A stretch of DNA of 64,000 bases. Origin: Octopus vulgaris (lineage: Eukaryota). Positions 1 to 64,000 of this stretch are shown one piece after another (within the stretch, counting starts at the first letter, position 1; each line of letters starts with the position of its first letter). The translations under genes were made by a program, and so were the position numbers. The notes beneath the pieces are model-generated. The model searched no databases, was not told the DNA's origin, and saw only the letters and a list, made by a program, of their open reading frames with translations. The stretch is from positions 63,674,001-63,738,000 of the forward strand of contig OX597818.1 of assembly GCA_951406725.2 (NCBI GenBank), written 5' to 3'.

Positions 1-367
1 CTCAAGTCTGGAAGCCTCGGGACATACTTGGATTGTTGAAAAAAAACCGATAATAGAGCCCCGCCAATGGATCCTTCTATCAACTACATATTTTATTTAA
101 GCAAACCAAGGCAAATAACGCATACCTCCAGTAGTTTTTAGCGAAGCGATGAACATTTGATTCTCACGATCAGTAGACCTAACTATGCATTTCACTACTC
201 AGTTTTGAACTGCTAAACATTATTATTGCACTTCCTTAAACATTAAAGACTTCATTCATACATTTCTATGCATACATACTGTTTTGAATGCTCATTACTC
301 TGATTAGTCTGCATTTTTACAATTACACTTTTTCATTGACAGTAGATAATTACCGGGTACACCAGCT

Positions 368-369
<2 letters not shown>
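1..369 (+). mobile_element. Possible Helitron 3' end (5' part outside window)
   Basis: Ends ccgggtacaccagCTGG|t directly before (TA)n. This resembles the CTRR|T terminus ccgggcgatactgCTAG|t of the Helitron at 12784-13174. Confidence 0.3.
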
Positions 370-421
<52 letters not shown>

Positions 422-422
422 C

Positions 423-632
423 GCGGCGAGCTGGCAGAAACGTTAGCATGCCAGGCGAAATGCTTAGCGGTATTTCATCTGTCTTTACGCTCTGAATTCA
501 AATTCCGCCGAGGTCGAATTTGCCTCTCATTCTTTCGGGGTCGATAAACTAAGTATCAGTTGCGTGCTGGGGTCGATCTTATCGACTGAGCCTCCTCCCC
601 CAAAATTCCGCACCTATGCCTCGAGAAGGAAA
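423..632 (+). mobile_element. tRNA-derived SINE, family A (Deu/Nin-like central domain)
   Basis: A-box-like gagctggcagaaacg, B-box-like gaattcaaattcc, central gcctctcattctttcggggtcgataaactaagtatcag. Homologous to the minus-strand copy at 36645-36871. Confidence 0.8.
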
Positions 633-2614
633 CGTATATATATATGTAAATAGAGACAGAGAGCGATACATCGAGAAATGATAAGAGAAAGAGAGAGATA
701 CATCGAGAATTGATAAGAGAGAGAGAGAAGAGACACTTCTGTCCACCAAAATCATGCACCATATAGTGGCTCGTCTGCAGTGTATATGCTGGCTGAGGCT
801 GAGATACAGTTAAAATGAACTCGAACACGCATGATTGCAAATAAATCTTGGTAACCACACAGACCTGGTGATGCATTTTGTAATTTATTTTTCTTTAGCT
901 AATTGGCCTTACACATCTATAATCTATATCCATACTGTCATTTGATAAATTGACTTTGTACGCGTGCTTGTATGATGAATTTATTTTGTGTTGCAATATT
1001 AGCTAGTAGCCTCAAGATAATTTTAAAATTCAGTTTAAATAACCTTCATTTGAATACGTTTCAATATCATTACTCTTATATATATATTCACGATGCCGTA
1101 TTTGCTAGGTGTAGATGTTCTTAAATTTCGAGAATTCGTACGATTCTTATTTGAAAACATATGTTTTTAATTTTTCTTTATCAGTTCAAAATGAATATAT
1201 ATTCTCTAACGACGAGTAATATGATTATGAAAAATATTTACAAATATTTGCTAAACTTTTTAAGCTATAATTTAATTGTTGTGGCTTCTCTTTTAGCTTA
1301 TATTAACGAAATCAGTTGGCAAAATAGAGAAATTATGTTCTCAAACAGATTAACCTAATCCAATTCATCACGATATCATGGATATTTGCATTTGTTAATT
1401 GGCTGTCTGGTATTTTGTATAGAAAAAAATCAGTTGTACTTAAATACCATTATATCTTCATAATTCAGAATTATTCAATTGAAGTAAAATAAATGTAGGA
1501 GAAAGATTAGAGCAATGAAATTATGTATTATGGATCTTGCTTTCATTTTTTTGCATCATATCAGTTTACGTGAAAACATCTAATGCATATTAACATTATT
1601 TGTTTCCTTTTTCAGCAAATAATTGCTAATAATGTTATTATTTAAATTATTTTTATTGCAGCATCCTTTAACTAAGGTATGTTTCGCTTTTTACGTTCGG
1701 AAGAAATGACGGTTGTCTAATCCTGTAATAAATATATAAACTGTAAACGTGATATCTAAGATGTGGGTTGAACAATGTATTCTATCATCGAAGTAAACGA
1801 GCAATAGGGCAGAAGGTGTCAAGCCGAGTTGTAATGTGACACAGCAAAGGTGTGGGGCCAAAACAATATGTAGTATGCTATGAACTTGAAAAACTTTTCG
1901 ACTCGGAAACACGCCATTAGCGCAGCTGTGATGGGCTGAAAACAAATGGAAAAACGGAACACACATAATCATATCATAGAGGTTGACATTAAAAGTATGT
2001 TCTACAAATCAATGAACCGTGTAGCTTACGTAGCCGTTGTTTTACTGCTGATCTTAAGCAATATATTACATTTTGTTTTATTTTTGGCTTCGTTTCAATA
2101 GGATTCAAGTTGAGAAATACGAAGGATGTGTATGTGTTAAACTAGAAAATTATGTACATTTATATGCGTTATGCATATTTGCATAAAACGCCATTTGCAT
2201 ATGTAGGAACATTATTGACCGTTAAATTTTCATTGCCACCAAATCAGGGTGAAATATGAATGAATAGAAAATAACGCATTTGTCTACGTAACTCATTTTG
2301 TTTGGTAATCTTTGAACTAATCTAAAAGAAAGAAGATTATTAATACCACATGTAGATTTGCAGCTAACAAATTAACAGATACATATATGTCAAAGGGATT
2401 CTCGGTTCGGAAAATTGTTCAGCATCTTGAAATGCTTTCGTGTTTTTCATCTTCTGCAATGGGTTTAGATTTCAGGATTCCTAGTGCGGACTCAGATTCT
2501 CAACATAACATAATCGTCCTGACACATTGTCCAGGAGAATTGCCTTTGTATCCATAGAAGGTTCTCTGTTGCAATATTGTTGAAAAGCATGGTAAATGAA
2601 AACTAGTGGGTGTC

Positions 2615-3556
2615 GTTTTAGGCAAATTTTACAAATTATTTCATAATTATATACATAATTATAACAAGGGGTCAGCTTTATGTCTCACTACGCACCATTA
2701 GAAATAGACGCTAAGGTCATTTTTACTACCTTAAAATCTTTGAGAATAACCTACTTAATTTAAGCAAGCAAAAGAAATATAATGACTCAAGAAGGAGCGT
2801 CAACTATGGATGCGTTTCAAACTTGAAGCAAAAAATAAATTTACTTGCTCTTACTCTTGAGCAGAGTACTCCGTATAAGTTCGCGAGTATTTCAAAATAC
2901 GCACATGATCAGCGACATCCTATGGCCGATATCTATCCGTACTCGTAGAAATAATATTGCCTACAATAAAGTGTGTTAACCTTGAAGATTTTAAGGTAGT
3001 AAAAAGGAACTTAGCGCCTATTTCTAACGGTGCCCGGTGAGGCGTAAAGCTGACCCCTTTGTTACAATTATGTATATAATTATAAAATAATTTGTAAAAT
3101 TCACCTAAAAGGTTTTTATTTCTGCACTGGCTACCTGGTAAAATCATTGATTTTACCCTTTATTATTAAAATAATATTTGAATAAATACACTTCATGATC
3201 GAAACTGCAATTACTGCGGTCTAAATATTAACACACACGTGTGTATAAAATAAAATATTAATTATACACAGTAGTATATTTTTACGATGTTGCTGATCGT
3301 GTACATATTTTGAAATACACCCGAACTTTTACGGAGTACTATGATGAAGAGTAAGAGTAAGTAAAATTATTTTTTACTTTAAGTTCGAAACTCGTTCATA
3401 CTTGACCGGCCTTGTTGTTTCATTGTTTTTCTTTGCCTACAATAAAGTGTGTTAGTGTGGGAGATTTTAAGGTAGTTAAAAGGAACTTAGCCTCTATTTC
3501 TAACAGTGCGTGGTGAGGCATAAAGCTGACCCCTTATAATTTTAAAATAACTTGTA
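2615..3556. repeat. Cluster of three diverged copies of one ~300-bp non-coding element in inverted orientation, with a decayed HHR-like motif
   Basis: 2621-2918 is the reverse complement of 3286-3550 and partly of 2957-3110 (shared aaggggtcagcttta...ttagaaatag...actaccttaaaatc). Decayed core atgatga...gaaactcgtt at 3341-3396. Confidence 0.7.
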
Positions 3557-4647
3557 TTTATATATATATTGATAGATATATAGATAGATAGATAGATAGA
3601 TAGACGGACAGGCAGAGATATTTGTCTGAATCTTTACGTGTTTGTGTGGTATGTCAGTGAATTTCAGTGACTCTGAATTTCAGATATTAAGTTGTTCAGA
3701 GGTTCAATTCAGAGTGCCGGAATGCTACATGTCAAATCATTAAATTGAACTTTCAATAAACAGAACATTGTATTTTGAGACATATGTGGAAAACACTGGT
3801 GTCGTTACTGTACTTCAGATTTGGTTTCACGTCTGCTCGACGGGCAATTCCTTCCCGCGAATAATTATCGACAATATTAAAATGAGAAAAAAATGTACAG
3901 CAAAATTTCTACTGTATGAAATACAACGGTAATGTCAAGGGACATTTGACGATGTGCCGGACGTAATATAATATTTATATTATGTCGAAAGTGTCACAAC
4001 ATTTCCTTCTGTTTCCCTTGATATTTTCTGGTTTCCTTTTTCAGTAGACAACTTGTGATTGATTATACATATATATGAATTTTGTCGTGAACACTAGATT
4101 ATAATATCATCCTTATTTATTGTTTTCTGTGCTTTGCAAAAAAACATCTTGTGTCGTCACATTCACTTATACGATCATTATGGGATTGAGAAAAATATTT
4201 ATGTATGTCGGATACGAGGCAGTGCATGTTTTTTTTTATGAAATGTACGTGTTATACCTTCGTAGTTTGCATGACAATGTATATCTCAATATTTCTCTTG
4301 GTGACATTCTGTTCCGTTGAAATATAAAGAAATGTATATTGAATGATATGTTCGTGTTTAAATCAAATATCGGCAGAGAAGAGGGGCGAATTCCAGTTTC
4401 AACTGGGAAATACTTAAAGTTTAAACTTTTGATTTTCTGTTCTATTTGTATCGGTCATTAGATCTAGGCCAAACTTCGAAACTGCCCCAAGAAGAATTTT
4501 AGTTAAATGAATCGGGCGCTGTATATTTTGTAAACCTAATAATTATTCTCTTGGTAACTTTAACAGAACCGCTGAGTTGCACACCAACACAGACTGTCCA
4601 GTTGTCAAGCGGTGGAGTATCAAACAGGCAAAATTTTATTTTCACAT

Positions 4648-4681
<34 letters not shown>

Positions 4682-4819
4682 ATGCGTTTGTATATGTTTA
4701 TATATATGTATATATATATATGTTTATATATATGTAGGTCCCGGGTTGATTCGGGGTTAACCACAGTAAATAAGGTACTCAATACATGGCAGAGTAAAAT
4801 TAATTTATTATATAGAAGG

Positions 4820-4870
4820 AGCTTCTACAGGACTAGAACTGTTTCATTCAAGAGAAATCTTCAGGAAGCT
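4820..4870 (-). ncRNA. Type I hammerhead ribozyme fold
   Basis: Minus strand: agcttc CTGAAGA tttc-tctt-gaat GAAA cag-ttctagtc-ctg TA gaagct. Stem I agcttc/gaagct, intact core, GUA cleavage triplet; stem II is weak. Confidence 0.7.
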
Positions 4871-5024
4871 AGTTAACAAGAATTGTATTGGCATTTATAC
4901 ATTTAGGCAGGTTTAAAGGGGTGTTGGTGGGGGACTTTTTGGGGGTAGGCATAGCGCAAAATATCATACTTGGGGGAGTGGTCAAGGAGTCAGTGTTAAA
5001 TTAGATAGAAGAATAAATAAAAAA

Positions 5025-5057
<33 letters not shown>

Positions 5058-5104
5058 AAAAAAAGGGGGAATAGAGTTTTAGGTAAATAAGGAGATTCTC
5101 ACTT

Positions 5105-5469
5105 ATACCTATGCACATATGTATACATATATACACACGCATACAAACATATATACATATACATACACACATACATACACACACATATATATATACATAT
5201 ATATACACTTACACATACATATACATATCTACACATACACATATATGTATACATACACACACTCACATGCATACACGTATACACACATGTATATATACAC
5301 ACACACGACCACACATACATATACACACAGAAAAATATATATACACATACACACACATACTCACATACACGCATACACACACAAATCCACACACACACAT
5401 GCACACACAGCACACTAGTCCCTATATACACATATATACACATACACACATATATACACACACATACAT

Positions 5470-5507
<38 letters not shown>

Positions 5508-5560
5508 GTGTACCTATGCATACCTACACATACACACATATATATATATACACATACAAA
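5105..5560. repeat. Degenerate (CA/TA)n compound microsatellite
   Basis: Continuous catacacacacatata-type low-complexity tract; source of several artefactual ORFs. Confidence 0.9.
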
Positions 5561-5927
5561 TACAGACCCATTCCCTAATTTTAATTTTATTATCTTCGTT
5601 TATTACTTTTGTTATCTTTGGCCGCTTGGTCACAAACATCTTGGCTATGACAGCCAGTCCATTTATCTGTCTACTGGAAAACAAGCACTCATTCACTCAC
5701 GCACACTCTTTAGCACGTACACTCACTCATTCGTACACTCATACACATACACGCACGCACGCGTTATATTCATACATACATACATCTACATACATTCACG
5801 TATATACACATACGTACGCGTACCTACAGATTCATGTCTACACTCTTAGAAGGCTAGTCTATACATATGTTTATATATATATATATATATACATATATGT
5901 GTGTGTGTGTTTGTGTGCGTGTGTGTG

Positions 5928-5989
<62 letters not shown>

Positions 5990-6139
5990 AATATAATAGA
6001 GTATCCACTATGTGGTCGACTCTTGCGCTAAAAATAGATCCGCTATGGTCTCAACCACCAAGAATTGTTTCCAAGGAGAATTAGTACAACTATGAACGTA
6101 AACGAGCTGGACAAATGAAAAATAACAAAAATGTACATT

Positions 6140-6212
6140 AATTCTAGACAATTGTTTCGCTATTAATGGATTATGCAATTTTACTTACATAATATAGCTC
6201 TTCAGTAGAATT
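6140..6212 (-). ncRNA. Type I hammerhead ribozyme fold (palindromic stem III)
   Basis: Minus strand: aattcta CTGAAGA gctat...atagc GAAA caattg TC tagaatt. 7-bp stem I, stem II gctat/atagc, GUC triplet. Confidence 0.8.
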
Positions 6213-6392
6213 CGTATTGAATACAATTTACTGAAGCCCACGCCAGATTTTAACATGACGTCAAACACACGTGTGGTTCAGTCAATTATATTCGCAGTTA
6301 TGATTCGAATGCCCTCGTAATTTACCGCCAAAATTTCCGGAAACAAATACTGCATAAAAAATTCACTGCAGTATAATTAAAATGAAAAATAA

Positions 6393-6437
<45 letters not shown>

Positions 6438-6451
6438 TATACATATATACT

Positions 6452-6588
6452 CACGGCGGGCTCCTTTCAGTTTCAATCAAACAATTGCACCCACAAGGCT
6501 TTGGTTGACCGGAGGTTATAGCAGAAGACACTTGCTCAAGATGCCACGCCATAGCACTGAACCCGGTACCACACAGCCACACAGCCAC
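6452..6588 (-). mobile_element. Partial SINE family B (5' half)
   Basis: cacaaggctttggttgaccggaggttatagcagaagacacttgctcaagatgccacg matches the head of the copies at 30444 and 52231. Confidence 0.7.
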
Positions 6589-8003
6589 ATATGTCCCTAT
6601 GTTTAAGTTAATGTTTGAATGAAGACAAAACCTGCTTTAAACATATTTGTTGCGGTTATTGTTCTCTCAATTAATGCCTGCTTTTGAAGTGGAAATGCTT
6701 AATTCTTTCAATCAGATGATTAACGCAACATTTATCCTTCAAGATTTGGGACATGTGATATTCGTTGTTGGAAGTATATGTGAGACATTTAGGAAAATAC
6801 GAAGAAACAAACAGAACTTTTAATGAGCGATTTTTAATTGCAAGATAAGTTAGGTGAAACCATTCATGCGAATACTGTATATTGCTTGAGTTATCCCGTT
6901 TGTTGTATAGTTTTTGTTATGAAGATAAGAAGAAAGTTTTAAACTAATATCTAAGCTGCTTCCGTTCGTTGTCATTCTATCTCTTTGGTAATATTTCAAC
7001 TAACAAAATTAAGAGAAATTAATATCCGTAATCTCTAACTATAGCGTGCTTCAAATCTTGATATTTAATATAACCCATAAATAATATTCCCACGTCCTTT
7101 TCTCAGTAACTGATAATTCAAAGAGTAATAAATAATATATCTATAAACATTTATGTAAAAGTATGAAAATTATGTTTCGATTTGCCCCTGCAACCAAATA
7201 ATGTTAATCTGATGAAGGCTAGTTTCTGAAATATTCGCTTGTGTATCGCAAAATAAAACTCAAACTTTCTACCATAATAGTTGCAGTTCAATATCGAATG
7301 ATAATACATAATGAAACTAAAAGCATGAATAAAAGTGACTTTCGACATTTTATTTATTGGAAGATAGTTTGCCGTCCTCACCACACGTGAATAATAAATA
7401 GAAAATAGAAAATAAAATAGAACTCTGACTTATGTGAATCTGATACTCCTGCATAAAATATAATACACAATATTTTAGTATCAGTATTGAAAAATTTATT
7501 TAGTTCTGCAAGTGTTGTAAACAACAGCTTGCGAAAGCATCGAGGATACCTATATCTATGTTAATACACTTTCGAATATTATTGCTCCATCACAAACAAT
7601 ATATAGGTAAATTATTCTATGGTATATGACAGTATATACGAGTATCACGTATCTTCCAACTTAAATACAAAATATTAAGTATAAAATTTGAGTTTGCTCG
7701 TCATAAATTGGGACATCGCATTCTGAAGTACACTACAGCATTAAATAAGAAAATACAATAACGCAATAAATCAATAAATAACAAAATAGAGATTATAAGA
7801 GGTAATGGTATCAGTAGGACCCAAAGGTGTCAGGTAATGCTGAGTAAGTGCTATGGATAGACAATTGTTAAGCTCCATGTTCGGTGATAATGCGAATAAA
7901 GAGTCCAACGTAGATCATATATCAGCATGTGTATAAATAAATTTTTGTTTATATATGCACACGTGAAGTTATATCAAATTTATATACATACATTCATGCA
8001 TAC

Positions 8004-8048
<45 letters not shown>

Positions 8049-8079
8049 TATATATATGTGTGTGTGTGTGTGTGTATAA

Positions 8080-8564
8080 TTCTTTTATTTGTTTCAATTC
8101 TTTGACTGCGGCCATGCTGGAGCACCGCCTTTAGTTGAAGAAATCGAGGGAAGGGCTTATGCTTTGTAAGTCTAGTACTTATTTTATCGGACTCTTTTGC
8201 CGAACAGCTAGATAACGGGGGCATAAACACACTACCATTGTTTGTCAAGCGATGATGGGGGGTACAAGCACAGAACAAAAACACACACACGCTCAGAGAT
8301 ATATATACTATATACATACGATGGGCTTATACCAATTCCACTCAAAAGGTTTTGGTCGGCCCGAGGCTACAATAGAAGTCACTTGCCCATGATACCATGC
8401 AGTGGCACTGAACCTGGAACCATGTGGTTGGTAAGCAAGCTACATACCACACAGCTACTCCTATGTGGAACCTCGGGCATGTGTCTTCTACTATAGCCTC
8501 GGACTGATCAAAGCCTTGTGAGTAGATGTGGTAGACGGAAACTGCAAGAAGCACAAACCCGTCG

Positions 8565-8565
<1 letters not shown>
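8080..8565. mobile_element. SINE family B on minus strand (8080-8463) abutting a partial plus-strand copy (8470-8565), head-to-head
   Basis: gactgcggccatgctggagcaccgcc tail and ggaaccatgtggttggtaagcaagc head, then gtcttctactatagcctcgg...ggtagacggaaactg in the opposite orientation. Confidence 0.8.
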
Positions 8566-8596
<31 letters not shown>

Positions 8597-9269
8597 TATA
8601 TAAGGTGAGAGCCTGTCGGTGTTTACTTGAAAGTTGTATGTGTTGGTAGAATAGGTTATACTTCAGTGTTTACGTATTTGTATATAGTGAGTACAGGTAG
8701 ACCTACTGTCATCCTCAAATGTTGGCTTACTCAAATCCTGAACATGTGAGTCCTGGTGGCAAAATCTTGCATCGTAGTCGTTGTGTTTTCTTTATCAGCG
8801 AAGTAGACTGCACAAGATGCCATGTTTAGTTCTAGTGTCTTTCCACACAGAGAAAGTCTTGATATATAGCTAAGCATTGGAACCGAGAGGGAAGTAAAAT
8901 TCAGCTCATCCTGTTAAGGATAGATATCTGCGTTAATATACGTACAACTATAATAGCTATTGGTTTCAATAAATGATTTAGTCGAATAGAAGTAACGGAG
9001 AGAAAGACGTTGAGAAACAGTTGTGAGATTTCGGTATGCATTCGTATTTAAGTAATTTATCACGAACGCTTTCCATTTTATCTGGTCAGTATTTCATACA
9101 TATTCTCTGAGGAAATAAGATAATTGTTTTCCGAAAACAAGAATAGTTTATAAATTCAGTTTATTGGTCATTACAAATGCCAATCAAAATCTAATATAAA
9201 TATTACATTTGACTGCGTTCTTGAAGGAACTCATTAATCTATCAAACCGTTTCTTGCGTACGATTTCTA

Positions 9270-9520
9270 GGAAAATACTGAATAATCTTGATAAATTACT
9301 TGGGATATGGTGTGGAGTGGCACATATACAGCAAACCATCGAAGATGTATTCCCTTTATGCAAAATATCATTCCATTCGTTATAAATTATATTTCTTCTT
9401 TTGGAACGAAGCCAGATATGGCAGATGGAATGACTAATGAAACGTTTGGCTTCTGAACGTATTACTGGTAAAATCTCGACCTCAAATGGTTGAAATATTG
9501 AGAAATTCGATTTAAACCGG
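9270..9520 (+). pseudogene. Possible highly decayed pogo/Tigger (CENPB-type HTH) transposase fragment
   Basis: Fragmentary translations LNNLDKLLGIWC and TSNG* resemble the L..L..W and ASNGW motifs; frameshifted. Confidence 0.25.
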
Positions 9521-9795
9521 ATATGTAGAGTTAGAAATAGGAAATTGAACACTTTAACACATTCAAGAAAGGAATTGCCATCGACAACAATTCATTATTA
9601 AGAATTATTTCATTTTGAATGTTATAGGCTATAGGAAAACAAGAGCATGTTTTCTTCAATATTGGCTTCGAATTTATGACACTAATATTTCCTTTTAATT
9701 TACGATGTTACAATATCACAGAAAGGCATGAGCATCATCAAATTGTGCGCGACATATAAACTTCGCACATATTGTGAAAGCAACATAAACACACA

Positions 9796-9870
<75 letters not shown>

Positions 9871-10899
9871 CGCTCGGTCATTATAAGAATAGCGAGTGTG
9901 CTGTTTTCATTAGAGGAAAATACATCAATATATTTTCTATTTTGACATTATATATTAATTAAATCCATAGCGGCTTCATATTACTTTCTTCACAAGGCAT
10001 TAATCAAGTATGTAGGAAATTAACGTTAGATATATGTTTCATTAACGTGAGATATTAAATGGAATGAAATCGAATGAAACGCATTACACTATATCGCTTG
10101 CCATCCGCATATTTCGAGAGATGTAGACAGGTGGGTATCATGCAGTATTTAATGCATAACAAGCTGTGTAGGAATGCAATGTGTTTTATTTATGAAAACA
10201 AAACTCTACGTCCTAATGTGCCAAATCTCTGACGGAATTAAAACCAGACCGATCGTTTTGGTAAACATAACGCTGGGAAATATACTCAGTTATAGAGGGA
10301 GAAAAAGAAAGAAGGAATGTTATAGAGAAGGAAAGCGAGAGAGAGAGAGACAGAGCGAGAATGAGTAAGAGAGAGAAAGCGATAATCCTTCATTTTTGTA
10401 ATTCGTGGTTATACACACACATATGTGTGTATAGTATGTACATAGGTTTTTCTTGCTTCTTGTATTTCTACGAGTTAAAATCTCCCTCTAAAGACGAAGT
10501 AGGACTCTAAAGGATATAAAACTCCATTATGGTAGAGAGATTTTATTGCATATTCAAAACGATTCCCGTAAACAAATTTTTAAAAGACATATTTATCTAT
10601 GTATATACTTACACACACGCGTGCACGCACACACACAAGTACACACACACATATATGAATGGAATGATGTATGTATGTATGTATGTATGTATGTATGTAT
10701 GTATGTATGTATGTATGTATGTATGTATGTATGTATGTATGAATGTATGTATGCATATATGTATGCATGTATGTATGTATGTGTGTCACACGTTGAATTT
10801 GAGAAAATTGCTTTTGTTGTTGCTGCTAGATTCCAATCTGGTTATTTTCTTTTTCTGAAAAATCTAGCATTTCCGAATTCTCTTGCACAGAAATTTGTG

Positions 10900-10957
<58 letters not shown>

Positions 10958-10984
10958 ACCACATACTTACACACACACACACAC

Positions 10985-11020
<36 letters not shown>

Positions 11021-11209
11021 AGGGAGATAAATTGAATATTAATTTAATTAATATCAATTTTAAAACCAGTAGCCTAGCATATAATAAAAATCTGAAAAAT
11101 CAGAGAAAATTCAAATACATGTGTATATTTAAAGAGCTAAAAAACCACTATGTGGTCAGTCATATGCTAGAAGTAGATCACCTGCATTATAATTTAAGTA
11201 CCAGATACA

Positions 11210-11280
<71 letters not shown>

Positions 11281-11282
<2 letters not shown>

Positions 11283-12127
11283 GAGGCGAATGAAGAATTT
11301 CCCGGACTAGTTATGTATAATGAAACATAATCTATCGAATTAAGCGTGCATGACATCAAAATAGTCGCCTTGCACAAAAATAAACTGGTCCCAGCAAGCG
11401 AGTCACATTTCGAATCCGGTCTGGATATTGATTGCAATGGTTCTCTCTTGATCTCGACAATGGTGTTAAAATAGCGTCCTTTCAGGTGCACTTTCCTGTT
11501 GGAGAAGAGACCTTAGTCTTCAGGTGTTAAATCTAGCGAATTGGGGTGGGGTGGAAACGAGAGAATGTTATGTCGGGCCAGGCACTCACAAGGGACGAAT
11601 GATCTGTGTGTGGGTGCATAGTCGTCGTGAAGGATTCAATACTTCGCACTTCACAGATCCGGCTTCTTCAAATGTCATCCCGAAAACGCATCAAAACTTT
11701 GTTGGTTGTCTTCCGACGGTCCTTCTGTCCAAATCGATGGTTTTTCTCCACATACCTGGGCGTGTTGCTCAAGGTGAGTCTTCCAGATTGCTCATTGTCC
11801 TTCCAGGGACGTTCTTTTACTTTTGAGAAACCGTGCCACTCGAAACGTTGCGTAGAACCTGCTTTGGCTAAAATTGCTCAATGTCTTTGTTACAGACTTA
11901 CCAAGTTTAATGAAAATCCTACGTTGGTCTTTCTTCCAACTTTCAGTCCAGCACCAGCATAGCAGACCGCAGCATACACGGGTCACAATAACACAAATTT
12001 TCAGACCTTGTGAAGGACACACAGTAATACTCGGCATACAACTAACTCTCACTGCACACGGAAATGTATGCTGTCATCTGTTCGTGCATTGCAGAAGAGG
12101 TCCAAGAACATTGGATACCATATTTGT
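11281..12127 (-). mobile_element. Decayed, internally deleted mariner DNA transposon
   Basis: TA-cgagg terminus at ~11281. Minus-strand fragments QRRIFIKLGKSVTKT (mariner N-terminal HTH) and HLKGRYFNTIVEIKRE...WDQFIFVQGDYFD (mariner C-terminus). Confidence 0.75.
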
Positions 12128-12235
12128 ATGTGTGTATATATGTGTATATTTATGTATCTATGTATTAACGTGTATTTACCTCTCAATATATATATATATA
12201 TATTTATATAATTGTTAATAACATATGCATACATG

Positions 12236-12645
<410 letters not shown>

Positions 12646-12750
12646 TTACTTAAACTTTCATCGAATGAGGCTTTTACATGCCGAAATCTACTTGGTGTAA
12701 TTAATGATTATTCCAAATTAATTAATTTCACCCTATATTATTACTGATAA

Positions 12751-12783
<33 letters not shown>

Positions 12784-12784
<1 letters not shown>

Positions 12785-13174
12785 TAGCAGTATCGCCCGG
12801 CGTTGCTAGGGTTTGTTTCGACACGCTGGAATTGGAATTTTTGAAAAGTAAAAGTTTCGCATTATGTAGCTTGTTATTCTCTTCAAGTGAAAATTTTTGT
12901 GGTTGAAATACACCGAAAAGTGGCGACAAAGCAGTGAAAAAATCGTAAAAAATAGGGATTTTCATAGAAAAAAGCACCTTTTTGATGTTAATAATTTTTG
13001 ATGTTAACATGGTCCGATCTGGAATTTATCTACTACGGAAGGAAGAGCAACCCTTCTTCTATCATACACTCAATTTTGGTCAACTTGCGCCGCAGTGTCT
13101 CGAAGGAGATAGTGTTAGTTGAAGGCTACCAAACCTGCCGCACACAGATAACTTCAGCTTTATATAGAGAGAGA
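12784..13174 (-). mobile_element. Non-autonomous Helitron (~390 bp)
   Basis: Minus strand starts A|TCtctctctatataaagctgaag and ends ccctagcaacgccggg-cgatactg-CTAG|T: 5' TC, subterminal GC hairpin, 3' CTAG, inserted between A and T with no TSD. Confidence 0.8.
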
Positions 13175-13798
13175 TAACACACACACACATTAATACACAT
13201 ACATACACACACACACACACACATGTATGTATGTATGGATGTATGTATGTATATATGTACATCTGTCCAATTCTTGCCATATTTTTATCCTTCACTTCCC
13301 CCCACACACACACACACGTACGCACGCACAGATACACATACACACCTTCTTAGCTTACAATTTCTTTCCTTCAACAATTGACAACTGAAGTACGCTCGGC
13401 AATGAATACTATCAAAAGCGAGCGACAGATCTCTGTTTCCTTTCTTTTTTGAGGATTGGTTTAAGCATTAATAAGAGAAAGTAGCAGAATGTGTGATATT
13501 GAATAAGAGTTGCAGAAAGAGGATATGATAGTGGTATACACTTGCAAAGAGAAAGTAGGAGAAAGTGTGGTAATAGCAGGAGTAAAGCATTTGAAATGAG
13601 AGAGGCAAATCGTAAAATATTGAGTTATCTCGAATTTTTGCTTAATTGGGGGTGAAATTGAAAAGAATGTATATGCCATGACCCAATGGAATCTACTTCG
13701 AAAATCATAGGTAAATTCCAATTGAAGAAATTTTATATTGTACAATTGTATTAAAAACAAACTATGTGAGAGGCAGAGAAAATCTGCCTTTTATCATA

Positions 13799-13894
<96 letters not shown>

Positions 13895-14453
13895 GTGTGT
13901 GTGTGTATTTTGACACGTCTATATATGCGAATATGTGGAGTGCGTGTGTGATGGTTGCATAAACTTGTCCAAAGATACCCAGCATCCAATCAATCAGTTT
14001 GTTCTGATTTATATTCGCTTTCCATGGGTTCTTGAATATGACTTTCAGGCGTCACCGATCAATCACTTGAATACTTTATAAAACAATACCAAAACAAAAA
14101 TGGATGAAGAAACGAAATAATAGTGATTCATCTGTACGTCCTTGGATTTAAGTGGATTTAAGCAAGTACAACACTTTTCCCACACTCCCAGTTGAATAGT
14201 AAGTTCCAATGAGGAGCATCGTAAAATATTTCCGTTCCATATTTTTGAGAATTGGAATTCTGTACATTACTTTATTTATATGTGAGGGATATGTGTCCTC
14301 ATCTTGTTTGTTGTTACCACAACGTTTCGGCTAATTTACTCTTCAGCCTTCACCAGATGTCCTGCTAGGATTTTGAACCCCAACCTGGGTTCTCATTCCT
14401 AAAGTATTTTGTCTTTATTGATGCTGTTGTTGTTGTTGTTATTATTATTATGA

Positions 14454-14504
<51 letters not shown>

Positions 14505-14505
<1 letters not shown>

Positions 14506-16575
14506 TTTTTTTTTCTTCTTTCAAATTTTCTTCCATTTCTTGCCGAGTGGCTTCCCGACTCCTAGGGCAAAGAAACTCATAGTGTATATTGGTAGGCCAT
14601 TAAACCAAACTCAGTAGTTCGTTCATTTTTTTTTCATTTTTTTTATTTTTTAGTTAAATTATAATACATGAGCAGCAACAGTTCTCACATCGACAATGCT
14701 CTTCTCAATACGTGTGATGTACCAGTTAAGACAATCTTTTGCACTTCTTGCAGGGATGGTAAGCCAGGGATCATTCTCATATAATTTTCGGTTCCCTTCT
14801 TGATCATTCCTAGTGCTCCTACGATCACTGGTATTGTAACCGCCTTGAGATGCCACATTTTCTCAATTTCAATGAGTAGGTCTTTATATTTTCTGAGCTT
14901 GTCAAACTCTTTCGCTGAGATATTATGATCACAGGGGATGCTCATGTCGATCAATAAGCAAACTTTATTGTTTTGGTCTTTCACAACATTATCTGGTTTA
15001 TTGGCTTTGATAGTTCGGTCTGTATGTACTGGAAAGTCCCACAGAATGGTTACATTTTCTCCTTTAGTTACAGCCTCAGGGTGGTGATTATACCACTTGT
15101 CGGCAGTTTTGATATTGTAATGCCGACTTATTAGCCAGTGGAGATATTGGCCAACTCTGTCATGTCTTAATTTATACTCCACTGGTGCTAAGACTTTACA
15201 TCCAGAGATTAGGTGGTCCACTGTTTCAATCATGTCGTTGCAGAATCGGCATTTTGGGTCTGCTCCATTTTTCATCTCATTGGCCTGGTAGTTCCGGGTT
15301 GATAGGCTTTGGTCTTGAGCAGCCAGGATGAAACCTTCGCTCTCTGCTTTTAGCCCTGAGCTCCGCAGCCACTGATGGGTTTGCTTCAGGTCAACATCAG
15401 CTTGTTTGCTGCGGGTTACATATTTGCCGTGCAGAGGTTTCTCCTCCCACCTATCAGCCAATTGCTCGTGCGCTTTTTTCATTGCCATCATTTTCACCTT
15501 CTTTGCAACAATAGTTGCCGTACTTCCCTCGGGTTGTTCAGTTTGGGTATCCTGCACGAGATCAATAGCAAATTTTTTGCTTTCCTTGATGATAGAATGA
15601 AGCTGCTTTCGTCTCTCGTGATTTTCCACGAGCTTTAGCATCCAGTCATTCGATATTTTGAGATATTTGGCCAGTCCAATTGTGGTTGTTTTGTAAGCTA
15701 GTTCAAATTGGATCAGGCCTCGACCTCCTTGGGCTCTGGGAAGGTAAAGGCGATCTACGTCTGCCTTTGGGTGGTGCATCCTATTACAACTCAGCAGCTT
15801 GCGTATTTTTCTATCTATATTCTTTACTTCACTCATATTCCAGTTCAACACATTGTAACTATAAGTAACAACTGGAACTGCTAGGGAATTTATAGCTAAC
15901 ACCTTGTTACGTGCATTTAGTTCAGATTTCAGGACTGCACGAACTCTCCTATAACATTCCTTCCTGATTTTCTCTTTCATGCTTGCATGCTGAATACCAG
16001 AGCCTTCATTTATCCCTAAATATTTGTATGTTTGTTCTTGCTCAAGCTCTCTTATGACTGTGTCAACATCTAACACGACTGAATTTGTGGTCTTCAATTT
16101 CCCTTTCTGGAAAGTGGCCTTGGCACACTTCTCAAGTCCAAACTCCATCCCGATGTCATCGCTGAATGCTTTCACGGTGCGCAATAGGCCTTCAAGTTCA
16201 TTATTGTCTTTACCATAAAGTTTTAAGTCATCCATATAAAATAGATGGCTTATTTTTTTATTGGCAATTTTATACCCATACCCTGTTCTGTTTAATTCAC
16301 TTGTAAGGGGTATTAGGGCTATGCAGAATATTAAAGGTGAAAGTGAGTCACCTTGAAAAATTCCACAGTTGATGTTTATATTTTCTGAGGCAAGTACTCC
16401 ATTAGAGTGGTATAATTGGAGATTCGTATTCCACAACGACATATTGTGTTTCAGGAAGTTTGAAATCACAGGGGAAATTTTGAAGATGTCCAGCGATCTC
16501 AAGATCCATGGATGCGGTATACTGTCGAAGGCCTTTTTATAGTCAATCCATGCGGTGCTGAGATTTCTGCGCTTA

Positions 16576-16577
<2 letters not shown>
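14505..16577 (-). mobile_element. R4/Dong-clade non-LTR retrotransposon, 5'-truncated, inserted in (TAA)n
   Basis: RT plus restriction-like endonuclease ORF, ~180-bp 3' UTR and short A tail. (TTA)n on both sides (14440-14504 and 16578-16775). Confidence 0.93.
14685..16576 (-). CDS. Partial Dong/R4 ORF: RT, CCHC zinc knuckle and RLE endonuclease (~630 aa, uninterrupted)
   Basis: WIDYKKAFDS, GIFQGDSLSP, HLFYMDDLKLY, FGLEKC, YKYLG, CRFC-x8-H-x4-C, RHD, KPD, D...E..K..KY. The poly-Asn N-terminus of the listed ORF comes from the flanking TAA repeat. Confidence 0.92.
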
Positions 16578-16672
<95 letters not shown>

Positions 16673-16686
16673 CATTATTATTATTG

Positions 16687-16777
<91 letters not shown>

Positions 16778-17291
16778 TCCATTCATCCATTCGTTGATTC
16801 ACTGCATGGAATTGAACCGACAACCTTTGCGGTAGAAGCCACTGCTATTAAACATTACGGTATATGCCCGTGGGCATATAGCGTAATATATTGTTATTAT
16901 TTGGATTGCAAGATTTATGTCAGTCTCTCTTTCTCCTTCAAGTGCTGTAATCCACAGAACTTTGACAAAAATTATGGAAGCATCTTCTACCACTGGCAAG
17001 TCCATTTATCTAATTAATGAGCCCATGACAGATTATATATTCCGGTGAGAATATGCAACTGCAGAACACACAAACTGGAGTTTAACTACCGGATACTATT
17101 TAATACCATACCGACTTATATATGTATATAAATATATATATAATTATTGAAGTAGATAAATGAATTATCTTATTACGGATTATTCAAATGATAACCGATA
17201 CCTGGGTAGCAAAAATCACAGCAGAAAAGCACGGTTGAGATTACGACCATGGGGCCTAAAATCCGTGCCTTAGTGCGGAAATTTGAAGTTT

Positions 17292-17456
17292 TATATATTT
17301 AGTGTAGGAAGAAATGGAGCTGAACAAAGATTTAACAAAATTCCTTTTCATTATTTTCTAAATATGTTTCAAAGGCTGCAAAGTATGTAGAAAATAATAA
17401 AAAGGAATTTTGTTAAATCTTCGTTCAGCTCCAGTTCTTCCTACACTAAATATATA
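17292..17456. repeat. Fold-back inverted repeat, ~73-bp arms
   Basis: tatatatttagtgtaggaagaaatggagctgaac... versus ...gttcagctccagttcttcctacactaaatatata. Confidence 0.9.
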
Positions 17457-18656
17457 TATATATAGTGATAATGATGATATTCCTTGGATGGAATTTATTA
17501 ATATATCAATAGATCACTACACGCGTTTCTATGAATCGCATCTTTCAAAACTCCAAACTAGTTCTGGAGTCAGCATCATTATATTGTCGCCGGCATTATA
17601 GAATAAGAGCCTCATTTGCATATTCAAAACGTTTCCCCTCACCAAATTGAAAAGACGTGTTAACATATGTATGTATTTATATACACACAAACACACACGC
17701 ACGCACACATAAATGGAATGATGGATAGATTTATGTATGTATTGTGTATTGATTTGTGCATTGTCTATAGATTTGAACAATTTGCACTTGATTACACAGG
17801 GGTCAGTCGCATTTGAATGCTGGGAATTTATAGCAAAGAGAAAAGAGAGACAAATCTATGCAAAGAATATGCATTCAATATACATTTGGCACAACCTATA
17901 AGCCTCCCGAATTTGTAGTCGTTCTTAGACATTTATAGCACTATTCTGACTTTTTGAATCGTCAGTTGGGCATAATTTGAGACCAATAAATTAATCTAAA
18001 CTCAACATTTTAATCATATGTTGTCAAAATAATTTATAGTATAATATGCGTTTTCATTTTTAATAATTTTCTTTTTCCTCCAGTCTCACTTAATGTATGA
18101 AAGACAGGGTGGAGATCATGTTACGTATTGGTTTATTTCCTGAACAACTCTGAGGTGCAAAATTTTCGCAATAACGTGTTTCCACAACGAACAAATTTCA
18201 GAAGCCCTAATTTTTGTTTATCTTTCTCGAAGCAAATACATTTTTCAATTCGTTGGGATGAGATTGAATAGGCATTCGTCATGTCTCTCTGGCCAAGTGT
18301 CTTTTACTGCTTGTTTTCAGTGTATGCGTTAACAAATGTAGACAGGGTGTTACCAACGCCTAACTCTCTCCTGGTTGTTTATTACTATACGGGACACAAT
18401 CTTTTGTTGGTTCAACTAATCCAAATTTAAAAGTTGGGAACGTATAGCAAAAAAGAAAAAAGTGAAGCATATTTTAAGCAATAGAGATTTTACAGTGATT
18501 GAGAAATGAGAGAGAGAGGGAGGATTTCTTACATATAGTTTTAATATTCCCATTGCAAATATATGTGTGTACGTATGTATGTATGTATGCATGTATTTAT
18601 TTGTGTATGTATATCTATATGTGTGTATATATTTATATCTATATCCATATCTATCA

Positions 18657-18958
<302 letters not shown>

Positions 18959-20820
18959 GCTTTCTCGTATTTCAAATACTTCAGCTAACTGCATCCACTG
19001 CACGTTGACGTTTGCAAGTTTAATCGCTTCATCAGTTCATCAATGCCTTTATCAAAACTACGGAGAGGCTGACTACACAGTTATTGATTTCCAACATTAA
19101 ACTGTTTTTGTTAGATTTTGTATACCTTCATATTCAGATCATATGTATACACACCAGAACTCTATCTTCATATTATTATGCGTTGCATCTTCTGCTGTCA
19201 TTTGAGATATTATTATCAGATGCTAATAATTTAATGACTGTTATTCAATTCTCTTCCTTGTCAGTTTAAAATTTTATCGTAGTGTGTGAGGCTGTTAAGT
19301 GCAAATTAATTTCTATCAGATGAGTGTATGACCTTTTTTCCAAAACATATAATCTCATATATTTATTGGTGGGATTATACTTCAGTTTATAATAATTTTT
19401 ACTCTCTAATTTCCTAATATTAAATCGATAACGGGGCGGATTTAATAAGAATTTCAATCTGGTTTGTTTTCAAGCAACAATACACAATTTTTACATCTAA
19501 ATAACAAACATTTTTTCTCACACGAACAAATTCTTACTACAACTAATACACTACAAATACGTACAACGAGATAATATTTCTGAAAAAAATACTACTGGAT
19601 TTAGTGAATTTAATCTTTTATTTGTCTGTTCCTCAACAACTTTTACATTCATATACTTTTCCTTCCGTTAATCATGATATAATTGCATATAAGCTCATAG
19701 GGAATTTCGAATCATACTGCTATTAACACAACGCAAAACTTAGAGAAATATTTATAATTTAATTACTGTTGAGCTGAACAAGATTACGCGTATATACATT
19801 CGCAATTATTATATAAATGTTAATGGTGATTGATATTTCGCTTTGATGATATTTAAACATTACATTACTTACCGATAAATAAGAATATCGTTTATGAAAC
19901 CATGATCAAACATATGTGTTGCATTCATTGAGAGGAACCTGTATTAGTTATCACTTTAATATCTGTATTGACCATTATAGCAAAACATTTCAAGTTTTCC
20001 CAACGGCAATCTCACAGAGAACAGTTTCATATTTGATAATGTGCCAATTTAATTAATGAAATGAAAAATATATTATACCCATCCACTAGCTGAATATGTG
20101 CTTTGCAACCGTTTTCGAACTCATCTTTTAAGGGCGAGTGTTACGAGTAATGTATCGTTCCAAACAAATGTTTATGCTTTTAATAAAATTCAACCTACAT
20201 CACCAACGCAACTTTCGAACACATTATGAACGACTATTACATTCCAGACAAACGGAACTATCTTGCCAAACTTTAATAGAATTGCGTTTCTTACCGTAAT
20301 AGCACACATAAATAATCAGTGAGTATCATATAAATATAACTTTATTAACGACTTAGATGTGGAATTAGGTTTAATACAAAATAAATTTCAGAAATATTAA
20401 TTAACTCGTAATATTCGGGAATGAAAACTCTATATGTTTGTCATAAATTTAGTATTATATGTTGATATCAGTATGTGCTTGGGTCTAAGGCAAATGGATT
20501 CGAATAATTTCAGATGCTATAAATTAAGTTCGTGTAACTGAACAGAATGTTCCATAATAATAAGCAGCAATTAAGCACTGCTATATTGTTTATGATTGTT
20601 AATAGTATTATAGGTATAAATCATTGGAATTCGTCTCTTTCTTAATGCAAACAATTATATAACACATCAGTCAACATTTAGAAATAATATATTTACATTT
20701 CCCAAGTATTGTGGTTTGACACTGATTCTAATGAATAATAGAAAGCTCGGTGTTTGCAGAATGTAAAGTAATTAGAATTATGTGCACGCACACATACACA
20801 CACATTCACACGTATATGTG

Positions 20821-20879
<59 letters not shown>

Positions 20880-20913
20880 GTGTGTGTGCATGTCTCTCTC
20901 TCTCTCTCTCTCT

Positions 20914-20961
<48 letters not shown>

Positions 20962-22072
20962 TAAAAACACGCATGCACACGTGTATGTGTATCTGTGTAT
21001 GTATTTATATATATATATATTTATATTCAAAATATGTAGCCGGATATCATTTAGTAATGCAGTACGAACGTTTCAAGCGGCTCCTTTTGATTGAACAAAA
21101 CAACTATTACATCAATTTAAATTCAGTGCTGTCTTCAGCTGCACAAAATATAGTTTTTTTTTAACAAGAAGAACATATTAATATAATCTTTCTTAAATAT
21201 TTTAACAGAGTAAGGATGTAGAAGAAAGTCATGTTGTTGCTATTGTACAAAGTGGCTAAGAATAGGCTACAATTCCTTAGAATAGCAAGGAGCATGATGC
21301 GGTCGTAGGGTTGTAAGGCTTGTAATTCATTTTTAATATATTTATCTCTTTATCATCTATTAAATCTGAAACTAGAAGACTGTGTCTATTTTGAATAAAG
21401 AACAGGAGTAAGTTGACAGCTCATGGCTAGGTATGGTCAGAAGTAGTATCATAGGGAAAGGACATAAGACATTAGGAAGAGTCAATTTGATAGAAGTAAC
21501 TGCCCCCCACCACCCAAAAAATAAAAAGAGGCAAGGTAGGGCAGACTTTAAATTATGATATTAATTATCAGTTAAAGGGACCAGACACTAAGAAATTTAA
21601 GATGCTAATGCAGAGAAAATTTATTAGTGACACAATGGGAGTGGGGATTTTCTAAACAATATTGTTATGTTGTATAAAATAAAATTTAAGAATTCTAAAA
21701 TATCATAAACAATAGTTAAGATGTCTGTATATATCAATTATAAACATTAAAAAGGAAGATGATGTAGAATCAGTTTAACAGCCATTCTTGTACTTAATTA
21801 ATTATTAGGTGGTTTCCGTAAAGACTGCTCAAGGCAGTTACATATGAAATATCTGGAAAGATGTACATACTGTCTATAAATTTTAAGTTATGAACCAGAT
21901 GCGGGATATTGAGGTACTGCTAATACATAGACATATTTAAACACAAATCTAAAGTTAAATCATATTTAAACATAACATCTAAAGTATTAAAGATATAAAT
22001 ACTCAAAAAATATGTACTGATATAAGTATATGTAGAATGTAACATAATGCAGATATATACATATACAAGAAG

Positions 22073-22131
<59 letters not shown>

Positions 22132-22612
22132 CATTAACACACACACATGTGCATATATGCATATATACATATACATATGCACAAATATTTATTCGGCTAC
22201 ATGAATATAGTATAAGTATCTTGCATAGACCTAAGTAAATGAAAAATACAAATTTACGAACGAAAAGCAATAATCTATATGGAATAAGAGGTTACTAATT
22301 AAGGATATGAAAATAAGAAAACAAAATAAGAAGAATTTATAGAAAATAATTGTATTAACGTGTCATACTTGTTAAAATAATTTTATATTTTGTGTAGCTG
22401 CAGAGAGCACTGCATTTAAATTGCTGTTCACTTAAATGTAGCCGCTTGAAACAGTCGTAGTGCATTGCTACTTGAAATACTCAAAAACTTATTTTGCTTT
22501 TATTCACCTTATTTGGAGCTGTGTGGATAGTACCGGACTTACTTTGTGCTTCATCTTAAGTACCTAATTCAACTGAATATTGATTATTTCTACATATGTA
22601 TATGTATGTATG

Positions 22613-22733
<121 letters not shown>

Positions 22734-22779
22734 ATATATATATATATGAACGAGATAGAAGCAACAAGAATGGATTGGT

Positions 22780-22870
22780 TTTTAGTACAATTGTTTCATA
22801 CAAAGACAGGCTTTATTACAAGTTGCAAAAATTGCAGCAGATAAAAGTGTCCCGTACTCATCAGCTAAAA
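22780..22870 (-). ncRNA. Hammerhead ribozyme in the inverted 5' pseudo-LTR
   Basis: Reverse-complement copy of 27161-27251. Confidence 0.85.
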
Positions 22871-23313
22871 TACATTTGAGTTCTCTAGACATCTTAGTGG
22901 GTGAGGTTATACTCATGAAATATTGGAGATAGTTCCATTAGAGGCAGATATAGGTTGTAAACAGTTTTCCAAAGTTCCTTAATGATGATGCACAGTCTTA
23001 TCACAGATTTTTCAAAAACTTATTAGTTTCGAAGAGAAGATGAATCAATCCATAGTGTAGATTTAAATTTCCAGAGATATGTATTTAACCATTATTAATT
23101 CACAATCATTTCATGCTATATGATAAGGTAATTTGCCATGTTATTGCTCTCCGTGCAAAACTCCTATGTTGAGAATTCTAAAGGCTGAAGGAATTTATTT
23201 GTGGGGCAAATAAAATAAAATAAGATAAAAGAAAAAGGAAAGAGACAAGGAAAAAAGAAAAAAGAAAAAAAGAAAAAGAAAAAAGAAAAAAGACAAAAGA
23301 AAAAGAAAAAGAA

Positions 23314-25659
23314 AAACCATGCGAGCACAGAATCAACCTTAAAGACCACAAAAAGAATTTCTTGGAAAACCCTTCGGTAAGGTTGATTTGTCCAACTAAG
23401 TCGGACATTGGCCGACTTAGTAAATCTATCCTGCATACTGTTCTACCCCAAATAACCCCTTTTCTTCCCTTAAGCCTATGGCTAAATACAGATGAAGTTC
23501 TAAAATGGTTTAACTCTCTAAATAATACTAGTAGTCTGTCCTTTATTCAGTTCGATATAAATAGTTATTACTCTAGTATTTCCCCTATCCTGCTAAACAA
23601 ATCACTAATTTTTGCTATGAATCGCTCCCTCATATCTAGAGAAGAAATCAATATTGTGCTACTAGCTAGGAAAACATTTATAGAATTTGAGGATAAGGTA
23701 TGGACTAGAGCAGATACACCTAATTATTTTGATATACCCATGGGTTCCAGTGATTCGGCTGAGGTAACTAACCTAGTAGGCGCGTATCTATTAAAATGCA
23801 TAAGTAAGGATATTCCAGAACTACAGGGCGGTTTATATAGGGATGATGCTCTGTTTGTTATCCCTAGTAATAATAAATCTAGTATAGAAAGGATTAGAAA
23901 GAGAATTAATAAGTTTTTTAAAGATTTTAACCTCAGCATAACGTATGAACCTGGCACTAAAATAGTTAATTTCCTAGATATTACGTTAGACCTTAACTCC
24001 AAGCTGCATTACCCATTTAGAAAAGAAGGCGAAATCACGAGATACGTAAACAAATTATCCAACCATCCACCAAATATAATTGAATCTTTAGCCAGAAATA
24101 TTTCATTAAGAATTTCAAAATTATCTTCAAATAAGGATATATTTAACTCCCATTCTGAACATTATAATACAGCGTTAACTAAGGCAGGATACAACCAAAA
24201 AATTACATTCATAGATAAGGGGAACTTACATATTCCTAATAAATAAGTTATCATTAATCACATAAGCAGCAATATAGACCAGGCCTGAAATAGAAGTAGA
24301 AATAGATTCACGGTAACCGCAAATCTAGCGTACAAGCCCAATAATTCAAATAGAAGTAAAAACCAAAGAATAGATAATTCGGATAAAATGGAATTAGATA
24401 AATCAAAAATGCACACAAATTATAGTAGTAAGTACAATGACTTTGATAAGATGAATAATAATAATAATTCTACGAACCCTGATTCTAATTCAAGGAAATT
24501 TAATAGAAATAAAAAAAAAAAAATAAAAAAAGATATAGTGTGGCTGAATATTCCTTTCAACTGTGCGATTCAATCGGATATACAGAGCAAATTCAAAGTA
24601 ATTCTAGAAAAAATATTCCCAATCTCTCATAGATATCATAGAATTATTTCTAAGAAAACAGTTAGAATTTCTTATTCAACCCTCCCAAATATGTCCACTT
24701 TAATAGCTAAGATTAATAATAACAACATTAAACTAGCCAGGAAAGATGAAAATAAAAATAATAATAACAACATGAATACCAATAACAATTATAACATTAC
24801 TAACAACAATAAACGCAACAATAGTAACTATCAAAACACGGATGGAATCAGTAACCACAAAACGACTAATAATAATATTAGCAGTAATAAGAGTAGTAAT
24901 AATACCGATACTAATAGAAGTAAAAATGTTAATAATAGAAGTAAGGCTAATAGAGAAAACGCGGAGAAGGAAAATATCAATGATATCTATAGTAACAATA
25001 TACAGTTTGATAATAATACTAACAATAATAGTAACATTACTAATAATGTGAATAATCATGGTAGGACTTTAGACCTAAAAGATGGATCAATAGGATCAAT
25101 AAATAATAACAATGCTTTAGATAACAACACCAACTATAAATATAATAATAATAATAAAGATAATTATACTCATGATAATCATAATAATAAGAACATAAGA
25201 CATCTACCCATGAATAATCCAACTTCTGAAGTTGTTCCTCCTGCGTGTAAGTGTAGAATTAAGTCAAGATGCCCGGCACCCGGTCTTTGTGGGGAAAATA
25301 ACGTAATCTATAAATGTACCATATCTACTGAGAATAACAATTTTTTTTACATTGGGTGCACAATAAATTTTAATAAAAGGGTTAGAAACCACATCTCATC
25401 TTTTGGATTACGTCATAAAGCTGGTACCACCACACTTTCAAGTAAAATTTGGGAACTCAAAAATAATAAGAATTATAATCTTAATTGGGAAATAGTTAGG
25501 AGAGCAATACCGTATAAAAATAGCAGGGTTGGTTGCCAACTCTGCTCAATGGAGACCTATGAAATTCTAAGGCATAGAAAAAACTTGTTAAATAACCATA
25601 TTGAAGTAGGACAAGTTTGTGTCCACGCTAAATTGAAGACCCTAAAATATTTTGAGTGA
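23314..25659 (+). pseudogene. PLE polyprotein: RT (23314-24243) and C-terminal GIY-YIG endonuclease in one frame, broken by TAA 24244 and TGA 24286
   Basis: LKDHK..NPSVRLI, FDINSYYSSI, PMGS, LYRDDAL, VNFLD, SNHPP; then CKCRIKSRCP (CxCx5C), VIY..YIG, R..H, CQLC..E, CVH. ORFs 23362 and 24388 share one frame. Confidence 0.88.
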
Positions 25660-27160
25660 ATAAATGTATAGAACAATCGTAACAAGATAGGTAGATAAAT
25701 ATAACCGGGTCTTTTAATAGTATAACATTATTTTTTTAAGTAGATATCTGCGATTTCTCACACTATACTTATCTTTTTCTTTGTAACTACACCTGATTTT
25801 AAACTTTGGGAAATTAAAATAGTATTCGTACATTGCTTAATTGAAAGTTTATCTAATTCTTAATTCTTAAATCTTAATTTTTAGTGTTTATTTAATTCTT
25901 AAATCTTAATTTTAAATTTTAAATTTTTAATTTTTAATTTTGGAACTTAATCTAGTTTAGGTAACACTACTTTAATAAATTAATTTACTAAAGCTTAACA
26001 ATTCTATTACAGAATTAATTAAGCGAAGAAACTCCCTTGAAAGTAGTATGATAAATTTCAATAAAATAGACAATTCCATCACACCTTGTTAATTAAATTC
26101 TAGGTTTTGACCGGTAGTCCGTTGATGTTATTGATAGTAACGGCTACAATTTTTAAGACGGTAACATGAATAAATAAATAAATAAATAATTTAAATGACC
26201 TCTGGTTAAGGGTTGCACTTAGATCCTTTCTCTTATTGTATTTCCTTTTAACGATAGCTATTGACCCCTCTACCCCTGACCTTGTTTATCTCTTTAAATT
26301 CTCTTTAGATTCATATCTGCTTTCATCCGTGTCAGGTTGATAGTAAATAGCTGTGTACTGGTCAAAAAAATAATTTTCTTTCCTCATAGTTCCTGAATTC
26401 TTAAAGATTCTTAAAGATTCAAGCTAACTAAGCTATCTACAAATTCTTCTGTATTTGGTCACTTAAAAAAAAACCCTCCCGCTAAGTTGTCGCAGTATAC
26501 TCTATATAGGCGCCTTTTCTTTTCTCCCCATTCCACTTTTTCTTTTTTTCTTTTCCTTTTTCTTCTTTTTCTTTTTTCTTTTTCTTTTTCTTTCTCTTTC
26601 TTTTCCTTATTTCTTCTTCTTCTCCTTTTTCTTTTTCTTTTTTCTTTTTTCCTTGTCTCTTTCCTTTTTCTTTTATCTTATTTTATTTTCTTTGCCCCAC
26701 AAATAAATTCCTTCAGCCTTTAGAATTCTCAACATAGCAGTTTTGCACGGAGAGCAATAACATGGCAAATTACCTTATCATATAGCATGAAATGATTGTG
26801 AATTAATAATGGTTAAATAGATCGTCTGTGAGTATGAAATCCATCATCTTACCACTGGAAATGTAAATCTTCACTATGGATTAACTCACCTTTTCTGTGA
26901 AGCTAATAAGTCTTTAAAAACCTGTGATAAGTCTGTGCATCATCCTCCTCATATCTCTGGAAATTTAAATCTACACTATGGATTGATTCATCTTCTCTTC
27001 GAAACTAATAAGTTTTTGAAAAATCTGTGATAAGACTGTGCATCATCATTAAGGAACTTTGGAAAACTGTTTACAACCTATATCTGCCTCTAATGGAACT
27101 ATCTCCAATATTTCATGAGTATAACCTCACCCACTAAGATGTCTAGAGAACTCAAATGTA

Positions 27161-27251
27161 TTTTAGCTGATGAGTACGGGACACTTTTATCTGCTGCAAT
27201 TTTTGCAACTTGTAATAAAGCCTGTCTTTGTATGAAACAATTGTACTAAAA
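27161..27251 (+). ncRNA. Type I hammerhead ribozyme in the 3' pseudo-LTR (long stem II, palindromic stem III)
   Basis: ttttag CTGATGA gtacgggaca...tgtctttgtat GAAA caattg TA ctaaaa. Confidence 0.88.
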
Positions 27252-27392
27252 ACCAATCCATTCTTGTTGCTTCTTTCTCGTTTATAATCACCCCACATTA
27301 CTGTATGGATAACACCATATAGTTTTTCTGGTGCATCTAAGTTAAATACCACATTCAAGTAAATTCATTGGAAGTTACTTGAATCTTAATTG

Positions 27393-27464
<72 letters not shown>

Positions 27465-27549
27465 TGTGTGTGTGTGTGCATATGGTATGTATATATGTAT
27501 GGTAGTTGTTTACTCCATAAGCAGAATTCGAATACCTCCGTACCTAATC

Positions 27550-27863
27550 CTTAGAACCATCATGGCATCTGATGTGACTTTTGAAAGGAGACAATATATT
27601 GAAAAGACACCCACAGAGATTCCATTTCGAATTTGGACCACCAAGAAGTTCAGACAAGTACTGATCCGGGTGGATTTTAAAATGTCTTTGGAGGCTTCCA
27701 TTAGATTTGCAAACTTTCTCTGGCACACATTGCATTGAAAGGTGTGTACAGACACATAGGCAGAATAGTTGGTGGAGATTCGGTTTCCATGGGTTCGCAA
27801 ATGAGATTTGAGCACAGCAAAGGAAAGGCATGCTCTATAACAAACTGTGAACACAAAATCCAT
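27550..27863 (-). pseudogene. Decayed tandem C2H2-like zinc fingers (RTE-type LINE C-terminus or ZNF gene relic)
   Basis: FTVCYRACLSFAVLKSHLRTH; FQCNVCQR/KVCKSNGSLQRHFKIH; NLCGCLFNILSPFKSHIRCH, spread over two frames. Confidence 0.5.
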
Positions 27864-27986
27864 TGTGATTCACCTTCTCGATTGAAAAATTCTTCCTAAA
27901 AATATCTCCTGTGTCTTGCGTCCGTTATCCTGGCCTTTTCAAACGCTTTCACTTCACTCCATACTTTTATGTGCTTCTTTGTGTGT

Positions 27987-28027
<41 letters not shown>

Positions 28028-28516
28028 CGTGCACACACATACACACAAACACACAGACACACACTTATATTCGGCATCAAACGGGAATTTATTTGCTCGA
28101 TGGATTCAATAAGACGAGCCAGTTGATTCTTTTTTTCTTTTTATGCTTCAACGACATAATATAATTCACTCAGAAACTAACATCGTTGCGAAATGTCTGA
28201 GTTGCATTTCTTGCTAGTAAATCAGCGAAGACTTTATTCTATCCTATTTTCAAGTAAATGCTTTAAAATATATCGAATAAAGCAGTCTCGTTGTCTAGTC
28301 AAGAACGATGAGCAATGACAGATTTTTCTTTTGAGTGGATTGAAAAAAAGAACAACTACGAAATTATTTGTTACTTAACTTTAGCTGACATACTACAAGA
28401 TGTAATGGAATCCCCGACCAACACGCCAGTTCACCTTCAAAAGATATTTATGCTGGATTGCATATATGTGCATGTGTGTGCTTCTGGAAAACAATGAAGG
28501 CATTATATACATATAC

Positions 28517-28837
28517 GCGCAGGAGTGGCTGTGTGATAAATAGCTTTCTTACCAGCCACATGGTTACGGGTTCAGTCCCACTGTGCGGCACCTTGGGCAA
28601 GTGTTTTCTACTATAGCCTCGGTCAAATGAGAGATTTTGTGAGTGGATTTGGTACACGGAAATTGAAAGAAGCAGAGTAGAAAAGCTGTCAACAACTGAC
28701 ACGAGGGGTCGCTCTTTATGTTGTTTGTCTTGTCTTCCATTTGTGCCTTTCATTGCTCAAAAAACTAGTTCATATTGCAGGTACTCATTCATATTTTTGT
28801 TGTACACGTTTCGTGACGTCTTGCGCCCACATATGCA

Positions 28838-28920
<83 letters not shown>

Positions 28921-28995
28921 GTGTGCATGTGTGTGTGTGTATATGTTGTGTGTCTGTGCTTCTCCCCTCACCATGGCTTGACAACCGATGCTGCA
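28517..28995 (+). mobile_element. SINE family B, interrupted and 3'-truncated
   Basis: gcgcaggagtggctgtgtg...ggcaccttgggcaagtg head to ~28670; resumes gtgtctgtg...gcttgacaaccgatgctg at ~28950-28995. Confidence 0.7.
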
Positions 28996-29847
28996 TTTTG
29001 ATGTCCCTCACCGATACGGAATAAAAATAGCCGAAAGGAGAAAAAATGACATTAATAACTGTGAAGGAGTAAAGGTTAATGAAATTAATAATTTTATTGT
29101 CTAAGACGAGAATACATAATAGAACTGTAAATTAAAAAGAAAAAAAATCGCTGTTTGATGACGACCCAGAGCTTTCTTAAACTATCGTCAGAAGGGAAAA
29201 ATTTCTTCGGTTGGCAAACAAATATATACAAACCAATGAATGAGTTCAAAATAAATGTTAATTTGCAGAGATTTTAGCGGTTAAAATGTTTACGAGAAAA
29301 TGGCGAGATTATGATATGATAGAGATACGTAAATAATTTAAAATTTACAGGAATGAATGCTGTCTTCCTTGTGTAGAATTTCAAAGGTATTATCTGTTGA
29401 TGAATGATCTTTGTTGTAACGGAAATAATCGTATCTTATTTTGCGTTTGGGAGTTGAGAGTTGAATTTCATATCACTTGAAAATGATGAATTCATAAATT
29501 ACTGAAATATTTTATAAGACCGCTAGGTATTGAGTATTAATCCAACTGAAAGAAACAAATGATATAACAAATACCACACGATATTCACTTTTGACTGTAC
29601 AGTGGTTGATGTGTGAATCCCGCGGCACTATTAAGTTTTCTACTTCAGCCTGTTGGTAGGTTTTTCATTGCAGATTTAATATGCGGCAAATAGAAGAATA
29701 AATAATATTAGCTGATATATGTGTTGTCAAAATAAGTGGTGAAACTAGGCTAGGTCACAAAGGCAATGTAAAATGTACGCCTGAATATATAAGGCCAATG
29801 TTGAATGAATTACCGTAGAAGAAAACAATTATTTAGGTTATATATTT

Positions 29848-29968
29848 GAGAGATGGGGAATTATGTACATTATGTACATTATTTGCATTATTTACATATG
29901 GCGTAGTGGTTAAGAGTTCGATTACAGGCAGTGACCTGAATAGTAATAATAATAATAATAATAATAAT

Positions 29969-29999
<31 letters not shown>

Positions 30000-30172
30000 A
30001 ATAATAATAATAACAACAACAACAACAACATCGAAAATAACTTAGGAATTAGAACCGAAGTTCGAAATCACCACAAGACAGCTGATGAAGCCTGGAGGGT
30101 ATATCAGTCGAAACGCTGTGTCAACAAACACGACGAAGAGAAATATCTGTCAAATGTAAATAATGTAAATAA
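29848..30172 (+). mobile_element. PLE-derived solo unit: short inverted tail, tRNA-like head, (AAT)n(AAC)n linker and minimal HHR (30077-30122)
   Basis: ggcgtagtggttaagag...gttcgattacaggcagtgacctgaa, then gacag CTGATGA agcctg...cagtc GAAA cg ctgtgtc. The ends tacattatttacat / atgtaaataatgta are inverted. Confidence 0.7.
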
Positions 30173-30443
30173 CTACTTCGGTGTTTCGTAAAATTAGGAG
30201 AAATAGCTTAATCATATGCAGAGCGTTTACAAATAGATCGTTCTATTGACTAAACAAACTATATTTCATCAATAGCAGCAGAGTGGATATATTTATTCTG
30301 CTTTCAAATCCCTTCTTTTTGTGACAAATACAGAACTGCGGAAACGGAGATTATATATGAAGATAATGTGATCGCTAGTATATAGGCAGATTTAATTTAA
30401 GTTAATCCTAATACACGTTAAAAACAATGATTCATTATTGAAG

Positions 30444-30870
30444 ACTCCTTTACTCCCTTACTCCTTTACTTGTTTCAGTCATTTGACTGCGGCCATGCTG
30501 GAGTACCGCCTGTTTAGTTGAGCAACTCGACCCCGGGGCTTATTCTTTGTAAGCCCAGTATTTATTCTATCGGTCTATTTTGCCGAACCGCTAAGTGACG
30601 GGGAGGTTAAACACACCAGCATCGGTTGTCAAGCAATGCTAGGGGGACAAACACAGACATACAAGCACATACACACATACATATGTATATATATATATAT
30701 ACATATATATGACAGGCTTCTTTCAGTTTCCGTCTACCAAATCCACTCACAAGGCATTGGTCGGCCCGGGGAAATAGAAGACACTTGCCCAAGGTGCCAC
30801 GCAGTGGAACTGAACCCGGAACCATGTGGTTGGTTAGAAACCTACTTACCACACAGCCACTCCTGCGCCT
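30444..30870 (-). mobile_element. Full-length tRNA-derived SINE family B with internal (TA)n/(TG)n
   Basis: Head gcgcaggagtggctgtgtggtaag...ggttcagttcc, CORE-like gcaccttgggcaagtgtcttc, tail gtaaaggagtaa repeats. Confidence 0.9.
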
Positions 30871-32127
30871 ATTCATATTTATGATGGTAATTTTCAGAAA
30901 ATTTACAAAGCAACTTCATGAGCAGACATTTTCTAAGCAATGAAGAGAGATTTCTGCTATTATATTACAACCGGATTTCAGATTGCCTCTTCAAATTTGC
31001 TGTTAAACATATCGTAAATTTGGTAAGTGATTCTCTGTTGCAATTCCAGCAGTTGAGCAACAATTTATGTTGAATTTAAAATAGGAAGAAAACACAAATG
31101 ACTTTGTAAATATTACGTACTGCATGCTATTCAAAGAAGGGGTAATGAATTCTCTGTATTTGGAACCATTTCTCATTGTTTGAAGTGTCTGTAGTTGTTT
31201 ATGATGATGTAAATGGAATTCATTGGGATAACACTCCTAATGTTTAGTTGAAACTACAATTCGTAATAAAATGCGATGCTATTTTATACATTGGAGCACC
31301 TATTGGAGGAGTATAAATGCGAATTTTGCAAAAGATAACGCAAAACTATGATTTCACCGCATATATTACGGATATGGAATAATTTGATGATGATGCACTA
31401 GTTGTATAGATGATGCTTTAATGATGAAAGACAGCTAATTCAATGATGCCTATGAATCAATCATCTCGTGGTTAAAAATTTACTGACTGTCTGATATATA
31501 CACTAACAAGTTCTATGTGATGAAGGACATACAGACGAGAAGAGATAGAGAATACTTTTAAGCCACGAGTATAGTGAAGATATTTGAAGTACAACAGATT
31601 CAGGAATAGCATAAGGCCGCACAATGGTTCATTCAAAATGGATAGTGCACTGACCTAATTTGTTGCAGGGGAAAACAAGCAAACTGGGAATTATTCTGAA
31701 GTATATAATTCCCTCTAGGTGATTTATACGTGAGCTAATGCTAAGCTTTTTTCTTCTTAAAATATGCACGCATAACATCATATCTAAATTTAAGAAAAAA
31801 GCAACTAAAAATGATATTACACGTATCGCCCGAGGTGTATGAAGCCACTGCATTTCTGTAGAAATACCTGTTGACTATAGAAGAAGAGAAACTTTGCTGA
31901 TAACAAAATATATACTAACAATAAGGGACACAATACTTTCTACATTCAAAATTAGGTAATTACTCACTACACGCACATATATTTTGCTAGTATGAAATCT
32001 CAAAATCAGCCATTTGTTAGACATGAAGTATAAAAGAGATGAATAAAGCCTGTAATAAAAACAGTGAATTATATTGTAGCTATGGTTCACACACAAACAC
32101 ATACTCACACACTTAGATACATACATA

Positions 32128-32226
<99 letters not shown>

Positions 32227-32229
32227 TTA

Positions 32230-32260
<31 letters not shown>

Positions 32261-32333
32261 GTCAGTCTATCTATCTATCTGTCAGTATATCTATCTATCT
32301 GCCTGTCTATCTATCTGTCTGTCTGTATGTATG

Positions 32334-32392
<59 letters not shown>

Positions 32393-32506
32393 GTCTAACT
32401 CTGTGTCTGTTTGTCTGTCTGTCTCTCTCTCTCTCTATCTATCCATCTATCTACCTATCTATCTATCTATCTATATATCTATCTATCTATCTATCTATCT
32501 ATCTAC

Positions 32507-32553
<47 letters not shown>

Positions 32554-32565
32554 GCTATCTATCTA
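32128..32565. repeat. (TATC)n/(TGTC)n compound tetranucleotide microsatellite
   Basis: Directly visible. Confidence 0.95.
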
Positions 32566-32871
32566 TGAACCCGGAAAATCTAAAACAGAGAGTTACCTAC
32601 TTGCAAACAAATTACCGTGGTCTTTTCCGTACTCTTTTCTTCCCACGGATAAGCCTGAACTACTTTCCTCTTGACCATTTACACAATTACACTATAATAT
32701 ATGATCCCTATTGATCTTTTTCCCCCTTATTACCTATTGTTTCTTCTTTCCCTTTTACGATCCCTTTAGATCGAAATCCTAACCCAACCTTTTTTTCTCT
32801 CCCCCTAAAAGAAAAGCTCTACTTTGTAATCTGTCCCGTCTGTGTGCAGCCATGTGTGGCTAATAAAGAAA
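32566..32871 (+). mobile_element. Probable LINE 3' UTR fragment ending aataaagaaa
   Basis: Pyrimidine-rich segment between TATC tracts; its terminal ~45 bp resemble the 3' tail of SINE family A. Confidence 0.45.
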
Positions 32872-32943
32872 GATATATCTATCTATCTGTCTGCCTATCT
32901 CTCTATGTATGTATGTATGTATATATGTATGTATGTATGTATG

Positions 32944-33056
<113 letters not shown>

Positions 33057-33420
33057 CAGAGATAACAGTCAAGACCTAACTCTAAAACCACATCAAGTTA
33101 TCATACAGCACCAGTAGAAAAGACAAATATACAAATAATCTAGCAAAAGAATTAGAGTTTTAGAGTCAAGTTTTGACTGCTATCTCTAGCATGGTGTTAT
33201 CTTTTAGATACTCTTAATTATAATTTTAATAATAATCATTGCCTATAAGGTTTCTATTTCCATGCTGGCCACTTGATATGATCGGTATTTTAAAATAATG
33301 ATCGTACCCTTATTTATATAACTTTACGCATATATATACTTGTAAATATATATATAGGGGGAGTTTACGAAAAAAACAAAAGACGAAGACAGATGGTGTA
33401 CAAAACAAACAGATGTATTA

Positions 33421-33488
<68 letters not shown>

Positions 33489-33508
33489 ACACATATACAT
33501 ATATATAC

Positions 33509-33548
<40 letters not shown>

Positions 33549-33571
33549 GTATATACACATATATATGTATA

Positions 33572-33607
<36 letters not shown>

Positions 33608-34304
33608 TGTATAAACACACGTTCACACACACATATATTAGGATACGGTGTGTTCTTTGTGACTTATTATGCGTGTTTATGTGTGTGGCTGTGTCTATAT
33701 ATATGTGTTTGTGTGTATTGGTAAAGCCTTTTTGGCTGTGATATTTCTTTCAGAGAACGTAAGATTCTAGGATATCTGTCCCTGTTCATCTCTGCAATGT
33801 TTCGTTTTGCCGGCTAAGCGACTTTCAAGGGAGTTTCCCATAACAGATAACCGCCGCTAAGAGGCGTGTATCAACATACGTACATAATGAATGTAACATC
33901 AATACCATTTGAATTTTATTCAAACGTCATTTACTCCTTGAAAGATACATGGATGACATTTCTACATATTTCAAAGCTGAATATATTTATAAACATTATT
34001 CATTTCTCCAAAGCGTTCCATAGATCCTGTTAATTTATGAAGGGATATTTACAATTAAGATAACATGGCAAAATTTCTCCAACTGCTAGTAGATATAAGT
34101 ATACCAACTACTATACTCGGTTATATGGTAGCTGAAATTATTGTCACGCTGTTTGTATGACAAATGTCACACCATCTCTGAAAAATAGAAAAGGGCAAAC
34201 CTATTCAAATGTAAAGCTGCAAAGGTGCCGAGCTTAATTGCACCAATTTTGTTGAATGTTCTTTCGTCATACGTTTTTTTTTGTTACCATATATATATAT
34301 ATAC

Positions 34305-34580
34305 AGTGAAAACGAAGTCAAGGTAGAAAATGCTAAAATAATTTTATAAAAAACATTGCAGTACCGGTTTCAGTCATTGTGAATTTTCCAACTTGGTATG
34401 GAAAAAAATTAAATTTTGGGAAAATTAAAAGACAAATTTTTAAAAAGTGTTTTTACATGCTATTCAAATACAAGGGGAAGCTTCCTTGTTTTTGCCTCTC
34501 TCTCTTTCTCCCTCTCTCTCCCTAATCTTGTCGGTTCGACGTCGTGAAATTATTTTAGCATTTTCTACCTTGACTTTTTG
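34305..34580. repeat. Short element with 30-bp inverted ends and a heavily decayed HHR-like half motif
   Basis: 34315-34344 is the reverse complement of 34547-34576; minus-strand GAAA ccgg TA ctg at ~34358-34371. Confidence 0.6.
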
Positions 34581-34735
34581 TCATATATATAAAGTCGTGT
34601 TTTCTTTTTCAACCTTCTACACACACACACACACATATACATTATATACATACATACATATGTATATATTATATATATATATATACATATATATACATAT
34701 ATATATTATATATATACTTATATATATATAAATAT

Positions 34736-34772
<37 letters not shown>

Positions 34773-34891
34773 CATACATAATACATACATATATATACAT
34801 ACAAGCTAAATAAAATGATATACCAAGGCCAAAGGCCAATGCAGTGTGAAACACACAAACACACACACATATATATATATGCTCATGTGTT

Positions 34892-34936
<45 letters not shown>

Positions 34937-35369
34937 CTTCATGTTGCATGTATAAATTCTCCGTTCGTGTCGTAGAGTGTTATACGCTCAGCAATAACTT
35001 TAAATCAATTTCTAAGTATTTAGTTTTTCCTGCTGCGAATCGCCAGCAGCTGGATCTAAGGCAACGCAGTTTCACCACAAAAGAGTAAACAAGCAATGGT
35101 AATTATTGGTGGTAAGTGTGTTACTGACGTCAGTACAATGTAATTAAATCGGCTGTCATTAACTTCGGTGCTCTTATATTATTCCCTTGCTTCAGACACC
35201 GAAGAGGCGCTACCTTCATTCACAAAACACGTGCAATTGAAATACAAGCGAAATCCTCCCTTTGTTCATTTAATAAAAATAATTGTTGCATACACACATA
35301 TGTATATATGTATGTATGTTAGTATGAATGCGTATGTGTATGTGTCAGGTATATGTGTGTATGGATATG

Positions 35370-35451
<82 letters not shown>

Positions 35452-36644
35452 TATTCATATATACAAATACACCTATACAAACGCGCATATATATATGTAT
35501 ATATACATGTATATACATACTATATATACGCATATGCATATATGTACTTGTATTTCAATTTCGATATTTGTTCCTTTCATATTTGATAATAGGAAACCGG
35601 AGAGGATTTCGAAATTCGATATTTTATCTGTGATAATGGGATCTGGAAATATTATACTGTCAGAAAATGTTTCAATCCTAAATAAATTGCCTGCCAACTA
35701 TTTCACACAACAATGAAATTGTGTTCCAGCTTTTACGTTGTTTTCACCTGATGCTCTCCAGCAGGAAGTAATATTAATAGTTAATAGAATTTTAATATTT
35801 AAAGACGCGTACGCACTCGGCAACCTCTCAATAATTAGAGAATTGATTTCTTCCATGGTGAGCAATGGTAGATAATTTCAAATTCAGATGTTATTTATCC
35901 TTTTGTAAAATCTGCGCAAATATTTTATTCCATGTCAAAATCTGGTTATTTTGACAAAAGATGCCTTTCATTTTTAAATTAATATGCCAATCTGTTAAAC
36001 AGGATGGATTTTGTATTTTGTATTGTCTCGTACAATGTAGGGGTGATGGCCTAGGAAAGAACTGAATTCGAGTTGAAGAGATTTGATGTGAATGTATGAT
36101 TTTGCATCTGCATACCACCGCTTTGATTTCAATTATTCCACCTTCTATCTTCAATTTGTTTCAATCATTAGACTGTGGCCATGCTGGAACACGTCCTTCA
36201 AATGATTTTAGTCAGACGAAACGCCAGCTATAGATACATTTCAAAGCCTGATATTATTCAACGGGTCTGTTTGCCGAACCATTCAGTAACAAGGACGCAA
36301 ATACACTAACACTGTTTATCAAGAGTCGGTAGGCGAAAAACATAGACACACAAACACTCACACACACACACACACGCACATTCACATACACACACACCAT
36401 ATATATATATACTTGCTATTTTGGACAAATGGGTATATGACGATTAGTGTTTTAAAGTGTTGAGTAGAGCACTGGCAAAGTTTGGGCTACCTGGTGTCAT
36501 CCGCATATATTTCCGTTGGATCTACTTCAGGAATTCCGCAAGAAAACATTTTTGATATTATGACATATCGACTGGCCTTTTTTCGTTTTTCCATGTACCA
36601 AATTCACTTTTAATAGGTGAACGTAACGGCAGACGAAATGCCTA

Positions 36645-36871
36645 TTTCTTTACTACCCACAAGGGGATAAACATAGAGTGGACAAACAAGGACAGACATA
36701 GGTATTAAATCGAATATATCGACCCCAGTGCGTAACTGGTACTTTATTTATCGACCCTGAAAGGATGAAAGGCAAAGTCGACCTCGGCGGAATTTGAACT
36801 CAGAACGTAACGGCAGACGAAATACTGCTAAGCATTTCGCCCGGCGTGCTAACGTTTCTGCCAACTCGCCG
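36645..36871 (-). mobile_element. tRNA-derived SINE family A
   Basis: Minus strand gcggcgagttggcagaaacgttagcacgccgggcg...gagttcaaattccgccgaggtcgactttgcctttcatcctttcagggtcgataaataaagtaccag. Confidence 0.85.
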
Positions 36872-37905
36872 CATTATTTGTGCTTATATTTTCTATTCTA
36901 ATTACTTTCCCTTTGCGTCCATGATAACTAAAATGCAATCATCTCCCAATCTCCTTTATAATCCCTTACTCTCCTCCTCTTTCCACATGCGCTCTCTTCC
37001 TCACAATACATGTTTGCTTATCTCCATTCTTCTCTCTCTTTGCTCAATTTATCTATTCATTCCCTCATTTCATCTTCTCGTTTATATATTTCCCTTCGGC
37101 CTCTTTTTTTGCTTCCCCAGCCTAATTTTTATTTCCTCAATTTCTTTCATTTTTTTCACTCATTCTCTTTTTCTCTCTTTTCTCGGTCCCTTTCTACCAT
37201 TTTCTAGCTATGTCTTTCCCTCTATTTCCCTCACAAAATACACAGCTCATTCTCCACCCGTTCTTCATGTTTGCCTGATGAGTTTCGGAGTAATAAAAAC
37301 GATGTCTTGTGTAATCTAATTGTATTTTGCTTACTTCAAAAATAAGGAAAAAATATACCCTTAATGAAACAATTGCAACCACTTGAAAACAGATTCTTCT
37401 GTTTGTTATGCTTTTCTGCCACTCTTAAGCTTCCATTTATCATCGGATACTTCGCAATATAACTGACATCCCAGATTACCTAACAACAGTGACGATATTT
37501 CATCAAATGTCTTCCGTGCAAGGATAATTGATTATTTCACTGTCTTCTCTGCGTGATGCCGTCTAGCCAATTAGAGATGTGCTTTAGGTTGATGTTCCCT
37601 AACTCCCTATAAAACCATTGTAAACAAAATAACAAACAATCATATAAGCACGCACACACACACACACACATTGTGACTGTGTGAGTGTGCGTTTAGGCTT
37701 GTAAACGGGAGCTACTGTAGTATTGATGTCCCTTGGTATAGCTTTTAGGTAAACACTTATTTAAAAAAAAAACATATGTAACAAATTCAAAATCGATTAT
37801 TTAAGTGTGTGTGCTTGATTAAACACTGGAAAACGGTGAAACAGCAAAACCGCATTATGAATAAAACAACCTTCGTCTGCCCTATCGGTCCATTTCTGTC
37901 TCTTC

Positions 37906-37957
<52 letters not shown>

Positions 37958-37963
37958 CACTCT

Positions 37964-38011
<48 letters not shown>

Positions 38012-38116
38012 TGTGACCAACCAGGCTATCAGATGTTGCTACACATCGCTGGTCACAATGCGCTTCGCATTGTTTTAGCCATCAAATGACGACACCCCGC
38101 TGGCTAAGCGAGCAGG

Positions 38117-38150
<34 letters not shown>

Positions 38151-39595
38151 TTTTTATCTTCGCGTATGCATTATGTATATACACACATACACACACTCAC
38201 ATACACAAACACACATAAAAATCCACGCACACACACGCAGACACACACACACATATATATACATATATATATGCAGACGCACATTGATGTGCATACAGTA
38301 CACCTACATATATTCTCTTTGCATATTTGTTGGGAATTAATGATTGCTATTTCCAAAACACTATTTTCAGATACCCGGAGAGAAAAAGGGAAAGACAGAA
38401 AGTTGGAGTTTATCAAATAACAGAAGTGTAGTGACATCACGAATTATACATTATTTCGTTTATGTAACACCAGAATATAACAGTCATTTTGTGTTTCAGT
38501 TACTTTTACAATTTTAGAATCCCCCTTTCAGCTGAATCTCTTTATTCTATCTCTCGCCCCTTATAATCACGAGTCTTAACTTTTCTTTGCGTATCATGAA
38601 AATTGATCGAGAACAATTGTACGAAAACAATTATTCGAAAAAAAAAAGCATTATTCGAAATAAATATAATTTGTGTATTTGACTTTTAATTTTATCAGTT
38701 TTGTTTAAATGACATTAAACAGAAATTGAATAATTAACATTTCTTATCATTGTTTATGTGGATAATTTTCATTCATACAAGTTTCCAGTCGAAGCAAATA
38801 ATAGGTAGGAAATATCCTGTTACCTTTTCTAAATAAAAATATTGTGCTTCTTCGGCAAAACACTGATTTGTACTTCGGATATTCTTTATTGAGTGGAAAT
38901 AAATCGCCTCCATCTTGGTTTTCCTTTCTATACCTAATAGGACATATTTAGCAATATTTTGGAAATTTATAAGGATATCATATATTTTTTTTCTTTCACG
39001 TGTTACAGTCATCTCCACCGTGGTCATGCTGGTGTACCGCTTTCTCGTCAAAGAAATCGACCTCTGAATGGATTAATGGTTGAGAAGCAAGCTCATCATC
39101 ACACAGCCACACCTGTGTCTACATTAGTCTTTTGTATCTTGACTTTTTTTGTTTCAGTTATTAGACTGCGGTCATGATGGGTTTTCTATCAGTTTCTGCA
39201 GTATCAAATCCACTTAGACGGATTTGGCAATCCATGGGCTATAGCAAACGCCACTTTCCTAAGTTACCACGCAATAGGACAGATCCCGGTACTGTCTGGT
39301 AACGGATATCGATAGTATATACAGATATCCTATCCCTTAGTTGTTACTATAGCCACTAACTGTGTTTACATATATATATATATATAATGATAAATCTCAG
39401 AGCGAGTTATAAACAGTAGCGGTAACACATTGTGATGCACATATGCCATTTGAATATGGCTAACCCATAAGGGTGGATGCTACTGTAGTTTGTTGCCCCA
39501 GGAAGATATCTCCTCCAGCTGGTCATAGACACACTATCTGTGTCCTGTCAGTATTTGTGAAGGGGAGTCATCCTCCCCGTCTTCAACACATGATA

Positions 39596-39640
39596 CACAC
39601 GTACCCGAGTTTCAAGGTGTTTACCTTTCATCAGCGTGTG
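39596..39640 (-). ncRNA. Type I hammerhead ribozyme (left arm)
   Basis: Reverse complement of 39823-39867. Confidence 0.88.
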
Positions 39641-39822
39641 ACAATCATGGTTGTCGATGAGAAGTCAGATCCCTTCACAAATACATATACTTTTTCCAGT
39701 GTCGATTTGACACTGATATTGAAAAAGTGAAATCAAACATTCAATATCAGTGTCAATTCGATACTGGAAAAAGTATATGTATTTGTGAAGGGATTTGACT
39801 TCTCATCGACAACCATGATTGT

Positions 39823-39867
39823 CACACGCTGATGAAAGGTAAACACCTTGAAACTCGGGTACGTGTG
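39823..39867 (+). ncRNA. Type I hammerhead ribozyme (right arm)
   Basis: cacacg CTGATGA aaggt-aaac-acctt GAAA ctcggg TA cgtgtg. Canonical core, perfect stems I and II, GUA triplet. Confidence 0.9.
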
Positions 39868-40032
39868 TATCATGTGTTGAAGACGGGGAGGATGACTCCC
39901 CTTCACAAATACTGACAGGACACAGATAGTGTGTCTATGACCAGCTGGAGGAGATATCTTCCTGGGGCTACAAACTACAGTAGCATCCACCCTTATGGGT
40001 TAGCCATATTCAAATGGCATATGTGCATCACG

Positions 40033-40080
<48 letters not shown>

Positions 40081-40109
40081 ATATATATATGTACATATGT
40101 ATATATGTA

Positions 40110-40243
<134 letters not shown>

Positions 40244-40262
40244 AACAATTGCAGCGTGGGAG

Positions 40263-40318
<56 letters not shown>

Positions 40319-40327
40319 GTAAATATG

Positions 40328-40397
<70 letters not shown>

Positions 40398-40556
40398 AAT
40401 TAAGAATATCAGGGTAATAAAGATTTTTGAAATTTTTACTATCGCTGGCCTAGCGTGTAGAAAAATTAGACAATAGACTATATATTATTCATATAAATAC
40501 ATATTTCTTTATTACCCACAAGGGGCTAAACACAGAGGGGACAAACAAAATATAAA

Positions 40557-40816
40557 TACAGTGTACATTTAAACACATAAGAGGTATCGTTCATAAGATT
40601 CCTTTCACGCTAGAAAGGGCAGCTAAAGTCCACATTATTCTTACGGATAAAAACTCGAATGGAATGAAAACTAAAAACATTTACCATCAATTTCCTGGAC
40701 CACGGTTTCTGACTTTTTTTGCAAATAAAATAATTTGCTTGGCGAATTATTTAATTTGCTAAGAAAGTCAGGAATCCTATGAAGGATACCTCTGATGAGT
40801 TTAAATGTATACTGTG
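40557..40816. mobile_element. MITE-like/fold-back element with ~47-bp imperfect terminal inverted repeats and an internal hairpin
   Basis: tacagtgtacatttaaacacataagaggtatc... / ...gatacctctgatgagtttaaatgtatactgtg; internal hairpin ~40708-40771. Confidence 0.55.
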
Positions 40817-41253
40817 TATATATGTGTGTGTGGGGGGGGGGGGGGCGTGTGTGTGTATGTCTACATATTTATTTACATGTCACAATACAAGAGTTAAAGC
40901 GCTATTAATTGTTTCATAAACTTCATGCGCAAACACCAAATCGTAAATATTCCTAAACAATTGTCTTCGGGGTCGCCTTTTCTCCTCCCGTAGAAACGAA
41001 TGTCACGCATAATGTTGGTAAAATTCAAAACATTCAGTAGTTTATTGTTTCGATAATACAATTACAAGGTAAGTGTCTTAAACTATGTGTGGTTTAAGAT
41101 TCGCAAAGAAATTTTACCGAATACATATATCTGTACATATATCCGTAACATATACACACGACAGGAATGGTTCTTTCTATATATTTCTGTGACGCTATCT
41201 GCCGAAAAATATACCAATCTTTCTACATATACACATGTATTTCTACATATACA

Positions 41254-41320
<67 letters not shown>

Positions 41321-42382
41321 ATATATGCACACGCACACACAAATACACAGAGACACAGACACACATATAGATATATATATTTATATATATATTACATAAG
41401 TGGAAAGTAATTAAGAATTAATATTGATAAATAAGTATTTTCCTCAAGAGATGTTGGCATTGAATAACTTCCGACCACGAATTAATGAACCGTCACCTCT
41501 AAATACTTAATTTTCTCCACTTGTACAGCTCTGCAATAAAACAAATAAAATCTTACTCTGACATGTGAATTTCAAAGAAATTACGAATCTGTCAGACATT
41601 AATTATTGATAAATTGTAGTTTTCTTTGTTTATAATGAAAGATTTTAATAAATGATTTTGAATTAGCGTTCAGACATCAACTACACATGGGAAATATTTT
41701 CGAGCCATCTCAAACACTTATTTATTTATATATTTAATCATTTATTTCAGACCTCTTTGACGAAAGCTTATTACTTACACGTAATTTACCTCTAAGTGTA
41801 ACAGCAGAAGTCATGCAACAAATCTCAAGAAAACTCTATTTAAAAAAAATAGCTGCCGATATGTGCTTTTTATCTCAGAAATTTCTCTGATCAATTTCGT
41901 ACATATTCTCAAGTAAAAGACAACAAAAGATTACAAAATCGACTTCGGTCGAACGCTCTGAAACAAAATCCAGAATGGATGTAACACTGATAATTTTTAT
42001 TAAAATATTGATGTTTTCGAACTAGTTTGGATTCTTTGCTATCAAATTTTAATTCTTTGCAATCAAATTTGAATTTTTCCTTTTGTGCTCAAGCCTTGAA
42101 AAAAAAAAGAGAGTTAAACTACATCAGCCGTAAGGGAATGCATGTCTATCGTATCTAACTCGTCCAGTAGAGCCCACCAATTGATATCTTAAAATATTGA
42201 TGAATTAACTCATGAATACTGCGATAGCTTCTACCAAAAGATGCTCCAGAACAAGGGGAGATAATAGAAAAAGAATCATTCATTTATGGTTGCAAAGAAT
42301 CAAAATTAGATCGAAAACATCTATAATGTACGTTTAAATATTTGTTGTGCAAGATTTTTTATGTGAAGTCGTGTGTTGAAAC

Positions 42383-42612
42383 AGATATTGTTATATTTCG
42401 AAATGGTCATATTGCCAGTTTAGCCAATAAAAACACACGCACTATATATTTGGTGTTATTTTGCTTCAGTGATATTTATTTTTTACATTAATCTTAATCT
42501 TATTTCGGCCAGAGTTCTTCCGTCACACTCCTGTAATAACACCAAATATATAGTGCGTGTGTTTTTATTGGCTAAACTGGCAATATGACCATTCCGAAAT
42601 ATAACAATATCT
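42383..42612. repeat. Fold-back inverted repeat, 78-bp arms with 74-bp spacer
   Basis: 42383-42460 is the reverse complement of 42535-42612 (1 mismatch by eye). Confidence 0.92.
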
Positions 42613-42699
42613 ATAATGTAATTCATATATTATTTACAATATTTACATTTGACGGATATTTGTCCTCGTCTTAATTGGATGAAAATGTTTTGTAAGCAA

Positions 42700-43395
42700 A
42701 ATCGAGTAAAGTACAAATATCTCGACTGGGGAGCTTGAAGTGGTGTTGGAGATTCTAAAAGTATGGCTCTTGAACACCTAGTGACGCTAAGATACATTTC
42801 TCGCTATAATGTATAGGTCGCTCGCAAACACTCGGAAAATAATTGCTTGGACCCGTAATTCTTTTGTGATATATTTTTGTAAAGGGATGGAAACATACCT
42901 TTTTTGAAACAGCTTGTGAATGGAAATGATAAATGGAACGTGTATGAGTACATTGAGGGTAATGGATCGTGGAGTTAGTGTAAGGAGCCCCGAAAACAGC
43001 AACCAAGGACGAATTTTTATGCTAAATAAGATATGCTTTGTGTTTGGTGGAATCATAAAGTTATTATCTATTATGATCTCACACAAAACCAGACAAGTAA
43101 TTCTGATATATACTGTGTTCAGCTGGCTAATTGAGGTCGGAGATTCACAAGAGGGAAGGAGTTGTGTTTCAACAAGACAACATTTATCTTTCGCTAGGAT
43201 CTCTTACCCCATCCACCATATTGTCCAGATATTGCGCTATACGTCAACCACTTGTTTTGTCTGTACCGAACCCATTTCAAGAAGAAAAAACAACTTAAAA
43301 ATTTATATTAAAAAGCAACTAGATAACATTTATTTTTCGTCCAGGCCAGTAGATTTTACGCTAATAAAATATATAAAAGATTGCTAGTCTGTCGA
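42700..43395 (+). pseudogene. Older decayed mariner transposase fragment
   Basis: MLCVWWNHKVIIYYD, NSDIYCVQL, PDIA, FSSRPVDF, with frameshifts. Confidence 0.6.
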
Positions 43396-44421
43396 AGCTG
43401 GTCGTAATATTTGTGTTGTGTTTGAAGAAGGAGCAAGGCTTCAAAGTACCATCCACCGCTTCAAAAATGTCAATTTCGACCTCATAGATGGACTACACAC
43501 CGGACGGACAATTGAGTTCGATGAAGAGCGATTGAATGAACTTCTACACGAAAATGCACGTCAAACAACTAGAGATTTGGCGGAGCAGATGGCTTGTGAT
43601 AACAAAACAGTGGCGAACCACCTTCACTTCAAGGACATGTTTCAGAAACTTAACGCTAGGGTGCCACACCCTTTGAGCGAAAACAATTAAAATCAACGCC
43701 CCACAATCGCTACCAGGTTGTTCTCTCGACATCGGTCAAAACATCGTTACAAACAGTTTTTCTTTACCGCGTTTTTAATGGCGAAGAAAAATGGTGTATT
43801 TACGTCGATATCAAGCAGCGAAAAGAATGGCACAGACCTGACAAACAAGCGACTCTGTGAACAAAGCAAAATCTTTATACTCGAAAGAGCATGATGTGTG
43901 TATTGTGGGGCAAGGAAGGCATACTATTGTTACAAACTACTGGAGCGCAGCTAAACAATCAATGCGGAGTTCTACGTTCAACTCCTGCATCGACTCAACG
44001 GAGCAATTTAGCAAAAAAAAACCCAAAAAACGGTATAAGCGAAATTGCGTTCTTCTGCAACGCCCGTCCTCATATTGCCAAAATGACCAAAGCCGCGATT
44101 CAAAGACTCGAATGGGAAGTGCTACCTCGCCCTCTATACTCTCGAGGCTTAGCGCCTTCGGAATTTCATCTCCTTCGACCGTTTTCGAACGCATTGTGTG
44201 ATGTATGTTTCGATAATGACGTGGAATTGAGGGTTTGGTTGGGCGAATTCTTAGAGTCAAGACCAGCAGATTTCTTTCTCCGAGGCATCGAAAAACATAT
44301 TGAACGACGGAAGGAAGTCGTAAACAACGACTGAGTGTGTATTATTCATACATTTGTAGTAGTTTTTTGCTTAGAATAAATTTGCAAAAAGAACACTTAA
44401 GAATTTTTACTCAACCCAATA
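43396..44421 (+). mobile_element. Decayed mariner transposon lacking its 5' end
   Basis: RFKNVNFDL..TGR..EFDEERL, VPHPLSE (WVPHEL), GEEKW, MMCVLWG, NARPH, LYSRGLAPSEFHLLR (YSPDLAPSD); 3' TIR-like caacccaata. Confidence 0.88.
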
Positions 44422-45233
44422 AAATATTCTTTGTCACAAATTTTACATTGCTCCTCTTGTGCTCCCTCATTTATAATAGGATTTGCTTCGATAGGTAGCA
44501 ATTCGATGCTGGGAGTTTGCCATTTCAATTTCACGTACATATAGAAAATAACTGAAAAGGAAACAAAAATGTTAATTCACTGCTAGTCATGCATGCTTTT
44601 ATACATCAAGTTATAGGCATAACAATGCACTGAGAAAGACGCACAATCCAGAACTTTAATGCAAACTTATTCACTTGCATGCATCTATTCTTTATTCCTC
44701 ATGACACGTGGATGGAATATTAGGAGCTGTTGTTGTGTAAATATAAACGACACTACATATCGTAGTTAGAACACTGAAACCATCATATACACTGCGATAT
44801 ACTTCCTCAAAATTCACTGAAATTGTTTATATCATATAATTCATTAATTGTGTTTCACTTTCTAAATAAAATGATTTCATGCAAAGATGGGGGATAAGCG
44901 AAATAATAGATAATTTGAGTTGTAGTTTAGTCAACTTGCTATCAGTTTCTACGTATCTCACATATCAATCGCTAGGATATGAATCGTTAAGTTCCCAAGA
45001 TATGAAGTGTTTTGCATGATTACGTGAAATTAAAACGTCGGGGCATCTTACAGGCTACATTCCAAGCATCTTTCTCAGAAGTTTCAACACGCTTCTGATC
45101 GATATTTCTCCGTTATTGTTACTTATTCCAAGTTAACCCCGCTACACATAAACACACTCACACTAAACAGCTTCCTGATCATGCGGATAAAATGTACTTC
45201 ATGAATTTCCTGCACAAAATTTATAAAGACCGA

Positions 45234-45302
<69 letters not shown>

Positions 45303-46114
45303 ACCATAATTTGTTTTGCATAATCAACATGATTTTTTTGTGTTTCAACATTATTAAGAAAACTATTTCATGTGTTACGTGCAAATGTTGATTTTATTTA
45401 CTAGAATGATATCTACTGTAGCATATCGTAACTCCAGTTTTTATAATTTCTTTAATTTCAATAGTATATGATTGATATGGTGTTTACAATTACAATATAA
45501 CCTGACAATAGAGATGGGCGACAATCCATCAAATTCGATGTAATGGCAGTCTACGCTTGTATTATTTTAAGTGAAATATAGAAAATCGATATAAGCGATG
45601 TGTGGATAACTGAAAATGATATTACAATTTAAATAAAAAAAAAACACCACTAAAAGAGATTCCTGAAAGTTGTAAATATTTTTTAAAGCAAAAACAATTC
45701 TAATTAAAAATTGAAAGTACAGGTCGATGGTTTGTACTATTATCTGGTATATCGATATTTTTGTGATATGTCTGGTTCTTCAGGAAACGTATGAAGAAAA
45801 AGCTGTTGATTACAAGCTTGTCCTCTGCAGACTTATCTTTGATTCTTTTAATTTGCCATTTCCCAATTGTAATAAACGTCATTTTGTAGAACACACGCGC
45901 AGGCGGTCAAACCGCCTCCGATACACATATAGAAACAGTAACGTCACAAATCAGTCCTTTTCCGAGCCTGACATCCATTAAGAGAAAGTACTAAAGTGAA
46001 ATCAAGAGAAAAGATGCAGACAGTTTTCTTTTCTGTTTTGAATAGATGTCAAGAATCCAACAACTGGCGTTTATTCTCCGCAGTCGGGAACAGAAAGAAC
46101 TGCTACATATTTAA

Positions 46115-46273
46115 CTGTGTGGTAAGTAGCTTGCTAACCAACCACATGGTTCCGGGTTCAGTCCACTGCGTGGCATTTTGGGCAAGTGTCTTCTGCTATA
46201 GCCCCGGGCCGACCAATGCCTTGTGATTGGATTTGGTAGACGGAAACTGAAAGAAGCCTGTCGTATATATGTA

Positions 46274-46356
<83 letters not shown>

Positions 46357-46556
46357 CTGTGTTTGTCCCCTTAGCATTGCTTGACAACCGATGCTGGTGT
46401 GTTTACGTCCCCGTCACTTAGCGGTTCGGCAAAATAGACCGATAGAATAAGCACTGGGCTTACAAAGTCCCGGGGTCGATTTGCTCGACTAAAGGCGGTG
46501 CTCCAGCATGGCCGCAGTCAAATGACTGAAACAAGTAAAAGAGTAAAAGAGAGTAA
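46115..46556 (+). mobile_element. Near full-length SINE family B
   Basis: Highly similar to 30444-30870 and 52231-52674; internal (TA)n(TG)n. Confidence 0.9.
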
Positions 46557-48287
46557 TAATATATTTATTTGCAGTTGGCGAAACGGAATTGGACTAATTA
46601 ATGTAGATCAGACGGAGAAATAATGTTGTTTTACATAGATAATAACTTCTCGATCTGCTGCTGTTTTTTCTGCTTCCAGAAAGGTTAAGTCAACTCCTAT
46701 TGGCTGAAAATAAGGGTAGACGAACATCGCAATGCTGTGACACGGGCTGGTATTGATAAATCTGGTACAACTAATCATTTCATTGGCTGAACATAATTAC
46801 AGTTTTGCATTTCTGTCTCAAGTGAAATCATCAGAACTTTAAAAGGAAAAAGAATACAAGAGTCGTAACAAGAGATATTTATAGTCACGACACACAACAT
46901 ATAAGTCGATATTGACCCTCAAATATTGAGTTTGTAATAATATTCACAAATAGCATCAATCAATTTGAAATTTATAACAATTGTTTTCGCTCATTCAAAA
47001 GAAAAAATGCGCAAAATTTGTAATAAGTTTTGTTAAAAGGCTTTTGTAAAAGGAACGCTCCATAATTTGTGTTATAGTACATAATCAGAACCTGTTTAAT
47101 AATCTTATGGTGAAGCTTTCTTACACTAGCGTATCCTGAATAATTCAAATACTAATAAAAGTTAACACTAAGTTTATATAGTGCTATCTTCCGTTAAAAG
47201 AACAGTAATTACCTACGTGCGATTCAAATTGAGCATTTTTCGTCTTAACCAAAGAAAGCACTTAATACCACATTTGCCGAAATCTTCAGTCGTAACCGAA
47301 ATTGGATTCTTATTTATTATTAAAAAATAAAATCATTTTGTCTCCCATGAAGTTGTAATTATATTGATCGCACTGTAGGATTTAAAGAGAAAAATACGAC
47401 AATGTTCAGCGCCATTTCTTATCTTATTATTGCATATAGAGTATTACAGATTTTGTATAGAGTGTGTTTCTTGAGATTTAACCTCGATGCATTACATAGA
47501 ATAATAAAAAGAAACGTTCAACTTGTTACAATGTGTTTCCTAGTAAGCAGTGATATATTACTTCCGTTCTCTGGGATTTATATTAGAACAACTGTAGTTT
47601 ATTCAAAGATACCCTACGAAATATGCAACGCAATAAGAGAACATGTTCTCATCAGTTATTTAAGATGGAATAAATATGCAAGTGAATGAATCGTTTGAGG
47701 TAAAAGTATGCAGTTCCGGATCCAAATCAATTTTTCAATACAATTCTCGAGCATTTAGTTATTTACGATTATGATACTCGAATCCAAATATATTGCTGGC
47801 TGGATAGAATTACATGTGACACAAATGCATATAAACATGCATCTCCTAGCTTCTCAGCAAATATGTGTCTTCTTTCCAGATTGAATTTCTGTCGCTCTCA
47901 CTTCTGCTTAGTTTCTCTCACTAACTACAAATAACACCTTCTGTCCTATGTATACACACATATCATATAATAATTCTCGAAAGGAAAGAGAGAGAGAGAG
48001 AAAGAGAGAGAGAATAGAAAACCATATTTCAGCACAGCTGAATCTTTGATTGAGCATTCGAGAGGCTTAATGAATTTAGGGATTGCATCAGGTAAAATAA
48101 ATATAATTACGAGTGATATGTGTTCCGTTATTTTACATTATTTATTTTCATAACGAAGAATGCATATGCTACGTGTGCGCGCCTGGATCTATGCGCGTGT
48201 ATTTGTGTGCATGCAGACATTCGTCGTGGTGTAGTTGTTTCTAAAGTGTGAATTATGTACAAGTAATGGTATATTTTTTGGCTATTT

Positions 48288-48880
48288 ACAGCTGCCCTAT
48301 GTGAAAGGCCTCTCCAACAAGATACAAAGGATACGCGGCCCATATGACATCAGGACAACATTCAAGAGTAGTACAACACTTCGCACATATCTCCATCGAG
48401 TAAAACCACCAATAGAAGAGAATATGACTAAGAACTGCACGTACTCCATCCCGTGCAGCTGTGGTAGGTTATATAAAGGTAAACCATGCCTCCGCCCTCC
48501 AAATAAGGAGAGACGAACATCGCAAAGCTGTGACTCGAGGAGATATTGATAAATTGGGTATAGCTGACCATGTATGGATAAATGGAGACGAAGTTAGAAT
48601 AATAGACAGAGAACACCACTGGAAGATACGAAAACTAAATGAAGCAGCACATATCCTAAGACACAACAACCTCTTAAGCAGACCGAGTGCAGATATGAAC
48701 AGCATATGGGTACCAGTATTAAGGAAGGATAGGAAAATATTAGATTTTTAACCCCTAAAATTCATTTCATTTTTGCTCACGAGCATATATCATTGTGGTT
48801 AAGAACGCATGCTATTAACCCCAAGATTCCGAGTTCGATTCCAGGCAGTGACCTGAATAATAATAATAATAATAATAATC
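48288..48880 (+). mobile_element. Penelope/Poseidon-type PLE fragment: GIY-YIG C-terminus (48288-48751, frameshifted), then tRNA-like head and (AAT)n
   Basis: LPYVKGLS, YSIPCSCGRLYKG, R..EH, IADH, RKLNEAAHI; 48793-48856 gtggttaagaacgcatgctattaaccccaagattccgagttcgattccaggcagtgacctg. Confidence 0.8.
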
Positions 48881-48989
48881 GATCGATCGTCCGAAGTAAA
48901 AGACCCGCCTGATATGAAAAAAGTAGTTACATTTTGGAATAGTATATGAAGCGGTCGATAGGAATTCAACAAGGAACCTGAATTGATAG

Positions 48990-49951
48990 GGGGAGGCGAA
49001 GAAATAGTGGCTAAGATTGAAGAACTGGGATGAAACGGAATTACAATGCAGAAACAAATTCAAGTTCTATCTAAAGCTCATGAAATTCCAAAGCTCTGGT
49101 TTTATAGCTTGTCATCAGATTCACGTCGTCACTTAATGGAATGGTTCTCTTACACCATCAAAGAGCTCGACTTGACTCTAAGCTGGCAAACATCAAGGAT
49201 AAAATAAGTCCTCCCAAAAACAAGCGACACAGAAAGCCATAAACACTACTGGCCGATCACAAAATACTTACATCCATCCTCACTGAAAGAACGTATCAAT
49301 TTCTCGATGAAAAAAACATCCTTTCCCTTGAACAAAGGGGGTGCAAAAGGAACTCAATTGGCTGCAAAGATCGATTTTAATAAACCGTATGCTACTCGAA
49401 AATTGCTAATCCAAAATACGAAATCTTAGCACAGGTTAGATTGACTATCCTTGGGCATTTGATAGTGTCCCATTTGGCTGGATCTTTAAGGCAATAAATA
49501 TATAAACGATCTATATAGTCTTAAATATTTCGACAACACAAAATTATTCTACAACACAAGCCGCAAGAAAGACCTGTATGTGTCAGGGAGCATCAAAATA
49601 GATCGTGGAAACTCCCCCTCCCCTTCTGTCTCTGCATCATTACCCCACGAACTGAATTATCAAAATTATGGTTACAAACTGTTTGACAAGAACACCTCGC
49701 CCTTGTGTATGTATATTTAAAATTGTATGAAAACGATGAAAAAGATCTGAAAGGGCGACCAGTAAATCTGAACAAATTCTGAAATTACATGAATATGGAA
49801 TTTGGCCTTGAAAAGTGTGGAATTACGTCCAACAAACATGATAAACTGGATTTAGTTCTACAACACAACTGGACCATTATTCATTCATCAAGGACCTGTA
49901 GCAAGAAGGCTTTTATAAGTATCTTGGAATAGTGGAAGGGAAAACGATTCA
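48990..49951 (+). pseudogene. Old decayed R4/Dong RT fragment
   Basis: KILTSILTERTYQFLDEKNILSLEQ, GCK, RNLSTG*IDYPWAFDSVP, LKLYEND, MEFGLEKC, YKYLGIVEG; homologous to the 14.7-16.6 kb ORF. Confidence 0.8.
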
Positions 49952-49987
49952 TTATTATTATTATTAATATTATTATTATTATTATTA

Positions 49988-50207
49988 CTTTTTTTTCTTC
50001 TTTCAAATTTGCTTCCATTTCTTGCCGAGTGTCTTCCCGACTCCTAGGACAAAGAAACTCATAGTATACATTGGTAGGCCAATAAACCAAACTCAATAGT
50101 TCGTTCATTTTTTTAATTTTTTTAAAGTTAAATTAAAATACATGAGCAGCAACAGTTCTCACATCGACAATGCTCTTCTCAATACGTGTGATGTACCAGT
50201 TAAGACA

Positions 50208-50209
<2 letters not shown>
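49988..50209 (-). mobile_element. Severely 5'-truncated young Dong copy (222 bp: last codons plus 3' UTR)
   Basis: Very similar to 14505-14735; flanked by (TTA)n on both sides. Confidence 0.92.
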
Positions 50210-50271
<62 letters not shown>

Positions 50272-50804
50272 GAGTGAGAAAACAGTGCATGCCATCAATG
50301 TGACACTGAGGTAAAATGTACGAAGTGTGTTTCCTATTTTCAACCATCATGGCAACCCGTCTGATAAGGTTACACCAGGCACATGCATCACAACCATATG
50401 TGCGCGACAGCGTATGACACTGCAGGGGAGGCACAGTTTGAATTTTCATCAGATATGGTAAACCCATCTCAATCAAAAGTTCTCTGAATAAGGGTCGTTT
50501 AAATATGTTGAACGAAACACCTATGTTTACAGAAGTGAATTATTCAAACCCCAAAGAATCACTTTCAACACATGGCTAAGATTCCTCCCCACTACTTCTG
50601 CTCATGATCAGAGATGCACATATCGTCAGCCACTAAGGGGCATGGTCAACTGGTTACGGTCAAACAACTTACAAGCAAATCTGTGGTATTGAGCAGAATA
50701 TTTGCTGTAGCAAATATATCATGACAAAACAATGTACATGATAACACTTCCAATCAGTTATGATCAGAAGCCTTCAGAGCCGCTGCCTGGTACTGTATCA
50801 GGGC
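50272..50804. repeat. ~530-bp non-coding unit flanked on both sides by (TTA)n
   Basis: Higher-GC segment bounded by TTA repeats at 50210-50271 and 50805-50819; no recognisable ORF. Confidence 0.4.
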
Positions 50805-51024
50805 ATTATTATTATTATTGAGTCTATCATTATTACTGCTATTATTATTTAAATTCATTTGGTGTCATGAAGATTTCTGTCCAGAGTGAACTTAAGTTTG
50901 TTCTTTTTTTTTAATGTCTTCCAATAAACCAAGCTATCTCTACTTCTTGTGTTTTTTTGAAATTAATAACGGTTGGAAGTAATTTATAAAAACAACAACA
51001 AACTCTCTTCCAATCTTTTTGGAA

Positions 51025-51395
51025 GCACTCCGTCGGTTACGACGATGAGGGTTCCGGTTGATCCGAATCAACGGAACAGCCTGCTCGTGAAATTAACGTG
51101 TAAGTGGCTGAGCACTCCACAGACACGTGCACCCTTAACGTAGTTCTCGGGATATTCAGCGTGACACAGAGAGTGACAAGGCCGGCCCTTTGAAATACAG
51201 GTACAACAGAAACAGGAAGTAAGAGTGAGAGAAAGTTGTGGTGAAAGAGTACAGCGGGGATCACCACCATCCCTGCCGGAGCGTCGTGGAGCTTTTAGGT
51301 GTTTTCGCTCAATAAACACTCACATTGCCCGGTCTGGGAATCGAGACCGCGATCCTATGACCGCGAGTCCGCTGCCCTAACCACTGGGCCATTGC
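51025..51395 (-). mobile_element. tRNA-derived SINE family C
   Basis: Minus-strand head gcaatggcccagtggttagggcagcggactcgcggtcataggatcgcggtctcgattcccagaccggg (A and B boxes) followed by a ~300-bp body. Confidence 0.8.
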
Positions 51396-52056
51396 ACCAC
51401 CACTACCAGCAACACTCTAAATTGAAATACCGATACTTCTATGTTAGCTACGAAACCTTCATAGAGAACTGATGTCGATATTGCCGTCTACTGAAGCAAA
51501 CATATATTCTGTTGTTTCTTACTGCAGCCGCAGTACAAGAAATCTTAGAACAAAAACATAAACAAAGGCATAAAGATTGTAGAATTGCAGCAGACAATTC
51601 AGTCCTGGTGAAAAAAGAAAAATGCTTGAACGAAATCTGAGCAGCATATTGCTTACTGATGTATGAAACGAACGCAAGGCGAGGGAAATGGATATTCACC
51701 GTTGAAAATATGAGAAACTGCTATGCGTATTATGAGGAGAAAATAGTTCGTGAACATTAACAAAAATTTCGGCCCGTTTCTATCATTATACACCATTGAA
51801 GATGATTTACCATGGAACATGTTTCCGATGATTATATATTTCTTCCACAACACCTTGGGAAATGAGTGACTAAATTTACACTCCCTACTATCTCAATCCA
51901 ATTAAATGTCCAGCAAATGCAAAAGTCAGTGGAAGAACATGGAATAATAGAAACCAAATATCCAACATTCCGAAAATGGTGTTAGGTTCCGCGGGAATCC
52001 CGAATGTTACCTACACCCGTTGTAGTTTCTCTCTCTATCTACATCTCTTTGTTTCT

Positions 52057-52106
<50 letters not shown>

Positions 52107-52230
52107 TACATGCACACACAGACATATACCTTAGACTGCATAAATGCAACGCATAATATATAATGATGTTAGTAGAGCATTTCTTTAAAAATGATATTTG
52201 AGACATATGACTGCACGTATTATATATAAT

Positions 52231-52463
52231 CTTACTCTTTACTCTTTTACTTGTTTCAGTCATTTTTTGACTGCGGCCATGCTGGAGCACCGCCTTTAGT
52301 CGAGCAAATCGACCCCGGGACTTATTCTTTGTAAGCCCAGTGCTTATTCTATCGGTCTCTTTTGCCGAACTGCTAAGTGACGGGGACGTAAACACACCAG
52401 CATCGGTTGTCAAGCAATGCTAGGGGGACAAACACAGACACACAAACACACACACACACACAT

Positions 52464-52503
<40 letters not shown>

Positions 52504-52674
52504 TTATATACGACAGGGTTCTTTCAGTTTCCGTCTACCAAATCCCCTCACAAAGCATTGGTCGGCCCGGGGCTATAGCAGAAGACATTTGCCCATAACG
52601 CCAAGCAGTGGGACTGAACCCGGATCCATGTGGTTGGTTAGCAAGTTACTTACCACACAGCCACTCCTGCGCCT
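52231..52674 (-). mobile_element. Full-length SINE family B
   Basis: Same head, body and tail as 30444-30870. Confidence 0.9.
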
Positions 52675-53204
52675 ATATATTCAATTATATATCATAAAAT
52701 ATATTGAATTCTGTTTTACATCCAGCACATCCCGTTGCAAATGATGATGGAATCTCCTTTCTTCGAAATGAGTGAAAAATGATCTCAATAACTGATCTTT
52801 TTTTTTTTTACATTATATGCATCTTATTAAAAAAAGATGGCTAAGATCCCTAATGCAAGAAGGATTAACAATTGTATAGTACTGCACTTTCTCTTTGACT
52901 CTCGTCCATATACTACCTCTCTGCCTTACAGTAGATGAGATTTCAATAATTTGAACCGTAGAACATGAATCATTTGATTTCACTAAAGCTGTGCATCTGT
53001 AAAAAGTTTAGAAGATTCAGTAAGACTGGAAGAGGCAAAAGTACATAACTTGCAACTGACTTGAAAAATTGTCGAGATTGTGAGTTTATGAAGGAACCGG
53101 AGTTAACGCTTCGTTATTTCAAATAGCTCCCAACATTCATCATTTTGGGGGATTTTTTTACGTATTTGTAATCTTTAATACAGGTGTTAAGTTGCACACA
53201 CTGA

Positions 53205-53725
53205 CACACACACACACATACCATACACGCACAAACACATAGACACAAACACACACAGACACACATACCGTACACGCACAACCACATAGAAACAAACACA
53301 CACAGACACACATACCGTACACGCACAAACACATAGACACAAACACACACAGACACACATACCGTACACGCACAAACACATAGACACAAACACACACAGA
53401 CACACATACCGTACACGCACAAACACATAGACACAAACACACATACCGTACACGCACAAACACATAGAAACAAACACACACAGACACACATACCGTACAC
53501 GCACAAACACATAGACACAAACACACACAGACACACATACCGTACACGCACAAACACATAGACACAAACACACACAGACACACATACCGTACACGCACAA
53601 ACACATAGACACAAACACACACAGACACACATACCGTACACGCACAAACACATAGACACAAACACACACAGACACACATACCGTACACGCACAAACACAT
53701 AGAAACAAACACACACAGATACACA
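53205..53725. repeat. Minisatellite, 47-bp unit, about 11 copies
   Basis: Unit cataccgtacacgcacaaacacatagacacaaacacacacagacaca at 53311, 53358, 53405 and onward; one 37-bp unit. Confidence 0.93.
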
Positions 53726-56700
53726 CTCGCGCATGCACACATTAAAGTATTTAAAACATTTGCGAATGTTGTCCTTCGTACGAATTCTCCATTCGAATAT
53801 TCACCAATCATTCATTGAAGCTATTCGATAAAGCGGTTTAGGTGAATAATGTGCAACAGCTTTAGGTACTGCACGTTATTAATCAAAACTATATTGTTTT
53901 ATGTACATATAACTTCGCTTTGTGTTTTCTCCGATAATCAATATGATAGCGTATTCTAGGACAATTCTGGCACAGGAATATAATGATGCACAGATTGTCT
54001 CTCTCTTCTTACTCACTACACTATTTGCTAATATCATATTAAGTAAAATATGAAACTGTATTTCATGTGCTGAAGATAGGTCATAACATAGATGATATCT
54101 AGAATTAATATAACACATGTAAAACAGAGAAGGATGGTAACAGATCAAGGCTACATAACGACAATGCGTATGAGAGAAAAAATATCGAACGATTTATGGA
54201 AAACCAATATTATATGTAGACAGAATTGTGAACAGCTGCTGCGTATTTACATTGGATATATTATATCATCTTCACAGTTACATCAGTATTCCATGTCACC
54301 AATCATTTGGTGTTTCTGTCAGATTCTCCCTTCCAAAACAAAATATGATAATATTTTCAATACATATGGTGATATTTTCTCATTTTTTCTGAACTTCGTC
54401 TCTGAAACGCCTGGCAAATAAAACGAATTGGCAATGTTTTTCACATGCTAAATTTTATATAGAGAAAATTATGAGCACAAATATAAAGATACATGCATCT
54501 ATCAAAAGAGTTGTTTTTACAATTGTTGGTCTGCGAAAACATTGAGCAGTGATTTGTATTCCGATGCAGATGAGTTGATGTGTTCTCTAATGAGTTCTTA
54601 ATATCACAAATGGAATCGATGGAGGCATTATGCATCAAATTCGGGTGAAGTTGGCTGAAGTATTCCCGACTTCCAGATTCGTCGATCTCCAAAACGCACG
54701 GCCACTAATTATGAATTCTTTTAGAGGAGTAGATTCGAAGTCCACCAAGGTAAAGCAGTCACTAGATTAGCATTATAGGATTATTAGATAGAGAGACGAA
54801 TGGCTGACATGTCAATAACCACGTAAACTACATCAAACCATAAAAGTCACCGGAAAATTTTTAAAATATTTAAACTTGTCACCTCCAGGAGCAGGAGACG
54901 TCTGAGTACAAATACGCTCACTACTTGGACATCACTCACATAGCGAAACACACAAAAAAAAACCTCTCATCTAAGTGGCAGTTGATTACTCATCACCAAG
55001 ATGTATGACAGACATCAAGAAAGATCGCCAAGCAAATGTGGTAGAGCATGCTTGATGAGTATAGCCGAATGTACGGAACCAATCACTCGTATTCCGTTCT
55101 TTTAGAGGAAAATCTGGATTACTGAACGAGATATGTTTACGTCATCCTTTGAGCTCTATTCCATCTATAACCGACGAAGTACAGCCTCAGAATCTGGAGG
55201 AAAGATGTAAGTAGCGCTGAGAATTTCAGAAACTCTTTCTAACTTGAAACACATTTTAGATGTCGAAGGGAAGTGGATGACAATTATCACAAACATTGAT
55301 GAATTTAACGGACAGATATTACCTGAGAAATAAACAAATGAAGAATCACCTCAAAATACAAAACTAACATAACTCAACACCCGATGTTGTAAAATTCTTT
55401 AAGAATCATGATAGATGTCTGAAGATAAAACCAGCAGTTTACAGTCAATATAATATTTTGTGTGATGCGTCTGACTATTTTAAATAAAAATGAAGGATTT
55501 CCTGTGTAAACTCATGTCGACAAAATATGTTTCCTTTGTCAAGCAAAGCAGAACTCATTATAATGGCCCGACTTTCAGTTCACAATGTGTTCAGAACTGA
55601 AATTGTTCAACACCCAGATGGTTATGAATGTCATGAGGTTTACATCAAAATAGGGCATGGAGCTTCACACACTGTTAAATCAAAAACAGCCGACTGCAAC
55701 AAGGAATTTGCGTACACGTACATGCATACATTGTAATGTTGTTTTACATTGGTAATGCATAAAGAAAGTAGGTAAATACATGAGCATGTAAATATGGGCA
55801 GGAAAAGCTTCCCGAAATCATCTCTTTTCAAAATAGTTCGTATATATGACGATATGTCTGTGAAGACAGACAGACAGTTTTATATGATCGCTAACATGTT
55901 ATTAAAAGCAAGAGTTTTTTTCTCGACAAATATAACAATATATCAGTATAAACATAATGCGAAATATATATAGCTCAAGGTACCATTAAAAAGTTAGAAA
56001 GAAGCTGATGTGCATTAGATCGTTGCTATTTTAGGTTCGGCATACTTCGAAATACCTGTGTTACAATGAAACTTACTAAACCATCAAAACTGGAAAAATA
56101 CAAATAAATATTTGCACATGACCGTTACTATATATGCAAATATGTATGCGTGCGTACACCCATCACACGCATACACATACAGAAACACACAAGTGTATAT
56201 ATAAATTCCAATAATTGTATGTATATAATAATATGTGTGTGAGTCAGTAGGTGTGTGTGTGTGAGTCAGTAGGTGTGTGCGTGAGTAAATATGTGTAGGT
56301 GTATATATGTATATATTTGCATGGAACAGATTATGAAGGTGTTGACGAAAATCTCAGAAACAAATCGATATAAAATGACCGACACATAGCGAGTCAATTA
56401 TTTGTTATTGCGTTTATGTATTTCCTAACATTCGAGATACAATACAATGGCGAAAATGGTCCTGTTCAATTTTCATACTTGATTTTAAGCAGTCCTTTGC
56501 TTGAGGCAACACTCAGGGAAAGTATCTAAATATGTATTTCAACTTTTACAAATGCCATGTGGATCTCTTTGGGAAAATGTATTTGCTTGTAAATTTCAAT
56601 AAATTAATCTAATAGTGGCCTAACCTCATAAATGTACGAATATTTAATCGGAATGATATAAATTCATGCATGAAATAAGTGGCACATTATGAATAATAAT

Positions 56701-57990
56701 GATTTAGGAAGTATTTTCCAGAGAATATAATTCTTAAAATATTCTAAGTACCTATTTTCAAATTTAATACTCTGAATAAAATAGTACCAAAAGCAACCAA
56801 GCTCTTTGAATATTTTATGATTTCGTTGTATTTGTGTCACATTAATACAGCACGAACAACAAAGTACGAACATATCCGTATAGTAAACAGCGTATTTCAT
56901 TTGATGGAAATAATCTTTTATTGCCTTTTGAAATTTGAATGCAATGCACATATTTAGAATTACGTGGTTTAATATAGGATCAACGAAGGCAGTTTGCTTA
57001 AAGCGTTTGATTGAGAATTTTGTATCTCCTAGTTCCATATTATAGCAAACATTTTCTTGTTGATATTCGCTTGGCTATCAGGAGGTTACGTTCATTGTTC
57101 CCGCTGGAAGAGTTGCAAAGTCTCATTGATTCACTCGTTGGCAGCTCATCATTAATCACATTACTGTCTGTATATTGAGATAAAAATGTACTCGAAATCA
57201 TAAAATTTCTGCTGCGTTTTTCACTGTGTTTCCCTTATTATGAATATCGTTTAAAATATAAATATAAGCACATATGGACGAAAGTTGGGGAATTTATTTT
57301 GAAAAGATATGAAAATATGTATTCGTGAAATGATGTCTAAATGTTTGTATTCGCATAAACGTAAAATGTATTGCCGGTACTGCGCAGAAAGCATGAGTTG
57401 CATTGCACATTGGTGTTTTTAAGAGGAAATAAATTTATTTATTCAGCACGTTGAATCAATGTTAGGCATAGACAGAGCAAATACAGTAAACCTTGTAACT
57501 GAAACGATTTCAATATTCCCTTTTATGTTATCATTGACCGTTAAATCTGAACATAAAGTGTTTTGCATAACGAATTTTGTCTACAAAGAAACAGAGAATT
57601 TTGATATGGATTTTTATATGAGAAATGTGGACAAACTGTGGCTATCTAAAGCAGAGTTATTATGGTATTTAAACGATTTATTCAGATGAATGTACAAACG
57701 TGGGCTATGCAATCGATCAAAGCCATTATTTATAACGGAATGCACAGATTTAAGCAATTTTATAATATTAAAGGGAATCCAGTATAACAAATTTATGAAA
57801 TAAGCATTTGAATGAAGTTATAATTTCCACAGAACAAACGACAGCATTTACCAGAGAATAACTGATATACGGAGCACATTTACACTACTTAAAATATATT
57901 AGTTTTATTCATGGCATTAAATTCTTCCGGGACAACATAAGATATATGATTCAAACATATTCTGCACTATATTTATCTAACAAGTATGTC

Positions 57991-58578
57991 GTTAACTTCA
58001 CAATGTTCATGTCACAAGTCTACTAGGAACAAGTTATATTTAAACTAACTGAACAAGGAAAATATCATTAAGGATTAATACTGTGTCAAGTAAAACGTGG
58101 AAGCTAATATTAAACCATTTAGCATAAACGCTTGTGTACTGAGGTTCTTGCTTAACTCCGTCCGCAAATGTATTCGACGGAAATCATGTGGTAAGGCAGC
58201 GCTATACTACATAATGTGTCAAGAAAAACCTGATAGTAACACTATATTAAAAAATGAAAAACATTTAGCAAACTTAATGAAAGTAGAAACGTCGGTTCCT
58301 ACGGAAAAGCCATGTTAAAGTGGCGAGAAATATTACTTCTCGGTATAATTACTAGTTTCCTCTTTTGTAGAGATTCTCTAACTCAATCCCTATAGATATG
58401 GTTGGCCAAAAGTTATCCGAAAGTAAATCAAAATTCCATAAATACTTAATATTTAATTTCATTTATTCATTCCAATTATGAACGTTTCATAATTGAATGT
58501 TGTGAGTTATAATCTTTTCCTTTAATCTAAGTATTAAATAGTTTTGATTTACTGTCAGGTAACCTCTGGCCAACCCTG

Positions 58579-58677
<99 letters not shown>

Positions 58678-58833
58678 AGATAGATGTATAGATATAAAGA
58701 TACATAAATATATATATAGTGAAGTATATTTGCCACGTAAATGTGGCTAGACCCCTAAGGGTGGATGCAAATATACTTCACGATGTGTTGCAGCTACTGT
58801 TTATACCTCAGTCAGGGATTTATTATTGTTTAT

Positions 58834-58883
<50 letters not shown>

Positions 58884-59327
58884 TATTGAATAGAAGCGCA
58901 TGTGTGTGTGTTTGTGTATACACATTTGTGTGTGTGATCGTATAAGAGATATAAAATGAAAGAATGTAAATAAATGTCTATTGTCATTGAGTAATGTACA
59001 GAAACTAAATTAAACATGAAGTATATGAATAAAAGGCAGATACAAATAAAGTACAGAATGATGAGATGCTATATGACTAGCAACATTATCATTTCTGCGA
59101 GGAAGTGCAATATTTTCTTCTATAAATTATGTTACTTGGAAATATATTCCTACATAAGGCTGTGAATATACATTTCCAACTATATGCAGTCAAAGACACA
59201 AGCACGCAAACGGTCACACGCACCTTACACCATACATACATACATGTCTCTCATTTATTTCACTATTTCTCCTTACTTCTCTCTGTAACTGTCTGTCAGT
59301 CAATCTTCCTATCTATCAATCTATCTA

Positions 59328-59370
<43 letters not shown>

Positions 59371-59498
59371 ATCTTACTTCAACAATGTGCATCTCTCAAG
59401 CCTACTAGAAACAAGATATACATAAATTAACTGAAGAGGGGAAAATATCATTAAGGAATAATATTGTGTCAAGTAAAACGTGGCAGCTAACATTAAAC
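57991..59498 (+). repeat. Diverged direct duplication of ~125 bp (57991-58116 and 59374-59498)
   Basis: Shared ctactag.aacaag.tata...aactgaa...ggaaaatatcattaagga.taata.tgtgtcaagtaaaacgtgg.agctaa.attaaac. Confidence 0.75.
58396..58580. mobile_element. Tc1/mariner-type MITE
   Basis: ggttggccaaaagttatccgaaagtaaatcaaaa versus ttttgatttactgtcaggtaacctctggccaaccctg-TA. Confidence 0.7.
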
Positions 59499-59576
59499 TA
59501 TAGATCTATCTAACTCTCTATCTCTATCTCTCTCTCACTCTCTCTCTATCTCTCTCTCTCTCTATCTATCTATCTC

Positions 59577-59646
<70 letters not shown>

Positions 59647-60466
59647 ATCATCTGTCTATCTATATATATCTGTCTATCTATCATCTGTCTATCTATATCT
59701 ATATATCTGTCTATAGACGTAAAGGATACAAACATACATATATAAATATGTGCGGATGTGTGTATGTATATGTGCTTTTATGTGTTTGTGCGTCCGTCCG
59801 AGCGCATGCACAACACTACTAAATATTGCGTTAATAGCGCCAGAAAGACTGGCATATTATTGAGTGTTATTCAAACAGCGTTGCTTCTTCGTTTTACATT
59901 ATTTGAAATATTACTGTGTTTAACATAAGTAACAAACGGATAAAAATGTAAAACCAGGTAAAAGAAATATATTCTAAACAATGAATAAAAGATTCATACC
60001 ATTTTCAGATGCGCCATTTAAACTAATATACTATATATTGATGCGAATATACACTGGAGTTGATAATTTAAGATACATCTAAAAATAAACAGGAAGCTTT
60101 GGATAATTGTTACAAGATCATAATTCTGGTGCTGCCTACTTCGTTTTTGATGATGGTATTTTTTATTGTTATTATTCTGTCGAGTATTCTGTCAGTTAAG
60201 CATAACGCATTTTAGACATTATTTGCCAAATCTTCAGCAGTTTCCCGAAAAGACATGTAATGCAGTATATTCTGCGGTAACCTAATTTCGATGTGTGAAA
60301 CTGACAGATGCTTAGTTTAAAAAAATACCTATTGTTTTTCTGTTTCTCATGATTATCTCTCTACGCATCTTCTCACTTTTTTAAGATATATAATATTCTT
60401 GTTTAAGAATTTAAAAAATGGTTGTACTCTACAAAAGTATGCAGTAACCCATCAGACTAATGTAAA

Positions 60467-60521
<55 letters not shown>

Positions 60522-61254
60522 GAAAAGAGAAAATGCACATTGGATACAAAAAATAATGAAAAGAATAATGAATGTATATATTCCGAATTTGTGTAAATGT
60601 GTGTAGCGTAATATATCAGATGAATAAATTTAAAACACGGTCTATTTTTCACGCTTTTTGTCATTGTAATCTATTGCCGATCTGTTAATCATAAAAAAGA
60701 TGTGTTGTAATGTTCATAGAGTTCAATTAGCGCTTTCATACATTCGTAGTAATCATGAGATTTCAAAATGTATTTGACAGACAGTTGAGTTCTTGAAAAC
60801 TGTACTAAAACGACTGACTTCTTCCATTTCGTACGTCATACATGACTCCAAGAAGCTGAATTTTTCGAATACGGTTTTGACACAACCTCATGCCGCTTAA
60901 TCGTCACGGTTAACCGGGAGCACAGATATAACAGGCAAAGGTCCCGCCTTTATTTTAACCAATTAGCCTGTAGTTTACAAGTAATGGTTTTATAAGTGAA
61001 CAAACTTAGTTGGTTTTGATCGTCTTTATTCCAGTTGGCGGGAGCCTGGAGTAATTTGTTTATATTCATCTATTGAAGGTATTTGTAAGCCATATCATTA
61101 GCTGGCTGCTAATTTATTATTATTATTTCCGTTAAGAACAGGTTTGAACATTTTAGTAAAACGTATGTCTGTTATCTTTCTTCCAACCTCACCTGTGTCA
61201 TGTAGTTTGTAGAAAGGAAAAATTAGAAATATTTTCTGACTAAGTGTTTGTTGT

Positions 61255-61440
61255 GTTTTAGTCCTGATTGCGAGAGCGTGGGTTCGATTCCCAGACAGGC
61301 TTGGTGTTGTGGTCTTGAGCAAAGGACTTCATTTCACGTTGCTCTGCGATAATTTCATCTTCCAACATATGACACACGATGCACCTGTACAGGTGGTGTC
61401 GATTTGATGGTGGGTTTAAGATTATGTGCACAGCACATAA
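61255..61440 (+). mobile_element. Decayed tRNA/CORE-type SINE
   Basis: B box ggttcgattcccagac, then gtgttgtggtcttgagcaaaggacttcatttcacgttgctc. Confidence 0.55.
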
Positions 61441-61564
61441 TCTTATACATATGTATAGGCTCGAAACTTTAAATACTTTTTCACTCCCCGAGCATTATAC
61501 TAATACATCTGTTTGTTTTCTACACCGCAGGTCTTCCTCTTTTGTTTCTTTTTGTGAATTCTCC

Positions 61565-61634
<70 letters not shown>

Positions 61635-61639
<5 letters not shown>

Positions 61640-61832
61640 ATGCAAACAAGAAAGCACAAAAAAAATGCAACAACACGAGGACGTGGAAGAAATATAGTAT
61701 TATTGGACGCTCAGGAAAGAAGGGAGGTTTAACGTTTCGAGCGGAGTTCTTCATCGGAAACATAGGAAAAGGAAAGATCCAGAGAAGGGAAGAGAGAGGA
61801 AAAAAAATCGCCAACGGCTCACACGTGGTCAC
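61635..61832 (-). mobile_element. Second copy of the TA-flanked repeat, with minimal HHR variant at 61727-61761
   Basis: Minus strand gttt CCGATGA a gaac-tcc-gctc GAAA cg TT aaac; homologous to 18763-18958. Confidence 0.72.
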
Positions 61833-61863
<31 letters not shown>

Positions 61864-62446
61864 TGCATGTATGTATGAATTTATGTATGTATAGTGTTCT
61901 CTTCCGTAGTGGTAGAATCATCAAAAACATCTGGTGAGAGATAGATATTATTTTATAAGAACAATATATGTGCTACTATTATTTTCATATCCTGAGAAAA
62001 TGCCAAACATTGTTTTATAAAACGCCCAGTGTACCAGCACACATCAGTCACTGCCCACATGGCATAACAAACTAAGAATGGAATGCGATAAAAAGCGAAA
62101 CAAGGCGAGGAGGACAATATATCAAAAGTGGAAGGTTGAAGCATCTGAAAACGAAAAGTAATCAGAAAGATGTACAAGGGAAATAAAATTCATTATCCGT
62201 AGACCATAAATCATAATGCTGAAAAGGTTCTGGCTAAAAGCCCAGAGTTATTCAATCCGGTGGGTGAGTTACTTCTCAGTTCTTGAACAGAAATTTCACA
62301 TATGCGTACAATCGCTGAAAATTTCGGATACAGTGTTCAACATTAAGTTATAGTTGCTAGATCTGAAAATGTCTGGCATTTTCTTAGCATTTTCTTAGCA
62401 AATGCAACTAATAGTAATACATAAAAGCATATATGTCTTCACTAAA

Positions 62447-62492
<46 letters not shown>

Positions 62493-62907
62493 TCTTTAAT
62501 CTTACCTTCAGGGATTTTATTCTTTATTTTTGTTTTTACTAATCTTCTTTCTTCTTTCTCTTTAATTCTTTCCTTCTCTCCTCTTTTTATCTCTCTCTTT
62601 TTTTCTTTTAAACACAAACCTCGAATCTGCTACATTCTATATAAATTCCCTACTGGGAATGACCAACTTTAAGAGAATCTTACGTTGCTTATAAATTTTA
62701 CATTTGGATGGACTCATATTAAACTCATATTGGACTTTTGGATTTTACTCAACGGATATTGGAATAATACACATATATACCATTATGCCTATAAAACGGA
62801 TTTATGAACTCAATAACCGTACATATCTTACATATGTTTTCTTTCCTCCACCTCACTCTCTATATCACATGGAAACTAACTATGACTTCACTTTTCCTCT
62901 CACACCA

Positions 62908-62957
62908 TCTCCGATGAAGGGATATTATTAATTAATATCCTAAAAACAGCTGTAAGA
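62908..62957 (+). ncRNA. Variant/decayed hammerhead fold
   Basis: tct CCGATGA a gggatatta-ttaat-taatatcct aAAAA cagctg TA aga. Palindromic stem III, GAAA mutated. Confidence 0.55.
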
Positions 62958-63062
62958 CCTTCTATCTATAAATACTCTAATATCTATACAGCCTTGTTTT
63001 GTTTATCTCATTACGCAAAAAATTCATATATATATACATATATACATATATATATATATGTA

Positions 63063-64000
63063 GGCCCTGATAGATTTCCCGCTAGTCTCCTGAAGGAATG
63101 TAGATATCAACTTGCTGTCCCTCTGACCAACCTCTGGAGAAACTCGTTAGACGCAGGTTATATACCGAAACAGCTTCTATCCCAGTCGGTCATCCCGGTT
63201 TTCAAACAGGGAAACAGATCCCTCGCAGTCAACTATCGCCCAATCTCACTCACCTCCCACATCATTAAAGTGTTTGAAAGAGTGTTAAGATCAAAGATAG
63301 CTGACTTCCTGGAGACCCACAAACTCCTAAATTCAAATCAGCATGGCTTTCGCTGTGGCAGGGACTGTCTAACACAGCTCTTACACCACATTGAAGATGT
63401 ACTCAAAGCCTTGGGAACAGGTTCGAACTCTGACGTCATATATCTTGACTTCAGTAAAGCGTTCGACAGGGTAGACCATAACATCCTACTCTCAAAATTG
63501 GCAAATGTTGGAATCCGTGGAAAAGTTCTACGCTGGATTCAGTATTTCCTGGCGAATAGAACACAACATGTTGTAGTTGATGGAGTCCACTCAAACCCAG
63601 CAAAAGTCACCAGCGGTGTTCCCCAGGGAACTGTTTTGGGTCCGCTACTCTTCATAATTTACGTAAACGACCTTTCCAGTGTCGTACATCACTGCAAAGT
63701 GAAAATATTCGCTGATGACACTAAGCTCCAGCAAATCGTCAATGAAGAAGCAGACCGAACTCAACTCCAGTCTGATCTATATGCTGTGAGTCAATTGGCA
63801 GACAGAAACAAAATGCAACTGAATGAGGGAAAATTTGAGCTGATGCATTTTGGAAGAAATTCCTCACTAAAACAACCATACTCTCTTCCTTCAGGGGAAC
63901 CGCTCACAACCTCTAACAATATCAGAGACCTGGGTGTAATTGTTGATGAAGATCTCAGTTGGAGTGCACACATCAACAAGAAGGTCGATATAGCTCGTAG
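63063..64000 (+). CDS. CR1-clade LINE reverse transcriptase, 5'-truncated at (TA)n, frame open to the window end
   Basis: GPD..., NYRPISLTSHIIKVFER, QHGFR, YLDFSKAFDRVDH, SGVPQGTVLGPLLF, FADDTKL, RDLGV. No stop seen; not in the ORF track, presumably because it runs off the window. Confidence 0.93.

Follow-up and report, generated by a model that had tools for sequence, protein, structure and literature searches.

A retrozyme palindrome in the Octopus vulgaris genome, likely formed by two-site priming of Penelope type, and a LINE that appears to home into the same family

How a near-perfect palindrome with a hammerhead motif in each arm comes to stand in the genome of Octopus vulgaris, and whether such a palindrome is itself the unit that moves, is the question raised by a locus within a stretch of 64,000 nucleotides (assembly GCA_951406725.2, contig OX597818.1, positions 63,674,001 to 63,738,000; hereafter the window). 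The window palindrome is one head-to-head insertion of a 353-nt monomer, not the unit itself (Table 1). Its inverted arms (39429-39723 and 39740-40034) are 295 nt each, 98% complementary and separated by 16 nt, which confirms the palindrome of the original prediction, whose arms of 292 bp held 4 of the 5 positions at which the two arms differ. The extent first assigned to it (39432..40031) captures the palindrome and misses the start of the element, which lies at 39386 owing to a 43-nt extension of the left arm. In monomer numbering, where M1 is the predicted cleavage site, the left arm makes a full turn ending at M216 (39386) and the right arm runs from M232 to M173. The 16-nt segment once taken for a hairpin loop is M216-231 of the left arm, continuing its monomer in register, and the arms meet in a blunt join at 39739/39740. 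The element holds no ORF of at least 130 aa, other than two frames overlapping its end that read through (TA)n, and no LTR pair was found in it.

Table 1. Coordinates of the head-to-head insertion, its parts and a separate Penelope-like element in the window (positions counted from the first letter of the window).
Feature	Position	Strand	Remark
Whole head-to-head insertion, 353-nt retrozyme family	39386..40034	n/a	within (TA)n
Left arm, one full monomer turn	39386..39739	-	long (site B) 3' end; BLAST of rotated monomer
Tail between end sites A and B, 43 nt	39386..39428	-	left arm only
Right arm, 295 nt, 5'-truncated	39740..40034	+	short (site A) 3' end
16-nt segment originally read as loop	39724..39739	-	monomer sequence in register with left arm
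Hammerhead type I motif	39823..39867	+	predicted cleavage after 39861 (GUA)
Second hammerhead motif	39596..39640	-	cleavage-site A at 39602
LINE target site, 20 bp	39803..39822	+	empty in window; duplicated around LINEs at other loci
Mirror copy of LINE target site	39641..39660	-	empty in window
Rod extending stem I	39778..39912	+	39779-39792 pairs with 39899-39912
Left (TA)n flank	39369..39387	n/a	target microsatellite
Right (TA)n-rich flank	40033..40242	n/a	
Separate Penelope-like element, set in (TA)n	22745-27397		inverted pseudo-LTRs
RT frame of that element	23224-24246		
Asparagine-rich linker and GIY-YIG-like end of that element	24289-25659		
Hammerhead in each pseudo-LTR of that element	22864; 27167	-; +	

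The monomer belongs to a multi-copy family. A search of the genome (2.8 Gb, 227 contigs) with the arm returned 2456 first-look candidates, which are not copy numbers and of which the best 40 were scored, at 95-98% identity; a further search of the family gave 3096 first-look candidates, likewise not copy numbers. The exact 45-nt hammerhead has 98 genomic matches, and its reversed control has none. Tandem copies repeat every 352-353 nt with at least two consecutive ribozymes, in arrays of up to 8 full units, and the window copy itself is without a tandem pair. Units of one tandem array share private variants, and this, together with arms longer than one monomer, suggests a circular or multimeric template. 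One 266-nt contig (run X1, presumed RNA) crosses the monomer junction, as tandem DNA would explain equally well as a circle; in four contig sets from presumed-RNA runs, no joints, starts or ends were found. The copies, the tandems, the lack of an ORF and an inverted arrangement known from PLEs uphold the earlier description of the retroelement as young and protein-free; it is multi-copy and of the retrozyme or non-autonomous Penelope-like (PLE) kind. Of the linkages anticipated for the genome-wide copies, multiple copies and tandems are present, and a joined PLE ORF was not found in the copies examined. Elsewhere in the window (58716-58831) lies an older relative, about 80% identical; it is a remnant of 116 bp, still head to head, whose two ends are of types A and B (end sites as defined below) and whose flanks are rich in (TA)n.

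A motif scan places in each arm the hammerhead of type I that had been described, and under strict settings it finds 5 motifs in the window compared to 0 in any of 60 Markov-simulated windows. The Rfam search disagrees: there is no hammerhead hit in the window at the gathering threshold and none among the 58 hits at E<=10, which belong to generic hairpin (miRNA) models. The attribute "canonical" is therefore supported by motif scan and covariation and unsupported by Rfam. In a comparison of 9 copies taken from diverged families, both partners have changed in 6 of the 13 base pairs and pairing is kept in 91.5% of cells, a figure that comes from related sequences and so is not a probability, compared to 13-49% in slid controls. 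The predicted rod fold likewise holds up, the right arm reaching -109 kcal/mol (z -6.55) with none of 200 shuffles equally stable. Stem III is short and self-complementary, palindromic in most of the families, and cofolding predicts a hammerhead dimer through it, as has been described for animal type I hammerheads (PMC4209133). In Xenopus retrozymes, 8 of 9 predicted dimers were uncleaved in vitro and 1 of 9 was cleaved (10.64898/2026.07.22.740005), hence activity of the predicted ribozyme here is not assured; folding suggests that cleavage, if it occurs, would probably proceed as a dimer. A third hammerhead motif of the window, on the minus strand at about 5985-6395 (core at 6205), has a long stem II and a palindromic stem III; with a (TA)n tract on either side, the stretch of about 410 bp that holds it resembles a further solo pseudo-LTR or retrozyme.

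The arrangement of the copies was analysed in a census of all 84 loci that contain the 98 exact hammerhead matches, amounting to 83 insertions given that two loci (L003 and L115) are the halves of one; selection for an intact ribozyme biases the arm lengths in this set. Two arms, always head to head, are found at 44 of the 84 loci, and 40 were scored as one-armed, among them 4 two-armed insertions that are split by a LINE. The 3' ends fall at two sites about 43 nt apart: site A at M155-178, mostly 173, and site B at M205-226, mostly 216 or 219. The two-armed loci obey a strict rule, with 38 ending in one A and one B, none in A+A, none in B+B, and 6 having one atypical end (2 of these LINE-split); at 50:50 odds, 38 of 38 A+B has p=3.6e-12. 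One-armed loci end at A in 19 cases, at B in 20 and elsewhere in 1. Of 30 loci selected by similarity as a second set, three repeat one-armed loci of the first set and 14 are two-armed, these comprising 12 A+B, 1 B+B (L070) and 1 other; ten LINE-split insertions are also A+B. The microsatellite (TA)n is present at each end of 37 of the 44 two-armed loci; at one-armed loci it adjoins 36 of 40 3' ends versus 17 of 40 5' ends. Target duplications of 11-13 bp are seen at 4 sites outside microsatellites. No two of the 50 A+B loci examined have the same junction between arms; 32 of the joins are overlaps, 8 are blunt and 10 contain inserts. The lengths of the two arms show no correlation (Spearman 0.03, n=50), and the ribozyme is present in both arms at just 22 of these 50 loci. 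The arms of a locus nevertheless agree in 215 of 223 comparisons of polymorphic sites (34 loci), versus 63% when shuffled and a maximum of 75% in 2000 shuffles.

These features together make it likely that the palindrome arose by Penelope-type priming at two sites within (TA)n, with the products joined head to head; the homing of the LINE, considered below, is a separate matter. To proceed, the retrozyme would be transcribed and cut by its ribozyme, giving a circular or multimeric RNA template. A Penelope-type protein, supplied in trans and acting as a dimer with one subunit per strand, would cut both strands of (TA)n, the opposite target strands would be primed at the fixed start sites A and B, both of them on a single RNA or each on its own RNA from a common source, and the two cDNA arms would be joined head to head. 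For the anole PLE, it is reported that the protein, a predicted dimer, cleaves AT-rich DNA on both strands and extends both, and that it starts at two adjacent RNA sites which delimit the genomic tail (PMC11167929). In the in vitro work of the same report, start sites did not differ between the strands and ribozyme cleavage was unneeded for insertion (PMC11167929), which limits the support that it lends to a two-site model. Inverted 5' copies, often with a tail at one end, are known marks of PLEs (PMC8557442, PMC3846280).

A second arm might instead be generated when a single cDNA folds back and primes itself, or from an antisense template, and such an origin has been proposed for inverted junctions of Penelope (PMC3846280). 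It accounts for the haplotypes common to both arms and is in line with the short overlaps at 32 of 50 junctions, and the window copy alone, its A arm contained within its B arm beyond the 16-nt spacer, is also compatible with it. The haplotype sharing could also be explained by later gene conversion or by two RNAs of one source locus. An arm made by fold-back recopies only what the first arm contains, and this fails at loci such as L041, L029, L117 and L121: the B arm, though short, includes tail sequence missing from the A arm, which in turn greatly exceeds it in length. Each arm has sequence that the other lacks, so neither can have templated the other, and fold-back is rejected at these loci for that reason. 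The lack of correlation between arm lengths and the equal frequency of A and B ends among one-armed copies also speak against it, and we regard fold-back as an improbable source of the second arm.

The enzyme that would perform the two-site priming was sought next to the retrozymes. No RT or GIY-YIG ORF lies in, or is joined to, any retrozyme copy examined, and PLE pieces found nearby at 4 distinct loci are truncated or stand apart from the retrozyme. The PLE RT piece beside L115 was rejected as partner, for (TA)n separates it from the element and it starts in mid-frame, marking it as a neighbour. The separate PLE of the window has a short left end and a right end longer by 112 nt, and also reads A+B. 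Its family (17569 first-look candidates) includes several frames of about 980 aa, and 10 stretches of it show two end sites, 7 short and 2 long, with 1 lacking the motif. As the autonomous partner this family was likewise set aside, given a tail of about 112 nt as opposed to 43-46 nt and no significant sequence match to the monomer; a kinship of the monomer with pseudo-LTRs was not seen in the one PLE family compared. Two further elements of the window may be recorded here. A 719-aa frame at 14685-16844 on the minus strand, preceded by an (AAC/AAT)n tract, matches RVT_1 (E 2e-22) and has a C-terminal cysteine/histidine and nuclease-like region; it is likely a non-LTR element with a restriction-like endonuclease. 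Another inverted repeat pair, at 46163-46467 and 52327-52611, is spaced about 5.9-6.1 kb apart.

Five loci share at least 1.1 kb of sequence joined to the retrozyme at exactly M295. Considered as the body of a parent PLE, this sequence was rejected, as it is a LINE by its Pfam domains (Exo_endo_phos, RVT_1, zf-RVT). At full length the LINE measures about 5.3 kb and encodes an ORF1 with a CCHC knuckle and an ORF2 of the order APE-RT-zinc finger, the latter intact at L179 (1129 aa). Against solved structures, ORF2 matches best human L1 ORF2p (E 5e-64) and less closely R2 (4e-25). With this domain order and best match, the LINE falls into the L1 group. Its protein relatives number 556 at E<=1e-20, hardly any of them named and none returned as a named Tx1 reference, the nearest named one being a hypothetical protein of Argonauta hians (63% identity over 42% of the query). 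From architecture and targeting, we label the LINE as putatively of Tx1 type.

A search with 403 bp of the LINE 3' end gave 568 candidates, and one for a sister subfamily gave 243; in each, the best 40 were scored and 30 cut out. The join is at M295 in 20 of the 21 best 3'-end matches, with young retrozymes and an 87% subfamily both hit, and the sister subfamily joins at the corresponding position of retrozyme families that are 70-79% alike. Among the best-scored candidates, with identical flanks merged, retrozyme target sequence adjoins 46 of 48 distinct LINE 3' junctions, two of which retain only a stub of 17-20 nt, as compared with the more than 20% of flanks in one repeat by which target specificity is called in the Tx1 clade (PMC4494074); L145 and L163 are off target (2 of 48). 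The main subfamily inserts mostly 26 nt before the ribozyme core, in the same orientation as the retrozyme, and the core is at the modal distance in 34 of the 48 distinct junctions. Full-length copies are flanked by duplicated M295-314, the target duplications measuring up to about 20 bp, and the duplications on both sides of the LINE share locus-private variants at L184, L187 and L188-190. Judged by these junctions, the LINE homes into the retrozyme family: its endonuclease would recognise the retrozyme site, and the LINE may owe its transcription to the retrozyme, as R2 does to rDNA. Loose ends matching the LINE 3' and 5' junctions occur in runs X4 and X10, in one contig each.

Several individual loci deserve mention. 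L177 (C7) has LINEs in both arms of one two-armed retrozyme, and at L122 (C20) a truncated LINE takes the place of the centre between the mirror target sites. At L165/L194 and L214, the sister LINE precedes a hammerhead family without BLAST match to the monomer, in which 35 nt, and not 28, separate the core from the junction mark. In L188-L190, the LINE opens with bases similar to those with which hammerhead stem I begins in the target, as would result from capture of target sequence into the LINE 5' end.

The association could alternatively reflect no homing at all, the LINE having entered the retrozyme by chance and the composites having been spread by the Penelope machinery. In agreement with spread as composites, the majority of the examined LINE copies lack truncation at either end and have less than two monomers of flank, and mosaic upstream flanks occur in 2 of 13 cases (L171, whose flank is of ambiguous origin, and L186); in the other 11 of 13, the retrozyme subfamily is the same on both LINE flanks. 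At L186, an unbroken run of 14 diagnostic sites immediately upstream of the LINE matches the other subfamily at 13 of them and neither subfamily at 1, which suggests that the upstream retrozyme sequence was likely carried from a donor locus. The segment concerned (L186, 1579-1864) shows the old retrozyme subfamily over the 70-110 nt before the LINE 5' end, and the rest of the host is young. Spread as composites is difficult to reconcile with LINEs 89-97% alike sitting in host families only 70-87% alike, with each locus duplicating its own target variant, private changes included, with a 5'-truncated LINE joined directly to retrozyme sequence (L099), with a LINE 3' end placed within the duplicated target of another LINE (L152), and with an off-target LINE that has a 13-bp duplication of its own (L174). 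We thus give little credence to chance insertion and keep to homing as the explanation of the LINE junctions.

One may go further and arrange the parts as a chain of three tiers, in which two-headed rolling-circle priming by a Penelope enzyme disperses a ribozyme circle and a LINE lineage, specialised on the genomic copies of that circle, borrows parts from them. Two RTs would work 43 nt apart on one RNA, one for each cut strand. The LINE would be transcribed from the retrozyme and the upstream retrozyme sequence carried along could anneal at the 5' junction, a step postulated for R2, whose RNA would do so through target sequence from upstream (PMC3774820). The host hammerhead would set the 3' end of the LINE RNA 59 nt past the LINE end, and the resulting trailer, matching the target, would direct the next round of priming to the identical position of another copy. 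As a whole this chain is tentative, and we consider it doubtful.

The original prediction saw in the palindrome a strand-symmetric mobile unit whose RNA can fold either as active ribozyme or as dsRNA, hence a built-in switch. The window copy itself accords with that view, both its arms having an intact motif at 98% complementarity, and there is a weak excess of A>G among rare variants (p=0.05). The unit claimed is contradicted by the family at large, with 40 of 84 loci scored as one-armed (four of them LINE-split), no junction recurring among 50 loci, two ribozymes at only 22 of 50, and outer ends that are asymmetric (38 A+B, 0 A+A, 0 B+B) and thus not equivalent. The switch fares no better in equilibrium folding, where the whole-palindrome hairpin has -581 kcal/mol compared to -221 kcal/mol for the arms folded apart, favouring the duplex by about 360 kcal/mol. 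Hammerhead stems I and II, predicted to pair with probabilities of 0.99 and 0.96 in one arm alone, have a predicted pairing probability of 0.0 in the transcript of the whole palindrome, and a single sense ribozyme per transcript cannot release a monomer. Regarding editing, the rare variants of 269 young segments comprise 63 A>G versus 41 T>C (p=0.05) and 68 A>T versus 48 T>A; the genomic copies thus bear no clear editing mark, the weak A>G excess being accompanied by a similar A>T skew. A mobile palindromic switch is accordingly very improbable to us. On the two-primer reading, the window copy would be a dead-end product, because any transcript crossing it would fold into a duplex of about 295 bp in which the one sense ribozyme is hidden. 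Read-through transcription would yield dsRNA, and nothing indicates that this is a conserved feature.

That the locus is a DNA fold-back element (MITE) or an assembly artefact, as its long, near-perfect inverted arms might suggest and as the absence of any contig spanning the whole stretch (in the runs examined, whose short contigs make this uninformative) would allow, can be dismissed with near certainty, for arm lengths and junctions vary, the ends are unequal, one-armed and tandem copies are numerous, 5 differences separate the two arms, the tail of one arm obeys a family-wide rule, and the fixed, equivalent terminal inverted repeats of a fold-back DNA transposon are absent.

Retrozymes, inverted and tailed PLE copies, and Tx1 LINEs that target transposons are all already known. 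The octopus family resembles the animal non-LTR retrozymes in its type I hammerhead, a repeat of about 350 nt, low GC, tandem copies, lack of an ORF, a rod-like predicted fold and co-existence with PLEs (PMC7229834, 10.64898/2026.07.22.740005); the repeats measure about 350-390 bp in mussel and are of similar size in coral and axolotl (PMC7229834), and retrozymes have recently been tied to PLE pseudo-LTRs (10.64898/2026.07.22.740005). In the portions of these sources covered, published retrozymes are monomers and tandems, not inverted copies, and neither tails nor (TA)n targeting are described, whereas about half of the loci here are two-armed under a strict end rule; the words "inverted" and "microsatellite" have no occurrences in PMC7229834. 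Expression and circles have been demonstrated for published retrozymes, and the octopus family is known here from genomic sequence. With endonuclease-positive PLEs, as far as the cited sources were covered (PMC8557442, PMC3846280, PMC11167929), it shares the head-to-head inverted copy, the tail at one end, copies truncated at the 5' end, partial tandems, insertion into (TA)n or AT-rich DNA, target duplications of about 8-13 bp and a hammerhead upstream of two 3' end sites, and it is distinct from them in having no joined RT/GIY-YIG ORF, a tail of 43-46 nt and an A+B rule that is counted (38 of 38) rather than optional.

The Tx1 clade includes Tx1 in Tx1D, Tx1-Mar in Mariner-N4, Keno in U2, and Kibi/Koshi in microsatellites (PMC4494074). 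The homing LINE has in common with these elements the APE-RT architecture, the fixed site in a multi-copy repeat, transposons included, the target duplication and, at the junctions seen, the lack of a poly(A) tail, and it differs, relative to the covered parts of that source, in that the target is a hammerhead retrozyme whose ribozyme is left intact 26 nt downstream in the same orientation (PMC4494074). There exist analogies to R2 in a site-specific LINE that would be co-transcribed with its host repeat, and the L186 flank recalls the annealing proposed for R2; in contrast, R2 brings its own 5'-end ribozyme and a restriction-like endonuclease, whereas the ribozyme beside the homing LINE is that of the host repeat, on the LINE 3' side (PMC3774820). 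In a literature search conducted mostly outside subscription journals, no report was found of octopus retrozymes or of a counted one-A-one-B rule. Neither was a LINE targeting hammerhead repeats, with the proviso that the "satellites" listed among Tx1 targets in a legend of PMC4494074, a source covered in part, could be such repeats. The main text of the octopus repeat annotation paper (PMC13282606) has no occurrence of "ribozyme" or "hammerhead".

Lastly, our analysis has importance for how ribozyme-bearing retroelements move and for what they may host. The LINE target is of a kind that we did not find in print, a site next to a ribozyme inside another retroelement, tracked across host families 70-97% alike. 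If it is true that the LINE uses the host ribozyme, it would define its RNA in a manner new for LINEs; its endonuclease, with duplications of about 20 bp at the target, is a candidate for a site-specific integrase. The origin of the inverted ends and the one-sided tail of PLEs has been called undefined (PMC8557442, in the part covered), and the octopus family gives a counted rule for such ends: one A and one B, of the same haplotype and of independent lengths. With 353 nt, the monomer is a substrate that allows a direct test of the two-primer model. For animal retrozymes in general, whose movement by Penelope machinery was previously argued from co-occurrence and sequence kinship, the family adds structural evidence.
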